Shown: positions 1-64,000, counted from the first letter of the stretch. The stretch: DNA of 64,000 nucleotides from a virus (IMGVR_UViG_3300028581_000024:28063-92062), one strand, 5' to 3'. Numbers and translations: made by a program. The notes: generated by a model from the letters alone, not told the origin.

Positions 1-7
1 ATAGTAT

Positions 8-15
8 TATTTATA
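8..15 (-). promoter_or_regulatory. late promoter for a gene starting just left of the window
   Basis: TATTTATA = TATAAATA on minus strand, divergent from 39-46. Confidence 0.55.
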
Positions 16-52
16 TAAGGATAATTGTTCTATAAGAACATAAATACTATAT

Positions 53-658
53 ATGAATAAGTTTGTTAAGCTGTATGAGTCAGCAATCCAGAGGTATACA
101 CGTGGTGGGTTTCTAACGGGAGATTTGGTAAAATTCATAGATTATGCATTTAAAGATGATTTCTTCAAAAAACAATCACCAAACTATGTTCAAAAGGCTA
201 AAGCTTTTAGCGAAGGCGGTTTAAACATAAGAGTTAGTGCTGTGAAAGCTGTAAGACCTACGATCCATTCTGGTGACGTACAGAACGAAGCAGATGAGTT
301 TCTAATTGATATTGTGCAAGAGTTAGCACCCGGGTGCTATAAAGAATTTATAACAATACCAGCTCATTTACTTTCGCCTATTGATGTTTATCCGAATCTA
401 TTACCAGTACCAGATAGCTTAAAAAGACACAATCACACCATAGTTAAGCCTCAAGAGGTTGATATTAAGGACGAAGAAGAATTATGCCTATCCCCACACC
501 GTCAAACTCTTACTAGCGATGTTGGTGACAAGAAAGATTCTGAAGGCGATAGAAAGCTCAATAACTTCAATACAAAAATTCCTAGCTTACCAGCAAAAGA
601 TGAATCTAATCCAAGCGTTGATTCAGGTACTCACAGATATCTACCTAAGAAGCGCTAA
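53..658 (+). CDS. hypothetical late/virion protein with capsid-targeting-like N-terminus
   Basis: 201-aa ORF; late promoter CATAAATA at 39-46; starts MNKFVKLYE. Confidence 0.5.
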   Translation: MNKFVKLYESAIQRYTRGGFLTGDLVKFIDYAFKDDFFKKQSPNYVQKAKAFSEGGLNIRVSAVKAVRPTIHSGDVQNEADEFLIDIVQELAPGCYKEFITIPAHLLSPIDVYPNLLPVPDSLKRHNHTIVKPQEVDIKDEEELCLSPHRQTLTSDVGDKKDSEGDRKLNNFNTKIPSLPAKDESNPSVDSGTHRYLPKKR

Positions 659-1580
659 TATCAGATAAAGCCAGCACTAAGCAATAAAAATTAATTTCTT
701 GATCAACTACAAACGCTGATCTATACATATACTCACCAATAGTAATCAGCCATAGCTTTTTTTGATGCTCCCCTAAAGAGTAGTTGCCATTGCAAGTAGA
801 ATCAAACAGTGATTTCATTAATAAAGAATAATCGCCTTGAAATGCTGCCTCATTTTCAATAATTAACTTTCGAACAGCCTGAGCTTTCTTGCTAGTAATT
901 AAAGTGATTATCTTATCGGTAAATTCATCTTGAATATTTAAATCGGGTATTGATAAAGTACCAGTAATACTATATTTTTGCATTTCATTAATGCACTTAC
1001 GTATATCAGGAAAATATTTTCGAACTAACCCTACTAACTTCTTCTTATTACCCTCATCAACAACAATATTTTCCATCTTAAGAATAGTATAGCATCTCTT
1101 AAGAACATCTGGTAAGCTTGGTTCTAAATCTATAAACTGACACCGGCTTTGCAGAGGTCCAATGACTCTATGCTTATAATTACAGGTTAAAATAAACCTA
1201 CAATGTGCGGCGTACTCTTCCAAAACATTGCGTAACGATCTTTGAGCCTCCATGGAAGCCATACCATCTACTTCATCAAGCAAAACAATTTTCTTTTTTC
1301 CATTAAAACTCTTTGTTCTACTAAACCCGGTTATATCATTTCTTACTGCGTCAATTCCAACTTCAGAACAATTCTGATAGATATGCTCTGCATCTAGAGC
1401 CGCAATTAAAACCTTTGATGTAGTTGTCTTGCCTATGCCTTGATGGCCACAAAACATTAAATTAGGAATTTCCTCGTTCTTTACAAACGAATTAATTATT
1501 TTTCTTGTATTGTCGGATAAAACGATATCACTAACGTTTTTAGGGCGATATTTTTCTACCCAAAGCTTATCTACATCCAT
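645..1580 (-). CDS. gp44: clamp loader large subunit (T4 gp44 / RFC-like AAA+)
   Basis: LWVEKYRP, GHQGIGKTT Walker A, LLDEVD Walker B, SRC motif; start moved to MDVDKLW at 1580, directly after the dUTPase stop. Confidence 0.95.
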   Translation of the reverse strand: MDVDKLWVEKYRPKNVSDIVLSDNTRKIINSFVKNEEIPNLMFCGHQGIGKTTTSKVLIAALDAEHIYQNCSEVGIDAVRNDITGFSRTKSFNGKKKIVLLDEVDGMASMEAQRSLRNVLEEYAAHCRFILTCNYKHRVIGPLQSRCQFIDLEPSLPDVLKRCYTILKMENIVVDEGNKKKLVGLVRKYFPDIRKCINEMQKYSITGTLSIPDLNIQDEFTDKIITLITSKKAQAVRKLIIENEAAFQGDYSLLMKSLFDSTCNGNYSLGEHQKKLWLITIGEYMYRSAFVVDQEINFYCLVLALSDISAS

Positions 1581-1581
1581 A

Positions 1582-2025
1582 TTATTTACCGCTGCTACCA
1601 AATCCCTTTTCACCACGATCAGCCGCCTGAACTGCACCCCAATCAACCGACATTTGAATATTAAAATGCACAACTAGCTGTGCAATCCTATCACCTTTAT
1701 TAACCTGGTATGGTTGATCATTATGATTGTACAGTAGTACTCCTAAATCTCCCCTATAGTTCTGATCGATAACACCGGGATGTGCTAAGACACCGCTCTT
1801 AAAGCTTAGCCCCGATCTCGACTCCACACTTATCCAGTATCCCGGTTCAATATAAGCTAATTTTAAGCCTACCGGCACCACAACACGGTCATTCGCTGGA
1901 ATTACTGTACTTTCTACAGCTGAAAGATCCCACCCTGAATCGGACGGGTAATTCTTCTGCGGTAAAACAGCATCCTGGTGTGTTTTCTCAAATTTCATAA
2001 AAGGATTATAGGTGGGTAGTTCCAT
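1582..2025 (-). CDS. dut: trimeric dUTPase
   Basis: DSGWDL, SRSGLS, GVIDQNYRGDLGV, DRIAQLV, RGEKGFGSSG; start placed at second ATG (2025), 6 nt below a -10 box. Confidence 0.95.
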   Translation of the reverse strand: MELPTYNPFMKFEKTHQDAVLPQKNYPSDSGWDLSAVESTVIPANDRVVVPVGLKLAYIEPGYWISVESRSGLSFKSGVLAHPGVIDQNYRGDLGVLLYNHNDQPYQVNKGDRIAQLVVHFNIQMSVDWGAVQAADRGEKGFGSSGK

Positions 2026-2073
2026 AAACATAATATAACGTATGGTATATCGAATTCAATAGATAAATATAAT

Positions 2074-2568
2074 GTGGACGAAAAAGAATTTAGTGTCAAT
2101 GATCTTATTAATGAACTGAACATTAATACCAAGGAAAACAAAGCTCTTCTAAAGAACGAAGAGTTCAATCTACCTAAAGATAAGTTGGAAGAATTTGTAT
2201 TGAATAGTACAGGTAGATTGGTAACACAAGGGCTCGAGATTGTTGAAGGGGTTAAGGAATATGTTATGAATAATCCAGAGAGCAGAGAAGTACTAGCTCT
2301 ATCAGATGCGTTAAAAGCGGTAGCAAGCGCACTTTCAGTAGTTAAGGATATACATGTATCTCAAATAAAGCGAGATAGTGCTAAAGATCTCAAGACTATG
2401 GAAATCGAGGCAAAGAAAAATATTAAGGAAGAAGAAGCTAGAGTTGGTCTGTTTATTACCCGGGATGAGCTTTTTAGGAAAATAATGGAAGATGCTAAAG
2501 TGATAGAAACAGAGGCTTCTGTAATTACGAAACCCCAAGCACTTTCCGAGTCGTCACCGAACTCGTAA
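2074..2568 (+). CDS. terminase small subunit (T4 gp16-like)
   Basis: helical protein; NNPESREVLALSDALKAVASAL and GLFITRDELF resemble gp16 central helices and C-terminal strand; late promoter GATAAATA 2062-2069. Confidence 0.6.
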   Translation: MDEKEFSVNDLINELNINTKENKALLKNEEFNLPKDKLEEFVLNSTGRLVTQGLEIVEGVKEYVMNNPESREVLALSDALKAVASALSVVKDIHVSQIKRDSAKDLKTMEIEAKKNIKEEEARVGLFITRDELFRKIMEDAKVIETEASVITKPQALSESSPNS

Positions 2569-3370
2569 CCTCTTTTAGCTGGTTGAATAGCAGATCTTGA
2601 TTCAAAGTATTACCCTCAACATTAACAGAAATATTAGTTTTAGGTACAAATTGTATGTTATTAGTAGCAGACCGTGGATTATAATTACAGTATAACTGTA
2701 TAACGTTGTATAACTCTTTGAATTCTGATTGTATTTTTTCATTTAAACTAGGAATAGCATTTTTCATACGAACAAAATGTTGGGTATCAGGTGTTAGATT
2801 GCTTCCCTGGGAAACGTTTCCGCTCTGTACTGTACTCTGTATGTTTTGAATATTCTTACGAAATACCATATTTGTTTTTTTACTAAGTTCAGCGTGTAGC
2901 AATTGTGTCGAAGGACTCATTTTATTTGTTAAACTTGCACCATAGCGTAATGGTGTCATCATCTTACTACCAGTAACATCACTTACAAGCTGTAGGGAGT
3001 CATCTAGATAGTTTTCTAGCCGCGCCAAACTACCTATGCTATCACTGAATTGTTTATAAAAAGTACCTTCATTAATCTCTACTCTTACTTGATTCTTTAC
3101 CTCATTAAGAGCAGTATTAAATTTAGAAATCCAATCTGCAGCAAATTGAGGTTGCATGGATTTCATTTGATTGTCTAACTTAATAAAGAAATCTTTTTGT
3201 GATGTAATAACATCGTTCTGTACCTTTGTTAGATTGTAATCAATAGAGGTTTGTAATTCGGTAGAATAATTATTAATAGTAGATAAGAAGTTTGAAGCTT
3301 TATCGTAAAAATCTTTTTTATAAAAAAGATTAATTTGTGTTAGTTGAGGGTCTATTGTTTTAGAGTTCAT
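2525..3370 (-). CDS. hypothetical protein in baseplate operon
   Basis: 281-aa ORF overlapping the hub gene stop (ATGA coupling). Confidence 0.5.
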   Translation of the reverse strand: MNSKTIDPQLTQINLFYKKDFYDKASNFLSTINNYSTELQTSIDYNLTKVQNDVITSQKDFFIKLDNQMKSMQPQFAADWISKFNTALNEVKNQVRVEINEGTFYKQFSDSIGSLARLENYLDDSLQLVSDVTGSKMMTPLRYGASLTNKMSPSTQLLHAELSKKTNMVFRKNIQNIQSTVQSGNVSQGSNLTPDTQHFVRMKNAIPSLNEKIQSEFKELYNVIQLYCNYNPRSATNNIQFVPKTNISVNVEGNTLNQDLLFNQLKEVTSSVTTRKVLGVS

Positions 3371-4911
3371 ATGGATGTGTCGTTATTATTACTTTTATTA
3401 AAATTATAAGTTTTAACAGCAACTATATTGTTAAAATATGTACCAGCTCCAAATACATGTTCAACTGTAGTTATCATATACATACCTAAGGATTTATTAT
3501 CAAACTCACTATTGGTTTGACTATCAGACCGTGAGATAGTAATAAATTTGCCTGGGTTTCTCACAACATTGCCGCGACACCTAAAAGATATAGTAGTATT
3601 AAGAAAGATACTCGAGAGCAAGAATCTGTTTCGTCCTGAGTTTAGTCGCGATATCGGATCTGTATTAGGATTGTATTTGTTAATAATATTTTTTTGCTGG
3701 AGTCTTGTTTGATTTAGAGGAAGGTTAGATGTAGGGTTAAGACCTATGCTACCTTTTAAGGTATTCACAAAGTTTTTCTTATACGTTTCTATATTTTTAT
3801 TAATATTATTCTCTGTTATATCAATACTAAAAACTTTCTTATTTGCGTCATAGTTATGTACCATATGAGATACAAGATTATTAGTTACATCAACTGAAGC
3901 GGGGTTTGATATTTGAAAATTATCAACTAAACAATAATCGGTCAAATCATATGAAAAGATTGATGAAGGGGTTCGCTTAGGTTGATCGCTTGCTGCACCA
4001 CTATCAGTTTGCTGTTTTCCAAGAATAAAGTTTTCTATTAGTCCTGGTCCCCCTAAATCACCAAAAGAGTTATTCCCGCGATAATACGCACTTTTAAATA
4101 ATTGTGCGATTGGTATTAACGACCACACCTCATTATGCTTCATTAATATAGCAGGAGAATTTTGATTAGCTGAATCACTTACATGGTTATCAAGTAAATA
4201 CTGTAGATCATCAATAGCTTTATAGTGAGATGGGCTACTATAAAAAATTTTTGTACCGCCTTGGTCCCAGTCTCCCGTTTGCAATGTTAGGTTGTATTCC
4301 TTGTAGATTTCCTCTAGAAGTTTTTTTATTGCATCACCTGTATACATACTACGCTCGCCATCTCCAATGCCTTTGCTATATCTTCCTGTACTAAAGTAAG
4401 AATTTTTTTCTTTTAAAAGTTGATAAGTATAATCATATAGAAAAAGCTTTTTTTGCTTAATAGTTTTATCTTCATAGATAAGATCTTCTGAATCGTATAC
4501 TGAAAAAAGATAATTTATGGATAAATCAGGATTTTTAGTTTTGTAATTATTGAGAGTACCAGTATCATCACGATCGATAAACGGTTCAATTTGAACTAAC
4601 AATAAATCTCTACCATCGCCACGAAAAGTGTATGGTTTAAACGATTTGTTTATCTCCCCGTCTGTATTACTTCCAATACTATCAAAGCTTTCTAAAGCAT
4701 CCAACTGATTATTAAAAATAATATAGCCATCAGTATAAAAGGAAGTAATTCTATCTGTCATTTTAAAATCGACAATAGCGGAATAATTTATTTTAGCAAA
4801 ATTTCCATTTGTATTTAATAATATTACATTAAAGCGGTACTTATTATCTGATATCGTTACAATATCATCATCAAAAGAATTAAATCCAAGATTTTGTAGT
4901 ACAGGGTGCAT
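3367..4911 (-). CDS. baseplate hub protein (gp27-like)
   Basis: 514 aa; C-terminal GNVVRNPGKFITI...GMYMITTVEHVF pattern of hub proteins; tail-module context. Confidence 0.65.
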   Translation of the reverse strand: MHPVLQNLGFNSFDDDIVTISDNKYRFNVILLNTNGNFAKINYSAIVDFKMTDRITSFYTDGYIIFNNQLDALESFDSIGSNTDGEINKSFKPYTFRGDGRDLLLVQIEPFIDRDDTGTLNNYKTKNPDLSINYLFSVYDSEDLIYEDKTIKQKKLFLYDYTYQLLKEKNSYFSTGRYSKGIGDGERSMYTGDAIKKLLEEIYKEYNLTLQTGDWDQGGTKIFYSSPSHYKAIDDLQYLLDNHVSDSANQNSPAILMKHNEVWSLIPIAQLFKSAYYRGNNSFGDLGGPGLIENFILGKQQTDSGAASDQPKRTPSSIFSYDLTDYCLVDNFQISNPASVDVTNNLVSHMVHNYDANKKVFSIDITENNINKNIETYKKNFVNTLKGSIGLNPTSNLPLNQTRLQQKNIINKYNPNTDPISRLNSGRNRFLLSSIFLNTTISFRCRGNVVRNPGKFITISRSDSQTNSEFDNKSLGMYMITTVEHVFGAGTYFNNIVAVKTYNFNKSNNNDTSI

Positions 4912-5303
4912 TATTGTTTTAACTGAACGTTAATATTGTTAATAATTGACGGGACAAAGCTAGGCTTTATAATATTGAGACGAGTACCTGCAGGTGGGTA
5001 TAATATAGGATTGTAGATGTTATTTGCCAATACAATCAACCACCACAGATTCATTGTCTTGTATTCATCGTAACTAATAACAGTCCATGGCATAATCCTA
5101 TTTAAAGTAATGGTATAATAGGTTTCCGGTTGCAGCGGCGTGGGTATGTATATGCTATTAATAAGATTATAGTAGAGAAACGGTTTTGTGTTCGCATCTT
5201 CTACAGGATACATTCTAAAGATATTTTCATAGCTATTCTGTGGCAGTTGCGCTAAAGCCGCTATGTCTTGTCTAAAAACGCCTAATGCTGATAATCCAAT
5301 CAT
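4911..5303 (-). CDS. baseplate wedge protein (gp53 / LysM-like)
   Basis: ISYDEYKTMNLWWLIVLANNIYNP...GTRLNI matches gp53/LysM-type wedge pattern. Confidence 0.75.
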   Translation of the reverse strand: MIGLSALGVFRQDIAALAQLPQNSYENIFRMYPVEDANTKPFLYYNLINSIYIPTPLQPETYYTITLNRIMPWTVISYDEYKTMNLWWLIVLANNIYNPILYPPAGTRLNIIKPSFVPSIINNINVQLKQ

Positions 5304-6688
5304 TGTGTTGCTACCTCTGTTGCTTGGCTGAACAACCTACGGCGGTTTCCACTAAACTGGGTAGGTACCCCAATTATGCCTTGTGTCTCTTGTAGAGTTC
5401 TAGTCGAGGAAGTAGATATAATATTGTACTTATCGTATAACATAGAATAGAGGAAATTCTGGGATTCCCTTACTAAAGCTCTAAGAGTTATTGTAACGTC
5501 ATAAGCATCAGGGATAATAGATTCAATCTTTATTGTCCCAGTACCATATGGAACATCAATTAACATTTTTCTTACAGAGCCAACAAAGGCAACCTTCATA
5601 GTCTCAATGTAAGCGTAGGGATAATAACGAGACCCCGGTATGCTAACCTCGTAAATTACAGGTGGATCAATTAAATCTCTACTACGTCGATTGGGTCGAT
5701 TTTGATAAGCTAGTAAGTACAGTAATTGCCAATTACGTAATACGTCAGTGTACGTTGCCCACCCGGTGTTAACAAGAGGAAATTTAAATATTAAAGCTTC
5801 ACCATCTTCACTAAAATTATAAAATTTTGGTTTTTCTATATATATTCCCGGTGCATTCATGTTTGCATTAGCAGCTACAGTCAGTGCAGCGGATCCTAAG
5901 TTTTCTGATAAGCCGTAAAATGCTCCACCTGGGCCTCCTATTTCTGCAGGATTAAGATTTGGTGTACTACTGAATTTGTTGCTAATATCATTCAAAGTAT
6001 TAACAAAGTATGGAAATCTATAATAAAATTCTGTATCTTCAGTCAAATAAAGACCCTCATAGGGTAATAAGTATTTGCTATTTAAACTTTCAACATTTAA
6101 GTTTGCGCCAGCGGTTTGTGCTACATCTAGTCCAAAACCTGCAAGTCGGCTTAAATTATTGAGAGCCCCTGCCCCACCCACAGCGGCACCGACTGCCGCA
6201 CCTCCCAATTGTGTAGCGCCTGCGATAAAATCAGCAAATGGGGCTGTTGTTGGAAACACCTCTGAGGTTGCTCCTGCTGCTCGTCCTAATTGTCTACCTC
6301 CAAATTGATTTACGAGAGTAGCACCAAGAGCCGCGTCAACTAACCCACCAGCAAGAGGAAATTTTGCTTTAAAGTTATTAATAAAATTAGTTGCATCAGT
6401 AACCGATTCCTGAATTGCATATGTGTAGTATGCAGCTTGTGCAACAAAAGAGTTAGTTATTAATCTCTTTTCTTTTAAATATATCTCTGGTACTCCGACT
6501 TTACTTTCAGCAGGAGAAGTTGTCCAGTGAAAATCATTAATAATATCGTATAGAGAAAATCCTGTTGCGGCATCACTTATACAGTTTGCGCCACCTGTAG
6601 ACGACCCCCTTCGTACAGGTACGGCTTTTGGTGCACCAAATCGTTTTTCTTGCTCTTTAAAAGAGTATAGTTTATTAGATAAGTTCAT
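5300..6688 (-). CDS. baseplate/tail-tube cap-like protein (gp48-like)
   Basis: 462 aa; DPPVIYEVSIPG...YAYIETMKV...IPDAYDVTITL tube-fold-like C-terminus; position upstream of gp53-like gene. Confidence 0.5.
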   Translation of the reverse strand: MNLSNKLYSFKEQEKRFGAPKAVPVRRGSSTGGANCISDAATGFSLYDIINDFHWTTSPAESKVGVPEIYLKEKRLITNSFVAQAAYYTYAIQESVTDATNFINNFKAKFPLAGGLVDAALGATLVNQFGGRQLGRAAGATSEVFPTTAPFADFIAGATQLGGAAVGAAVGGAGALNNLSRLAGFGLDVAQTAGANLNVESLNSKYLLPYEGLYLTEDTEFYYRFPYFVNTLNDISNKFSSTPNLNPAEIGGPGGAFYGLSENLGSAALTVAANANMNAPGIYIEKPKFYNFSEDGEALIFKFPLVNTGWATYTDVLRNWQLLYLLAYQNRPNRRSRDLIDPPVIYEVSIPGSRYYPYAYIETMKVAFVGSVRKMLIDVPYGTGTIKIESIIPDAYDVTITLRALVRESQNFLYSMLYDKYNIISTSSTRTLQETQGIIGVPTQFSGNRRRLFSQATEVATQ

Positions 6689-8118
6689 TAGATTGTAAAT
6701 CCTGGCATTGAAGTGCGGCTATTATTAATATCTATAATACCTCTGCTAGCCTGCTTTCTGTAATCATCTCTAAAGCTTTCAATTAAACCTGTATTGATTG
6801 GTTGGGACTTTTGTTGTTCTCTATTTTGTGAAACTGTAAGACTATTTGACGGCTGTATACTGGGTAGATAGGCTAAAATCTGCCCAGCAATGGACTTTAG
6901 TTCATCTATTGATCCTTTTAATTCCTTAGAAGATGTTGCCGTTGCTTTTGCCATATTTGTTAGATTTTCATTCATTGATTTTAATGCATTTTCTGAAAGA
7001 CTGGTCGCTGGTGATACTGGCTCCTGTACTGGGGCATTCTGCTGAGGATACTGCTTGGCTATATTAGCAATTATTTCATTTATATTCTCCTCTGCAGCCG
7101 GGTACTTTTCTGCTTCATTAATAGGCGACATCGGTTCTTCAGTAGGTTTAGCAATTGGTGTGGGCGGCGTATTATTAACCGGTGATGGGTTTACAGTTTC
7201 AGGCATAGTTTGTAAGGGTTCTATATTCTTGTTCTGCAAAACTGGAGCTTCAACAGGTGTGATAGGCTCAGGCAGCGCAACATTTAAGGTAGCTTGTTGT
7301 GCCTTCTTTTCATCTACCTGTGTTACCAGATTTCTTTTAAGTGTTTGCAGGGTGTTTGCTTCTTCTACATTTTCTGGCAACTTATCAAAGTCAAAAAATG
7401 GATATTCCTCACGTAGCTGACGTTCTTGTTCTACAGTAATAGGTGCATTTTGTTTATCTTCGCGCAAAACATCATTTAAATCTGCAGGGGGTTTCATATT
7501 ATTGGATGTAGCTGGCTCGTTGCTTGGAGCAATTACAGGTATGTTTTTAGAGGTATTATTCTGCCTACTATTCAACTGCGATAATAAATCTTTCTTAAAC
7601 GTTTCAAATCGTTTTGCTTGCTCTTCGCTTTCTGGAAGCTTATCAAAGTCGAAAAAAGGATATTCTTTACGTAACTGACGCTCTTGCTCTGTAGTAATGT
7701 TTTGTTCTATGAGAGGCTTAATCTCTTTAGAATTATCAGAAGTAGTAGATAATATTTGTGTGGGTGGAAGTGTATCAGTATTCAGAGGTGTTTGGGGTTG
7801 AATCTCCTGTTTTTCTAATGGAGTAGTAACAGGTGAAGGCTCTTCAGTTTTTATACTAACTGGTAGCTCTACTTCTTCTACCTTAGGCAGAGTTACATCT
7901 TTTGATGTTGTAGTAACAGGTTTAGGACGATTTACAGGTTTAATATCTGCAAAAGTAACTTTGCGAGTACGCTCGGTGAGCGTTTTTTCTAGAGCGTCCA
8001 AGTCTTCTTGACTCATATTATTAAGCTGCTCTCTTGGCACACTATATGTTTTTGCATACAGATCTTTATAAGAGCTTTGTGCTTTATCTAGAGCATCACT
8101 ATTAACATCATAGTCCAT
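6688..8118 (-). CDS. Pro/Glu/Gln-rich virion protein with internal duplication (gp29/tape-measure-like position)
   Basis: 476 aa, low complexity; TATAAATA at 8123-8130; between hub-assembly and baseplate genes. Confidence 0.45.
   Translation of the reverse strand: MDYDVNSDALDKAQSSYKDLYAKTYSVPREQLNNMSQEDLDALEKTLTERTRKVTFADIKPVNRPKPVTTTSKDVTLPKVEEVELPVSIKTEEPSPVTTPLEKQEIQPQTPLNTDTLPPTQILSTTSDNSKEIKPLIEQNITTEQERQLRKEYPFFDFDKLPESEEQAKRFETFKKDLLSQLNSRQNNTSKNIPVIAPSNEPATSNNMKPPADLNDVLREDKQNAPITVEQERQLREEYPFFDFDKLPENVEEANTLQTLKRNLVTQVDEKKAQQATLNVALPEPITPVEAPVLQNKNIEPLQTMPETVNPSPVNNTPPTPIAKPTEEPMSPINEAEKYPAAEENINEIIANIAKQYPQQNAPVQEPVSPATSLSENALKSMNENLTNMAKATATSSKELKGSIDELKSIAGQILAYLPSIQPSNSLTVSQNREQQKSQPINTGLIESFRDDYRKQASRGIIDINNSRTSMPGFTI
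7371..7698 (-). repeat. intragenic direct repeat, 2 x ~70 bp, 258-bp period
   Basis: 7371-7440 vs 7629-7698 encode ITVEQERQLREEYPFFDFDKLPE / ITTEQERQLRKEYPFFDFDKLPE. Confidence 0.9.
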
Positions 8119-8141
8119 AATATATTTATAACAAAATTATC

Positions 8142-8987
8142 TTACAGGCTTACAGAGCTATCTGTAGTAGCTGACTCCTTTTCTGTATTAAAGATATTAA
8201 GATAGATATCACACTCCGAAGGTGTTAAATTATTAATAGTATTACTGTCCAAATTTAATTTTGTAAGTAAGGTATATTTCTTTTTATAAAGACTTTGTGC
8301 TTGAGGAATGAAGGTCGATTTCAAGAATCCAAACAGTGTATTTCCTAGAAGATTAAACCTGACTGAATAAAAATCTTTTAGTTGTTTGTCATTATTAATA
8401 ATGTAAACAGATTCAAATGCTTGGTCATATTTACGAAGATGATTATAAATTTCCGTAATAGCGGTCTTATCAATAGTATTAAAGAATTTTTCTTTTGTAT
8501 TTTGGTCAAAAGCTCCTGGATAAAAATCTTTATTATTGATACGAATTTTAAAGATACTTTCATGCAAATAATTAACTGAATATAACTCCTTAACAGGTGT
8601 AAATGCAATCTCTATATCATCTAATTTTAAATTTTCAATAGTAGGAATTACAAGTTCTGATAAATCTGTAAGTATATCGAAAAGATTAAATGTAAGAGCA
8701 CATGTACTCTCATCTGTATTTTTAGCACGGTAAAACAACTGACCTGATACAGACGAGGCTCTTAAAAATAGTAATAAAAACCATTTATCATAGCGAGTGA
8801 GTTTATAGAAAAGTTCTTTTTGTTCTAAATTTTCTTGAAGAATATCGTTAAATGTTTGATTTAAACTTTCATCATCTTCATTTAGTATGTATTTACTAAT
8901 TATCTCTAACTGATACATCTTTAACTCAGCAATTTTAAGATATTGCTTTAAACTTGGGGCCCAGCAATTAAGATAAAAAGAGTGCAT
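8142..8987 (-). CDS. baseplate hub assembly protein (gp26-like)
   Basis: 281 aa; LTRYDKWFLLLFLRASSVS resembles the gp26 D..YIFL.LR..SVG motif; synteny. Confidence 0.55.
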   Translation of the reverse strand: MHSFYLNCWAPSLKQYLKIAELKMYQLEIISKYILNEDDESLNQTFNDILQENLEQKELFYKLTRYDKWFLLLFLRASSVSGQLFYRAKNTDESTCALTFNLFDILTDLSELVIPTIENLKLDDIEIAFTPVKELYSVNYLHESIFKIRINNKDFYPGAFDQNTKEKFFNTIDKTAITEIYNHLRKYDQAFESVYIINNDKQLKDFYSVRFNLLGNTLFGFLKSTFIPQAQSLYKKKYTLLTKLNLDSNTINNLTPSECDIYLNIFNTEKESATTDSSVSL

Positions 8988-9925
8988 TAGAAGAATCCTG
9001 CAAGATCTAAGGTTCGTGAAGCGGCATCTTGAAGAGGAGAAACTTGTGGTGTATAATTACCATTTGTAATGCCGCTCACTGTGTTAATAATATCTGCTAG
9101 CGGAAAATACATACTATTTTCTATTGTATAGTTTGTGTAGATAAAATTAACATCATATATTGTTGCAGCGTTAGGCTCGTCGTAGCTAAGATTTATATTG
9201 TTTACAAGTGTTGGGACACAATTATAGAATCTAAACACCTTTCTAGGTATTTGACTTATATTTTGATAGCTTCGTGTATAGCAAAGTAGGGTAATATTAC
9301 TTTTTACATTACGTATATCCTTTTGCCCGGGCGTATCACCCGGGTAGGCTACTAACCCTAGATGATTTGCCAGCATAACCCATGGACGAAATACATTATC
9401 TACAATACTAGTATTTGTTTCAAGGAAGCCTAGACGGAGCGGTTTACCTGCATAGCCCATTCTGTTTTCAGCCATAATACCAGGTATAAATCCACGACTC
9501 TTACCGCTTGAGCCGATAGTAATATCACCCACAAAGAAAGATTCTTGCGGTATCATAGCAGTTTGCGCAAATACACAACCAATTACTTTTTGAAAAGGAA
9601 AACTAGTTAATAATGTCTTTGCTTGATCTATATCATAGCCCTTTTTAGCACCATCAACACGTTCTAATTGCTGTAAGATGTTTGTGTTGAGAAGACGTGG
9701 AAAAGAATCTATTACGGCAATCCATTGCGATTGAAGAGGTATTGAAGTTAACCAACTTTGTAATTGTAATAAGAAGTAATCCCGTGTACTAATTAATGGT
9801 ACCCCTGGAATATTGAATCCAAGTACGTTTGTTATTTGTGGTTGACTGAGAGGGTTGGTTCCTCTTCCGATGCCAATAGCGTTATTGGTTAATCCTTCGA
9901 ATGCATTAGTTAGCGGATTATTCAT
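8987..9925 (-). CDS. tail tube initiator (gp54-like, tube fold)
   Basis: follows tube gene; FLETN...FRPW, RKVFRFYNCVP...LSYD tube-family pattern; ATG 9925 with GGAG upstream. Confidence 0.6.
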   Translation of the reverse strand: MNNPLTNAFEGLTNNAIGIGRGTNPLSQPQITNVLGFNIPGVPLISTRDYFLLQLQSWLTSIPLQSQWIAVIDSFPRLLNTNILQQLERVDGAKKGYDIDQAKTLLTSFPFQKVIGCVFAQTAMIPQESFFVGDITIGSSGKSRGFIPGIMAENRMGYAGKPLRLGFLETNTSIVDNVFRPWVMLANHLGLVAYPGDTPGQKDIRNVKSNITLLCYTRSYQNISQIPRKVFRFYNCVPTLVNNINLSYDEPNAATIYDVNFIYTNYTIENSMYFPLADIINTVSGITNGNYTPQVSPLQDAASRTLDLAGFF

Positions 9926-9930
9926 CAACA

Positions 9931-9958
9931 ATTACTCCAATATATTTATCGGAGTAAT
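9931..9958 (-). promoter_or_regulatory. RBS-sequestering hairpin with late promoter in the loop
   Basis: ATTACTCC (9931-9938) / GGAGTAAT (9951-9958) perfect inverted repeat; GATAAATA on minus strand at 9943-9950. Confidence 0.65.
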
Positions 9959-9964
9959 GTTATT

Positions 9965-10510
9965 TTAGGACTGGCGAGTAAAATAATGGTAGGCTAGCTT
10001 CACGTCAAACGAAACAATATCGCCTTTACCAGCTGAGAAATCATACTTAATGCCGCCAACTTCTCTAATGCTTACACCGATTAATTGATATTGAGCAACT
10101 TTCTCCATCTTAGTATCGAGTTGAACTAGATCGATTACACTTGCTTGTGTTGGGGTGAAGTAATTGCCTGTGCTATTGGTATCGTTAAAGGTATCACGCG
10201 TCCAATCTTCAAATTTCTGTCTGATGTTATTTTTAGCATCATTGTAGAATGTTAATGAGTAATTAGCACTGTCTGGGTATGCAGCAACACCAGGAAGGTT
10301 AAAATTTAACCCCATGTAGCTTGTTGTTACATTGTTAATTTGTCTAGCGGGTAGTGAAGCAGATCTTGCGTAAACTAAATCATTCTCATCAAAGGTGGTT
10401 GTGGTGCCTCCGGGGGAGATACTCAATACCCTGAATTGAATATCGCGTTGAAAATCACGCGCAGAAGCTACTCTATAAAAATCCGAGATGAGTTGTTTTA
10501 CGGCTGGCAT
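9965..10510 (-). CDS. gp19: tail tube protein (gp19-like)
   Basis: 181 aa directly after sheath; ARSASLP...LPG...LTFYND...IRQKFEDW...VQLD. Confidence 0.85.
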   Translation of the reverse strand: MPAVKQLISDFYRVASARDFQRDIQFRVLSISPGGTTTTFDENDLVYARSASLPARQINNVTTSYMGLNFNLPGVAAYPDSANYSLTFYNDAKNNIRQKFEDWTRDTFNDTNSTGNYFTPTQASVIDLVQLDTKMEKVAQYQLIGVSIREVGGIKYDFSAGKGDIVSFDVKLAYHYFTRQS

Positions 10511-10539
10511 AGTATTATTATTTATTCTCCTTTTTTAGT

Positions 10540-12930
10540 TTAGGCTAATAACTCCTGGAAGTTTTGGCTAGTACGAGTTGCGTAGAAGCTTACCAAGATA
10601 AACTCTGCAGCACGTACTGGCTTGAGATAGATATCTACCTTCATTTCGTTATTATCAATAACATCTGGTGTATTATTTCGCTCATCGCAAATAATGAGGT
10701 AGTCATAAACACCTTCTGTGTTCTTGGCATTCTCAAAAATTGGAGTGAGCGTATTAATTACTTGAGTTCTCGTAAACAATGTATTAGGTTCAAATATGAA
10801 GAACTTAACTGTATCACGAGTTGCAACTTCAAGATTGAGGAACAATCTACGTACATTAATACGATCAAACGCACTGGGTTTCTTTAGCAGTGTCTTTTGA
10901 CCGAAGATTACAAAACCTTCAACGGGGAAGAAGGCAACTGGATTCAAGCCAAATTTATAAAGCTGATCGCGTTGCTTCATCTTAGGATATACACCCAAAT
11001 CATTAACACCAAGAAGAACTCCTCTTGTGAATCCAGCTGGTGCAAACCAAGGTTGGAAGTTAGCATCAGTATTACCCATTGCAGCAGCTGCAAAGCCACT
11101 AAATGGTACCCATACTTGTCTATTTGTAGCAGGATCAATTACTTGAGCTACTGTTGCATATGTACAAGCATAGCTCGAATCAATTAAACTAAATTGATGA
11201 CGTAGCGGCCAGTAGATGTGCTGACTGAAGTTTGTAGAGCTATAACCATCTGCTGCAGGATCTGGATCGAGACCCGCATTGGGTCCCCATAATTTCTTTG
11301 TATTGATTACTTTATTATTGTCACCTTGGACAAATATATGTCTTAGCGCATCAAGAATAACCAAGAAATCTTTTCTTTGATTCTGCGCTTGTTGTACGAA
11401 GATACTAGCAATACTATTGTATGTTGAGCGAATGAGTAAACCATCTCCGTCGAGATTCTCTGAATTAGTAGTATATAGAGCACTCAATGCATTAACAGGC
11501 CACGTATCAACATAAGGGCCATTTGCAGATAATGGTAAATTGCTATTCAGAGTCTGATATACTGAACCGATGTAAATAGAACCTAGACCAGCTTCACATG
11601 CAATATTAATAGGATAAAGATCTGGGTTTTCCACAAGCTCAAATACTCTCTCGAGCTTCTGGGGTAGATTACCAATATTTTTATCAGCAACTACTGTATT
11701 CGAATAGATACCAAACGGAAACAATGCATTAGTTGTACCAAATGCTTGTAGGAGTGATAATACTGTAGCAGACGAGGCACCAACACGTGTGGTATAAGAA
11801 GTATTATCATCTACAAATCCAGGGTTGTTAAATGGTGTTGCAAGCACTGGTGATAGCATTCTTGCTTTCTTTGTGGGGATACCGTCATTACCCAGCCAAG
11901 AGTCACCATAACGATTGCTGATATACGGGTTAACAATTATTCGTGCATTAGGTGAGTTGGATACCTGACTACCTAAGAAGAAACTAATAGCAGGGCCACC
12001 ATTTTGACTAGCGATTTGTCTGTGCCAGTCAAGCGAACCAGCATAGCTTTCTGCGAGTACATAATCAAGAGCAATAACATCAGGTGAAAAGACGCTCTGA
12101 CGTAGTTTAAATACACCAAGCGAAAGGGTATCATCAAATGTACGAGGGCTGAGATCGTAATTACTAATATTTTCCATTACTTCACTGATGCTAGACCCAT
12201 CACCAAACTTAGAAGCACTTAATGTAAAGTTTAATCTAGCTGGAGGAACATCCACATAGGTGTTAATGGATGTTGCATTACTAGCAATACCAGCAACACT
12301 CAAGACTCCGTCAAAAGGTGTTGCAGGGTTATTGTTGTTATTATCTGTTAGAGCAACATAATACCCTTCAAACTTATTATTAACTGTAGTTTGGGAGCGA
12401 TTCAAAACAATAACAGCTGCATCGTTTAAAGTATCGTAAGTGTACTTTACACCACTTTGAGGTAGAATATTGCTATGCCAGTTAACATTGTTGTTTAGTA
12501 ATTCTTGATACTGCTCTATGCTTAATTCTAAATGTGTTGGTGTACCCAAGAAATATGTATCAGCTGAAGAAACATTCGATGTATAGGTACCATTCTTAGT
12601 GAATGCAGCAGGATAGACCAGGGCACTATATCTCCACTCAGCAAACCCCTCACCTTTAGCTACACCGTAAGGTAGTCTCGAAACTTTTAATTGAATGGGC
12701 GATTGTAAGGAGGCTTTTACTGTATGGTAAAAATATCTTTCTGCGGCATTTGTAGGTGTACCATAAATAGCTTCAAATTCGCCCATGCTTGTTGGTTCGA
12801 GAACCTCGTCTATTGGACCTTGAGCAGCAAAACCTGTAATAAAAACGCTTGTACCTTGATTGACCACCGGGCGAAGCGTAAGATCAACTTCTCTGATCTC
12901 TACCCCGGGACTTTGAATTGTTCTGGCCAT
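10540..12930 (-). CDS. gp18: contractile tail sheath protein
   Basis: SPGVEIREVDLT N-terminus; PWFAPAGFTRG; GQKTL...SAFDRINVRRLF; IYLKPVRAAEFI. Confidence 0.97.
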   Translation of the reverse strand: MARTIQSPGVEIREVDLTLRPVVNQGTSVFITGFAAQGPIDEVLEPTSMGEFEAIYGTPTNAAERYFYHTVKASLQSPIQLKVSRLPYGVAKGEGFAEWRYSALVYPAAFTKNGTYTSNVSSADTYFLGTPTHLELSIEQYQELLNNNVNWHSNILPQSGVKYTYDTLNDAAVIVLNRSQTTVNNKFEGYYVALTDNNNNNPATPFDGVLSVAGIASNATSINTYVDVPPARLNFTLSASKFGDGSSISEVMENISNYDLSPRTFDDTLSLGVFKLRQSVFSPDVIALDYVLAESYAGSLDWHRQIASQNGGPAISFFLGSQVSNSPNARIIVNPYISNRYGDSWLGNDGIPTKKARMLSPVLATPFNNPGFVDDNTSYTTRVGASSATVLSLLQAFGTTNALFPFGIYSNTVVADKNIGNLPQKLERVFELVENPDLYPINIACEAGLGSIYIGSVYQTLNSNLPLSANGPYVDTWPVNALSALYTTNSENLDGDGLLIRSTYNSIASIFVQQAQNQRKDFLVILDALRHIFVQGDNNKVINTKKLWGPNAGLDPDPAADGYSSTNFSQHIYWPLRHQFSLIDSSYACTYATVAQVIDPATNRQVWVPFSGFAAAAMGNTDANFQPWFAPAGFTRGVLLGVNDLGVYPKMKQRDQLYKFGLNPVAFFPVEGFVIFGQKTLLKKPSAFDRINVRRLFLNLEVATRDTVKFFIFEPNTLFTRTQVINTLTPIFENAKNTEGVYDYLIICDERNNTPDVIDNNEMKVDIYLKPVRAAEFILVSFYATRTSQNFQELLA

Positions 12931-12931
12931 T

Positions 12932-12967
12932 TTAGTTTACACCTCTTACAAGAAATTGTTGACTCAT
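12932..12967 (-). CDS. putative 11-aa upstream ORF (MSQQFLVRGVN) of the sheath gene
   Basis: ATG 8 nt below TATAAATA (12976-12983); TAA ends 1 nt before the sheath ATG. Confidence 0.35.
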   Translation of the reverse strand: MSQQFLVRGVN

Positions 12968-12975
12968 ATCGTTTA

Positions 12976-12983
12976 TATTTATA
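12976..12983 (-). promoter_or_regulatory. T4-type late promoter of sheath operon
   Basis: exact TATAAATA; gp55 encoded in window. Confidence 0.8.
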
Positions 12984-13021
12984 CCTTTGCCGACCAACTT
13001 TTACAGAATTTTTTCTCTTTT

Positions 13022-13606
13022 TTACAGCAAGGACATTTTTAACTGATGATATGCAAATTGAAACCCACATTCCATTTCACTTGAATCCCTATCATTATAG
13101 TTTACACCTTCAAGACCAATAGGAAAAGTTCTAATATAGTCAAATCTAACAGTTTGCTTGTTATATTCGTCCAAACCGTATATAGATATATCTGTCATAT
13201 ATTCAGAGGTGTTTGAATCTATGTTTTGATTACTAGGATCAAAAATACCAGTGGACGAATTATTAAAAATATCTAACCATTTAAATAAAACCCAATAATT
13301 GTTAAATTGATTATCTACAGTAAAGTTAATCTTCAAGCTTGGAAATTCGGGTCTAGCATAGGATGTTACTTTGAGTGTTTGGCCACCGTAAGGTACTAAT
13401 ACAGGGGGTATTTCTACTGGTGGTGCAATTGCTCCAAACACGCTAAACTGCAAAGTGTTGAAGTTTACGGAAGAGTTTCTCCTTGCAACTTCAGCAACTT
13501 TATCTTTTAGAATAGTAGGTATAGTTAGTACACATAGAAATTTATCCCTACGTTGTTTATTGAAGGGGCTCTGAAAAACTGGTTGCTGGTTTACAGGTGT
13601 TGCCAC
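13022..13606 (-). CDS. tail completion / tube terminator protein (gp3-like)
   Basis: tube-fold pattern LKINFTVDNQFNNYWVLFKWL...FPIGL; TATAAATA at 13611-13618 inside terminase 3' end. Confidence 0.6.
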   Translation of the reverse strand: MATPVNQQPVFQSPFNKQRRDKFLCVLTIPTILKDKVAEVARRNSSVNFNTLQFSVFGAIAPPVEIPPVLVPYGGQTLKVTSYARPEFPSLKINFTVDNQFNNYWVLFKWLDIFNNSSTGIFDPSNQNIDSNTSEYMTDISIYGLDEYNKQTVRFDYIRTFPIGLEGVNYNDRDSSEMECGFQFAYHQLKMSLL

Positions 13607-15330
13607 GAGTTATTTATATCATCATCAGATTGCTGGTTGGGAAATTCCCACCCCTGCTGTTTTAAGGTCTCTATATCACTATCCAAGTCTTTTGCATCGT
13701 TTATTACGACGGGAAGAATATTTTGATCACTATTGCCAAGCTTTTCATTAGAGTACATACTAAAAGGGCTTATAACCCCTCTAATACCATAGTCTAGGGG
13801 CTTAATAACTTGTGGTCGGTCACAATCATCAAGTGAGATAACATCAAAATATTTTACACAAATTTCATTCTCCAGGCTTATTAATGCCCATATTAAGGAC
13901 ATGATTCGATCATCCCAACTATCTGCACCAGGTCGAGCACCCCACGTATTATTAGGGTACCGAATAAAGTTTTTTAGCTCCTTTAAAGTATTAACATCGC
14001 GTATTCGAACTACTTTGAGTTCGTTTACCCAATACCGCATATTCATTACACCTCTATACTTGGTGTTGGTGTGAGCTAGAATACCAACACGTTTTGCTTC
14101 ATTTTTATCACCAGCTTTAGCACCCCAAGAGATAATATTTTCATATCTATGTGTGAATTTCAGTTGTTCGACAACCTGGGCACCACAATTATTTCTCTCT
14201 ATACTCACTGGCGGGCGGCCCCATTGATTTAAAATTTCTAATAATTTTGCAGTTAATTGAAATGGGACTGTATCCCGTGTATGATATACTGCAACTTGTT
14301 CTATGGAAGTTAGATCAGTAATATCTAACACCTGTACTACACTTGCAGCTTCTCCTACACCTTCACTTATATCTACACCAACAGTATATATTCTACCTTC
14401 ACGGGGCTCTTCCCAGACAAGATATTTACCGTCATCAAAAATAAATTCTGGTTCCCGTATCTCTCTCTGTAAACTATTATACAAAGCTTCATCAACTGTG
14501 CTTTCACCACCATGAATAAACTCATTACCAAATTCTTGTGAGAAAGCTTCAACGCTTCCTAAAGTTCTAATTGTATCGTTTTTCCATTTTTCATCACGGC
14601 CTGGAATTTCCCACCAGTCAATTCGTTCCGAAACCCAATTGTTATCACCAGCATGAGCACCTGTATACAGTTTATAAAAAAGATTATCCGTCCCATTTGG
14701 CGTACTTGCAATAAAAATTTTACTTTTCTTACTACTAGAAATAATAGGGTATACGGATTCCCAGAATTTTTCTACAATATGATTATCAATAAATGCCAAC
14801 TCATCAAGAATTAAGCAATTGCAGCTATCACCTCTACCTGCATCACTACTTGTAGTGCTAATCCCTATACTACTACCATTAGTCAGGGTCATACTCGTTT
14901 GACCGTACTCTACAACCCCCGGTTTTAAGAAATTGGGTAACATTTCATATGCCATTCGAACTCTTTTAAAAATATTTTTTGCTGTCTGCTCTTTATTTGC
15001 TACAATTAAAATTCTTTGATCTTCGTTAAAACATGCATTCCATAAACAGTATATCGTCATTAATGTTGTTTTACCTATCTGTCGTGACGCTAGCAAAATA
15101 ATAAATCTACCGTCTCTAAGAGTTCTTAAAACTTTCTTTTGACAGGAGTATAAACTAATTTTCTCTTTACCGCGGTCTAGATTGATAATAAAGAAATAAT
15201 TTTCAGCAAAGTGTAACAAGTTTCTTTTGCATTTTTTGAGTTCATTAACCATTTCTGGCGTATACTCATGCTTTGTATCTGATGTTGGCAGCTTATCATT
15301 ACCAAGATAATATTTTTCTTTTTTCATCAT
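13591..15330 (-). CDS. gp17: terminase large subunit
   Basis: SRQIGKTT Walker A, LILDELAF Walker B, ASTPNG, GVDISEG nuclease motif, DDRIMSL. Confidence 0.97.
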   Translation of the reverse strand: MMKKEKYYLGNDKLPTSDTKHEYTPEMVNELKKCKRNLLHFAENYFFIINLDRGKEKISLYSCQKKVLRTLRDGRFIILLASRQIGKTTLMTIYCLWNACFNEDQRILIVANKEQTAKNIFKRVRMAYEMLPNFLKPGVVEYGQTSMTLTNGSSIGISTTSSDAGRGDSCNCLILDELAFIDNHIVEKFWESVYPIISSSKKSKIFIASTPNGTDNLFYKLYTGAHAGDNNWVSERIDWWEIPGRDEKWKNDTIRTLGSVEAFSQEFGNEFIHGGESTVDEALYNSLQREIREPEFIFDDGKYLVWEEPREGRIYTVGVDISEGVGEAASVVQVLDITDLTSIEQVAVYHTRDTVPFQLTAKLLEILNQWGRPPVSIERNNCGAQVVEQLKFTHRYENIISWGAKAGDKNEAKRVGILAHTNTKYRGVMNMRYWVNELKVVRIRDVNTLKELKNFIRYPNNTWGARPGADSWDDRIMSLIWALISLENEICVKYFDVISLDDCDRPQVIKPLDYGIRGVISPFSMYSNEKLGNSDQNILPVVINDAKDLDSDIETLKQQGWEFPNQQSDDDINNSWQHL

Positions 15331-15346
15331 TTATGTTATTTAGAGG

Positions 15347-15354
15347 TATAAATA
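15347..15354 (+). promoter_or_regulatory. T4-type late promoter
   Basis: exact TATAAATA 5 nt above ATG 15360, back-to-back with TCTAAATA (15337-15344, minus) for terminase. Confidence 0.8.
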
Positions 15355-15359
15355 GATAT

Positions 15360-16259
15360 ATGACAAGAGTAAGTTCAATCAAAGATATTGGCCTAGTATA
15401 TGAAGAGGTGCTAAAACAAAGTAGACCAGCACCCGAAAAGCAAGTAGAAGTGGTTGAAGAAAAAGCAGTTAAAAAGCTTGACACCTTTCCTCGCGCTACT
15501 GATAAGAAGATAGACGTAAAAAAGATTACTGCCAAGGGTTCTGACAAGAATGCCTTTGTGCATAAGGATTCAGGTCCTGAGGCTAAGCTCGGAAGTAAGA
15601 AGGAAATCATTGACCCTAAGACGGCCAAAGAAGATAATCATTATCAGCCACAAAAATTTTCTGATAACACAAAAAAATTAAACCAAGAGAATATAAATAA
15701 TAGTATGAAATCAATTTTTGATAAATTATATGAAGATGTAATGGGTGACGACAAACTCGATGTCGGCATTCAAGCTGGCCCTGAAGGAGAGGCCGCCGAT
15801 GCTAAGGATCTAGATCTTAGCGGTGGTAGCGAAGATACCATCACGGTAAAGCTCGATAAAGATACTGCTCATAAGCTACATGATGCTTTGATGAGCGTCC
15901 TTGGTGCTGATGAAGCCGCTGATGACGAAGCTGCTGATGAAGCCGCAGATGATATTGAGTCTGCTGACGATGTTCAAGCTGCTGAAATGGAAGAGATTCC
16001 AACAGAAGTGGCTGGTGAAGGTGTTGATATTAAAGAAGTGCCTGCTTCTGCTGGACAATCCTTACAGAAGAAGGGTGGATTTCCTACAGTCGGAACAAAG
16101 ACAGGTCATGCTAAAGGTTCTAAAGCATCTGGTCAAGTTGCAACAGAGATTGATGCCAAAGGAACACCTCTTGCTGATGCCAAAGGTCATTCTTTAACTG
16201 CTAAGAGCGCCAATAAAGTTAACGCTCCCGGTTACAAAGCTGGTGACTTTTTTAAATAA
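15360..16259 (+). CDS. acidic late protein (head core/scaffold-like) with nested in-frame start at 15705
   Basis: TATAAATA 15347-15354 before MTRVSS; second TATAAATA 15692-15699 before MKSIFDKLYE; ADEAADD acidic repeats. Confidence 0.55.
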   Translation: MTRVSSIKDIGLVYEEVLKQSRPAPEKQVEVVEEKAVKKLDTFPRATDKKIDVKKITAKGSDKNAFVHKDSGPEAKLGSKKEIIDPKTAKEDNHYQPQKFSDNTKKLNQENINNSMKSIFDKLYEDVMGDDKLDVGIQAGPEGEAADAKDLDLSGGSEDTITVKLDKDTAHKLHDALMSVLGADEAADDEAADEAADDIESADDVQAAEMEEIPTEVAGEGVDIKEVPASAGQSLQKKGGFPTVGTKTGHAKGSKASGQVATEIDAKGTPLADAKGHSLTAKSANKVNAPGYKAGDFFK

Positions 16260-16282
16260 ACAATAGTTACATTTAAAAATAG

Positions 16283-16309
16283 AAAAGCCGTCTTTATGAC
16301 GGCTTTTTT
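16283..16309 (+). terminator. rho-independent terminator (possibly bidirectional)
   Basis: AAAAGCCGTC-TTTAT-GACGGCTTTTTT. Confidence 0.85.
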
Positions 16310-16323
16310 ATTATAAATAATAG

Positions 16324-16719
16324 ATGAGTATTTTTAGAGAAGCATTTCTACAGGCTCTTCAAGAAGATTTAATTAATTCTGCCACAACATGGAATACGGG
16401 CATAGGGCAGCTACATTATTCTGGTGCTATCTTTCCAAAAGTTAATCTAGACAAGCCAAAAGAACGACATAGAAAGGTTATTAAGGATCCAAAATTCAGA
16501 AAACATGCTCAAACAGTACCAGACATGCATAAAGCAGATCATACAGCTATACAGGCCGTCAATAATATGAGTGGTAAAAAGTTATCAGAAGACGAATTAC
16601 AACAAATTTGTAAAAAATATGGCATTTCTAGGCTCAATACCCAGCAATCTAAAAATTTAGGTAATACTGGCAAAGTCTTACGCTTCGATCCTAATGTACG
16701 GGGCTATGTACTACAATGA
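16324..16719 (+). CDS. hypothetical late/virion protein
   Basis: TATAAATA 16312-16319; starts MSIFREAFLQALQE. Confidence 0.55.
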   Translation: MSIFREAFLQALQEDLINSATTWNTGIGQLHYSGAIFPKVNLDKPKERHRKVIKDPKFRKHAQTVPDMHKADHTAIQAVNNMSGKKLSEDELQQICKKYGISRLNTQQSKNLGNTGKVLRFDPNVRGYVLQ

Positions 16720-17471
16720 ACAGTATAGACAAATACACTGGTGTTAACTGTATACGAAAATACCCTCTAGAATACACAACTAGTACCCTAAGATTCACGG
16801 ATAAAGAGAATAATCAAAATGAACGACAACTTTTTAGTAATTATTGGCGAGAGCAAATAGATTTATACGGCCAAAAAATTGCTTATTACAGAAATACATA
16901 CAGCACATTATGTGCAGATAATATATATGGTGAGCAACCGTTATCCAAATTTGAAGACCCTAAAGAGTTTGTAATGTTGGTTAGGTTAACCGAAAACGCT
17001 CTCGTACTAAGTAAATTTGGATTTCAAAGTGATGATCAAATAACAGCTTATGTACACATAAGCTCTTTTTATGCAGTTTACCCACCAGAGGTAGAACCTA
17101 AATCTGGTGACGTCTTTAAATTAAAAGAATATGGTAGCGATAGACCTGGTGAACGTGATGGTAAGCTCTTTGAAATAACTGAGCGTGTAGATGAAGATAA
17201 TTCTGCTATTAACCCGTTGATGGGTCACTATGTTTGGATGTTAAAGGCTAAGCGATTTGATTATTCCTTCCAGCCCAATATTCCTCCAGAAAGAGGAAGT
17301 ACACAAGTACAAGATAGCACACAATATGGTACGATTAGTGCTGCATTTGATAATGCAGGTACATTAACACCGCGTGGAAGTGCGTATCCTTACGATCCAA
17401 ATACTGTTAGTAAGACTAAGGTATTTGATATGACGCAAAACAATACTCTTGAATACGGTGGGTACTACTAA
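16716..17471 (+). CDS. neck / head-closure protein (gp14-like)
   Basis: EQIDLYGQKIAYY...IYGE...LSKFGFQSDD...PKSGD...LFEITE...KRFDYS, typical gp14 pattern. Confidence 0.75.
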   Translation: MNSIDKYTGVNCIRKYPLEYTTSTLRFTDKENNQNERQLFSNYWREQIDLYGQKIAYYRNTYSTLCADNIYGEQPLSKFEDPKEFVMLVRLTENALVLSKFGFQSDDQITAYVHISSFYAVYPPEVEPKSGDVFKLKEYGSDRPGERDGKLFEITERVDEDNSAINPLMGHYVWMLKAKRFDYSFQPNIPPERGSTQVQDSTQYGTISAAFDNAGTLTPRGSAYPYDPNTVSKTKVFDMTQNNTLEYGGYY

Positions 17472-17809
17472 GGCTTAATAATTTCTTGCAATTCGGCTTC
17501 AGGTATTTCCTCTTCGATCTCTACAACTTCATCCTTATCAATAAACTTGGGAATACATGTTGCAATAATATCTTTCTTAAATTCCTCACGTTCAATATCT
17601 AGCAACATAGTCTCCATACGCTGCTCAATATACTTTTGAAAAGCTAATGGTTTAACCCAAAAGTCATCCGATATCATATCTGCTTTAAGTTCTGCGGCTC
17701 TACGCTCTACAACATCAATAGCCTCAATCAAGCAAAGCCACCTAGCGTACTCGTCTTTTTTTAGATTATGCGTTTTATTTCCAACAACCGTAATATTATT
17801 TTCGTTCAT
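17468..17809 (-). CDS. hypothetical protein
   Basis: 113-aa ORF with upstream TTGAAC...TACCAT promoter-like element. Confidence 0.55.
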   Translation of the reverse strand: MNENNITVVGNKTHNLKKDEYARWLCLIEAIDVVERRAAELKADMISDDFWVKPLAFQKYIEQRMETMLLDIEREEFKKDIIATCIPKFIDKDEVVEIEEEIPEAELQEIIKP

Positions 17810-17853
17810 TTATAAATGGTATAAGAAATACTAAACCCGTTCAAGCACTTTAT

Positions 17854-18246
17854 TTAGCGCATCTTGCCGAGAACAAACCCAATAAGGGTGCTATAAAAAG
17901 TGAGGGTGTCAAACTCAACACCACTTTTATGAAGTAGCTTAAAAGTACTTCTCAATACATCGAAGGCATCTTTTATAAAGAGAGCCTTGTCTAAATTATT
18001 CTTTTCTTTTAACTGAAGTCTTAATGAAGACTCTAAAACATCAAAAAAGTTTTCAACAAACTCTGCTGTAGTTTTGTTAATGCCTGTAGAGCTTGCAACA
18101 GCATTTTTATATATTTTATAAGGGACTTGCCCCTTTGCGAAAAAAAAGTCATTTGCTTCAGACTTAATCTTACTAAGACTCATAGGCGTATCATACCCAG
18201 AGACAGGCATAATTTGACTAGCAGGTACCTCTATATACTCCATCAA
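17854..18246 (-). CDS. hypothetical protein
   Basis: 130-aa ORF coupled to upstream gene. Confidence 0.5.
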   Translation of the reverse strand: MMEYIEVPASQIMPVSGYDTPMSLSKIKSEANDFFFAKGQVPYKIYKNAVASSTGINKTTAEFVENFFDVLESSLRLQLKEKNNLDKALFIKDAFDVLRSTFKLLHKSGVEFDTLTFYSTLIGFVLGKMR

Positions 18247-18671
18247 ACTTCCTCCTTTACATTTTCAACTTGTTGTAAAAGTACTTGCGGGTCAGTAGCT
18301 ACCGGTATAGTGGACAGTACTGTTTTTAATTTAACTAAAACATTAACCGTCTTATTACAACCCGGGCAGTTATATTCGTTCCGCTCATTTAACAAAATAG
18401 GGACAAAGCTTTTCACCCCACGATCGCAAGGACACGTAACTGTTGATCCTTGCTTACTCAACTCAGCCTCTCGCTCAACTATCAATCTTTCCTCTTCTAT
18501 AGCTAACTTTTTCTCTGTATAGTCTCTATAAAAATAAAAACAAACAAACTGTAGCGCAACAAAAAAACCTAATGCGCTTAGAAAGTTAACATGCAAAAAG
18601 GTAAATGGCCAAGCAAGTACACTACCGACTAGAAATGTAAGGCCGAAACTCGATAAGAGCCTAGTAAACAT
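18243..18671 (-). CDS. membrane protein (2 TM helices) with C-terminal CxC...CxxC zinc ribbon
   Basis: hydrophobic N-terminus; CPCD...CPGC; own sigma70-like promoter 18678-18705. Confidence 0.6.
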   Translation of the reverse strand: MFTRLLSSFGLTFLVGSVLAWPFTFLHVNFLSALGFFVALQFVCFYFYRDYTEKKLAIEEERLIVEREAELSKQGSTVTCPCDRGVKSFVPILLNERNEYNCPGCNKTVNVLVKLKTVLSTIPVATDPQVLLQQVENVKEEV

Positions 18672-18691
18672 GTATTAATAATATACGAAGC

Positions 18692-19066
18692 TTACTCTTT
18701 TTCAACTATCTTATTAAGCTGTTCTGTACAAGAAAATATAGCATCTTGTATGGCTTCCATTTTCTTGTTTAACTCTCTAATAGCTTTTATACCTTCTACA
18801 TTATCTTTGACAACAGGGTTCACTAGACTATTTTGCAGTTGACGTCTAAAATCAGCACATTTCACAAAAATATCCCCAAGATAATCTAAGGCAAGTTCTA
18901 AGGGAAATGGTAGTCTTTTTGGAGCATTTGTGGTATTTCTATATCTATTAACAATATCCGCAACCGTAATAACCTCGGGCTGTAAATCACGAGTAGCTAT
19001 GCCGCTTACCCATTTATTATATAATTTCTGTGAATCTTCACTTAAAACACTAGGCCTTTTGCTCAC
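18692..19066 (-). CDS. hypothetical late protein
   Basis: 124 aa; TTAAATA 4 nt above GTG start. Confidence 0.5.
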   Translation of the reverse strand: MSKRPSVLSEDSQKLYNKWVSGIATRDLQPEVITVADIVNRYRNTTNAPKRLPFPLELALDYLGDIFVKCADFRRQLQNSLVNPVVKDNVEGIKAIRELNKKMEAIQDAIFSCTEQLNKIVEKE

Positions 19067-19116
19067 ATATTATTTAATAAAGCTCTAATATTATTATCGT
19101 AAATAATAAATATAAT

Positions 19117-19533
19117 ATGAGTCTTTTCCAAAAGGAGTTTTTAGCCGTTCTAGAAGCAGATGAAAACCAAGCCGCACCAACAGATACTGCTGCAGCTGAG
19201 CAAGCAGCAATGCAACAGCAGCTAGATCCAACCACCGATCCTAAGGCACTTGATGCAAATGCGCCACAAGGTGTTGATCAAGCACGTGCAGGTCATAACG
19301 CAGCACAAAAGAAAATTCTCGGTACATGGATTAAGCAAGTAGCAGATTTTGTTGAGTTTTTAAATGGTGTGAGTCCTAATAGCGTTCAATCACAACTTTT
19401 CAATAGCAGCTGCGATACACTTTTCGAGCGCATTTCTACAAGTGAAAAGAAAAGAATTTCTCGCGTTGCTATGGAATTAAGTTCCTTTAACGAATCGTTA
19501 AAAGGCTATCTCATATCTGGTGACGAATCTTAA
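19117..19533 (+). CDS. hypothetical late/virion protein
   Basis: AATAAATA 19105-19112; starts MSLFQKEFLAVLE. Confidence 0.55.
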   Translation: MSLFQKEFLAVLEADENQAAPTDTAAAEQAAMQQQLDPTTDPKALDANAPQGVDQARAGHNAAQKKILGTWIKQVADFVEFLNGVSPNSVQSQLFNSSCDTLFERISTSEKKRISRVAMELSSFNESLKGYLISGDES

Positions 19534-20570
19534 TTTATTTGCGCAAGCGTAACACTACCCTTCAATCCACTATAGGTATGTTCAAGAATAAATTTCTCTG
19601 ATATTTCTGTTATATTGTGCTTGATACAAACATCATTAAGATCTTTTATTTTGCCTAATTCTGTTGGCCATAGAAAGACACTGTGACCCTGCTTAAGTAA
19701 AAAAGCGGTCTTCTTTTTACTAGCTTTATCAACACGCTGATTGTCTAATATCCATATTTTGTTAAGTAGATTAAACTGACTTAATTGATTTTCTTGCTTC
19801 TGTGTGAATACTGAACCCTTGCCTTCATTAATACCGGCAACAGCCACACCGTTTTTTACGAAGCATGCATCCAAAGGACCCTCCGTAATAAAAATAGCTT
19901 TCCGCTTCACATCTACTCTATCGATACCAAACAAAGTCTTTTCACTATTTTGCTTTGAGAGGTACTTCGGCATAGGGTGTGCATTATTTTCTATCAAGGT
20001 GCGAGATTGATAGTGTACTATTTTACCATCAACGTCATAAAAAGGAATAATCAATCTATTTTTATGAACTTTATCTGTAAGACTAACCCAGAAAGTCTCC
20101 GGTCTATTGCAGGCATTGCTAAGGCGTCTTGTAGTCAGTAACTGTAATGCTGCTTTTACATATCTATTATCTTTATGGTATTGTATTTGTATACTATCTG
20201 AGAGGTTAATACTATCTTCAGGAAGTACACTAGTAACATTTTCAACAGCAGGCTCCTTAATATCGTGCACTAGATCTTGTGTATAATTGTCAGGGGTAGC
20301 GGAGAACTGATTGTTCTCTCGCATTATCTCAACATAGGTAAGATTAGCCACAGTCTGGATCCATCTCACAGGTCGTACACTTAAGCCGCAATTATGACAG
20401 AAGACTAAGTTCTTTTTTATAATATAATATAGACGTCGCTTCTTACCCCATGAATTGCCCTCACGACATGTAGGACAGCCACCGCTATACGACTTGGTTA
20501 TCTTATTATATTTCGGATACCCAGCGTATTGGTAGAATTTAGAAACAATATAATCTTCGTTTAGTAGCAC
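19530..20570 (-). CDS. gp61: DNA primase
   Basis: CPTC...CHNC zinc finger, RLIIPFY, TOPRIM EGPLD, ILDN, KDLND. Confidence 0.93.
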   Translation of the reverse strand: MLLNEDYIVSKFYQYAGYPKYNKITKSYSGGCPTCREGNSWGKKRRLYYIIKKNLVFCHNCGLSVRPVRWIQTVANLTYVEIMRENNQFSATPDNYTQDLVHDIKEPAVENVTSVLPEDSINLSDSIQIQYHKDNRYVKAALQLLTTRRLSNACNRPETFWVSLTDKVHKNRLIIPFYDVDGKIVHYQSRTLIENNAHPMPKYLSKQNSEKTLFGIDRVDVKRKAIFITEGPLDACFVKNGVAVAGINEGKGSVFTQKQENQLSQFNLLNKIWILDNQRVDKASKKKTAFLLKQGHSVFLWPTELGKIKDLNDVCIKHNITEISEKFILEHTYSGLKGSVTLAQIN

Positions 20571-20576
20571 TACTAT

Positions 20577-20604
20577 AGTATAAAGGAATAATTGATAATA
20601 TCAA
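20577..20604 (-). promoter_or_regulatory. sigma70-like promoter of primase
   Basis: TTGATA-N16-TATACT, 6 nt to GTG. Confidence 0.7.
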
Positions 20605-20607
20605 TTA

Positions 20608-20793
20608 TCAATTAGCTTCTGGCTTAATATCTTCGATACTAACTAAACCCTTACGGATAAAGGTACCGCTGGCGGGATCAATCCAATGTGCTTCTTTATG
20701 CAATTTATTACCAACAATACGTTCAACAATTCTAGGCTCCACAGGCTGACCGCTAATCGGGCTAGCTATCTTACAAGGTCTTACGTAATCCAT
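20608..20793 (-). CDS. small hypothetical late protein
   Basis: 61 aa; AATAAATA 4 nt upstream. Confidence 0.5.
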   Translation of the reverse strand: MDYVRPCKIASPISGQPVEPRIVERIVGNKLHKEAHWIDPASGTFIRKGLVSIEDIKPEAN

Positions 20794-20796
20794 ACA

Positions 20797-21135
20797 TTAT
20801 TTATTCTCAACCACTGCCTTATCAACAGATTGGGCTCGCTTCTGAGACCTAGTCTTTTTATATTGTTCTATACAAACTGTATAGATGTCAGAGGGTAGTT
20901 GCTCTACTAAGGTTAGAATTTTAGATTTAATGCTTGATTCGAATACCTTTTTAGGTACTTCTCTAATATGCATTTTTGGTAAACTCAAAAACATATATAC
21001 TTCATTTTGTTCTTCTGTATATACAAAAAACTCGCCAATATAATCACCAGTAGTAACGGCAAAAATATCCCTCTTACGTGGCTTTGATTTATTTCGAAAG
21101 AACATTTCTTGCAAAAAGCGAAATATCTCGCTCAA
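20797..21135 (-). CDS. hypothetical protein
   Basis: 112-aa ORF in the clamp operon. Confidence 0.5.
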   Translation of the reverse strand: MSEIFRFLQEMFFRNKSKPRKRDIFAVTTGDYIGEFFVYTEEQNEVYMFLSLPKMHIREVPKKVFESSIKSKILTLVEQLPSDIYTVCIEQYKKTRSQKRAQSVDKAVVENK

Positions 21136-21961
21136 GTGATGTTATGGCTGAGGGCAATTCTAAATTATAGCTACGCAACTTTTCTGTACTTAAAACACAG
21201 TTGCTTCTATTAGCGACCGTGTTGAGTTGCTCAATATCAATAAACTGCCAATCCAGATTTACCACATCATACTTCTTTAATAAATTAGTTATTTCTTCCG
21301 CATTAAACGCTCCAGGATTGACCACGTTGATAGGACCGGACGGTATTTGTTTATAGATGTAAAGGAACTTACAAATAAATTCATTTAAATCATTCGTACT
21401 TGTTAAACTGTTTTTCATGCTTATAAGATTACTGTATTTGTAAAGCTTATTAAGATAATTTTTTGAAGCTAACGAACTGTCAAAGGGCATTCTGATACGC
21501 AAAATATAACCATAACAGTTTTGAAAAATTGTTTCACATGCATGCTTGCTCTTACTATAAAAGCTACTTTCATTATTAAAAAGACCGAAATTAGGTTCAT
21601 CTTCTTCGGTGAATTCTTTTTCATAACCGCTATAAATACAACCGCTGCTAACTTGAATAGTTGGTATAGCAAAAGCATTACTCGACAGGACAATATTTCT
21701 CGGAACTATAACATTCCAAAACCAACACGCTTGTTTATTTTTCTCACAAGCATCGACATTCGGAGAACCAGTATAACCTGAACAGTTGATTACTGCTTCA
21801 TATTCATTCGAGTGTTCTTTTAAATATTTTTGTAGAATTACTGGTGATGTGTAATCGAGCTGGTCTCTACTAAAAAAATCTACCTTAACATTATTGCGTA
21901 ATAGTGTCTGCTCTAAACTCGTACCAATATAGCCTCTTCCCAACAATAAAATTGACTTCAT
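21089..21961 (-). CDS. NAD(P)-dependent nucleotide-sugar epimerase/reductase (RmlD / NRS-ER-like SDR)
   Basis: GRGYIG, GYTGSPNVDACE, SSGCIY, YSKSK (YxxxK), LRIRMPF. Confidence 0.85.
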   Translation of the reverse strand: MKSILLLGRGYIGTSLEQTLLRNNVKVDFFSRDQLDYTSPVILQKYLKEHSNEYEAVINCSGYTGSPNVDACEKNKQACWFWNVIVPRNIVLSSNAFAIPTIQVSSGCIYSGYEKEFTEEDEPNFGLFNNESSFYSKSKHACETIFQNCYGYILRIRMPFDSSLASKNYLNKLYKYSNLISMKNSLTSTNDLNEFICKFLYIYKQIPSGPINVVNPGAFNAEEITNLLKKYDVVNLDWQFIDIEQLNTVANRSNCVLSTEKLRSYNLELPSAITSLERDISLFARNVLSK

Positions 21962-22266
21962 TTCTCGTCAGCGCTACCCGGGTTACCTACTACATTAAAA
22001 ATAAAACGATTTATAGCTGCCGATAATGCATCTGCATCCATTTGATTTTTTGCATGAATTATATTAACTGGCATACCATTAATATCATATCCTAAGACAA
22101 TAAACGCGCTCAAATACTCAGAGATTAAACCAGTTAAGTTCTGAAGATTTTTAGATTTTTCATTCTTAAGTTGACCATGCTGCGCCATGTAGTCTTGTAT
22201 AACAGAGCGAATGAGATCGTCAACCTGACCTTTATTCTTATGAAGATTTGAATCTGTTTGCTTCAT
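21958..22266 (-). CDS. hypothetical protein
   Basis: start moved to MKQTDSN (22266) to avoid a long overlap with the upstream gene. Confidence 0.5.
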   Translation of the reverse strand: MKQTDSNLHKNKGQVDDLIRSVIQDYMAQHGQLKNEKSKNLQNLTGLISEYLSAFIVLGYDINGMPVNIIHAKNQMDADALSAAINRFIFNVVGNPGSADEK

Positions 22267-22285
22267 ATTTTTAGAGTCTTCCTTG

Positions 22286-22654
22286 TTATTTTTTTTGGGA
22301 TGCTTCACTACTATATTTAGGGCGCTCAGCATAATAAGGAGAATTTTGAGGTGTATTTGCAATACCTTTACTAAGCAGATAGGAGATAATAACTTCAATG
22401 CTGTCAGTTTTAATACTGAAGTTACGAGGAATTGCTAACCCACCATCATTCAATTCAAACATAATTTCATTCATGAAGTGTTTATTGTGGAAACATGTAA
22501 TAAACAAACTAGTAGACCCCGGATTAACAAGCACTGTCCAGCGACGGGGGTCATGCTCACCGAAACCATTGAATAATTTTAACGCAATAAAACCATTATC
22601 ACGTAATCTCTTCATGAAGTAACCGGGTGTTGTTATTTTATTTTTTGAGCTCAC
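22286..22654 (-). CDS. hypothetical protein
   Basis: 122-aa ORF coupled to clamp gene. Confidence 0.55.
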   Translation of the reverse strand: MSSKNKITTPGYFMKRLRDNGFIALKLFNGFGEHDPRRWTVLVNPGSTSLFITCFHNKHFMNEIMFELNDGGLAIPRNFSIKTDSIEVIISYLLSKGIANTPQNSPYYAERPKYSSEASQKK

Positions 22655-23379
22655 TTGATTAAAGATGACGCTATATAGCGAGTTTTTACAGGACCGTCGA
22701 GTAGTTGAAATAATACGACCCCTAATTTTTGATTAATTTTACACTCTAACTGCTTTACTCTCACACTACTAATTATTCTTATCAATTCGAAGTTCAAGCA
22801 TAAATTTGTTAATTCCTCTCCTTTGTATTCACTAAGGGGTATCGAAATACTGTCAACATTTTGACGAGCTCGATCCGTAAGGTCACCAAAGATCTTTCCT
22901 TCTTTTGAATATAGATATAATTTGTTACTCTCTGACGCAAAGGTAGACCCTCTAAGCAGTTCGATTAGTGATTTATATTGAATAACAAACTCAATTGGAA
23001 AATTTAAACTAGCTATTTTTGATACATTTACCTTGGGCGCAGTAATGATACCATCTTCAAGCAAATGATATTTAAAGCGTATCTCAGGACCGCTGTAGTT
23101 GATATTATTTTTATCTACAGTAATCGTAAAGCTATCTGTACTGATACACTCAAATGCCTTGATAACCTTTTTAATGTCTGAAATATTTAAATGAATAGGA
23201 ACATCAATATTAGTATCAACTTTGTACTGTGAATGAAGTATTACTGAGGTATCAGAAGTACAAACTAGGCTTGAAAAACCTTCCCCATCCAAAGTTACGA
23301 CACAACTATCATTTAGCTTGCCTAATGGCTGTAGAAAGCCATTTATAAAGAGTTTTTTATCAGGAATATTTACATTCAC
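22651..23379 (-). CDS. gp45: DNA polymerase sliding clamp (gp45-like)
   Basis: 242-aa two-domain alpha/beta size and pattern, ends RYIASSL; replication-module context. Confidence 0.7.
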   Translation of the reverse strand: MNVNIPDKKLFINGFLQPLGKLNDSCVVTLDGEGFSSLVCTSDTSVILHSQYKVDTNIDVPIHLNISDIKKVIKAFECISTDSFTITVDKNNINYSGPEIRFKYHLLEDGIITAPKVNVSKIASLNFPIEFVIQYKSLIELLRGSTFASESNKLYLYSKEGKIFGDLTDRARQNVDSISIPLSEYKGEELTNLCLNFELIRIISSVRVKQLECKINQKLGVVLFQLLDGPVKTRYIASSLIK

Positions 23380-23413
23380 AAGGATTATTATATACTACAA
23401 AAACGAAAAGCAA

Positions 23414-23842
23414 TCAGGTTGTTTTAAATAAGTCAACAATACGGTCTAACCTATCAAGAATACGATCTAACTTATCATTGATAGTGGTGGGTGTTATCGG
23501 CTTATTAAAATCAAAAACTAATTGATTTGGATCTTCAGCAGGCTGCTGTACTGTAACTGCAACTGGTGGCGCTTGTTGTGACTGTATTACAGGCTGTTGT
23601 ACAACCTGGATAGGATTAAATTCAATTGTTGGTTGAAGGTTAGGCTGTTGAGGCGTTGTCTGATCTGTAGTTATTCGGAAAACATTCTGCAAATCTGTTT
23701 TAACACCAGAAATGTTCTTAGAGGACCCAACACTTTGGCGGTCGATTTGCTTGAGCTCAGCTAACGTAGTACCAAGTAATGCCATGATGGCATTCTTGCC
23801 TTCTACACTATTAGGATCAACTGCAACAAGACCGTCAGACAT
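23414..23842 (-). CDS. hypothetical protein with QLVFDF clamp-binding-like motif
   Basis: Gln/Pro-rich linker, EDPNQLVFDF, C-terminal coiled coil; between SSB and clamp. Confidence 0.5.
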   Translation of the reverse strand: MSDGLVAVDPNSVEGKNAIMALLGTTLAELKQIDRQSVGSSKNISGVKTDLQNVFRITTDQTTPQQPNLQPTIEFNPIQVVQQPVIQSQQAPPVAVTVQQPAEDPNQLVFDFNKPITPTTINDKLDRILDRLDRIVDLFKTT

Positions 23843-24675
23843 TAATCAAGCCCCTCAAGCAACTTTTTAACAGTGTCATCTTCGAGAACATCTGTTGAAT
23901 CGGTCGCAGAGGGGGTTGAAGCTTCAGACTTATTCGCTTTAACCGGCTTGGCATCAGTGTCAGACGCCTCCGATGAACAATAGTAATGCTCATCGAGCAT
24001 CGATTTCAACTCTTCGTAACTCTTTACAGTAAAGACTGACTCGAGATCGATAATATTTTTATAGGTATCATCAATCTTACCCTTATCTAACCCTTCAACA
24101 GCTCTAGGCATCATAAACTTACTACTAACATAAGTCGGGTAATCCCCCTGCTGCTCTACTTTAATCTTTAGATTACAGCCCTTATCGGTAAGATCAAAAA
24201 TACGAGCACCGAGATCTTCAGACCCCTCACCTTCAATAGCGTCCATAATAATTTTATGGAGTTGCTTACCATAGCGTACAATCATTACCTTACCGTTATT
24301 ATCTGGATTAACGGGGTCGTTTACGACATAGGCATTTACCAGCCACTTTTCAGATCGCAAAATAGCACGGGCTTTAGTCTTCTCATCTTCTGTTCCAGTC
24401 TTAAGAGTTTTATAACGAACCTCGGCAATAGGATCACGAGCACCAAAAGACGTCGGGCTCACCGTATAAACATACTGACCGGTACAAAAACTAGTCCAGC
24501 CAAAAGTATAATAGTGAAAGAATGTCTTGGTTGGATTACCGACATTAGGAAGTAAGCGGACAGTATATGTATTGCCTACTTCAAGTTTCAAAATATCCTT
24601 ATTACGGGATACGGGGTTATTTTTAGCAAGAGCACCTTTAATGCTCTCGAACATCGAATTGGTAATTGTACTCAT
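23842..24675 (-). CDS. gp32: single-stranded DNA-binding protein (gp32-like)
   Basis: VRLLP, YVVNDPVNPDNNGKV..RYGKQL..I, FDL..GCNLKIKV, YPTYVSSKF, acidic tail. Confidence 0.9.
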   Translation of the reverse strand: MSTITNSMFESIKGALAKNNPVSRNKDILKLEVGNTYTVRLLPNVGNPTKTFFHYYTFGWTSFCTGQYVYTVSPTSFGARDPIAEVRYKTLKTGTEDEKTKARAILRSEKWLVNAYVVNDPVNPDNNGKVMIVRYGKQLHKIIMDAIEGEGSEDLGARIFDLTDKGCNLKIKVEQQGDYPTYVSSKFMMPRAVEGLDKGKIDDTYKNIIDLESVFTVKSYEELKSMLDEHYYCSSEASDTDAKPVKANKSEASTPSATDSTDVLEDDTVKKLLEGLD

Positions 24676-24706
24676 ATTGTTTATAATATATGATTAGTTT
24701 TTAAAA

Positions 24707-25344
24707 TCAAGCAAGATTTTTTTTAATTTTTCGCAAACCAGCAATGGCCAGCTGTTTGGCGGACGTACTGCCTAAAAATTTAGTTCGGAAGACAGAAATG
24801 TTGTCGTAGATATCTCCTAAAGTAAATCTAAGCAAATCAGGGTCATGTAATTGCAATTGTTTTTCAAAATTGGCAAATACAAACAGATTATAGATGCTAA
24901 CATTATGATTTTTAAGATGTGTAATAAAGGCATTTTGAATCCCATCTTTGTAGTTAGGGTAATCATCAACAGCAATTGCCTTTTCGTCACAAAACTGTTG
25001 TATGAACTTTAACCCCTTGACAATATTCTTAAGATGATAGCTATCATCAGGTGGTAGTAGCAGCTTCTTCTTTAGTGACATGGTATAAACCTTTATTGCT
25101 TTTGGTGAAGAGTAAAAATTTAAATCAAAGCCGCTCTCACCGGGGTAAATTGTATACGGTGCATTAAAAAATTCTGTTACATCAACATTTTTATTTCGTG
25201 TAAAGAAGTTTTTGAGACGTAGCACGTGGGATATACAATTGACTCTTCAAAACCTTCCCACTGCTTTCTGAATCTGAAGGGTAAACCACTCTGGGTTCTA
25301 GAAATCTTTAAATATGTATTGTAAATTAGCTTATCTAGTGTCAT
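24707..25344 (-). pseudogene. conserved-position hypothetical gene interrupted by a 1-nt frameshift (error or real)
   Basis: ATG 25344 (coupled to upstream stop) gives MTLDKLIYNTYLKISR...YP, 1 nt out of frame with the 172-aa ORF 24707-25225. Confidence 0.55.
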
Positions 25345-25604
25345 TTTTTGCGGTGATTAAGATATTTCATTATATATTTGCTCTTACACAAGGTAGGATC
25401 AAACTCTAAGAATATTCTAACCGCTGATACATCATCTTCAACATCCATAATACTTTTAAATAAGTTTTTTACTCTAAGATCTTGAAGATAAAGAAGCAAA
25501 ATGTTTGCAAGATTGTATTTTTTGTTAAAACATATACAAATATAACTGCAAAAGCATCTAAAAAGATGATCTACTTCCTCGCGATGTAAATTACTAAAAT
25601 TCAT
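25341..25604 (-). CDS. hypothetical protein
   Basis: 87-aa ORF downstream of helicase. Confidence 0.5.
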   Translation of the reverse strand: MNFSNLHREEVDHLFRCFCSYICICFNKKYNLANILLLYLQDLRVKNLFKSIMDVEDDVSAVRIFLEFDPTLCKSKYIMKYLNHRKK

Positions 25605-25655
25605 ACAATTTCAATGACTTACTGAGATTTATAACGTGTTTAATCAAAAGCTAGC

Positions 25656-27020
25656 TTAGGGATTCTCGCTCATTGACGTCAGTGTCTTTGTAAACTGTAT
25701 AGCCTCCTCACTCTCATTTATTGTATCATCTTCTGTAATTACTAGCGTGTTATAATCAATCTTAAGGGCAATACTACCGAAATTAGGCCCGAAACGATTT
25801 TTTGACATGCCAATATTAATAAGACCGAGTTCTTTATCTTCATCTTTTTGCCAAATAGATATAATTGCATCGGACGTTGTAGCAAGACCGATACTTTCAG
25901 AGATAGTTTCCAATCCAGGATTATCTACATTATACCCAGACCGATTTAACTGTGTCGCAGAAACAATTGGACACATAATATCATAACTAATTGCCCTAAC
26001 TTGCTGTGCACAATACAGAATTCGTTCATAACTATTATTGCCTAGAGGACTGTGTAGCAAATTAAGATAATCGAGCACAATTAAATCAATCTTAATACCT
26101 TTCTGCATTAACTTTTTAATAAAACCTTTGAGCTGAAACGGAGTTAATGTGGATGGTGGGAATTCCTTAATAATAATTTTAGATTTTTTACCCTTAGCTA
26201 TATCTTTTATCTGCTGTTTAAGAGATTCTGACTCTTCTTTAAGATGACTAAGCGGAATACTCGTAATAGCTGATGAAAGTCTTCTTGCATACATCATCTC
26301 ACTCATTTCTAGTGATACAAGCAATACATTTTTACCCTGCATTGCGACATTTGTTGCAACGTTACCAAGGAAAATACTCTTACCAACGTTAGTTTCACCG
26401 GCAAAAACGTACAACGACCTACCATTTTCAAGAAACCCCCCACCTAATTTGTTATCTAACCACCTCCAACCCGTCTTTACACATGGTTCTTCTCTGTGTA
26501 AATCAGAAACAAACCTATCAACCTCGCCAAACAACTCCAAACCCATATTTTGAGTTAAGTTTACACCTACAGCCTTTTCAAATTTCTCTAAAAGTTCTGC
26601 TGTATTAAGCTGTTTACTGTCCAGCCTCTCGGCTGCTTCAAGTAGCGCGTTATAGACACCCTTTTCCTTGAGAAAAATCTCTGTATTTTCTACCAACTCA
26701 CTTCTATTGAACTTTTTATCTATATCGGTAAAGGATATTACAAGCTTTTTGAAATTTTCTTTTAATTCATCCGTAGTTAAGTACGCTTTTAACTCGGTAT
26801 GAGTGGGCACAGTACCATGCTCTTTGAAAAAGCTTACAATAATACGTACAATATTCTTTGTATCAATATTTTTAAAGAACTTTACATCTAAATGATCTAT
26901 CACAGAAGATAGAAACACAGGATCAACCAAGCAATTATACGCAATAATGTGCTCGTAAAAATCTAGATCTAGAGTTTTCTTAGATGGGCTCGTTATTCCA
27001 TTTTCGAATGAAGGCTTCAT
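25656..27020 (-). CDS. gp41: replicative DnaB-like helicase
   Basis: GETNVGKS, SLEM, IIIKEFP, LDYLNL, ATQLNR, SESIG, KNRFG. Confidence 0.95.
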   Translation of the reverse strand: MKPSFENGITSPSKKTLDLDFYEHIIAYNCLVDPVFLSSVIDHLDVKFFKNIDTKNIVRIIVSFFKEHGTVPTHTELKAYLTTDELKENFKKLVISFTDIDKKFNRSELVENTEIFLKEKGVYNALLEAAERLDSKQLNTAELLEKFEKAVGVNLTQNMGLELFGEVDRFVSDLHREEPCVKTGWRWLDNKLGGGFLENGRSLYVFAGETNVGKSIFLGNVATNVAMQGKNVLLVSLEMSEMMYARRLSSAITSIPLSHLKEESESLKQQIKDIAKGKKSKIIIKEFPPSTLTPFQLKGFIKKLMQKGIKIDLIVLDYLNLLHSPLGNNSYERILYCAQQVRAISYDIMCPIVSATQLNRSGYNVDNPGLETISESIGLATTSDAIISIWQKDEDKELGLINIGMSKNRFGPNFGSIALKIDYNTLVITEDDTINESEEAIQFTKTLTSMSENP

Positions 27021-27645
27021 TACTCTTATTCCACTCCTTATCGTTTAAATCCCTTAATCCTGGGCTCTGATGATAGATTAATATAGGCCATACACCTAGT
27101 TTAAGCCGGTTCGCGTTGCAAGTCAAGCTAAAATCAATGTCATAATGGTGCCACATGAATTGTTCATCAAATCTAGCTCTGGCACCACGTATTTTTCTGT
27201 TATCTAAAGCTAAAAAGACACCATCTAGTACAGCAACCCGTGCAGGTGATGGTCCGAATGTTGTAATAGCCATACTTTCCTCTGAAACTGGGTGAGCTGC
27301 AAAGCCTCTATAGTATTCCTTTGAAATCATCCAATGCCATAGATTCTTTTCTTTAATTGTTGGGTTTAAACCACCAGCAACCCCGACAATATCAAAGCGC
27401 TTTAAAGCTGCCCTTAATGTTTGCAGATTACAATACTCTAGACTTATGTCATGATGACATAAAATGATAATATCGTATATAGAATTCTCTTTATTTGTTA
27501 TAACACTATTGTAATACTCTGATAGACCTATAGTTTTGTTATTATAGACGATATGTAGGTCTATATCTTTTAAATCCTTACAGCTACGTTCGAGTAAACA
27601 GTCAGAATCAAGCGGACTTATAGCGAAAATACCTATTTTACTCAC
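26980..27645 (-). CDS. GT-A (GT2-like) glycosyltransferase
   Basis: IILCHHDI, GVAG, VLDGVF, FDEQF..HHYDIDFS, HQSPG. Confidence 0.7.
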   Translation of the reverse strand: MSKIGIFAISPLDSDCLLERSCKDLKDIDLHIVYNNKTIGLSEYYNSVITNKENSIYDIIILCHHDISLEYCNLQTLRAALKRFDIVGVAGGLNPTIKEKNLWHWMISKEYYRGFAAHPVSEESMAITTFGPSPARVAVLDGVFLALDNRKIRGARARFDEQFMWHHYDIDFSLTCNANRLKLGVWPILIYHQSPGLRDLNDKEWNKSNEAFIRKWNNEPI

Positions 27646-27684
27646 GAATAAATATTAATAGATAGATATAAATAATCAAGTATT

Positions 27685-28557
27685 ATGAATTTAGATAGCA
27701 AACTAATGTTTGAAGCGTATATCACTAGTAAACAACAGATTTTAACTGAAGCTCCAATTGAAATGGGTGGGGATATTAATGTCGAGCCTGTAACAAAAAA
27801 GACTTTACCTGGCCAAGGCAAGGGGTATGGTGCCGGTGCTATTACTAAAATTGCAGCAGCGCAAGGTAAGTCTGAAGAAGATGTTGCAACAGAGATGGCA
27901 AAAACGGTTCTAGATTATACAAAAGAGAAAAAAATGGTTGATGGTAAGGAGGTTTACTACTTCCCTGGTGATCCAAAGACATTCATTAACGAACTAACAC
28001 CAGTTTTTAAAGATAAGTTTGGTATTCCTGCTTCCATGGCCGGATTTACTGTGAATTATATTTTAATATATCTATTAAATGCTAAAAAGACTTCTGGTGG
28101 ATTAAAAATGGATGCACAAAAAGTAAAAGCTGCAAAAGAAATGAAAGCTGCTACAAAAGCCGAACCAAAAACAGAGACTGTGTATGAGATTGATAAGGCT
28201 GTACGTATTCCTGAGAAAAATTTAAGAGCTCTTGTGCTTAGTCTGCCTGATGATGATGTGCCTGAGCGTGAAATCCTGTCAGTTGTAAAAACAGCTTTGC
28301 AAGAGTATAATGAAACACCTGGCTTGGCAAAAGAAGATGCAATTAAAATGAGGTCTCTTGAAGTTGTAGACAAATTAACAGAATATGGTGTACTCAAAAC
28401 AAAACAAATTGAAAAGGCCCAAGCTGAAGGTGAAGGCTCTGGAGAAGTAGAAACTGTTGAAGATTTTCCTGAAGGTGATGACATTTACTCAGCAGCCAAA
28501 CAAGAATTTCGCTTGAGAGATACACCAGGTGATAAGAATTACGGTGACTTCAGTTAA
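27685..28557 (+). CDS. hypothetical late/virion protein
   Basis: TATAAATA 27667-27674; starts MNLDSKLMFEAY...ILTE. Confidence 0.55.
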   Translation: MNLDSKLMFEAYITSKQQILTEAPIEMGGDINVEPVTKKTLPGQGKGYGAGAITKIAAAQGKSEEDVATEMAKTVLDYTKEKKMVDGKEVYYFPGDPKTFINELTPVFKDKFGIPASMAGFTVNYILIYLLNAKKTSGGLKMDAQKVKAAKEMKAATKAEPKTETVYEIDKAVRIPEKNLRALVLSLPDDDVPEREILSVVKTALQEYNETPGLAKEDAIKMRSLEVVDKLTEYGVLKTKQIEKAQAEGEGSGEVETVEDFPEGDDIYSAAKQEFRLRDTPGDKNYGDFS

Positions 28558-29243
28558 CTGAAGAACGGGCTATTAAAATCAAAATTTGCCACTGAAGTTA
28601 GTCCCTCTGGGGTTACCTCATACACAACACCTTCTTCAACAGCTTCACTTCCTTTGAACTTTACACTACTAAAGGTATTATCAATTTTATTTGCAAACAA
28701 AGTACTGCCACACCTGGCTATATATACCCCCCTGTAGTCAGTGTTTATAATCCATAAACCAAAAGTGCCTTCAAGGTGTGAGAGAGCAGTTGAAATTATC
28801 TCAACTGAATGGCCCTGTGAATTGACAGCTTGCTGGATCTTGTATAACATAAGTGGAATGGTGCTCGAATCTACTGGGTTCTTCCACTTTGGATCAAACT
28901 GTTGCTTAATTTCATCAAAATTTGTCAAAACACCATTGTGTGCTACAATCCAATTCTCTGTATTGAAGGGGTGAGACGTTTCCCGGGAATACTTTCTCTT
29001 CGAAGAGGTTGGTGCTTGTGTATGTCCTAGTAAATAGAGCGGAGACATCCCAGCATCTTTCAAGCTTTTCTTAATTTCTTTGTCCATATCTTTAACAGCA
29101 ACAGTACCACTCCAGCGATGTACAATAACATTGCTGTCTGTGGTTAAAATGGCTAAAGATGTGGAGAAAGTGCCGCGCTTGCGGTTTAAATCGTAAAGAT
29201 CTAAGAATTGTTCTTGCTTAACAGCGCCAAAAATACCGCACAT
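28554..29243 (-). CDS. class II (Ntn) glutamine amidotransferase, QueC-associated
   Basis: MCGIFG (Cys2 nucleophile), GHTQAPT, HPF, AHNGVL, VDS; abuts queC. Confidence 0.85.
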   Translation of the reverse strand: MCGIFGAVKQEQFLDLYDLNRKRGTFSTSLAILTTDSNVIVHRWSGTVAVKDMDKEIKKSLKDAGMSPLYLLGHTQAPTSSKRKYSRETSHPFNTENWIVAHNGVLTNFDEIKQQFDPKWKNPVDSSTIPLMLYKIQQAVNSQGHSVEIISTALSHLEGTFGLWIINTDYRGVYIARCGSTLFANKIDNTFSSVKFKGSEAVEEGVVYEVTPEGLTSVANFDFNSPFFS

Positions 29244-29987
29244 TTAAGTATTATAGTCATCATAATCGATTTTTCTACAATTATACTTCTGCCACACGTG
29301 AGATAAGTCTTGTTTGTATGATTGTGGGTCAATGAAACCTGCATTAGCAAAGCCTTTAATACGCAAAGCGCTGCTTGCAGAATTAGCATCCGCTTCAGTT
29401 TCTCCTGAATAGCAAGTATATGTCTTACTAAATTTAACTTTTAACCTTACACCCTCTTTAATAATGTCAGCCTTGACCATCTTTATTAACGGTGCTTCTA
29501 TTTTAATTTGAACTTCACGATTTAGCGCAAGCACATCGTTAATCGTAGGCAAAAATTCTGGACTTGCATCCCAATAACCGGCCAAGCTGTCAACTCCCGT
29601 CGCGCCATGATATACTTTAACCGCACCCACCGCTTCAGCATAAGCAGCAGCAACACTCAAAAACATCATGTTACGGTTAGGCACATACGACTTGGGTTGC
29701 GCCTCACCAGCAACCTCTCTTATATCAGGCGTATCAATATCATTGTTTGTAAGGCTGCTTGTTGGAGCTATATCTCTTATAAACCGTACATCAATAGTCT
29801 TAAACGCACCGCATTTTTTTTCATTGGCATGGTATGCTGCTAATTCCAATTCACGTAAATGGCGTTGACCATAATTAAAGGCAATTGCAAATACATTCTC
29901 TGATCCCGCCTCTTCACATGCTTTGTATAACAAAACTGTGCTATCCATTCCACCACTTATTGGAATTACAATTTTATTTTGGCTCAT
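29244..29987 (-). CDS. queC: 7-cyano-7-deazaguanine synthase QueC (atypical Zn site)
   Basis: SGGMDS, FNYGQRH..EL, YVPNRN, Y.D...F, APL...K..I, TYTCY. Confidence 0.92.
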   Translation of the reverse strand: MSQNKIVIPISGGMDSTVLLYKACEEAGSENVFAIAFNYGQRHLRELELAAYHANEKKCGAFKTIDVRFIRDIAPTSSLTNNDIDTPDIREVAGEAQPKSYVPNRNMMFLSVAAAYAEAVGAVKVYHGATGVDSLAGYWDASPEFLPTINDVLALNREVQIKIEAPLIKMVKADIIKEGVRLKVKFSKTYTCYSGETEADANSASSALRIKGFANAGFIDPQSYKQDLSHVWQKYNCRKIDYDDYNT

Positions 29988-30465
29988 GAGATATTTTTGT
30001 AAGTTCTGGCGAATATTGTGGAATTATTACACCATCTTGTGCATCTTTTATATTCTCAAATTTTGCTGTACGTGCTCTTAGCTCGCTCGAGGAGTATACA
30101 TGCTGTCTTTTATGGTAAAAAAGCTCAATACCATTTTCAATACAATACTGTTTGCCAGTAAAGTCTCGATCTTTATATTCCTCACTTAAGAAGCGAATGT
30201 GTATTGTTTGTGTCTTAAGAAGTTGGAGCAAATCAAACTCCGTTTCATAAACAATTATTTCATCAACATATCGACATGCTTGTAATTGTACAAATCGTTC
30301 ATAAGAACTTTGCACAGGCCTATTTTTTATACCAGGCCTATCAATTGTTGGGTCTATCTGTAAAGCAGCAATCAAATGATCGCAATGCTGCTTTTCCATC
30401 TTTAGCATCGTTACATGACCAGCATGCAACAAGTCAAAGGAACTACAGTTAAACCCTATTTTCAC
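29974..30465 (-). CDS. cytidylyltransferase (TagD / glycerol-3-phosphate CTase-like)
   Basis: FDLLHAGH, K.RPVQ...ER, YVDE, RQHVYSSSELR. Confidence 0.85.
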   Translation of the reverse strand: MKIGFNCSSFDLLHAGHVTMLKMEKQHCDHLIAALQIDPTIDRPGIKNRPVQSSYERFVQLQACRYVDEIIVYETEFDLLQLLKTQTIHIRFLSEEYKDRDFTGKQYCIENGIELFYHKRQHVYSSSELRARTAKFENIKDAQDGVIIPQYSPELTKISHEPK

Positions 30466-31589
30466 ACGTCTTCTTTTGAAGATTTAGCAGCTTTTGTACT
30501 CTTAGGGGACTCCACAACAACGTCCCCAGTAGCATTACCATACTTGTAAGCAGCTTCCAGCTTTTTATCAAGAAGCGGGATCAACTCTTCATAGAATTTT
30601 GAATCTTTAGTAAAGTTCTTTGCATACCCTAACTTAGTGCCATCAGGTTTTTGGTATGTGGCACCAGTTTGAATAATGAGGCCATGATTGACTGCCATCT
30701 CAAGCAAACCACTATATTTGTCTAAACCGGTTAGATAATTTAACTGAATACTTGCTTCTAGAAATGGTGGAACAAAACGATTTTTCACAGTTAATGCTCG
30801 CAATGTTGCACCGCTGTAGTTTTTTGCTTCTGGAAGAATAGTATCATCTTCATTATTTGCATCTTGCTTTTCATTTCTCTTGGCCAACTGTACAATGACA
30901 CTAGCCATATACAATGGACCACTACCACCACTCTGACTTTGTACTAAAGAAGGATACAATGAAGCAGGATCACTGTAAGTGTGGTTAGTCATTAAGATAG
31001 TAACACCAGCACGGCCCGCTTTATAGGTCAAAAGACGTAACAAACTCTTTAGCCCCTTCGCTCTTGTGCCCATGTCAGAAGCTCCCTTGTCTTTCTCAGC
31101 ATCAGATACTTCTTTACTACTTGCAAGATTGCCCAAGCTATCCAAGCTGATAATAAATTTACCTTGCATGTTGTGCTCAACAATACTATCAAGGAATGTA
31201 CTAATCTGATTTCGTGCATTTTCTACTGTATATACCGGCACATATTTGGTTTTATCGGGGTCTAGACCAACTCCTGCAGTGGTATTCTTATCAATGGCAA
31301 ACTCTGTATCAAAAATAACTGGAGTTATGCCCTTCTTCTGGGCAATACCAAGAATTTTATTGACCAACAGAGTTTTACCTGTCTGCGAGGGGCCAGCAAA
31401 GATAACTAGACGGCCCTTCGGGACACCACCGTCCTTTAACTTACCAGACACAATTGCGTTTAATGCATAGCACCCGGTATCATACCAAGTATCCACGTTA
31501 CAAAGCGCATTCTCCGAGAGAAATGTTGCTTCTGGGTTAAGCGCGTCTAACGATTTAAATGCTCTTGAGAGTATTTCGTCTTGGTTCAT
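30462..31589 (-). CDS. uvsX: RecA-like recombinase UvsX
   Basis: GPSQTGKT, FDTE, LDSLGNL, DMGTRAK, TNHTY, SGGSG, KNRF. Confidence 0.93.
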   Translation of the reverse strand: MNQDEILSRAFKSLDALNPEATFLSENALCNVDTWYDTGCYALNAIVSGKLKDGGVPKGRLVIFAGPSQTGKTLLVNKILGIAQKKGITPVIFDTEFAIDKNTTAGVGLDPDKTKYVPVYTVENARNQISTFLDSIVEHNMQGKFIISLDSLGNLASSKEVSDAEKDKGASDMGTRAKGLKSLLRLLTYKAGRAGVTILMTNHTYSDPASLYPSLVQSQSGGSGPLYMASVIVQLAKRNEKQDANNEDDTILPEAKNYSGATLRALTVKNRFVPPFLEASIQLNYLTGLDKYSGLLEMAVNHGLIIQTGATYQKPDGTKLGYAKNFTKDSKFYEELIPLLDKKLEAAYKYGNATGDVVVESPKSTKAAKSSKEDV

Positions 31590-31942
31590 TATTCGTCAAA
31601 TAGCTTAATTACTGGTGCGTCTTTGCCTTTGCCTTCGTTAACCGGCTTTGCAGCGGCAAAGATTCTTGTATACTGTTCGCCGATCTTTGGATCTAGCTTT
31701 ACAGCAGACGTGACAATGCTATTTTTCGAGAAATTAAATACTGCTCCTTCATTTCTCGATTTCTCCTCAATAAATTCCTTAAAAAATAATGGAATCAATT
31801 GAACTTGTAATTGTCCGCTCTGATTAGGGCTAACATGAAGTACTGCTGGATTCTTTACAGAAAGACCAGCTGCATCTTCAGATACCTTCTCAGCTAGGAC
31901 TGTTTGACCGACATGATTAATGAATACTGTTATATTGCTCAT
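31589..31942 (-). CDS. hypothetical protein (small beta-rich, first gene of uvsX operon)
   Basis: 117 aa; promoter TTGATT-16-TATATT-6-ATG. Confidence 0.55.
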   Translation of the reverse strand: MSNITVFINHVGQTVLAEKVSEDAAGLSVKNPAVLHVSPNQSGQLQVQLIPLFFKEFIEEKSRNEGAVFNFSKNSIVTSAVKLDPKIGEQYTRIFAAAKPVNEGKGKDAPVIKLFDE

Positions 31943-31948
31943 AAGATT

Positions 31949-31976
31949 AATATAATGGCTCTTTTGAGAAAATCAA
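31949..31976 (-). promoter_or_regulatory. sigma70-like promoter of uvsX-CTase-queC-GATase operon
   Basis: TTGATT (contains pol stop TGA)-N16-TATATT, 6 nt to ATG. Confidence 0.7.
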
Positions 31977-34564
31977 GCACCAAGTAGCTCAAAAAGATCA
32001 CATTGTGTGGCTTCACCGGGTTTTCTTGGTGACCAACTAACACATTCATAAAATCTTTCTACAGCACTATAGATAATTTTTTCAAACATTAGCTCTGTAT
32101 CTGGCTGGAAGATCTTCTCAAACTCTTCAGGGTAATAATATTTGTAAGCAATTGCATTAATACCGTATCTATTCGGCTGCTTTACATAAAAATATCTAAT
32201 CTTGTCACCACTACCAATAGATTCATATTTTTTATCTACGTTAAGGGTCTTCAGAAGCATATTATGGTGATATGCTGCTTTTACGTGTATAGGCATTGAC
32301 TTGACCGTCCTAAACCCATCACATTTACTAGAATACTTCTCATACCCTTTCAATCCTGTTACGAAAGAAAAATCGCTAATCGGAAGCCCTTGGAACACAT
32401 CATAAGCCTCTGTAATCACTTCATTAGTCTTTTGCTGATCTTGTGTGAGTAACATAGTCTCTACAATTTTCTTAGCTAGCGGCTTGATTGGAGCAGGCAT
32501 AGTAGTACGGGCAATCTCTACACCTGTGTACTTGAACTTATTACATGGTATACCCTCTTCATCTAGCACACGAATAACATAGCGTTTTTTCTGTAAAAAT
32601 AGACCAACATCACAAATTACCTCACGCTTAAAAGTAATTCTACTATCAAGACTGTTGAGATTTTTTTCACACCATACTTGTATTTGCTGATTGAGATGCG
32701 TTTCAATACCATTTACTAAATTATGAAATTCTGGTGTAATTTTAGACTTACTGTCTATCGCATTAATATTGAGAGTCTTGACTAAGCTCTCTAGAGAAAT
32801 ATAACTAGAATCCGTATCATTATAGATAATTGGCGTATTTTTTTCAATCTCTTCAGCACTTAATCCAGACTTTTGTTGGATATAATCTGTTAAAATCTTA
32901 TTGCCCTGTTTAATAACCGCTTGACCAGTCAGAGTAATGCTTCTGGCCAAATCATCATCGCCTAGAGGGAAAACCTTATTACCTAACGCACCGTAGACCG
33001 TATTAATAAAAATCTTGATTGTATGTTGTTTGATATTCAAAACAGAGAGTTTGTCTTTCAGTTCTTGATACATAGGGTCCTTTTTATCTAGTTCTGATAA
33101 TTGTCTCTTAATTTTCTTATGCTCCTTTCTCACCTGCACACGAAGCTTATAGTACTGGTCAACCATTTCCGGTATAATGCCCTTATGCTTCTGACTAAAG
33201 AGTACTTTTGCTTTACTGATAGCTAACTTTTCCTCTTGAACAAGCTTTGCAAACTTAGCCATAGGAACAACTACCGTTCTACTATTAACATCACGAATAG
33301 TAACATCTTTATCCGTTTGTGATTCTATTACACCCATCTTAGTTTCAGGTGAAAGATTGAGAGTAATCATAACAGATGGGTACAGGCTATTGGCGTCAAA
33401 ACTCACAATGTATTTTTGAAATCCACGCTTTGGATCCCCGACATACGCACCTTCATTCTGCTTACCGTCATCCGCACCACGTATAAAAGTAGGTATTTTT
33501 TTATTTCTATAGCGTGCTCGAATAGCACATGCACCAATAATTACACTCATACTGCCCATCGCAGCTTCCATGGTCGTCAAGCCGGTATAACTTAGCATTC
33601 GGAGTAGTTCAAAGTATTGCAGCTTTTCTTCAAGCTTAATCAAAAGTCGAACGTCTTGTACGTTATATTCAACAAAGGTATCCCAATCTGTGTCGGCCAG
33701 AGTACTTAAGTTAGTATTACCAAAATCTATTTTAGATTCTCCTAACTCAATTATGGCAATATTATTAAGCTTATAGTTTTCTCGCAAAACCATGCAAAAT
33801 CTCTTGTAAATATCAAGATAATCTAAACAAGAGATACCGTCTATATACCATCGAACCTGCTCTCTACCGAACTGGCCTTTCAGGGTTCTACTATGGACTC
33901 TACCCATGGGGCTCAGGCGACGCACCGTGTCATCATCAAACAACACCCTGATGCGATTAATTAAATACGGTAAGTCAAACAAAATAGAATTCCAACCCAA
34001 GAGTACATCTGGATAGTCACTCTCTATATATGTAATGAACTTTAAAAACATTTCTTTTTCTGTTTTACAGAAGTAGAATTTATGATCCGCAGCAGTCTTG
34101 GTATAAGGTTTTGTACCCCAGGTTATGTACTTTTTACTTAGACTGTCATAAATTGTAATAACATTTACAGCATGATTAGCTGTCTCTACATTAGGAAAGT
34201 CATCAACAGAATATGTTTCGATATCAAGAAAGAATAGCTTAAGAGGGAACCTTGAAAACTCTGTCGATTCATTATGTTCCCAGAAATTATCAATTAAAAA
34301 TTGCTGACCTGGTGAAAGATTTTCAAATACTCTAACTGTATCTGTTTCTTTTAAATATTTTGACTTTTCAAATTGATTCTTAAAAACTTTTTTCTTAAGA
34401 TTAGTATTGAAGATACTAACTGCGTCCTTTGCATTGTTAGATTCTAGGTAAATATAGGGCTTGAATGTAGAATCAATAGCAATTCTATTACCTGATGCAT
34501 CCCAGGTGAACAGCCGAATAAGCTCCTGCCTAGGGTCGTATGCAATATTTCTATAGCCTATCAT
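31973..34564 (-). CDS. gp43: family B DNA polymerase
   Basis: DIET exo I, GWNS..FD, YNVQD, SFDANSLYPS, K...N..YG, YNDTDS, KKRY. Confidence 0.97.
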   Translation of the reverse strand: MIGYRNIAYDPRQELIRLFTWDASGNRIAIDSTFKPYIYLESNNAKDAVSIFNTNLKKKVFKNQFEKSKYLKETDTVRVFENLSPGQQFLIDNFWEHNESTEFSRFPLKLFFLDIETYSVDDFPNVETANHAVNVITIYDSLSKKYITWGTKPYTKTAADHKFYFCKTEKEMFLKFITYIESDYPDVLLGWNSILFDLPYLINRIRVLFDDDTVRRLSPMGRVHSRTLKGQFGREQVRWYIDGISCLDYLDIYKRFCMVLRENYKLNNIAIIELGESKIDFGNTNLSTLADTDWDTFVEYNVQDVRLLIKLEEKLQYFELLRMLSYTGLTTMEAAMGSMSVIIGACAIRARYRNKKIPTFIRGADDGKQNEGAYVGDPKRGFQKYIVSFDANSLYPSVMITLNLSPETKMGVIESQTDKDVTIRDVNSRTVVVPMAKFAKLVQEEKLAISKAKVLFSQKHKGIIPEMVDQYYKLRVQVRKEHKKIKRQLSELDKKDPMYQELKDKLSVLNIKQHTIKIFINTVYGALGNKVFPLGDDDLARSITLTGQAVIKQGNKILTDYIQQKSGLSAEEIEKNTPIIYNDTDSSYISLESLVKTLNINAIDSKSKITPEFHNLVNGIETHLNQQIQVWCEKNLNSLDSRITFKREVICDVGLFLQKKRYVIRVLDEEGIPCNKFKYTGVEIARTTMPAPIKPLAKKIVETMLLTQDQQKTNEVITEAYDVFQGLPISDFSFVTGLKGYEKYSSKCDGFRTVKSMPIHVKAAYHHNMLLKTLNVDKKYESIGSGDKIRYFYVKQPNRYGINAIAYKYYYPEEFEKIFQPDTELMFEKIIYSAVERFYECVSWSPRKPGEATQCDLFELLGA

Positions 34565-34570
34565 CTTTTT

Positions 34571-34598
34571 ATTATAATGGAACTTCTGTATTTGGCAA
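34571..34598 (-). promoter_or_regulatory. sigma70-like early/middle promoter of DNA polymerase
   Basis: TTGCCA-N16-TATAAT, 6 nt to ATG. Confidence 0.75.
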
Positions 34599-34610
34599 AT
34601 AAATTATTAT

Positions 34611-34802
34611 ATGGAAAAAATCATGCAATTCTTTAATTTTGAATTACCTTGTCCATCAGAAATACCGGAGTGTGATCGTGTCCGAATTGAATATGTAGAT
34701 GAGCTCAATAATTTAAAACGCCAAGGTGGTTGTGGCAGATGTGCAGAAAATACGTTAAAAAATAAATTTATTATTCGGCTTCAAGCTATACTTAAGTCGT
34801 AA
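34611..34802 (+). CDS. small Cys-containing hypothetical protein
   Basis: 63 aa; CPSEIPEC...GCGRC; fills the gap between pol and glycosyltransferase. Confidence 0.45.
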   Translation: MEKIMQFFNFELPCPSEIPECDRVRIEYVDELNNLKRQGGCGRCAENTLKNKFIIRLQAILKS

Positions 34803-36033
34803 TATTATTAATTTTATTTAACTTCTTGCGCTCTGGGCTACCGTACGGGTATTTAAATAGTTCTTCGTAGCAATCTATATTATCCTCCATCCATCGGGCT
34901 TCGGCCCTCTTATATGCAGCTGCGCACAAATTCATATATCTGCCCTTCTTGCTTAAAACATCGCGAATTACCTTAATCATTTCTTCGCCTGTCTTAAATT
35001 TAAATTCTGCATCTTTATATGTACATAGATCTTGACACGCGATTGGTAATCCCAAGCAATTGGCCTCGATCCACTTTAGATCTGATTTACTCTTATTAAA
35101 AGTATTATCTTGTAAGGGGGCAACTAGCATATTAATTCTAAGATTTTTTAGCTTTTCACCGTAATGGTAGAGATTTATCCATGGATGGAATTCAACTAAT
35201 CCTTGTTCAACTAAAGGTCGAAGAGGGAGAGGGAACGCACCGAGAAACACCCACTGAAACTCTCTATGAGTCTCGTATATAGCCTTAATGACATGGGCAA
35301 AATCGTCATTTTGATTCACCCGATTTTCCACATCAAAATGTGCTCCAGAGCCTGCATATAGAATTCTAGGCTTACTCTTATGAGCGTCATAGTTACTGCT
35401 TATTGTCTTCTCATCATAAAGTCTTCCGAGCCAAAACTTTGGTGGGAAGTTAGGTATAACTGTTACACATTTATGCCCCGTCTTTTCTTTGTAATACTCC
35501 TTCATGAAATCACAGGTCACAGTTATCTCATCACATAGAGACATAATCTCTTGCGCATTCTTACGAATCTCTGGATCCACGAAAGCGGTCTTAAATTTGT
35601 TATAATCGGGGATATCTTCACTAAACACAAGATCATCTATTTCGTATACAATTCTAAATCCATGTATCTTTGATACGTCTCTTAAGAATTTAACAAACTG
35701 TAATTGTGAAGCTGTGGCTTGTCGCTGTACTCTGACAACCTTGACGTTTGTATACCAGCGAGGGTCTAAAACCATAACTGTACTGCCGTGCACGGTTATG
35801 CTGCCAAAAGCATTCAAAAGCTGTTCCGGCCAAAGCATACGCCAGAAGCCGCACCCAGAATAATCTGCATAATACTGCACCACGCGTGGTAGGTTCACAT
35901 CAGCAGGTGGTGTGTTATCGGCTTGTAAGGTGGGCGCTTGACCAGGCATTGGCGCAGCTAAAGAACCGGCAAGCGGTACAATTTGGGGTATATTTCTTAA
36001 AAAAGGGGAAGCAAACTCACCAGTATTAAACAT
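34792..36033 (-). CDS. GT-B (GT4-like) glycosyltransferase in replication module
   Basis: ADYSGCGFWRMLWP, YEIDD, VIPN, APLQDNTFNKSKSDLKWIEA. Confidence 0.75.
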   Translation of the reverse strand: MFNTGEFASPFLRNIPQIVPLAGSLAAPMPGQAPTLQADNTPPADVNLPRVVQYYADYSGCGFWRMLWPEQLLNAFGSITVHGSTVMVLDPRWYTNVKVVRVQRQATASQLQFVKFLRDVSKIHGFRIVYEIDDLVFSEDIPDYNKFKTAFVDPEIRKNAQEIMSLCDEITVTCDFMKEYYKEKTGHKCVTVIPNFPPKFWLGRLYDEKTISSNYDAHKSKPRILYAGSGAHFDVENRVNQNDDFAHVIKAIYETHREFQWVFLGAFPLPLRPLVEQGLVEFHPWINLYHYGEKLKNLRINMLVAPLQDNTFNKSKSDLKWIEANCLGLPIACQDLCTYKDAEFKFKTGEEMIKVIRDVLSKKGRYMNLCAAAYKRAEARWMEDNIDCYEELFKYPYGSPERKKLNKINNITT

Positions 36034-36063
36034 ATACTATATCTATAATAATCTAACAAAAAA

Positions 36064-37866
36064 TCAAGTAGTTTGTGTAGAGAGAGTTGTGATCCCGTTT
36101 CTCTTCTCGAGAAAGATCAAATCACCAGTTACAAACCGGGCGCACTCTTTTCTATGTGATATAACATATACACCAAAGTTATTTTTATTTACAAATTCAT
36201 TCAAAAGACTGAGAACTAGTTCGACACCTGTTTCATCTAAGCTAGTATCAAGTAATTCATCATAGAATTGTATATTATAAAAGATATTACCCTGTAGTCG
36301 TAACATATCAATAAATGCAAACATAATAGCTAAGTCTATTGCTTTACGCTCTGCACCGCTAAAATTAAAGTAACTTGTAAGTTTGCCTTTATCGTTAATA
36401 ATCTGATCCTCAAAGTACTCATTAAATGAAATAATAGCTGTGGAATTAAGCTTACTGAGATAATAGGTAAGCTTACTATTAAACAAATCTAATATACGCC
36501 TTACAATAAAACTCTTTACCCCCTCTTCACTTACTACAAATTTCACCGTATCCATCAAATTTAGTACTTTCTTAAATCCCTCTACCTTCTCCTGCAAGGT
36601 TCCCAATTTTTGTGTAGCCTCTTCAATCATAGTTGTAAGGCCTGTACTTGTATCGGTAAGATGCTGCAAGTCTTGATCTACTTGTTTGTTGTAATCCTCC
36701 AACTGCTTGACACGCTTTTCGTCGTGTAACTTTTGCTGTGCTTGTAACTTACTTTGATTGATATTATTTTGACCCTTTTTAATCGCATCGTTTACTTTCG
36801 TTTTAAGAGTATTGATCTCACTTATCTTTGACTCTAGCGCTTTAATTTCAGTCTCCTGCGATTTAATTTGTTTCTTGTAATTTTCCTTACTCTCTTTAAT
36901 ATGTTTTGTATCGTGTTCAGTAATAGACTTCAAGCAAGTCGGGCACGTATCCTTATCAGTACCAATTTTACTCATTGTTGTGAAGCAGAACTCATTTGTT
37001 GTTTCTAGTGAAGCGACCTGTTTGCCTAGCTCTTGTATTTGATCATCGCATTCAGCTATTTTTTTAGTAAGCAAAGTTATATTTTTAGTTACATCATCTA
37101 CATCAATAGACTTAATATTCTCGAGCTTCTTTGTTAAGACAGCTAACTCCTTTGTATTATCTACACGTCTTTTTTCGAGTAAAGCTTTTCGGTTTGTATA
37201 CTCGGTATGTGCCTTTATTTGTTGTTCTTTTAGTCCATCAACTACCCGGCGGACCTCTTCTTCTCGAGCTGATTCAGTATCTAAGTCTTTCTTAACATCT
37301 GATTGTTCTTCGCGAAGTTCATTAAGCATCTTACTGAAAATTTCTAGATTAAAAATACCCTCAATAAATTTACGCTTCTCATTTTTCTTTTTAGCCATGA
37401 AAGGTACGGTATTATTAACAGTCATTATAACACAGTTTTGAAATAATTCTGAATTACATTCTATAAGCTGAGAAATATACTCTGTTGTATTAACAATACT
37501 ATCTCTGGTTATGTCTCGTTGATTATGGTATAGGAAACACTTACTTGGTTCTAATGTACGGACAATTTCATAGCTCTCTACACTTTCACCGTTTATAATA
37601 CTAAACGATAAAGCAACTTCACACGTTTTACCTGTTATATTATTAATAATAAATTCTTTTTTAAGCTCACGAATAGTAGTACCAAATAAAGCAAAATGTA
37701 CAGCATCGGGTACAGTGCTTTTACCCACACCATTACGCCTATCAATCTGATCGCGATTAATACCAGTAATACCATGTAACCCGGGCTTAAAAGATATAAT
37801 AACTGGTGTATTACCCACACTAAGAAAGTTCTTTATAATCAATTTATCAAAAATAACCTTTTTCAT
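36064..37866 (-). CDS. gp46: recombination endonuclease ATPase subunit (gp46 / SbcC / Rad50)
   Basis: KNFLSVG, NGVGKS, CPTC zinc hook, FSGAE signature, FYDE, ISH. Confidence 0.95.
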   Translation of the reverse strand: MKKVIFDKLIIKNFLSVGNTPVIISFKPGLHGITGINRDQIDRRNGVGKSTVPDAVHFALFGTTIRELKKEFIINNITGKTCEVALSFSIINGESVESYEIVRTLEPSKCFLYHNQRDITRDSIVNTTEYISQLIECNSELFQNCVIMTVNNTVPFMAKKKNEKRKFIEGIFNLEIFSKMLNELREEQSDVKKDLDTESAREEEVRRVVDGLKEQQIKAHTEYTNRKALLEKRRVDNTKELAVLTKKLENIKSIDVDDVTKNITLLTKKIAECDDQIQELGKQVASLETTNEFCFTTMSKIGTDKDTCPTCLKSITEHDTKHIKESKENYKKQIKSQETEIKALESKISEINTLKTKVNDAIKKGQNNINQSKLQAQQKLHDEKRVKQLEDYNKQVDQDLQHLTDTSTGLTTMIEEATQKLGTLQEKVEGFKKVLNLMDTVKFVVSEEGVKSFIVRRILDLFNSKLTYYLSKLNSTAIISFNEYFEDQIINDKGKLTSYFNFSGAERKAIDLAIMFAFIDMLRLQGNIFYNIQFYDELLDTSLDETGVELVLSLLNEFVNKNNFGVYVISHRKECARFVTGDLIFLEKRNGITTLSTQTT

Positions 37867-38906
37867 TTACAACTATTATAAAGCGATACTGTATACTCTA
37901 TAACCTCCTTCTTATTTTGAATATCTAACAAATTAACAAAATCAGAAATTGCTTGACCAATATCTACACCGCTCAAGTCAACCTCACTTTGACAAGCTTT
38001 ACCGAGCTGATCAAATGTAGCTATATGATCTACAACTAAGCTCAGCGGAGTTACTGTGTTGATCTTAGTTGTAATCTTCTCAAGATCGCTACTATCAATG
38101 GTCTTATCAATGGATAATTTAACAATATTATTACTAAGAAGCTTTTTAGCTTCCGATTTAAAATCTTTAAGTTTTATAAGATCAGACAAAGAGACCTTTA
38201 TATGTTGTGGTGATATTGTATTAGGAAAAAACTCATACTTTAAATTATTGAAATCCATTATGTAATACCCTTTTGTTGAACCGGTATCACCAAAATCAAG
38301 CTCGAAAGGCGATCCAACATATAGAATTGTACCTTTTTCATACACTCTCTCTTCTCTTAAATGAAAGTGACCGGAGACCACAAAGGGGGCATATTTAAAT
38401 AAATCCGCAGACTTAAACCCCTCATCGCATACCTTGAAGGTATTCATCTTGAAGCTCTCAATTTCAAAATGACCAAACATAATATCGCAGCTCTGTAAAT
38501 CATTTAACCCTGTACCCCAGGGAGCAAAAAATACTTCTTTACCGTGTATTTGTTTGAGTGTAGGTTTGTCTAGAATTGTAATATTAGGTCGCCCATCTAA
38601 GATGCTAATACTATTAACACGGCTATCGTTCTTGTAGAACGAATCATGATTGCCTGTAATCATGGTTATATTGAAGTTTTTAAAAATACTAAGAATAGTA
38701 CTTGCGTGATGAAGTGTGTTTACTGTTATCTCGCTACGACTATGAAAAAAATCACCACAAAAAATTATCTGGGTAATATCCTTTTCGGTTAATTCGTTCA
38801 CCAACCATTTAGCCCACTCTAAAGATATATCATGCCACGATGGGCTGTTCAAATGAACACCCAGGTGAAGATCGGATATTATAGCTACTTTCTTATTCTG
38901 ACTCAT
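37863..38906 (-). CDS. gp47: recombination endonuclease nuclease subunit (gp47 / SbcD / Mre11)
   Basis: SDLHLG, GDFF, GNHD, GHF, SGHFH metallophosphoesterase motifs. Confidence 0.95.
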   Translation of the reverse strand: MSQNKKVAIISDLHLGVHLNSPSWHDISLEWAKWLVNELTEKDITQIIFCGDFFHSRSEITVNTLHHASTILSIFKNFNITMITGNHDSFYKNDSRVNSISILDGRPNITILDKPTLKQIHGKEVFFAPWGTGLNDLQSCDIMFGHFEIESFKMNTFKVCDEGFKSADLFKYAPFVVSGHFHLREERVYEKGTILYVGSPFELDFGDTGSTKGYYIMDFNNLKYEFFPNTISPQHIKVSLSDLIKLKDFKSEAKKLLSNNIVKLSIDKTIDSSDLEKITTKINTVTPLSLVVDHIATFDQLGKACQSEVDLSGVDIGQAISDFVNLLDIQNKKEVIEYTVSLYNSCK

Positions 38907-38915
38907 CTATAACGC

Positions 38916-39512
38916 TTAAGCGTTACTTTGATTATAAAGACTGTTATCTAGAACTCCATGATCTTTAGTACAAACTCGGATCCCGGTTTCATCTTCGTCT
39001 TTATTAATAAGACTATCGTAATTGCGTTCCCGAAAATCTGTAATTAGTTGATGATGTTTCTTTTCTTTCTTAATGCGGCTAATGAACGCATGAAATGCAA
39101 TTGTTGTGAAGTAACTAAACGGGCTAAACCCGTGATCTAATTTAAATTTCTTATATTTTAAGGCTTGGTACATCTTAACTATGGCATCGCCCATCATCTC
39201 ATCACGATAGCTGTAATTAATAAAATTAGGTGCAAAAGATAACCCATACGCTATTCGTCTTATAGCATCAGCCAAGTATTCAGTCATATTATCTGTTTTA
39301 TAAAACTGTCTAATTTCTTCTTCGAACTGCTTACTGTTTACATAGTGCGGTTTTTCAGAAGGCTTTAATTTTCGTTTCTTTCCTTTGGCAGCCCCCTCAC
39401 CGGTAAGAGTTGCTACGACAGAACTAACTATGGCCAGACTAACAGGTAGCTCTACTTCCTCTTGCTTTGCCTTTAAAAGTTTCTGCTTATTTTTTGGTTG
39501 TTTTTTTATCAT
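38916..39512 (-). CDS. gp55: late-transcription sigma factor
   Basis: HYVN, PNFINYSYRDEMMGDA, PFSYFTTIAFHAFISRIKKEKK. Confidence 0.92.
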   Translation of the reverse strand: MIKKQPKNKQKLLKAKQEEVELPVSLAIVSSVVATLTGEGAAKGKKRKLKPSEKPHYVNSKQFEEEIRQFYKTDNMTEYLADAIRRIAYGLSFAPNFINYSYRDEMMGDAIVKMYQALKYKKFKLDHGFSPFSYFTTIAFHAFISRIKKEKKHHQLITDFRERNYDSLINKDEDETGIRVCTKDHGVLDNSLYNQSNA

Positions 39513-40120
39513 AAATTTTTAATATATAAGGCGTCGCCCCATCCAAATTCAGTAATATTAGTTTCGACTCGTGAAAAATTTAACTTTGCTAGAAAATTAT
39601 CTAATTCGTCCATGAGTACACAACCTTCATATAGTTCCATTATATTAACTTCAGTATTTAAAGCTAGTACGTTATTTAATGTTTTCCTACCGCCTTTTAA
39701 TACTCTTAGCTCATACCCCTGTACATCCATATGAATATAGTTGTATTCTGGGCCAAAATTATATGAGTCTAATGTTTTGACAGGGAAGTTATAAATCATA
39801 TCATCTCGAAACACAATTGAAGGGTGCTTCTCAAGATGCAGTTTAGGTTTAAGGAAAGAGCTCGCCTGACCACCACCTGCTGTATGCATAGGGAGTATTT
39901 CTTCTGCATCACCTAGGCCAACATTAAAAGTCTGTACGTGGTAGGAGCTATCAATATCTTTCAAAGATTCTAATAGCTTTTCATATGCTGATGGTCGCGG
40001 CTCAAAAAACGCTAACTGTTTAATTCCATTTTCTTTATAAAAAGGTATCTCCTGACCTTCATCTGCACCAATAGTTATAGCGCCGGTCAAATTTAAGTTA
40101 TATTTTTTAATAAAGTTCAT
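39509..40120 (-). CDS. FkbM-family SAM methyltransferase
   Basis: IGADEG, FEP, TLD, MDVQGYELRVLKG, WGDALY. Confidence 0.88.
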   Translation of the reverse strand: MNFIKKYNLNLTGAITIGADEGQEIPFYKENGIKQLAFFEPRPSAYEKLLESLKDIDSSYHVQTFNVGLGDAEEILPMHTAGGGQASSFLKPKLHLEKHPSIVFRDDMIYNFPVKTLDSYNFGPEYNYIHMDVQGYELRVLKGGRKTLNNVLALNTEVNIMELYEGCVLMDELDNFLAKLNFSRVETNITEFGWGDALYIKNL

Positions 40121-41601
40121 ACTGGTTTTTCGGCTACTTTTTTAATTTGGTATGGTATTTGTTCCTGTTCGTAAAGAGATTGTCGTTTAAGCTGGTGACG
40201 CTTACCATATGTAAATTGATCTGCTATATCAATAATATATAGCTTCTCTTTAGATGTGTGCAGTCTCAACCCTCTTCCAATACTTTGAATAGTGCGCACC
40301 TTTGCCTTGCCGCCGCCTGCAAACACAATAAAGTGTAGATTTTTAATATTTACCCCTGTACTAAAAATTTTACTAATAGCAACACAGACTACATCATTGC
40401 TTTTCTCCATTAAATCTCGCACTTGCTCTCTATCCTTTACTTCAACTTCTCCTCGAATAAAGAAAACTTTCTTTCGATTACAAGTAGATGTTAATACTTG
40501 CTGTAGCTCTTCACCGTGGCGAATAAAATCTACAAGTATTAGTACGTTGTTAGGAGCATTATTACAAAGAGCAGCAATTGTGTTATTGCGAAAAGTATTA
40601 GTAAACAGAAATTCTAACTCAGCTTTATATCGTTCTGCAGGATTAGAAAGCTCCGTTATTGCTGGAGGCTTCGAATTGTAATTCATTTCTAAGATATTTG
40701 CATTAACGTTAGAAATATACTTCTCATTACGTAGCTGATAACTGTTCTTCTCGTAGATAATAGGTCCTATCTTACCGATTATATTCCATTGATCGAGCTT
40801 TTCCTCAGGCATAGTACCAGTAAACCCAAATCGGATATTTGTTTTCATTTTCTTAATAATCTTATTAACCTGATTACCACGACGAGCTTTATGAATTTCA
40901 TCAAACACTAACATATCAATATCCTCAATCCAGTCCAAATTAGATTTTTCTGACTGTAAGATTCCTAAATTAGCTATAATAACGTTTGCGGCACACCCCT
41001 TGTCGCCCTCGAGGGGATTGCTTCCTGTCCACTTACGAGTTGAAAATGGTACATTATAAGATGTAAAGTCAGAAAACGTTTGCTCAACTAATCCCAAATC
41101 CGGTACTATTAACAAACACTTAAAATTATTCTTCATATAAAAGAAATTTGATAAAAGAGATGCCATAATTAATGTCTTTCCGCCTGCGGTTGCCAGTACA
41201 ACTACCCCTCTCCCCGTATCAAGACATCTGGTTACAACTGCTTTTTGATAATCTCTTAATTCTAGAGAAAGATTATTGTATGGTTGATTGGTGTAATGAA
41301 CACCCTTTTGATATGTGGTTGGACCAGGTATAATGGCTTCAAGAAACTCTTTTGAAGCTCGAATTTGATCTTGTTTGCAGTAATCATTTTGAAGTAAGAA
41401 CCTGGTAATTTCAAAAAACAAGCATGGGTCTAATCGACCTGCAGGGGTAATAGCATAAGTGCGAGATGGTATAAACCGCCCTCTCATTCTAGCAAATCTA
41501 GCACCTTCATTCTTTACAGAGAAATGTTCCCGCACATCATTTAAATGATCCCCTGTGAGGACCCCTGTGGTTTTGTTTTTATCTAAATCAAAATATACCA
41601 C
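40117..41601 (-). CDS. uvsW: SF2 helicase UvsW
   Basis: LRDYQ, ATAGGKT, DEIH, FTGT, FSTGVNI, QSIGRGLR. Confidence 0.93.
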   Translation of the reverse strand: MVYFDLDKNKTTGVLTGDHLNDVREHFSVKNEGARFARMRGRFIPSRTYAITPAGRLDPCLFFEITRFLLQNDYCKQDQIRASKEFLEAIIPGPTTYQKGVHYTNQPYNNLSLELRDYQKAVVTRCLDTGRGVVVLATAGGKTLIMASLLSNFFYMKNNFKCLLIVPDLGLVEQTFSDFTSYNVPFSTRKWTGSNPLEGDKGCAANVIIANLGILQSEKSNLDWIEDIDMLVFDEIHKARRGNQVNKIIKKMKTNIRFGFTGTMPEEKLDQWNIIGKIGPIIYEKNSYQLRNEKYISNVNANILEMNYNSKPPAITELSNPAERYKAELEFLFTNTFRNNTIAALCNNAPNNVLILVDFIRHGEELQQVLTSTCNRKKVFFIRGEVEVKDREQVRDLMEKSNDVVCVAISKIFSTGVNIKNLHFIVFAGGGKAKVRTIQSIGRGLRLHTSKEKLYIIDIADQFTYGKRHQLKRQSLYEQEQIPYQIKKVAEKPV

Positions 41602-41996
41602 TATGCGGTCTCCATCTTAATTAATTCGATTAAATTTTTAATATCAAACCCAATACTGTGCATTGTCTTTTCTACCCGCTCCAAGAACTCTATAACAGCT
41701 TGACGCTCTCTAACTTCATTACTAATTGCCATTACCTGGCCATGTCTTTCAGCTGCATTTTGAAGTGTTGGTAAAGCTAGCTTCACCGCCGATTCTTTGC
41801 GCAATTCATCCACAACTTCATTTGCTGTTTTTTCCTTCTTTCTTAATAATTCATTTAAAGCAGCCTTTTCAAGCATAAGACGCGATACCCACTTTGCTTT
41901 CTTTGCTGGTAACATAAGTGCGGCTTCCTTTAAGTTAAGTTCATCCAGCTTAACATCTTCCTCTAACTCTAATATATATTTCTGTAGCAGACTCAT
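41601..41996 (-). CDS. uvsY: recombination mediator UvsY-like
   Basis: 131-aa helical protein upstream of uvsW ending GFDIKNLIELIKME. Confidence 0.7.
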   Translation of the reverse strand: MSLLQKYILELEEDVKLDELNLKEAALMLPAKKAKWVSRLMLEKAALNELLRKKEKTANEVVDELRKESAVKLALPTLQNAAERHGQVMAISNEVRERQAVIEFLERVEKTMHSIGFDIKNLIELIKMETA

Positions 41997-42002
41997 AAAT
42001 AC

Positions 42003-42030
42003 ATTATAGATTCATACATACAAAAATCAA
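42003..42030 (-). promoter_or_regulatory. sigma70-like promoter of uvsY-uvsW operon
   Basis: TTGATT-N16-TATAAT, 6 nt to ATG. Confidence 0.75.
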
Positions 42031-42034
42031 TACC

Positions 42035-42265
42035 ATGAAAACGTTTAAAGAATATGTTATGCAAGAGGATAATACTGCCGGTGCAGGCGGGGTCTTCGGC
42101 GACGCACCTAGCATGGGACATGGCGGAGCAGTAGGAAATTCTGATTTTTATGCACCAGATGATATGCGAACACCCAAATTCTTAGGAGCAACGTTAGTCG
42201 GCAAAAAAGGCAAAAAACGGCGTGTGCCTCTTGTACAACGAAGAAGCTTGTTTAAATACTTCTAA
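42035..42265 (+). CDS. small internal-head-like protein
   Basis: starts MKTFKEYVMQE (T4 IP-type); CATAAATA at 41994-42001. Confidence 0.55.
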   Translation: MKTFKEYVMQEDNTAGAGGVFGDAPSMGHGGAVGNSDFYAPDDMRTPKFLGATLVGKKGKKRRVPLVQRRSLFKYF

Positions 42266-42678
42266 TGAATTTTGGCCACTGGGAATTAGCTCCAGGTGTT
42301 ACACCTCAAGAAGGAGCATTTGGGTTCATATATGAAATCTGTAATACAGTAACTAATAAAAAATATATTGGCAAAAAACAATGCATTTCAAAACTTAAAA
42401 GAAAACCTCTCAAGGGACGCAAAAATAAAAGAATAGAGTTAAGAGAATCTGATTGGAAGGTGTATACAGGCTCTTCAAATGAATTAAATGCAGATATAGA
42501 GAAATATGGAAAAGATAAATTCCGTTTTACTATATTACACTTTTGCGGATCTAAATGGGAATTAGGCTATAGAGAAATTAAAGAACAAATACATCGCGAT
42601 GTAATTCTTAGTCAAGAATATTATAATGGCATTCTTAATGTCCGAATTGGTACCCCGCCAAAAGATTTTAAAATTTAA
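42265..42678 (+). CDS. stand-alone GIY-YIG domain protein
   Basis: GFIYEICNTVTNKKYIGKK, YTGSS, E...I, YYN. Confidence 0.75.
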   Translation: MNFGHWELAPGVTPQEGAFGFIYEICNTVTNKKYIGKKQCISKLKRKPLKGRKNKRIELRESDWKVYTGSSNELNADIEKYGKDKFRFTILHFCGSKWELGYREIKEQIHRDVILSQEYYNGILNVRIGTPPKDFKI

Positions 42679-42712
42679 TTGACTGCTATATAAGTTCATC
42701 TATAATATGGGC

Positions 42713-43252
42713 GTGGGTTATATTAAAGACATAAAATCTCTTGATTACAAATTAATTGATATTCAGCGAGCGTTTACTGAGGAAATTGAGCCACACGTAA
42801 CAGAGGATGTATTTAAATATAATCTAGAAAAAAATAACCGATTGCTGAGAAGGTTTATAGTCTATAGGGTTGTAAGTTTTATTTTAGATACATTAGGTAA
42901 TAATGTTAGTTGTGGTAAGAAACTCTTGCTGTTCCTTCCTAAGGAACTACAAGCAGAGCATATAGGTGACAATCGGCTGTTTGTAATTAATTTATTCCGT
43001 AAACTGTCTGCAATTTTATCGCTAAGTATATATGCAGATGATATGGGGTTTATTGAATTTGCAGACCTATTAACAGCAGCAACTGGAGAAGGACGAGAGA
43101 CTAGAGCTAGAGTTAATTTTGTATATGCACGTCATCTCAAGCGACCTGATCTTGTAAAATTAGATAAGTTTTTATTAAAAAACGGAATTCAAAAAATTCA
43201 AGGTGAATTGAATAGTAATTTCAAGGTAAAATTAGGGTTGTTCTTAACATAA
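42713..43252 (+). CDS. hypothetical protein
   Basis: ORF 42707-43252; GTG 42713 lies 6 nt below TTGACT-16-TATAAT. Confidence 0.5.
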   Translation: MGYIKDIKSLDYKLIDIQRAFTEEIEPHVTEDVFKYNLEKNNRLLRRFIVYRVVSFILDTLGNNVSCGKKLLLFLPKELQAEHIGDNRLFVINLFRKLSAILSLSIYADDMGFIEFADLLTAATGEGRETRARVNFVYARHLKRPDLVKLDKFLLKNGIQKIQGELNSNFKVKLGLFLT

Positions 43253-43262
43253 ATATCTTATA

Positions 43263-43625
43263 ATGAAGTTTTTATTACAAATTATTGAAAAGTACAAGAA
43301 ATTAGAAATTGATCCGCCACAATGGGTTATGGAGTATGTATCAAGTATACCTGGCGTGACCCCCTCTACATCTTCAACTCCATCTACCCCTTCAACTTCA
43401 TCTGCTAGTCAAGCACCCAATCTTGGAAAAGTTATTGATGATACTCTCAAGGTACAACAAGACCCTGAACTTGCTAAGAAAAAGCTAGAACTAGATACAA
43501 TTTACAAGCAAGTTGCTGATGCGCTGAAGAAGAAAGCTGAAGAAGCTACTGGCAAATTAAGACAAGCATCAACACAGATTCCTGCTACTACACCAACTGC
43601 TACTACACCAACAACAGTTCCATGA
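43263..43625 (+). CDS. hypothetical late protein, Ser/Thr/Pro-rich
   Basis: CATAAATA 43248-43255; TPSTSSTPSTPST and TTPTATTP repeats. Confidence 0.5.
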   Translation: MKFLLQIIEKYKKLEIDPPQWVMEYVSSIPGVTPSTSSTPSTPSTSSASQAPNLGKVIDDTLKVQQDPELAKKKLELDTIYKQVADALKKKAEEATGKLRQASTQIPATTPTATTPTTVP

Positions 43626-43975
43626 GATTTAACGATCTAATTGCAGCAAAATTCGGTAATTTGCTCGAGCAAACACCTGTACAGCCTGAAATTAATGTAC
43701 CTGCGGCTGAAGCGCCTGTTGCTGCTCCACAAGCAGTCCCCGAGCCTCAAGTAGAGCCGCAGCAACAAAAACCTCTAACTCCTGAGGGTGAAGTCTTTTT
43801 AATTAATCTACTTAGGAAGGCACTATTCATGAACCCTGATGATATAGAGCTTAAGGTCCTAAAGGATTTACCCGATACTGATGAAAAAAATGCATCTGAT
43901 GTGCTTAACAAAATTATTAAGTTGATGCAGATGGATGCTGTTAATTTAGATGTAAATACACAGACCAATACATAA
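43622..43975 (+). CDS. hypothetical late/virion protein
   Basis: ATGA-coupled; starts MRFNDLIAAKFGNLLE. Confidence 0.5.
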   Translation: MRFNDLIAAKFGNLLEQTPVQPEINVPAAEAPVAAPQAVPEPQVEPQQQKPLTPEGEVFLINLLRKALFMNPDDIELKVLKDLPDTDEKNASDVLNKIIKLMQMDAVNLDVNTQTNT

Positions 43976-43979
43976 TAAT

Positions 43980-44510
43980 ATGAATAGGGACAATCATTTA
44001 ATATTTGAAGCATTTATTAACAAACAAAGTGCCACAGGTGTGGACAAACCAGTAGATGCAAGAGATAATAATTCAGAAGATGCAGAACAACCAGTGGACG
44101 GTATTACCAAGCGCAGAGGTGAATTGGCTGGTAACATCATGGACATTGTGAGATACGGTATTCCAAGCAAAGAAGAGTTTATCAAGATCAGACAAGAACT
44201 GCATGACAAAACAAAAGAAATTTCAGACAGAGGCACCCCTGCAACAGAAGAAGAGAGACACCGGGGCAGGCAGTTGATAGGCATGATAAGATCCTACAGA
44301 GCCCAGCACCCCAATGATCCTGGTCCTTATGCAGAGAATGCAGAGAGTTCAGATGAAAGAAAAGAACGAGTGCAAAGGGGATGGGATATAAACAAAAAGA
44401 GATGGGCCAAATGGAAAATGCAGAATCCAGAAGCTGCTGCCAGGCATGCTGCAAAGAAAGCTGCTGGTAAAGAGGAGAATGCAGAAGAAGATAAACATAA
44501 AACGCTATAA
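43980..44510 (+). CDS. hypothetical internal-head-like protein with E(D/N)AE repeats
   Basis: starts MNRDNHLIFEAF; SEDAE, AENAE, EENAE. Confidence 0.5.
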   Translation: MNRDNHLIFEAFINKQSATGVDKPVDARDNNSEDAEQPVDGITKRRGELAGNIMDIVRYGIPSKEEFIKIRQELHDKTKEISDRGTPATEEERHRGRQLIGMIRSYRAQHPNDPGPYAENAESSDERKERVQRGWDINKKRWAKWKMQNPEAAARHAAKKAAGKEENAEEDKHKTL

Positions 44511-44516
44511 AGCTTT

Positions 44517-44524
44517 AATAAATA
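44517..44524 (+). promoter_or_regulatory. late promoter of nuclease-NTase-ligase-like operon
   Basis: AATAAATA 4 nt above GTG 44529. Confidence 0.65.
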
Positions 44525-44528
44525 ATCT

Positions 44529-45773
44529 GTGTCGTATAAGAGTTTAAAAGAAGTATACTCCGAGAATGTTGTGGGTAAACCGGTCCCGCCATTACCTAGA
44601 CAAAGCGTACGCTTGTTTATAAAAGAAGAAGATGAGGCTATAAAAGTCTATAAACAGGAAGCAGATGATCCCGCTACGCTGGAAGGTGAAGTAGATAAAG
44701 AATATTATGATGATGTTATTTCTCCAGCAATAACAAGGGGTGGTAATTATCAATTAGCAAAAATAGTAAAAGAAAGACTAATGAATACTGGTTGTTACAC
44801 CAATAGAAACTACAATTTATTAGTAGACTTCTTACAAACACTTAATATTACATTAACAGAAGAAATCTTCAAAGAGTGTGAAAGACTTTTTTTAAGTAGA
44901 TTAAACCAACCATTTATTTCATTTATAACCGTATTAGCTGAAGCCTTAAATGCTAACGGTCAGAATATCACAGCACAAAGTATTGCTAGCTATCCCGAGA
45001 TTACTGAATTATATGATTTACTAGCAACAGATAAGGCGCCCAGAAAGGATCAGAGTAAAAATGCAGGTCCCGGGGAAGTTTTTATAGCTTTTTTTGCTAA
45101 TGGAAAAAAACTTTCCTCTAGAGATGAAGCTTCATCTAGCGAGGAAACCTCAAAGGGCGATATAATGATAGGCGGGGTTAAGTTAGAGCTTAAAGCCTTG
45201 GACGGTAGATTAGGAATAAAGGAGAGTGGAGTGTATTATAAGAGGCCGAAAGAATATTTTGTAACTGCTCCTGATACACTATTGAACAAGATAAAGTACT
45301 TAGCATTTGGAGATTACAAATATGCAGAAGATGCGTTTAAGCCTTTTGAGTCAGAAGTCAATAGCATTATAGGTGACAGGACTAGTTTGTCGTTTGAGGA
45401 AGGTAGAAATATAGCCGGTGCAATAATTTTAAAAATATATTGTAATAAAAATAGACTAAACTGGTTTCTTGTTGTAGATAAAAGAACATCCTATTTAAAT
45501 TGTGTTCCTGCACAAATAACAGATAATGAATCAATTTCAGAAATTTTAAATAAGATGAAAAATAGATTTTATGTATTGCCTGCTAATGGTGGTGCAAAGG
45601 TATTAATAGGTAAGAGCAAGTCATCTGATGGAATAGCAAAAGCCGCCAAACCAAAACAAGGAAAAATACCAGGAACGCCTGCTTCTTCTACAGTAGTGCC
45701 TGCCCCTATCCCTGCTGTAGCACAAGTTTCACAACCTCAACCTGTACAAGGGACGCCTGATGCTACCGTTTAA
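44529..45773 (+). CDS. putative PD-(D/E)XK nuclease-fold virion protein
   Basis: GPGE...KGDIMIGGVKLELKA (E..D..ExK); AATAAATA 44517-44524. Confidence 0.5.
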   Translation: MSYKSLKEVYSENVVGKPVPPLPRQSVRLFIKEEDEAIKVYKQEADDPATLEGEVDKEYYDDVISPAITRGGNYQLAKIVKERLMNTGCYTNRNYNLLVDFLQTLNITLTEEIFKECERLFLSRLNQPFISFITVLAEALNANGQNITAQSIASYPEITELYDLLATDKAPRKDQSKNAGPGEVFIAFFANGKKLSSRDEASSSEETSKGDIMIGGVKLELKALDGRLGIKESGVYYKRPKEYFVTAPDTLLNKIKYLAFGDYKYAEDAFKPFESEVNSIIGDRTSLSFEEGRNIAGAIILKIYCNKNRLNWFLVVDKRTSYLNCVPAQITDNESISEILNKMKNRFYVLPANGGAKVLIGKSKSSDGIAKAAKPKQGKIPGTPASSTVVPAPIPAVAQVSQPQPVQGTPDATV

Positions 45774-46386
45774 ACAATTCTTAATTGAAGTAACTGGTAC
45801 ATCAATAGGTTTTTTCCCAGGAGCTTTTAAGCCACCACACAAAGGGCATTTTGATACTGCTAAACAAGCGGCTACTGATAACGACATAGCAGTTGTGTTG
45901 ATTTCAGGTTCAGATCGAGATGGTATTACAACAGCAGATTCATATGAGATTTGGAATATGTACAAAGAATATCTTCCAAAAAATGTTTATATACATACTA
46001 TTACTGGGTCTCCTGTGACTGCAATCTATCAGATTGTTGATATATTGAATAATGGTCAATTCTCACCAACGCCAAAAGTCACTAACCCATTGCCTGATGC
46101 TGATAAAATTGCAAAAATGTTACAAGGGTCACCTGCACCCTACACTATAAACCTATATGCAAGTCAAGAGGACTTAGTACGCTTTAATGCCTTTACCGGT
46201 CCTAATAAACAAATTTATGTAGGTAAAAATGTTTCCAAGATCGGTCACGGTAATATTTCTAGACTAGCTTCAGCTACACAGGCAAGAGAGGCCCTAAAAA
46301 ATAAGGAAGAAGCAAAATTCTTTACTTTCTTACCAGATATTGCAATTCAAGGTAAGCAAGAAATTTATAGAAAGCTAGTAAAATGA
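45760..46386 (+). CDS. HxGH (cytidylyltransferase/NMNAT-superfamily) nucleotidyltransferase
   Basis: GFFPGAFKPPHKGH, SATQAR; N-terminus MLPFKQFLIE. Confidence 0.8.
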   Translation: MLPFKQFLIEVTGTSIGFFPGAFKPPHKGHFDTAKQAATDNDIAVVLISGSDRDGITTADSYEIWNMYKEYLPKNVYIHTITGSPVTAIYQIVDILNNGQFSPTPKVTNPLPDADKIAKMLQGSPAPYTINLYASQEDLVRFNAFTGPNKQIYVGKNVSKIGHGNISRLASATQAREALKNKEEAKFFTFLPDIAIQGKQEIYRKLVK

Positions 46387-47738
46387 TTAGGTTTAAGACT
46401 TACATATTATCCGAAAACGAAATTCTTCTCGAAAAAGATACTTACTTTTCGCCACATCTTTCACACTTAGAAGATTTAGCTATAGAAGGTGGGAAAAATG
46501 GATTTAATAGTTTTCTTATACAAGCTACTAACATAATAAACAAATTAAAAGGATTTGAATCCGAGCAAGAGATTAACGCAAAAATTGATGGTGCCCCGTC
46601 AATTTTGTTTGGTGCCGATCCTCGTCCAGAAGCTAATAAACAATTTTTTGTAGCTTTAAAGTATGTAATAGATGAAAGTACTGATACACTTAAAGAAAAT
46701 GCCAAGCTGTTGCATAGTGAGCAAGAAATAGATCAAAACTTTAGTGGTAAGCAAGAGCTTGCAACTAAGCTGAAGAGCTTGCTTTTAAATCTTAAACCAG
46801 CTTATGATAATAGTGGTAAGATCTATCAAGCTGACGTTCTCTTTACATCGTCTGCAGATAAAAGCAGAGTTAGAATAGAGAATGAAGAATATATTGCGTT
46901 TAAACCAAATACAATTATGTATACTGTACCTATTGACGATAAATCGCCGTTGTTTGCTAGTATTAATAGCAGCAATGTTGGTATTATAGTTCATGACTCG
47001 TTCACGGGGGTTATCAGTGACAATGGTAAGAGTATTAAATTAAAACCAGCTGGAAAGAACATATCGTCACTAATTAGTAGCAGCCAGGGTACTAAAGCTT
47101 TTATAAGAGGTAGTAACTACGGTGAGGTGGCTTTTGATATGTCAGACAAGATGGTGCATGATATAGAAAAAACAATTGCTGCAGCCACCAAGCATGTTAA
47201 TAGCATTGATAATAAGTTTGATCAAGAATATGTTTCGTCTGCAAAAGGATCGATGGGCGGACAGATATTACCGCTGTTAAAAATTTATTTAAATAAACAG
47301 GTAGATTTAGAAGATAGTGGAATTTTTGGCGCCGCGAAGACGGGTGCCAAGTTTGATACAGCGCAGTTCTATGAGGGGTTTAAGGCATTCGTTAATGAGC
47401 GTATTAGTAAAGGTATTGAAGAATTAGGCGAGAAAGGCAGAGCAGCAAGAGAACAAAAAATTTCTAGTATAATGGACTTTCTTGATATGCATCGTAAGAG
47501 TTTTGAAAGTTTAATACACGCTACATACGAAATGGTTCGTGTAAAGTTTTTTATACTGCAAATACTTTCCCAGCTGGACACCAGATTAACATCCAATGCC
47601 TTCTATCAGCTACCTGATGGTTCTTATGCAAAAGCTAAAGATGAAGGGTATGTTTTATTTGTTGGTAATAATCAGGTTAAGATAGTAGATCGGGTAGACT
47701 TTACTAGAATGAACCGCCTAATGGGTGGCAGATTTTAA
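46383..47738 (+). CDS. ATP-dependent ligase/capping-fold (KxDG) protein of unknown substrate
   Basis: HLSHLED, KIDGAP (motif I), YQADVLF, DEGYV (IV), KIVDR (V). Confidence 0.6.
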   Translation: MIRFKTYILSENEILLEKDTYFSPHLSHLEDLAIEGGKNGFNSFLIQATNIINKLKGFESEQEINAKIDGAPSILFGADPRPEANKQFFVALKYVIDESTDTLKENAKLLHSEQEIDQNFSGKQELATKLKSLLLNLKPAYDNSGKIYQADVLFTSSADKSRVRIENEEYIAFKPNTIMYTVPIDDKSPLFASINSSNVGIIVHDSFTGVISDNGKSIKLKPAGKNISSLISSSQGTKAFIRGSNYGEVAFDMSDKMVHDIEKTIAAATKHVNSIDNKFDQEYVSSAKGSMGGQILPLLKIYLNKQVDLEDSGIFGAAKTGAKFDTAQFYEGFKAFVNERISKGIEELGEKGRAAREQKISSIMDFLDMHRKSFESLIHATYEMVRVKFFILQILSQLDTRLTSNAFYQLPDGSYAKAKDEGYVLFVGNNQVKIVDRVDFTRMNRLMGGRF

Positions 47739-47739
47739 T

Positions 47740-48288
47740 TTATTTTTCTTTATTTTCTTCGATTGTCTTGATAGCTTCAAGATTAAAAATTGTTTGACGC
47801 AATACTGTCTCAAGAACTTCTTTATTCTCGCCGTGTAGCATATCTCTGATTCTTGAAACAATCTTAAATTCATGTGCGTCGTTATCGGGTGCAAATTCAC
47901 CTTGTTTCTTAAACTTATTATATTCTAAGTAATTTCTTACACCTTCAATATAACTTGCTGCTACTGTAATTTTACTAAAAACCCAGGGTTCGAGATCCTC
48001 ACCATCTTTAATTAAATTGTATAATTGCTTTGAGGCGTTATGCATCTTATAAAGCTCGTTCTTTGCCATATCTGCATCTGTCTCTCCTGTGCCTGCGGTA
48101 GGTGTTTTTTCATCCCAGCCGTCTTCGCAGTCCTCACAAGCTTTATTGTCACTTATCTTTAAGACTGTTGGTGTATTGTTCGATGGAGCCATTGCTGTAG
48201 ATTCTGGCCCAGGTCCAAGGTTTAATTCATTTACAACAACTTCGTTATAAGCTTCAGAAATTTTAATAAGCTCGTTTTTCTTACTCAT
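47740..48288 (-). CDS. hypothetical late/virion protein
   Basis: TATAAATA 48295-48302; MAKNELYK...LEPWVFSKITVAASYI helical module. Confidence 0.55.
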   Translation of the reverse strand: MSKKNELIKISEAYNEVVVNELNLGPGPESTAMAPSNNTPTVLKISDNKACEDCEDGWDEKTPTAGTGETDADMAKNELYKMHNASKQLYNLIKDGEDLEPWVFSKITVAASYIEGVRNYLEYNKFKKQGEFAPDNDAHEFKIVSRIRDMLHGENKEVLETVLRQTIFNLEAIKTIEENKEK

Positions 48289-48318
48289 TTTATATATTTA
48301 TACTACTAAATACTTAAT

Positions 48319-48735
48319 ATGCGTAGTTTTAAAGAATTTTTTTATGAACAAATACTGGGATCGACAGAAGGTATTACTATTCAACATGTTGGAAATGTAC
48401 GAGCTACTGTAGACACAGGCAATAGCGGGTATAACGTTCTACATGCAATAGTATTAAAAGATGCCAAGCCTGGTCATGTAAAGTTTAAAACTATTGGTGA
48501 TAAAGTATTAGAACTTCCCATCAAGGATAGCATCACAGTTTCAGGTAATAATAATGTTAACGATAGAGTTGTTGTTGAACTAGACTGCAGTATTGGTAAA
48601 GAGCAATTCAATAAAACTCCCTTCAGTCTTGCTGATAGAAGTAACCAAGATAATCCTGTTTTACTTTGTAAGGATTTTATTAAGCAAAATGGTGGCGTTG
48701 TTAACGTCAATATTAACAATAACCTTACCTCTTAA
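48319..48735 (+). CDS. retropepsin-like (RimK-associated type) protease
   Basis: ATVDTGN, LHA, R.VV, FSLADRS...PVLL; N-terminus MRSFKEFFYE. Confidence 0.75.
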   Translation: MRSFKEFFYEQILGSTEGITIQHVGNVRATVDTGNSGYNVLHAIVLKDAKPGHVKFKTIGDKVLELPIKDSITVSGNNNVNDRVVVELDCSIGKEQFNKTPFSLADRSNQDNPVLLCKDFIKQNGGVVNVNINNNLTS

Positions 48736-49385
48736 GTTCGATTAGATTGAGAGAACTCTACAAACTTATAAAACTCTGCTCGCGAATTATCATCATTATC
48801 TAGAAATGCACCAGACATTCTAGCAGTACGCATAGTTGAATCATGTCTAATGCCTCTGTTCGAACAACATGTATGAGCTGCCTCAATCATAACTGCAACA
48901 CCATTATTCTTTTCACAAACCTTATCAATATAGGCATGAATTTGCATTGTGAGGTTTTCTTGTACTTGTGGTCTGCGGGCAAACCAATCTACAATTCTAT
49001 TCAACTTGCTTAGTCCAATAACCTTACCACCCGTTGAAGGTATGTAAGCAACATGGGCATGACCGGTAAACGGTGCATGATGATGTGAACACAACGACGT
49101 TAGCTTAATATTATTCTGACATACCATACCATCATAATGGTCAACATTATCGAACGCAGTTACTTTGGGGGGATTACTATAACATCCCCAAGCAAAATCT
49201 TCAACAAACGCTTTCGCAACTCTATGCGGTGTATTAGAACTATTAGGATCATTTCTCCAATCGTATCCTAAAGCATCCATATAGGCTTCATAAGCTTTAG
49301 CAGCGTTTTCTATGATTTGCGCTGTCTCTTCTTTGGTATGTGGGTAGTTATGATTAGCAAAAGCAAACTTGTTCTTATTAGACAT
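48732..49385 (-). CDS. folE: GTP cyclohydrolase I
   Basis: TPHRVAK, SLCSHHHAPF, GLSKLNR, RPQVQENLT, HTCCSNRG; start MSNKNK at 49385. Confidence 0.95.
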   Translation of the reverse strand: MSNKNKFAFANHNYPHTKEETAQIIENAAKAYEAYMDALGYDWRNDPNSSNTPHRVAKAFVEDFAWGCYSNPPKVTAFDNVDHYDGMVCQNNIKLTSLCSHHHAPFTGHAHVAYIPSTGGKVIGLSKLNRIVDWFARRPQVQENLTMQIHAYIDKVCEKNNGVAVMIEAAHTCCSNRGIRHDSTMRTARMSGAFLDNDDNSRAEFYKFVEFSQSNRT

Positions 49386-49431
49386 ATAAGTTATTATAGT
49401 AATAAACTTCATTAATCAAGATAAATAATAT

Positions 49432-50754
49432 ATGCTTTTGAATAAACTTATTGAGAATACACTCAGAAACACTAAGCTCAAGAGAGTTAGAATAAAGGTA
49501 GATCCTTCCGAACTACCAGTTTTTGGATATGAGAATGTAGCTCACTTTGAGGGGTATGTATTGGAGGAATGCGGTACAACTGTAAGTGTATACATAGTAA
49601 ATGTCCCTCCAAATGTTAGCCCCATACAGCAAGTTGGTGCATCTCAAATAGAGCCTGTGGATGAGCCAACAATAAATCCATCCTTTCAGAACTTAAAGCG
49701 AAACCTCCTATCTGCACTTATAAAAGCCGGTCATGGTTCCGAAAGCCCTGTTTATAATCAAATTAAAGCAAGCAATAATCCAGAGTTTATTGAAACGTTC
49801 TTAAAGCAGGCAAGTATCGATCCTGAAGCACTTTTGAATGCCACATTTACAGAGGCAGCTACACTCTCTGCTTCAAATGCACAACCCACAGAAACACAAG
49901 GTGATGATTTAGATGAAATTTTTGGTCGTAAGCAAAGTAGGGCTAGAAGTATCCTTAAAAGTCTAGAAAATGGTGGCACTATATCCAAGGGCATAGGCAT
50001 GGTAGCTTCAGCAATTGACACTGCTTCTGAGCTGGCTCTAGGTAAGCGCAATATAGTTGCGCGTCTCTCCTCATTCTTAAAAACCTTAAACGTTCAAGAT
50101 CTTATAGATCTTAAGTCCTTGAAGCTACGTTCAAACGAATACTCACATATACCATATAAAGGTAATACTGTATACTTTACAGGTCTTCCTAAGTTGTCGT
50201 ACAATCAGGGACCTGTAAATTATCAGTTAAAAGGTAGTGTTGCTTCTGCTAATTATTCTGCAGAAGGTATCAAATATATTGTTTCAGACATTAACCCGAG
50301 CTATCCAAAGCTAGACAAAATAATGTTAGACTTTTCGGTGCTTGACAACCCACGTAAAACAGGTAAAGCTATCTTTATTATTGATGGGCAAAAGCGATAT
50401 AGTACCGCACAAATAACATTAACTGAGGATATCTGGTTTGTAAAAATACTCAAATATAATGTGGCAGATAAAACTCCGGAGAGTAGCAAAGGCTTAATAC
50501 ATGCTGTGCGTGCAAAGCGTCTCTTGAAGGATCTATTAGAAGGGTCATATCAAGAAGCTGAGAAGTTACCACAATTTAGTGATATTCTTATGGGATTTGC
50601 ACAAGATCTTAAGGGGTACGATAAATCAAAACTGGCTGATGTGATTGCTTTTTTCGAAGAATTGAAGAAAGAACCTGATTTTGCCGGAAAATCTGTTGCT
50701 GAAAAACTAAATAAATTGAAGGTTGTAATAAAAATAATAAAAGAGGAAATATAA
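49432..50754 (+). CDS. hypothetical late/virion protein
   Basis: GATAAATA 49420-49427; 440 aa. Confidence 0.55.
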   Translation: MLLNKLIENTLRNTKLKRVRIKVDPSELPVFGYENVAHFEGYVLEECGTTVSVYIVNVPPNVSPIQQVGASQIEPVDEPTINPSFQNLKRNLLSALIKAGHGSESPVYNQIKASNNPEFIETFLKQASIDPEALLNATFTEAATLSASNAQPTETQGDDLDEIFGRKQSRARSILKSLENGGTISKGIGMVASAIDTASELALGKRNIVARLSSFLKTLNVQDLIDLKSLKLRSNEYSHIPYKGNTVYFTGLPKLSYNQGPVNYQLKGSVASANYSAEGIKYIVSDINPSYPKLDKIMLDFSVLDNPRKTGKAIFIIDGQKRYSTAQITLTEDIWFVKILKYNVADKTPESSKGLIHAVRAKRLLKDLLEGSYQEAEKLPQFSDILMGFAQDLKGYDKSKLADVIAFFEELKKEPDFAGKSVAEKLNKLKVVIKIIKEEI

Positions 50755-51038
50755 TGCCATCAAAAACAGAAAAACAAAAAAGATTTTTTGGTGCCGTTAT
50801 GGGTGCTAAAGAGGGCAAAGCAAAAGTAACTGGGGCAGCAAAGAAAGCAGCTGCTAAGATGCCAGAAAAAAAGATTAAAGAGTTTCTCAAGAAAGAAAGT
50901 TTTGATGAAACTGTTAATAATTTCCTTGAGAAGTTTTTTAGAGAAGGAATGACAGTAGAGAGTCATTGTAAGTATGCTAAAGACGGTTGTGATTGCAGTG
51001 GTTGTGAAGAGTGTAAAGAAAATAAATTAAATCCTTAA
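50754..51038 (+). CDS. small basic protein with Cys-rich C-terminus
   Basis: MPSKTEKQKRFFGAV...; CKYAKDGCDCSGCEEC. Confidence 0.5.
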   Translation: MPSKTEKQKRFFGAVMGAKEGKAKVTGAAKKAAAKMPEKKIKEFLKKESFDETVNNFLEKFFREGMTVESHCKYAKDGCDCSGCEECKENKLNP

Positions 51039-51051
51039 TACAAAAAATTAG

Positions 51052-51079
51052 TTGAGAATCAGCTAATATACATTATAAT
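51052..51079 (+). promoter_or_regulatory. sigma70-like promoter of queD
   Basis: TTGAGA-N16-TATAAT, 6 nt to ATG. Confidence 0.75.
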
Positions 51080-51085
51080 GTAGGT

Positions 51086-51748
51086 ATGGAATATCAAAGT
51101 ACTAAAATTATTGAACTTGGGAGTTGTGCATTTCGTCAATGGAAGGCAGACAGTCACTGCAAGTTTATTCATGGCTACAGATTGGTTGCAAAGTTTTGGT
51201 TTGCATGTGACCGTCTGGATGATAGAAATTGGGTTGTGGATTTTGGTGGGCTCAAGGAGCTTAAGCAGGTTCTGGAGAAACAGTTCGACCATACATTTTG
51301 TGTATCGGCAGATGATCCTCAGCTTGAGTTATTCAAACAACTGGATATTGCAGGTGTTTGTGATTTGAGAGTCATGCAGCGGGGCGTGGGCATCGAGAGA
51401 ACAGCCGAATGGTGTTTTGATGTGGCCGATGGGCATGTGAGAGGCATTACAAGTAACAGATGCTGGGTGGAGAGAGTTGAGGTGTGGGAGCATGATAAGA
51501 ACTCTGCAATTGTTAGTTATGGTACCACACATATGAACACACCAGCTGCACCTAATGACAAACAGAAAGTTGTAGCTGAGCAGTATGAACTTAATTTTAC
51601 TTCTCAGACACAGCCTGTTGCTAATGTTGTAGCAGCACCATCACCTGAAATACAGAAAGCTGCAGATAAAGAACATGGTGCTGCTGTTGGCAATAAAGTA
51701 TCTTCTGGTTGGGGAAACCCATACAGCGGCACAAGCTGGGGTGCTTAA
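51086..51748 (+). CDS. queD: 6-carboxytetrahydropterin synthase QueD with C-terminal extension
   Basis: HCKFIHGY, WVVDFGGLK, FDH, EVWEHDKNSA. Confidence 0.9.
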   Translation: MEYQSTKIIELGSCAFRQWKADSHCKFIHGYRLVAKFWFACDRLDDRNWVVDFGGLKELKQVLEKQFDHTFCVSADDPQLELFKQLDIAGVCDLRVMQRGVGIERTAEWCFDVADGHVRGITSNRCWVERVEVWEHDKNSAIVSYGTTHMNTPAAPNDKQKVVAEQYELNFTSQTQPVANVVAAPSPEIQKAADKEHGAAVGNKVSSGWGNPYSGTSWGA

Positions 51749-52503
51749 TCCTTATTAGTTCTTATTTTTATTGTTGATATTACTTTAACAATAAACTTCA
51801 ATAGCTTGCTCCTGGTAATATCTTCTTCAGTAAGATGAAACGCGTTAATGCCATTTGCATGACTGTCCTCTGTATCAAAAGCATTCATCATTTTCTCAAA
51901 CCCAGATTTGCCAAAGATATCTGATTGCAGTGTGTCTCCAATGACAAACAATTTACAGTTTTTTCCAAAACGTGTTAATATGGTCACCAATTCACTGTGT
52001 TCTAAGTTTTGAGCCTCATCCACAATGACCACGCTATTTGTAAAGGTTGAACCTCTCAAGAAATTAACTGGAACACACTTCATGTAATTGCTATCAAATA
52101 GCATGTTAGTTACTTGTTTGCCAACAAGTTCATCACATTTTTCAACCAACGGAATGCTCCATGGTTTGAACTTTTCATCGACTTCACCTGGTAAACTGCC
52201 CAATTTTCTGGTAGCGGATTCCACAATACTTCTTATGTACACAATTTCGTCTATTTTCTTTTCTTTGAGCATTGTTAGTGCAACGAACACAGCACAATAG
52301 GTTTTTGATGAACCTGCAGGACCATCACAAAAAATGATTTGCGAAGTGTCATCCATGGCTCTGTCTACCAAAGCTTTGTGTCTCTCGTTGAAATGGAACT
52401 TTTGATCTATTTTAAAGTTGAGAAAGATGTCTGTTCTTATGATACCATCTTGATCTTTTGCAAGTCTATTGGCCTTCTTGAGTGCCCTGTCTTTTTTCGA
52501 CAT
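51745..52503 (-). CDS. phoH: PhoH-family ATPase
   Basis: GPAGSSKT, LGSLPG, FLRGSTF, DEAQN, GDTLQSD, DITRS. Confidence 0.93.
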   Translation of the reverse strand: MSKKDRALKKANRLAKDQDGIIRTDIFLNFKIDQKFHFNERHKALVDRAMDDTSQIIFCDGPAGSSKTYCAVFVALTMLKEKKIDEIVYIRSIVESATRKLGSLPGEVDEKFKPWSIPLVEKCDELVGKQVTNMLFDSNYMKCVPVNFLRGSTFTNSVVIVDEAQNLEHSELVTILTRFGKNCKLFVIGDTLQSDIFGKSGFEKMMNAFDTEDSHANGINAFHLTEEDITRSKLLKFIVKVISTIKIRTNKD

Positions 52504-52555
52504 CTGTAATATTTATGTCTTGATTTCAACTTAAGTTATATTATTATATATTGAT

Positions 52556-53302
52556 ATGCAAGATTCTACAATATTCTTAAGTGATGATAAGATTTTTTAT
52601 ACAATTGAGGGTGAAGGCGAGTTTGCAGGCATTCCATCTGTTTTCATGCGGCTTTCAATGTGCAATTTGACATGTCAGGGATTTAAATCAGCCGATGCTC
52701 CCTATGGATGTGATAGTTTTGTGAGTTGGTCTGTTAAAAACAAATATACAGTTAATGAGATTCTTGATTATTTGAAGGAAAAGGGGTATGACAAACGGTT
52801 AACTGGTGGTGCAATATGGAAGCTCACAGGGGGTGAGCCTCTCATTCAACAGAACAAACTTTTGGATTTAGTGGAAGCTTTTGTGGAACGTCATGGTGTT
52901 ACCCCCATCATTGATTTTGAGACTAACGCAACAATTATGCCACGTGAAGAGTGGGTTAATAAGTACAAAGCCACCTTCACAACTTCACCCAAGCTTGCCA
53001 ATAATGGTGATGCAGCAGATAAGAGATATAAGCCTGAGGTGTTGAATTGGCATGCAAGAAACGGGTCTGGGTTCAAATTTGTCATCAGCAAGCAAGAGGA
53101 TTTGGATGAAGTGTTTTCTAACTACATAGATGCTCCTGACATCAGAGTGCCCCGCAATAGAGTGTGGTTGATGCCATGTTGTGGTAGCCGTGCTGAGTTA
53201 ACTGAAAAAGCAGCCATGGTTGCTGAATTATGCAAGGAGCATATGTTTAATTTTAGCCCTCGATTACAGCTTGTTATTTGGGATAAAGCTCTAAAGGTAT
53301 AG
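52556..53302 (+). CDS. queE: 7-carboxy-7-deazaguanine synthase QueE (radical SAM)
   Basis: FYTIEGEG, FMRLSMCNLTC...CDS, TGGEP, ETN, SPK, KFV, LMP, SPRLQ. Confidence 0.92.
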   Translation: MQDSTIFLSDDKIFYTIEGEGEFAGIPSVFMRLSMCNLTCQGFKSADAPYGCDSFVSWSVKNKYTVNEILDYLKEKGYDKRLTGGAIWKLTGGEPLIQQNKLLDLVEAFVERHGVTPIIDFETNATIMPREEWVNKYKATFTTSPKLANNGDAADKRYKPEVLNWHARNGSGFKFVISKQEDLDEVFSNYIDAPDIRVPRNRVWLMPCCGSRAELTEKAAMVAELCKEHMFNFSPRLQLVIWDKALKV

Positions 53303-53335
53303 TTGATTAGTTTAACCTGAGATATAAACATACAC

Positions 53336-53533
53336 ATGAACGTAACAATTGATGTACAAATTACTGGTCAAAATGGTGGTGTTGAGTCTTACAGAGTCCT
53401 TCTCAATCAAGATGATCTGACGGGCATTATTAAGACAGAAGGTTTTGACGCTGGTAATAAAGCTCTAGAGGGGTTTGTTCAGAAATTCTTAACACAATTT
53501 CGTGAAAAGCTCTCGTCTGTTCTTAATCGCTAA
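53336..53533 (+). CDS. small hypothetical protein
   Basis: 65-aa ORF after queE. Confidence 0.45.
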   Translation: MNVTIDVQITGQNGGVESYRVLLNQDDLTGIIKTEGFDAGNKALEGFVQKFLTQFREKLSSVLNR

Positions 53534-53547
53534 TTGATAAATAATTA

Positions 53548-54420
53548 GTGCTTAATAATAGATTTGAGAATAAAATAAACCAACTACTACACGAGTTTTT
53601 AATAGCTGCACCTGTGGTCGTACCTGCTGCAGCTGCAGCCGCCCCCGCCATAAGTAGTATTATTACCGGGCTCTTAGCGCCGCTGATCACACTAGGTGGT
53701 GCACTTGCAATACATCATGGTATAACATCTAAGCAGTCTGCACCAACAGTACAACCACAGACTTCGCCGGATAGTGCACCGAGCAAGCAGAAGATGCTAC
53801 CCGGCACACTTGCTCCTACAGCAGAGCCAGAAAAAAAAGATATTAAAATGCTACCTGGCACAATTGCCCCCAGACCTGCATCAGATCAAAAGACTGTTGT
53901 ACCATCACCGCAAAGCCAGACGGCATCTACAACGGATGAAGGTGGTCAGTCTGTACCTGAGATATCTGCTGCTAAAACAAAGCAACCTACAACAACAGCT
54001 GTGACGCCACCCGTGCAAAATACAGTTGATGCAACAGCAACAGGCAGTCAAGTAAGTCCTAAATATGTGCCGCCAATACCCTCTTTTAAGGATTATTCTA
54101 AACAATATAAGAAGGGTAGTGTTGAGTATGGTCAACCAACAGATATTCCTCTTGGCGTAAATGCAGGACCAGGTGGTATATATTCTCAAGGCTATGGTCC
54201 AACTGCTTATACAGACACATCAAATACAGCTCCTATGGATGTAGTGAAACAGGTGTTCACCGGGCAAACACCGCAAGCGACACAGGGAGTACCACAGACC
54301 CCAGAGGATTTAGAAAATGCTCCGCAAGTAATAAAGAATAGATATCAAGACAGAATGACTCAAAAATCTAACAAAGAAACAAAAGCATTTGGCGGTGTAG
54401 CGAATCTTTTTAATCGTTGA
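53548..54420 (+). CDS. late protein with N-terminal hydrophobic helix and Pro/Thr/Gln-rich body
   Basis: GATAAATA 53536-53543; KMLPGT(L/I)AP duplicated. Confidence 0.5.
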   Translation: MLNNRFENKINQLLHEFLIAAPVVVPAAAAAAPAISSIITGLLAPLITLGGALAIHHGITSKQSAPTVQPQTSPDSAPSKQKMLPGTLAPTAEPEKKDIKMLPGTIAPRPASDQKTVVPSPQSQTASTTDEGGQSVPEISAAKTKQPTTTAVTPPVQNTVDATATGSQVSPKYVPPIPSFKDYSKQYKKGSVEYGQPTDIPLGVNAGPGGIYSQGYGPTAYTDTSNTAPMDVVKQVFTGQTPQATQGVPQTPEDLENAPQVIKNRYQDRMTQKSNKETKAFGGVANLFNR

Positions 54421-54449
54421 TAATTACTATAAATCCTATAAAATAAGGT

Positions 54450-55145
54450 ATGCGAATAGCTTTTAGTGGTGCTGCTTGTACAGGTAAAACAACTACTTTA
54501 AATACTTTTCTTCAGAAATGGACAGGGTACAAAACACCTCAAGAGACTTATAGATCTTTAATTTCGGAAAATAATCACAGCAAAAAAACAGATAAAAAAT
54601 TACAAAAAGCTATTCTTGAGTTTATGCTTAATCAGCAAAAACAGTATACCGCTCACGATAAAGTGGCGTTTGATAGATGTGGTTTAGATAATATAGTCTA
54701 TACGATTTGGGCACTTGATAAAGGTAAGAAAGGATTTACTGATGCATTTACTAATGAGTGTATCGAGTTAGTAAAGGAAAGCATGAGACATTTGGATATT
54801 ATTTTCTGGTGTTCAAGAGATTTAATGGGACCGGCAGAGAATAATAATGTAAGAGAGACTGATCCCACTTATATTTCTGAAACAGATAATATCTTTAGAG
54901 CGATTTATGGTCAATTACAAACAAGTGGGGTCTCACCATTTTTTCCACCTAACGATAGTCCAGCACTAATTGAATTGAAAGGTGGTTTGGATGAACGACT
55001 CAATCTTGTGTCAATGTATGTTAATGAAGATGGTAACATGTATGGTGAAGAGCAGAGTTTGGTGAATATGGATGAGATAGCCAAGATGGAAGCTTTATTA
55101 AGAGAGCAACAAGGATTGGCTTCCAAAGAAAAGGGTATTTTATAA
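54450..55145 (+). CDS. P-loop nucleotide kinase-like protein (NadR / dNMP-kinase-like)
   Basis: SGAACTGKTT, FDRCGLD. Confidence 0.7.
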   Translation: MRIAFSGAACTGKTTTLNTFLQKWTGYKTPQETYRSLISENNHSKKTDKKLQKAILEFMLNQQKQYTAHDKVAFDRCGLDNIVYTIWALDKGKKGFTDAFTNECIELVKESMRHLDIIFWCSRDLMGPAENNNVRETDPTYISETDNIFRAIYGQLQTSGVSPFFPPNDSPALIELKGGLDERLNLVSMYVNEDGNMYGEEQSLVNMDEIAKMEALLREQQGLASKEKGIL

Positions 55146-55155
55146 TAAATAATAG

Positions 55156-55371
55156 ATGCTATATGACAAAACATACAATCTATTAATGGAGAATTTTAGA
55201 TCCATCAAGACTGTTAGTCGATTGTTTTACCCAAGAAATTTCTCTTTGTCAGACGAATTCATTAAAGCATTCAACAAGGAATACAGCCGGTTGAAATCCA
55301 TGCAGATTGATGATAAAAGAATTCTGCACAAAATGACTCGTGCATTACCTTTTCACAAAGATAATAATTAA
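55156..55371 (+). CDS. small hypothetical late protein
   Basis: AATAAATA 55144-55151; starts MLYDKTYNLLME. Confidence 0.5.
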   Translation: MLYDKTYNLLMENFRSIKTVSRLFYPRNFSLSDEFIKAFNKEYSRLKSMQIDDKRILHKMTRALPFHKDNN

Positions 55372-56192
55372 TACTCAACCATAACCAAGCCGCTACCACC
55401 TGCTCCACCTCCACCGGATGCTCCGTTACCACCCCCGCCACCTGCACCAGTGCCAGTAGCACCGTTTGCACCTATCCCACCACTACCTAGACCACCACGA
55501 CCACCTCCCATACCTAAATAACCCTGGGCACCACTGCCACCACTTGACGATGCAGTACCGGCGCCCCCTACACCATTTTCCCCAGCTGAACCAACAGCAT
55601 TATAATCACCATTTGTACCTATAGTGCCGCCTGGCCCACCTGCAACTACATTACTGACTGATGCACTACCAGCTCCGCCGGCACTTCCACCTACGCCAGT
55701 AACAGTTGTCGAACCAAGCACAAAGGTAGAATTATTGCCGCTAGTATTTGAGCCGCCGCCTGCACCAACAGCATATGTAAATGAACCGGAAACATTAGTA
55801 AAGTACTTTATTGCTATACTTCCGGAACCACCACCACCACCTGCTGACCCTGCGGTACTGGTTGCAGCACCACCTCCACCCCCACCACCAACAACAGTTA
55901 CTTTTAAATTCTTAGCACCTGAAGGTATAGCTACCGTACCAGTGCCGCTACTATAAACCAATGCTGCAGTAAATCCAGACGGCTTGCTATCTAAATCTGC
56001 ACTTAAAGAAACGACTTGAGTGCTAACTGTAGCAAAAGCAGTATAAAAACTAACATTGTTAGGTCCGACAACAAAATTTCTAAAATCAATTATATTTGTA
56101 CCGTTTTCTGTCTCAGTTATAAGATAATCACCATTGACTATCTCCTCAACTTGATTTAGTTCTTTAATATTAACATTATTAAATGTTGGCAT
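55368..56192 (-). CDS. glycine-rich fibre/structural protein
   Basis: TATAAATA 56201-56208; VVGGGGGGG...GGAGGSGLVMVEY glycine-rich domain. Confidence 0.7.
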   Translation of the reverse strand: MPTFNNVNIKELNQVEEIVNGDYLITETENGTNIIDFRNFVVGPNNVSFYTAFATVSTQVVSLSADLDSKPSGFTAALVYSSGTGTVAIPSGAKNLKVTVVGGGGGGGAATSTAGSAGGGGGSGSIAIKYFTNVSGSFTYAVGAGGGSNTSGNNSTFVLGSTTVTGVGGSAGGAGSASVSNVVAGGPGGTIGTNGDYNAVGSAGENGVGGAGTASSSGGSGAQGYLGMGGGRGGLGSGGIGANGATGTGAGGGGGNGASGGGGAGGSGLVMVEY

Positions 56193-56255
56193 ATATCCTT
56201 TATTTATATGCTATAACGCAGTTGCAATACAAGTATTTTTATTTAAAATATTGTT

Positions 56256-57065
56256 GTGATAGGTGTAGGAATAATAACGTGTAATAGACCGCATTTCTTT
56301 GTAAAATGTTTTAGAGCAATACCTAAGAATGTAGAGTTAGTTGCAATAAATGATGGGGCTAACTTTGAAGATTGGACTAAACTATTGAATGAAAAACCGT
56401 TTCACTATATTCATAATGAGATTAACCTGGGTGTAGGTAAATCTAAGAACAAGGCGTTGAGATATCTCATTGAAAAGGGTTGTACAGATTTATTCTTAAT
56501 TGAAGATGATATAATAGTAAAGAATGAAGGTGTATTTGAAGAATACATCAGGGCAAAAGATATTACTGGTATTCAGCATTTTAATTTTGGTTATCACGGT
56601 CCAGCAAATAAAGACGGAGTATCTGGTGGTCCACCAAAGCCTCGTTATGTAATTGATTATGGGGAAATTAAGATAGCTTTTAACAGACATAGTGTAGGGG
56701 CATTTTGTTATTACAGTAGACAGGCTATTGAAAAGGTTGGCTATATTGATGAGGATTATACTAATGCTTTCGAACATGTAGATCACGATTACAGAGTTTT
56801 TAAGGCTGGTATGGGTGGCCCGTATTGGCATTTTCCAGATATTTCCAATAGTACAGAGTACCTCGATGAAATAGAATGCTCAGAAAAGAGTAGCGCGATT
56901 AGACCTAGAGATGATTGGAGAAAAAATATTGAGCAAGGCGTTACACTATTCAAACAAAAGCATGGCTATTTACCAGCATGGCAAGGTTGTGTACCTGATA
57001 TGGATGACAAAAAGGTAAAAAGGGTGTTGAAGGATATACAGCGATTTCACGCTAAAAGGGATTAA
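56256..57065 (+). CDS. GT2-family glycosyltransferase
   Basis: IITCNR, INDG, NLGVGKSKN, LIEDD, VGYIDE, EHVD. Confidence 0.85.
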   Translation: MIGVGIITCNRPHFFVKCFRAIPKNVELVAINDGANFEDWTKLLNEKPFHYIHNEINLGVGKSKNKALRYLIEKGCTDLFLIEDDIIVKNEGVFEEYIRAKDITGIQHFNFGYHGPANKDGVSGGPPKPRYVIDYGEIKIAFNRHSVGAFCYYSRQAIEKVGYIDEDYTNAFEHVDHDYRVFKAGMGGPYWHFPDISNSTEYLDEIECSEKSSAIRPRDDWRKNIEQGVTLFKQKHGYLPAWQGCVPDMDDKKVKRVLKDIQRFHAKRD

Positions 57066-57079
57066 TTATCTACAGTTTT

Positions 57080-57970
57080 ATGCCACAAAATAAAAAAATA
57101 GCATTTGGAGTTAATTTATTTGGAAAATCTATACGCTCGGATCTATGTATTGAGTCTTTAGTTAAGCTAAAAGAAAAATTTCCTGATATTATAGATTTAT
57201 ATAATATACAATTCGAAGATAGAGCTATAGTGGGCAGAGAGCACCTCGCATTTAAAACGCTATATGTACTCAAAGAATCTAATAAAACTCATGTTCCTGC
57301 CTCAGAAAGAACTATTCCTTTGATGCGTGAAATTTTTGATAGGTTGGCTGAATTAAATTATGAGTATTTTGCTTTTACCAATGATGATATAATAGTGTCT
57401 GATCGATTGATAAAGTTTTTTCAAGAAACAGATTATGACACATGGCCTGTAAGCAGGTTAGCAATCGATCCGGTTTCTACTCTTTCCGATCCAATTACTG
57501 GTGATCATTATCAAGTAGCAGGGTTTGATACTTTTATTATAAAAACAAGTTGGTGGAAACAGCATTCACAAAAATTTCCCAATTACATATTAGGTCACCC
57601 GTGTTGGGATGTTCATTATGCAACACTTTGCTTAAGACATGGCAATTCAAGATTTTGTAATGACTGGCCGCCACCTACATTTCATATTAAGCATGATGGC
57701 GGTACACAATACTCTTCTGCTGATCTAGATTATAATAATAGCTTATATTGGCAGCCTTGTAAGTTTGATGTGGATATGTGGCACAACTACTTGTTTAATG
57801 TGCTACTAGTTCGGCCTGGACAAAATTATTGGCAGCCGCATCCTAACGAAGCAGAGCTAGAGAAATTGTATTTTAATGATGAGTGGTTTAAGAATAATTA
57901 CTGGTCGTATGAAGAGTTTCAGCGTAAGCTGGCTGCGCAGTATTTACAAGCTACTGGTTATTACCAGTAA
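57080..57970 (+). CDS. putative GT-A glycosyltransferase
   Basis: FTNDDII (DxD-like), GFDTF, G.PCWD, HIKH. Confidence 0.55.
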   Translation: MPQNKKIAFGVNLFGKSIRSDLCIESLVKLKEKFPDIIDLYNIQFEDRAIVGREHLAFKTLYVLKESNKTHVPASERTIPLMREIFDRLAELNYEYFAFTNDDIIVSDRLIKFFQETDYDTWPVSRLAIDPVSTLSDPITGDHYQVAGFDTFIIKTSWWKQHSQKFPNYILGHPCWDVHYATLCLRHGNSRFCNDWPPPTFHIKHDGGTQYSSADLDYNNSLYWQPCKFDVDMWHNYLFNVLLVRPGQNYWQPHPNEAELEKLYFNDEWFKNNYWSYEEFQRKLAAQYLQATGYYQ

Positions 57971-58827
57971 GTACCATCTTCGACAAGTTTATACCCTTCG
58001 GGAGTTTCTTCTGCGGATGGTCTTGTCCAGAAGTCATTATAAAAATGGTTAAATATCTTCATCTGTTCCCATCTCTTGCCCTTGATACCAAACATAAGCT
58101 GCAGTGAGCCACCTAAGTGAATAGCCTGCTTGTTAATTTGTTTAGCAAATGATGTCAATGGTAAAGAAGATGCACCGGTTCCAATTAACGCCACATCAAA
58201 CTCAACACTAGACATTTGCTGTTTAATATCATCAACCATCTCTTTCCAAGTACTATACTTATTTTTATTACCAGAAATTGCTTTGCTCGTTGGGTGGTAG
58301 ATTGTTTTTAGGTTAAACTCTGGTAAAACTTTGGAATTAGCCCATATATTCTCTCGTTGCTCAAACTGCTTTTTGATAGTTTCAACAAACGGGCTTATAA
58401 CTAAAACATTCTTTCCTTCAAGAGTGCTACTCCAGGGAATTCCGCTATAAAAAGGTTCAAGCGATTGTAGATCAACCAAAACACTATTGGGGTTACGGCT
58501 CTTAATAAAGCGAAGCTCAAAATCTCCTAGACCTCTATTCCATGGAGATATTATGTCCGTATTGGCAACAGCATCAGAGAGTTGTTCTGCAAAGTAAATC
58601 CTTGCTTCTTCCGTTTGTGGAAATACACCTGCATTGATAAAGATTTCACGCTCAATAGTTGGGTTCCAAATAATTGGATTTTGGTTATGGTGCTTTGCAT
58701 GGAAATAGTTGTATGCACACATTAATTCTGCATTACCAATTTTACCTATACAGAAAGGGTCCTTACTTTTAAACTTCTCCAGAATTTCAACAGCACCATC
58801 TAAAAACCCTAAAACATTAAAACTCAT
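57961..58827 (-). CDS. putative glycosyltransferase-associated protein (GT-D-like)
   Basis: GKIGNAE, LEPFY, GKNVLVISPF, FDVALIG.GA, AIHLGGSLQLMFGIKGKRW; start MSFNV at 58827. Confidence 0.55.
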   Translation of the reverse strand: MSFNVLGFLDGAVEILEKFKSKDPFCIGKIGNAELMCAYNYFHAKHHNQNPIIWNPTIEREIFINAGVFPQTEEARIYFAEQLSDAVANTDIISPWNRGLGDFELRFIKSRNPNSVLVDLQSLEPFYSGIPWSSTLEGKNVLVISPFVETIKKQFEQRENIWANSKVLPEFNLKTIYHPTSKAISGNKNKYSTWKEMVDDIKQQMSSVEFDVALIGTGASSLPLTSFAKQINKQAIHLGGSLQLMFGIKGKRWEQMKIFNHFYNDFWTRPSAEETPEGYKLVEDGTYW

Positions 58828-58884
58828 ATAGTATATTAAGATATAGTCTGTTGAAATCCATTGGATGTATAATAAAATTATAAC

Positions 58885-59661
58885 ATGAAGAAAGTACTCG
58901 TAAGCTACGCTACTCCGAATTATTATTTGAGCCAACAATACTTGGTAGCCTCATCAAAACAGTTCTTTAATGCACACGCTTCATATACCCCAGAATTAAT
59001 TGATGAGGCGTTTATAGAGAAAAATAAACATATTTTTACCCTTTCAAGAGGTGGTGGTTACTGGTTATGGAAGCCATATATTATACAGAAAGTACTCTCA
59101 ATGCTTTCGGAAGGAGATTTTTTGTTTTATATAGATAGTGGTAACCTTATTACAGGTGATATTAACTCTTTATTTGATATTTGTACTCGTGATAGCCGTG
59201 GTATATTATTTTTCGATAATAGAGATGGATGTCCCGAGGGCGGTACATGGAAAAATGATATGTGGACTAAGTTTGATTGCTTTGAAGTGATGAAATGTAA
59301 TACAGAAGAATATATTAACGGGAATCAAATTGATGGATCCTATGTTTTAGTACAAAAAAATAAGTTTTCTGTTGATTTCTTCAACGAGTATCTCACGTGG
59401 TGTGAAACAGGAACTATTATTACAGATGAGCCAAGTATACTGGGTAAAGATTATCCGGCGTTTCGACAGCACCGACATGATCAATCTATTTTATCGTTAA
59501 TGGCCATAAAGTACAAATTACCTATATCTCGGGAGCCTTCGGAGTGGGGAAACCATCTAATAAATGAAAAATCTGAATATGGTCAGTTATTCATGCACCA
59601 CAGGGGCGTTCTTGCTCGTTGTGGAGACGTCCTTGACAAATATAAAGTTCAATTCGAATGA
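58885..59661 (+). CDS. putative nucleotide-sugar transferase
   Basis: RGGGYWLWKPYII, YIDSG, HRHDQSILSL. Confidence 0.65.
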   Translation: MKKVLVSYATPNYYLSQQYLVASSKQFFNAHASYTPELIDEAFIEKNKHIFTLSRGGGYWLWKPYIIQKVLSMLSEGDFLFYIDSGNLITGDINSLFDICTRDSRGILFFDNRDGCPEGGTWKNDMWTKFDCFEVMKCNTEEYINGNQIDGSYVLVQKNKFSVDFFNEYLTWCETGTIITDEPSILGKDYPAFRQHRHDQSILSLMAIKYKLPISREPSEWGNHLINEKSEYGQLFMHHRGVLARCGDVLDKYKVQFE

Positions 59662-60593
59662 GTAACCTGGTATACGTTTTTCTTAATAGTCAATTTAATA
59701 GCAACGTAAGTGATAAGAAAACTTACAGTTACCCCTGTCTTCCTGATTATTATCTTAAAACTATAGAGTATAATTCAAAGAACTTTAATAATAGTTATTT
59801 CCTATTACAACAGAGTGAGATTGACAAAATTAAGAACCGTGTACCTTCAAATATTAATCTTATTTCTATTGAAGAGAGTGTTCTCTGTACGGATGAATTT
59901 AAAGTTATATTACAATTATTAGAATCTCTTTGGCCTCGCTACAAAAATGAAGTCTTTTTATATCACGCATTTATGCGCTTAATAATTCTAGGCATTTTTG
60001 TAGAAAAGAATAACCTAGAAAATGTAGTACATTTAGAGGCTGATAATCTTGTTTACTCAAATAATCTCGCACAATTCAGCTCTGTATTCAACGAAGGTGA
60101 GTTCGGTTATAGTGTTGTTTCACCGTTTGTTGCTGCACCTGGAATTCTATACTTTAGAGACAGTAGGGCAGGTAATAATTTTATTAATAGAATTGTAAAG
60201 CTTCTTATAAAAGGAGAAGCTGCTATAAAGCAAGCAACAGGGGTTCATTTTGATTACATTACAGATATGAATTTTCTTGACGTAATTGCGCGTGGACAAA
60301 AGTTTTTTAAATTGTTACCCAGTCTACCTTTTGGTGAACAATCACAAAATTTTGGCCAATTTAATATGCTGTTTGACCCTGCTTCTTATGGTCAATTCTT
60401 AGGGGGTACTAATAATGGTCATCCGCAAGGTTATACTGAACCAGCCCATTTTATTGGTTCACAGATTATTTCAAAACAAATTGAAGTTGTGTTTGATAAA
60501 AAACCGTTTGTTATCTATGAAGGTAAGCAGGTTCCTTTATATAATCTACACTTACATAACAAACAAGTTATAGAGAAGTTTCTCCATGAATAG
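59658..60593 (+). CDS. putative glycosyltransferase
   Basis: HLEADNLVY, DM, FDPASYGQFLGG, NLHLH. Confidence 0.55.
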   Translation: MSNLVYVFLNSQFNSNVSDKKTYSYPCLPDYYLKTIEYNSKNFNNSYFLLQQSEIDKIKNRVPSNINLISIEESVLCTDEFKVILQLLESLWPRYKNEVFLYHAFMRLIILGIFVEKNNLENVVHLEADNLVYSNNLAQFSSVFNEGEFGYSVVSPFVAAPGILYFRDSRAGNNFINRIVKLLIKGEAAIKQATGVHFDYITDMNFLDVIARGQKFFKLLPSLPFGEQSQNFGQFNMLFDPASYGQFLGGTNNGHPQGYTEPAHFIGSQIISKQIEVVFDKKPFVIYEGKQVPLYNLHLHNKQVIEKFLHE

Positions 60594-61365
60594 TGAAAAT
60601 ATTATTACTTCGGATAAATTTCTAGAATTATCAACAAATTATATATCAAGGCAAAAGACCCACATTGATATTACACCAGAAAAAAATATATTCTTTGTTA
60701 AAACAGATTTTTTGGAGTTTTTTGCTACCAATATATTGCCAAAAATTTATTACCCATTTACTCTCATTACTCACGAATCAGATTATCAAATACCAGGTAA
60801 CTATGAACATATTTTAAATAACCCATTTCTTAAGAAATGGTATGGAATGAATGTACACATATTGCATGAAAAGATTCAAGCAATACCAATTGGATTAGCT
60901 AACGCAGAATGGCCACACGGCAATATAGATGCTCTTGTGCGTGTTCTCAGAAAAGACACACCCAAAACTAAATTAGTGTACTGCAATTATAAGATTGAAA
61001 CGAATACTACCGAGCGTATGAAGGCGCTTAAAATGCTAAAAGGGTGTGATTTTATTGATTTTGATTTTAATTTACACTCCTTTGAGGAATATATCGAAAA
61101 GCTTAGCAGCTACAAGTATGTAATATCACCACCAGGTAATAGCATTGACTGTCATAGAGTTTGGGAATCTATCTATGTTAAAACAGTTCCTATCTGTCTT
61201 AAGAGTCTACCGATGGTATATTTTAAGAATTGTCCAATACTCTTTATCAATGACTGGTCGCAGATAACAGAAACTTTTTTACAAGAAAATTACAATAAAT
61301 CAATTGCTAAAAGTACAGAGTTAGCAGATTTTCTTTTCTATGAAAACTTGTTACTTAACAGCTAG
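60586..61365 (+). CDS. exostosin (GT47)-like glycosyltransferase
   Basis: IPIGL, YKYVISPPGNSIDCHRVWESIY...VPI. Confidence 0.65.
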   Translation: MNSENIITSDKFLELSTNYISRQKTHIDITPEKNIFFVKTDFLEFFATNILPKIYYPFTLITHESDYQIPGNYEHILNNPFLKKWYGMNVHILHEKIQAIPIGLANAEWPHGNIDALVRVLRKDTPKTKLVYCNYKIETNTTERMKALKMLKGCDFIDFDFNLHSFEEYIEKLSSYKYVISPPGNSIDCHRVWESIYVKTVPICLKSLPMVYFKNCPILFINDWSQITETFLQENYNKSIAKSTELADFLFYENLLLNS

Positions 61366-62238
61366 TAAGTCTTTGGTGTAGTCGTTAAGACAGTCTTTCC
61401 AATCACGCATATAGTTCTGCTTTAACGAGTTAAGTTTAAAGTTTATTAATGCTTCAGAATATGGGCGCTCGGCAAAATATTCTTTGCTAAAATAATCTGA
61501 TGTTGTGGGTGTTACGATAATGCTTGGGTCAACAAGATTGCAAAAGTGTTTTGCTACATCAAAGCGGCTACAATCGCCACCGCAGACTAAGTGATATAAC
61601 CCTGGTAGTAATCCGGATTGAGCGTATCGTATAATGTTTAGTGAAAATTCATTAGTATATGTTGGAGTGCCTAATTTATCGGTAACAGCAAAAATTTCTT
61701 TTTTACCTTCAAGAATTTGATTGTATATCTTTTTAATAAATTTTTTATCTTTTTGCAAGCTACCCATCATCCAGCCAGCTCGAAAAATATATGCATTTTT
61801 ATATCTTAATACAGCTTTTTCGCCTTCGAACTTACTCTTACCATAGATACTAAGCGGCACGGGAGTATCATACTCAGTATAAGCGTTTTGTTTGCCGTCA
61901 AAAATACCTGCTGTCGAAATATGAATAAGAGGCTTATCTTTTTTTCTAGCTATATGAGTAACGATATCGGCACCGAGAGCATTTGTACTGTAGGTTTGGT
62001 CTTTATGGGTTTCGCAATACTCTAGATCTGTGAGTGCTGCAAAATTAACTATTATATCAGGGTTAAAGGTTTCTATACTCTTATTACAGAAATTATAATC
62101 GGTAATATCGCCATACTTTAACCATTTTTCGTTTACATCTATATCATAAGCATCTATAGAACATGTATTAGAAAAATTATTGTAAAATGCTTTACCGAGC
62201 ATTCCACCACAACCAATAATCCAAATCTTATAGTTCAT
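61351..62238 (-). CDS. rmlD: dTDP-4-dehydrorhamnose reductase-like SDR
   Basis: GCGGMLG, AALTDLEYCE, HISTAGIFDG, P...YGKSK, GTPTY, RP.S. Confidence 0.85.
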   Translation of the reverse strand: MNYKIWIIGCGGMLGKAFYNNFSNTCSIDAYDIDVNEKWLKYGDITDYNFCNKSIETFNPDIIVNFAALTDLEYCETHKDQTYSTNALGADIVTHIARKKDKPLIHISTAGIFDGKQNAYTEYDTPVPLSIYGKSKFEGEKAVLRYKNAYIFRAGWMMGSLQKDKKFIKKIYNQILEGKKEIFAVTDKLGTPTYTNEFSLNIIRYAQSGLLPGLYHLVCGGDCSRFDVAKHFCNLVDPSIIVTPTTSDYFSKEYFAERPYSEALINFKLNSLKQNYMRDWKDCLNDYTKDLLAVK

Positions 62239-62480
62239 AAAATAGTATTAAACTCTTCATTTAATTCAATAAGAATTTCTTGACGACGGCGCTGCAAGCA
62301 TTCACATTTTTCACCACCAGCTCTACGGTCTTCAAGAGGTATAATAGTGTTATTGGATATATTATGATTTTGCATCCATGTAATCCAAAGCTCTGTCAAC
62401 TCCGCTATTAAGTCAACTATTTTATTTGGAATTATAGTAAGTTTTGACATTTTTGACGTGAGTATTTTGCTCGGCTTCAT
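62235..62480 (-). CDS. small helical hypothetical protein
   Basis: 81-aa ORF (true start may be 62450); similar length and pattern to neighbour. Confidence 0.4.
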   Translation of the reverse strand: MKPSKILTSKMSKLTIIPNKIVDLIAELTELWITWMQNHNISNNTIIPLEDRRAGGEKCECLQRRRQEILIELNEEFNTIL

Positions 62481-62682
62481 TTATTACGTTAGTAATCTTT
62501 TCATCAAGAAACCGTATAATAATACCTCTATTCTCGTTTAATACATTCATCTTATTTTCATTTTGAACGTATTCTTCATCAGATATAGACTTATTATGTA
62601 TCTTCTCCCTGCTAGTAAAGATTTTTATATTTTCAATTATAAGCTTATCAATTAACTCAGCTATACTGTATAAATTTGCCAT
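62422..62682 (-). CDS. small helical protein of the type found in glycan loci
   Basis: SIAELIDKLIIENIKI...N..R...I..LD. Confidence 0.5.
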   Translation of the reverse strand: MANLYSIAELIDKLIIENIKIFTSREKIHNKSISDEEYVQNENKMNVLNENRGIIIRFLDEKITNVINEAEQNTHVKNVKTYYNSK

Positions 62683-63626
62683 TATATTATCTCTTTTATC
62701 TTATCAAATAAAGCATGAGTTGTGCTCACAACTGTAGTCTTGCAAACTAGGTCTTTAAACAGTATTGCTTCACCTGCATTGTTACGATTAATAATAATAT
62801 AATTCATTTTACTATTTTTAAGGTTTGGTTTAACCCAAGTAGATATTACTGTTGCGTTACTCGGGCCACAGATAATGTTGCAATTTATACTAACTCTAGC
62901 GGTCTTAAAGAGATCAGGTTCTCCATAATAATCGCGTAAATTTATAACTCTAGGATGCCTAACAACGCTTGGCTGACTGGTGTAAATGACAACATGCTCG
63001 TTATTTTTAAGTTCGTCAATAAAGGGTGAAAAGTTGGCGTTATCCGATTGACCAGATGTAGCCATTTGATTGAAAATAAGAATTTTTTTATAATTTAAAT
63101 CATTTATAAAAGGTATGGAGTTTAAGTCAAAATTTTCATCATATAAGTCCATCAAATATTCGTTTTTATTCTTCCACATGTGACTCAGGTCAAATGTTGT
63201 ATTGTGAGTAGCATTGATGTTGCTCACAACTTGTTGAAAACATTTTAAATGCAAATCGTAATTATAGATAATACCATCCTCGTTACGAATATCTTTTGTG
63301 AACTCAATGCCTTTGACAGAGTCAGAAGGTTGCACACATGGGGGTGCAAACCATGTATTAATATACAGTACCCGATCTACTACTTTAAACTCCACAGATC
63401 TTTCTGATTCGCCTTGACCAATAGGTATACTGTTAATATCAATATGCTCTTCAACTATATCCTTTATATAATGATGGTTGTAGTAATTGGCAATTGCAGT
63501 TTTTTTACTAGGAAACTGCTTTAACAGCTCTTTCATAAATATTTTGGCAATCAAAGTGTCACCTAGGTGACCGTGATTAAAGAATACTACTTTATCAAAT
63601 GAATCAATAAAACTAATGTGTCCCAT
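62682..63626 (-). CDS. putative GT-B (GT9-like) glycosyltransferase
   Basis: GHLGDTL, SGQS, IICGPSN. Confidence 0.5.
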   Translation of the reverse strand: MGHISFIDSFDKVVFFNHGHLGDTLIAKIFMKELLKQFPSKKTAIANYYNHHYIKDIVEEHIDINSIPIGQGESERSVEFKVVDRVLYINTWFAPPCVQPSDSVKGIEFTKDIRNEDGIIYNYDLHLKCFQQVVSNINATHNTTFDLSHMWKNKNEYLMDLYDENFDLNSIPFINDLNYKKILIFNQMATSGQSDNANFSPFIDELKNNEHVVIYTSQPSVVRHPRVINLRDYYGEPDLFKTARVSINCNIICGPSNATVISTWVKPNLKNSKMNYIIINRNNAGEAILFKDLVCKTTVVSTTHALFDKIKEII

Positions 63627-63650
63627 CTTTAATTTAAGAATATTAGTCAG

Positions 63651-64000
63651 TTATGCAACAGGCGGCTGCAAGTTCTCTCTACCACTATGGCTTTGTGGTT
63701 TTTTATATAGCTTTTTAAAGTCTATAAAACTCTTATCGCTAGAATTGCAACGATGATACATTTTATACACTTTTTCTGTAGTTTTAATTTTTTCAATTAT
63801 GTATGAAATACATGTATCAATAATATGAAATTCGGAACAATTTTCAAAAACTTTACACCAGTCAAATACCTCATAGCCATCAAATTGTTGTACCTTAATT
63901 ATTTTTTTATCTGTTGGGTGAGGAATGATCCATTTACTTTCATGACCAGGTGATCCAATAATATCGTTTGTTACAATATATTCTTCATTTCTTTAAGTTG
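63651..64000 (-). CDS. partial glycan-locus gene (3' part; probable frameshift near window edge)
   Basis: own translation: NEEYIVTND...VFDWCKVFENCSEFHIIDTCISYIIEK...PVA*; not in ORF track because no start codon. Confidence 0.5.

Follow-up and report, generated by a model that had tools for sequence, protein, structure and literature searches.

We lean, with slightly better than even confidence, toward reading three overlapping open reading frames (ORF1–ORF3) in a viral DNA stretch of 64,000 nucleotides (hereafter, the window) as a late-transcribed, translationally coupled module of nucleic-acid enzymes that cuts and reseals its substrate, with ORF2 and ORF3 probably loaded into the phage head and delivered with the DNA. 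This reading draws on the folds, invariant motifs, gene order, gene fusions, and N-terminal tag pattern described below.

Promoter and operon layout

A late-promoter-like motif of the T4 type, AATAAATA (44517–44524, + strand), lies 4 nt 5′ of the GTG start codon of ORF1 at 44529. Four nucleotides is also the most frequent distance between an ATAAATA motif and a start codon in the window, where 18 of the 27 such motifs precede a called start by no more than 25 nt on the coding strand, in zones that make up 1.6% of the sequence. A gene for a gp55-like late sigma factor is found in the same window (38916–39512). ORF1, which ends at 45773, overlaps ORF2 (start at 45760) by 14 nt, and ORF2, which ends at 46386, overlaps ORF3 (start at 46383) through an ATGA. 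Motif position and both overlaps confirm the arrangement described in an earlier note, that of a single promoter ahead of three overlapping ORFs. The source of the DNA is an uncultured ocean T4-like phage, and the operon comprises three genes.

ORF3 has the fold of a polynucleotide ligase

ORF3 (46383–47738, + strand; 451 residues) is a DUF6267 protein, predicted to be a covalent nucleotidyltransferase of the RNA-ligase fold with an inserted helical domain. It matches PF19782 (DUF6267) over residues 25–444 with 171.9 bits (cut-off 27; E = 3.4e-50), and the same result was obtained on the genome record. Our literature search found no paper on DUF6267. The AF2 model of ORF3 (pLDDT 89.7, pTM 0.85) was compared with 48,161 chains using VIA-align, which is independent of Foldseek. 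The best match was NgrRnl (5cot; Z 9.4, 186 residues aligned, rmsd 3.8), followed by REL1 (1xdn; Z 8.4) and T4 Rnl2 (Z 8.4 for 1s68, and 8.2), and, at lower scores, by Trl1 (7.5), T4 Rnl1 (7.2), DNA ligases (6–7.3), and capping enzymes (5.2–5.9). Nearly every one of the best 30 rows of this search belongs to an RNA ligase, a DNA ligase, or a capping enzyme, and weaker matches in a viral library are annotated RNA ligases. The ligase alignments span residues 21–447, with only 170–200 residues aligned. A Foldseek search of the model against the PDB gave no significant match, sequence profile searches against the PDB connected DUF6267 with none of the solved ligases, and ORF3 did not match Pfam RNA_ligase (PF09414) at E values up to 0.1; the likeness to that family lies at the level of the fold, together with a weak language-model lead (score 0.75).

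The earlier note had listed covalent-nucleotidyltransferase motifs in order along ORF3, and all of them were recovered on the + strand. Motif I, K67-I-D-G (46581–46592), contains the candidate nucleotidyl-lysine, which is invariant in 35 of 35 sequences. Candidates for motifs III and IIIa, YQADVLF and FKPN (46824–46910), and for motifs IV and V, EGYVLF and VKIVDR (47643–47693), were placed by order and conservation. Between motifs IIIa and IV, the DSSP assignment of the model shows an all-helical insertion (approximately residues 255–395; 47145–47567). Across the 35 DUF6267 sequences, which share 35–65% identity, the invariant residues are K67, D69, G70, Q149, D151, F173, P175, E421, G422, V424, K433, V435, D436, and R437. 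In hhalign comparisons, the KIDG lysine pairs, weakly (E 0.0015–0.27), with the lysine of EKYDGS or EKVDGS in Pfam RNA_ligase-type neighbors. The motif, its place in the model, and these weak pairings point to Lys67 as the candidate catalytic lysine.

NgrRnl (Rnl5), REL1, and T4 Rnl2 (1s68/2hvq) share with ORF3 the fold of the nucleotidyltransferase domain (171–197 residues aligned), the order of the motifs (KxDG, then acidic, aromatic, EG, and K motifs), and an accessory all-helical module in place of an OB fold. No OB fold was found after the nucleotidyltransferase domain of the ORF3 model, where secondary structure ends soon past motif V, and the helical insertion is its sole extra module. 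ORF3 shows no detectable sequence similarity to the three ligases, and its helical module sits between motifs IIIa and IV, whereas theirs is appended. Motif V differs as well: the usual form in the ligase/capping superfamily is K-x-K, whereas ORF3 has K-I-V-D-R, with one lysine in VKIVDR. Unlike the three ligases, too, ORF3 is obligately paired with or fused to an HxGH nucleotidyltransferase and starts with a peptide resembling a head-targeting signal. Taken with the confident model and the ligase/capping fold that it adopts, which the earlier note had anticipated for this ORF, ORF3 is best described as a putative, divergent member of the ATP-dependent polynucleotide-ligase superfamily, nearest in modeled shape to nick-sealing RNA ligases and predicted to have their activity.

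ORF2 is an HxGH nucleotidyltransferase

ORF2 (45760–46386, + strand; 208 residues) is an NMNAT-like HxGH (HIGH) nucleotidyltransferase with PF01467-type motifs. Its nucleotide-binding signature, PGAFKPPHKGH, covers residues 20–30 (45817–45849, + strand), and the second motif of the superfamily, SRLASATQAR (ISxTxxR-type; 46258–46287, + strand), contains the nearly invariant R176. From F19 to H30, all residues are invariant except K28 (at least 90% conserved; n = 20 sequences). ORF2 itself scores 20.7 bits against PF01467, just below the cut-off of 21, and 22 of 24 family members match this profile. Searched against the PDB, the family profile found NMN adenylyltransferase 2qjt first (E 2.9e-7), followed by PPAT, archaeal NMNAT, and NadR (overall range E 2.9e-7 to 1e-3). 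These conserved motifs and structural matches support the assignment of ORF2 to the HxGH nucleotidyltransferases made in the earlier note.

The best profile matches are the NMN adenylyltransferases NadM, NadR, and their archaeal counterparts (2qjt, 1f9a, and 6gye; E 2.9e-7 to 2e-5), which share with ORF2 the GxFxPxHxGH signature and the second S-x-T-x-x-R motif; these matches span mainly the first 40–130 residues, and the scores of PPAT and TagD-type enzymes are only a little lower. Unlike these NMNATs, ORF2 is linked to a ligase and not to NAD-salvage genes. Judged from its sequence, ORF2 appears closest to NMN adenylyltransferases, and NMN or NaMN may be its acceptor.

ORF1 is a probable PD-(D/E)XK nuclease

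ORF1 (44529–45773, + strand; 414 residues) is probably a PD-(D/E)XK nuclease, as suggested by its motif set and a weak fold match. It has no Pfam match and no PHROG match; an exhaustive profile search found 23 relatives. The catalytic-type block GPGE(183)...KGD(211)...E(220)-L-K(222) lies at 45066–45194 (+ strand), and E183, K194, G210-D211, and E220-x-K222 are invariant among 21 sequences with identities down to 18%. In the AF2 model (pLDDT 78), the invariant set is carried by a helix (183–189) and three strands (192–194, 212–214, and 217–223) that form an α-β-β-β core, which supports the E..D..ExK signature noted earlier. The type II restriction endonucleases HinP1I, MspI, and HhaI, which are PD-(D/E)XK enzymes, present the same E...D...ExK set on a helix and three strands and are the top matches of ORF1 in both fold searches, although the matches are weak (Z 3.9 for MspI and HhaI, Z 3.3 for HinP1I; Foldseek E 0.02). 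Unlike them, ORF1 has a large helical N-terminal half, is not accompanied by a methyltransferase, and ends in a disordered tail rich in Pro, Gln, and Ser (residues 363–414).

Head-targeting-like peptides on ORF2 and ORF3

In T4, residues 4 and 7 of the IPIII targeting sequence serve targeting and residues 8 and 10 serve processing by gp21, which cuts after L/I-x-E; capsid-targeting propeptides are 10–19 residues long and end in L/I-x-E (PMC9026906). ORF2 begins with a decapeptide of this kind, MLPFKQFLIE (45760–45789, + strand), with F4, F7, L8, and E10. ORF3 begins with MIRFKTYILSE...ILLE (46383–46433, + strand), a capsid-targeting-like helix followed by a linker of low confidence (pLDDT < 50 at residues 15–17), with F4, Y7, I8, and two h-x-E sites, L-S-E11 and L-L-E17; across 35 DUF6267 sequences, conservation of F4 and of E17 reaches at least 90%. 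The earlier note had proposed such a start for each of the three ORFs. This holds for ORF2 and ORF3; the N terminus of ORF1 (MSYKSLKEVYSE) has K4 and K7 and does not fit the pattern.

Four of the 101 genes of the record, with 0.023 expected, begin with the pattern M-x-x-[FY]-[KRQ]-x-[FYH]-h-x(1-3)-E. All four genes encode unrelated proteins and lie within 42035–48735 (starts at 42035, 45760, 46383, and 48319). Positions 4 and 7 are both aromatic in 104/120 DUF6267 proteins and 66/71 nucleotidyltransferase relatives, versus 3/31 ORF1-family proteins, and an h-x-E within residues 6–20 is found in 117/120 and 57/71 of the former two groups, respectively. The same record encodes a gp21-type prohead protease (Peptidase_S77, E 1.2e-37; G000:C1:3296-3745). 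Like ORF2 and ORF3, T4 IPI–III and Alt are otherwise unrelated, clustered proteins that start with a short peptide in which positions 4 and 7 are aromatic, position 8 is aliphatic, and Glu stands at 10 or 11, and in both cases a gp21-type protease gene is present. Compared with the T4 proteins, the cargo here would consist of nucleic-acid enzymes of 20–50 kDa, and ORF1 falls outside the pattern. That ORF2 and ORF3 carry a capsid-targeting-type sequence is well supported at the sequence level, and both proteins are therefore predicted to enter the prohead, be processed by the gp21-type protease, and be injected alongside the DNA.

The enzymes could also be as proposed but act only in the infected cell, late, with the peptides being a structural or translational feature; we regard this as possible but doubtful. 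Some observations fit it: in addition to ORF1 lying outside the pattern, cyanophage DUF6267 homologs lack the tag and begin at the H-L-x-H-L-E-D block that follows it in ORF3, so that the enzyme works without the peptide and packaging is therefore not intrinsic to the module, and in P-HM2 a nearby gene, but not DUF6267, is annotated as encoding a virion protein. Such a role sits poorly, however, with a peptide that many lineages carry as an extra stretch of about 10 residues directly ahead of the conserved core, that fits the experimentally mapped key positions 4, 7, 8, and 10 of T4, and that recurs on unrelated clustered proteins in a record with a gp21 homolog. Its presence on internal, translationally coupled cistrons also argues that the tag is not a promoter artifact: the start codons of ORF2 and ORF3 lie within the operon, where the spacing between promoter and start cannot account for it.

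Gene linkage in related phages

The neighborhood and fusion survey found the module genes together in relatives, even as fusions, in agreement with the earlier note. Among 80 IMG/VR loci, the nucleotidyltransferase is fused to DUF6267 or lies at most three genes away in 49, and 13 more loci are truncated; fusions occur in both orders (three with DUF6267 first and three with the nucleotidyltransferase first). DUF6267–nucleotidyltransferase fusion proteins of about 625 residues exist, whose C-terminal domain is 31% identical to ORF2 (E 2e-20), and the DUF6267 homolog of S-PM2 is a 591-residue fusion. The pair is also present in P-TIM40, P-HM2, DLP_6, and HTVC008M. Of the 80 surveyed loci, just 5 have an ORF1-family gene close to DUF6267. 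An ORF1-family gene lies directly 5′ of DUF6267 in loci L005, L015, L016, L018, L019, and L021.

In other loci, different proteins stand downstream of the ORF1 family: a protein with a Pfam RNA_ligase domain (PF09414, E 1.2e-7) in L013 and L014, a weak RNA-ligase match and then an HxGH nucleotidyltransferase in L012, and a KIDG-bearing domain fused to PF01467 in L017. The replacement of DUF6267 by a canonical RNA_ligase domain at this position supports a ligase role.

A predicted cut-and-reseal pathway

For the predicted module, we infer catalysis, the substrate (RNA or DNA), the nature of the ORF2–ORF3 coupling, packaging, and injection as follows. ORF1 would cut nucleic acid; PD-(D/E)XK nucleases leave 5′-phosphate and 3′-OH ends, which a ligase of this type can use. 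ORF3 would form a Lys67–NMP adduct, pass the nucleotide to a 5′-phosphate end, and then seal that end to a 3′-OH. ORF2, which is fused to the ligase in many phages, would work closely with it, most plausibly by making or recycling its adenylyl donor or by handling A(5′)pp(5′)N-type compounds. With ORF2 and ORF3 probably arriving with the DNA, the likeliest role would be to mend or process broken RNA, or nucleic acid with nicks, in the course of infection, whether in counter-defense or in housekeeping.

The same folds could serve replication or packaging, with DUF6267 as a nick-sealing DNA ligase in the role of gp30 and ORF1 as a branch or junction nuclease in a gp49-like role, both acting on phage DNA in the cytoplasm, which we consider unlikely. 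Marine T4-like phages seem to lack a nick-sealing DNA ligase, a gap that DUF6267 could fill. In P-TIM40, HTVC008M, and P-HM2, the complete genome sequences yielded neither an ATP-dependent (PF01068) or NAD-dependent (PF01653) DNA ligase nor an RNA ligase of PF09414, and Melnitz yielded no DNA ligase of either type. According to a review, some marine T4-like cyanophages are without gp30, Rnh, and gp49 (PMC2993671). Stenotrophomonas phage DLP_6, however, has a canonical DNA ligase (PF01068, E 2.5e-15) in addition to DUF6267. Recombination and replication genes adjoin the module (UvsW and UvsY in the window; uvsX and gp41 in cyanophages), and in six loci (L006–L011), several of them near-identical, the ORF1-family gene lies directly upstream of the large terminase gene, not of DUF6267. 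Against a DNA ligase stand the top structural matches of ORF3, which are RNA ligases, albeit by only 1–2 Z units, its lack of an OB domain, and the RNA_ligase-family domains that displace DUF6267 in relatives; it would also be odd for a replicative ligase to be expressed from a late promoter and to bear a head-targeting tag.

Quite improbable, in our view, is a use of the lysine-nucleotide chemistry of DUF6267 for noncanonical 5′ capping or for AMPylation of proteins or small molecules, with the NMNAT-like enzyme rebuilding NAD+ against NAD-depleting defenses: the closeness of ORF2 to NMN adenylyltransferases, the phage NMNATs known as NAD-salvage components (PMC7824862), the shared fold of capping enzymes and the cap-binding snurportin (Z 5–6), and the unusual helical insertion and motif V of DUF6267 would fit it, but capping enzymes score well under RNA ligases, a bona fide RNA_ligase domain takes the same position in relatives, the operon has no nicotinamide phosphoribosyltransferase or Nudix partner of the kind typical of NAD salvage, and a nuclease partner is better suited to nucleic-acid ends.

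As a cut-and-reseal module, the operon resembles the tRNA-repair pathway of T4 Rnl1 and polynucleotide kinase in combining a phage ligase with accessory end-processing enzymes. Classical tRNA repair after metal-independent RNases requires an end-healing kinase or phosphatase; unlike the T4 pathway, the three-ORF operon contains neither, and the partner of its ligase is an HxGH nucleotidyltransferase, an enzyme that, to our knowledge, belongs to no described RNA-repair set. Jumbo phages carry RNA-ligase-associated enzyme sets with the Pol-β nucleotidyltransferase RlaP and HNH–Rnl2 fusions (PMC7824862). In a similar manner, and with Pol-β-like segments that are recognized by motif only, without Pfam support and with no match to Pfam RlaP, loci related to the operon combine an ORF1-family nuclease, a Pol-β-motif domain or protein, and an RNA_ligase-type domain.

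Genomic context and late-promoter signal

The operon belongs to an uncultured T4-like myophage, represented by a 92-kb fragment (approximately 43% complete) of which the window is a part. At the level of the ORF3 protein, the nearest cultured relatives are cyanomyoviruses, the Pelagibacter phage HTVC008M, and the Methylophilales phage Melnitz, with 24–28% identity. The cluster on the plus strand runs from 42035 to 47738, and upstream of the operon, the minus strand encodes gp46/gp47-like SbcCD, a gp55-like late sigma factor, a methyltransferase, a UvsW helicase, and UvsY. As described in the earlier note, ORF1 (44529–45773), ORF2 (45760–46386), and ORF3 (46383–47738) overlap, by 14 nt and then by an ATGA; both overlaps were verified in the sequence.

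The late-promoter-like motif that the same note placed ahead of the three ORFs is present: AATAAATA occupies positions 44517–44524 of the plus strand, 4 bases 5′ of the GTG start of ORF1. In the eight closest homologues of ORF1, the residue at this start position is M (5/8) or V (3/8), and conservation begins at Tyr3. Of the 27 copies of ATAAATA in the window, 18 precede a called start by at most 25 nt in the coding orientation, although such zones cover 1.6% of the window sequence; the commonest gap between motif and start codon is 4 nt. ATAAATA is a positional signal, not a chance word. This positioning and the presence of a gp55 homologue both point to a late promoter of the T4 type, and we infer by homology that such a promoter precedes ORF1. 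Scans of the operon region for sigma-70 promoters and terminators gave no excess over the shuffled expectation.

At the 18 motif-linked gene starts (e.g., 2074, 16324, 19117, 44529, 49432, 53548, and 55156), the gap is usually exactly 4 nt, and no Shine–Dalgarno sequence lies between ATAAATA and the start codon. Ten starts have a 4-nt gap, and four of these use GTG. Should transcription begin as far from the late motif as is usual in T4, many late mRNAs of the window would be leaderless or nearly so.

ORF3 has a predicted ligase fold

ORF3 belongs to Pfam DUF6267 (E 3.4e-50) and PHROG 455, both families of unknown function. In an alignment of 35 relatives (35–65% identity), the invariant residues are K67-x-D69-G70, Q149-x-D151, F173-x-P175, H204, E421-G422, and K433-x-V-D-R437. 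Searches of all PDB chains with the single sequence and with the profile returned nothing relevant, and a protein atlas pointed only weakly to RNA_ligase (score 0.75). The AlphaFold model (pLDDT 89.7, pTM 0.85) had no Foldseek match in the PDB at E < 0.001, RNA ligases being present only among the weak rows.

A full structural comparison of the model with 48,161 chains placed the ATP-dependent RNA ligase NgrRnl first (Z 9.4, 186 residues, rmsd 3.8). Other ATP-dependent RNA ligases followed, including REL1 (Z 8.4), T4 Rnl2 (Z 8.4 and 8.2), Trl1 (Z 7.5), and T4 Rnl1 (Z 7.2), with DNA ligases (Z 6–7.3) and capping enzymes (Z 5.2–5.9) ranking below them. Nearly all of the best 30 rows belong to this one superfamily of ligases and capping enzymes; the ligase alignments span residues 21–447, with only 170–200 residues aligned. 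The proposal that ORF3 has a ligase or capping fold with a conserved lysine thus gains support from the ranking and from K67 of the KIDG motif, which is invariant in the 35 sequences. K67 is tentatively proposed as the catalytic lysine from the motif that it belongs to, its place where a strand ends, and weak hhalign pairings to ligases of the EKYDGS type.

An all-helical module (approximately residues 255–395) is inserted between candidate motifs IIIa and IV, and the model contains no OB domain, which makes ORF3 more like RNA ligases than like DNA ligases or capping enzymes. The helical module likewise recalls the helical accessory domains of RNA ligases.

ORF2 is coupled to ORF3

The HxGH nucleotidyltransferase (NTase) call for ORF2 holds: the protein carries the GxFxPxHxGH signature and a second motif, S-A-T-x-A-R. 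Alone, ORF2 scores 20.7 bits against PF01467 (cut-off 21); 22 of the 24 members of its family match. The family profile retrieved NMN adenylyltransferases first (2qjt, E 2.9e-7), followed by PPAT, archaeal NMNAT, and NadR.

DUF6267 is carried by at least 521 IMG/VR contigs, as well as by cyanophages, pelagiphages, and Methylophilales phages, and 80 loci from these contigs were surveyed. An HxGH NTase is fused to DUF6267 or lies no more than three genes away in 49/80 loci, and 13 further loci are incomplete downstream. The fusions in these loci occur in both orders (three with DUF6267 first and three with the NTase first). Fusion proteins of approximately 625 aa also joined DUF6267 to an ORF2-like domain, which shares 31% identity with ORF2 (E 2e-20). 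Among cultured phages, P-TIM40, P-HM2, and DLP_6 carry the pair annotated as “hypothetical” and “cytitidyltransferase,” HTVC008M has an unannotated HxGH protein two genes downstream of DUF6267, and the S-PM2 homologue of DUF6267 is a 591-aa fusion. The coupling of ORF2 and ORF3, expected in the earlier note as co-occurrence in relatives, is the strongest comparative result. A literature search found no publications on DUF6267 or “cytitidyltransferase.”

In three phages, the HxGH NTase is a 596- to 722-aa protein (HTVC008M, L002:6398-8188; Melnitz, L105:5083-7035; DLP_6, L104:5224-7392), and in HTVC008M and Melnitz it also matches DUF5824 (E 1e-18). Directly after DUF6267, three loci (L049, L080, and L101) encode adenylate-kinase-like P-loop proteins with N-termini resembling a capsid-targeting tag (e.g., MKRFKSYIKEE), which hints at AMP recycling beside a ligase.

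ORF1 and the neighbors of its relatives

ORF1 matched nothing in Pfam or PHROG, and no more than 23 relatives emerged from an exhaustive profile search. In 21 of these, with identity as low as 18%, the positions that never vary include E183 (in G-x-G-E), K194, G210-D211, and E220-x-K222. In the ORF1 model (pLDDT 78), the invariant residues occupy a helix and the three strands after it, the arrangement of a PD-(D/E)XK core, in agreement with the E..D..ExK signature noticed earlier (E183, D211, and E220-x-K222). Both fold searches put the restriction endonucleases HinP1I, MspI, and HhaI on top, but only at Z 3.3–3.9. ORF1 is therefore a probable PD-(D/E)XK nuclease by motif and a weakly supported one by fold.

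DUF6267 is the next gene after an ORF1-family gene in six loci, and ORF1 relatives lie near it in only 5/80 DUF6267-centered loci. In two further loci, the ORF1-family gene is directly followed by a gene for an 834-aa protein (L013:7222-9726 and L014:6164-8671) that starts with MINFKTYF and combines an N-terminal G-S...G-D-I-D-L-D region, a Pfam RNA_ligase domain (PF09414, E 1.2e-7, EKYDGS), and a helical tail. A canonical RNA ligase can thus replace DUF6267 beside the nuclease, which supports a ligase role for DUF6267. Another locus, L012, has the order nuclease, small G-S...D-I-D protein, weak RNA-ligase match, and HxGH NTase; in L017, a domain with KIDG is fused to PF01467. Pfam, including RlaP, gave no match to the G-S...D-x-D segments of L012 and L013 or to the ligase-like N-terminal segment of L017, so the label “Pol-beta-like” for the L012 and L013 segments denotes the G-S...D-x-D motif alone. 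The ORF1-family loci with RNA_ligase bring to mind large phages, where RNA ligases are reported to be associated with accessory nucleotidyltransferases and nucleases (PMC7824862).

In six loci (L006–L011, several near-identical), ORF1 relatives adjoin the large terminase. These homologues (377 aa, basic N-terminus; genes at approximately 500–1650) lie directly upstream of the terminase gene and overlap it, and some of these terminase genes contain a LAGLIDADG homing-endonuclease/intein-like insert (PF14528).

The cyanophage and pelagiphage genes upstream of DUF6267 were considered as ORF1 equivalents and rejected, as they show no BLAST similarity. A second upstream family comprises 15 loci, namely the P-HM2 gene (L003:2520-4010) and 14 IMG/VR loci (e.g., L054:3649-4962). 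Its members (380–500 aa) lie directly ahead of DUF6267 in most of these loci, lack a Pfam match, and share the invariant set W-x-P-x-D-I ... N ... S-L-K ... N, from which they may be PD...SxK-type nucleases. Comparison of the two profiles by hhalign gave a probability of 1.7%; hence, this family and ORF1 are not demonstrably related.

RNA or DNA as substrate

We tentatively favor RNA or mixed nick sealing by ORF3, because RNA ligases rank first in the structural comparison, the model lacks an OB domain, and RNA_ligase domains stand in for DUF6267 in relatives. Neither an end-healing kinase nor a phosphatase is encoded in the operon, which fits a ligase acting on the 5′-phosphate and 3′-OH ends left by a PD-(D/E)XK nuclease. 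P-loop kinases, considered as the missing end-healing partner, occur in 6/90 loci only, and none is present in the window.

A housekeeping role of the DUF6267 module on DNA would fit its place beside recombination genes. It would also fit the searches of P-TIM40, HTVC008M, P-HM2, and Melnitz, which found no canonical DNA ligase in any of the four and no PF09414 RNA ligase in P-TIM40, HTVC008M, or P-HM2. However, a canonical DNA ligase and DUF6267 occur together in DLP_6, which downgrades the idea of DUF6267 as a simple DNA-ligase replacement.

N-terminal tags and proposed head packaging

In T4, the N-terminal decapeptide of IPIII is enough for targeting to the head, with residues 4 and 7 counting in targeting and residues 8 and 10 in processing, and gp21 cleaves after L/I-x-E (PMC9026906). 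The start of ORF2 (M-L-P-F-K-Q-F-L-I-E) satisfies all four key positions, and that of ORF3 (M-I-R-F-K-T-Y-I-L-S-E) is followed by a low-confidence linker up to L-L-E17. Of the three capsid-targeting-like starts claimed for the operon, these two fit the pattern; the N-terminus of ORF1 does not.

The strict pattern occurs at 4 of the 101 gene starts of the record, against 0.023 expected, and all four genes lie between 42035 and 48735. Aromatics at positions 4 and 7 are found in 104/120 DUF6267 relatives and 66/71 NTase relatives. In many lineages, the tag is an add-on of approximately ten residues, ending in Glu, directly ahead of the conserved core; cyanophage DUF6267 proteins begin at the core, without the tag. 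Since the starts of ORF2 and ORF3 are internal to the operon, short promoter-to-start spacing does not explain the tag. The record also contains a gp21-type protease gene. Head packaging of ORF2 and ORF3, two of the three operon proteins, is a well-founded hypothesis on the strength of these N-termini.

Two other products of the region have tag-like starts. The 76-aa Gly-rich protein at 42035–42265 (+), with a basic C-terminus, begins with MKTFKEYVMQE, which comes closer than any other start in the window to the internal-protein tag of T4; the protein also leads this cluster in relatives (L005 and L013–L019) and is a candidate internal head protein. The 138-aa protein at 48319–48735 (+) begins with MRSFKEFFYE, has homologues in L013–L016 with tag-like starts of their own, and is borderline against PF05618 (retropepsin-like “Zn_protease”; 26.5 versus 27 bits).

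A possible head-borne cut-and-seal kit

A speculative reading, which we consider improbable, is that ORF2 and ORF3, perhaps with ORF1, are head cargo forming a cut-and-seal kit that is ejected with the genome, in which ORF2 feeds or regenerates the adenylyl donor of a new ligase family. An adenylyl donor from the NMNAT-like ORF2 would then allow broken phage or host nucleic acid to be sealed at entry independently of host ATP or NAD. If true, the operon would provide the first example both of a polynucleotide ligase delivered by the capsid and of a ligase whose cofactor comes from a dedicated partner.

T4-like phages of the ocean very commonly carry DUF6267, and several of the phages with it have no recognizable ligase. 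Recognized as an enzyme of ligase fold whose catalytic set is intact, DUF6267 would close a gap that has long existed in the known genes of abundant marine viruses, and its near-obligatory coupling to an NMNAT-like protein points to undescribed ligation chemistry or cofactor handling. If the tag loads these enzymes into the head, the T4 “internal protein” strategy would reach beyond small inhibitors and Alt to enzymes of nucleic-acid repair.

Other genes in the window

The 137-aa protein at 42265–42678 (+) matches the PHROG entries “NAD synthetase” (phrog_447, E 1e-30) and “homing endonuclease”; the former label looks doubtful. Downstream of the operon, a GTP cyclohydrolase I gene at 48732–49412 (−; PF01227, E 1.5e-48) adjoins a gene at 49432–50754 (+) whose 440-aa product matches GmrSD_N/DUF262 weakly (E 9e-4, below cut-off).
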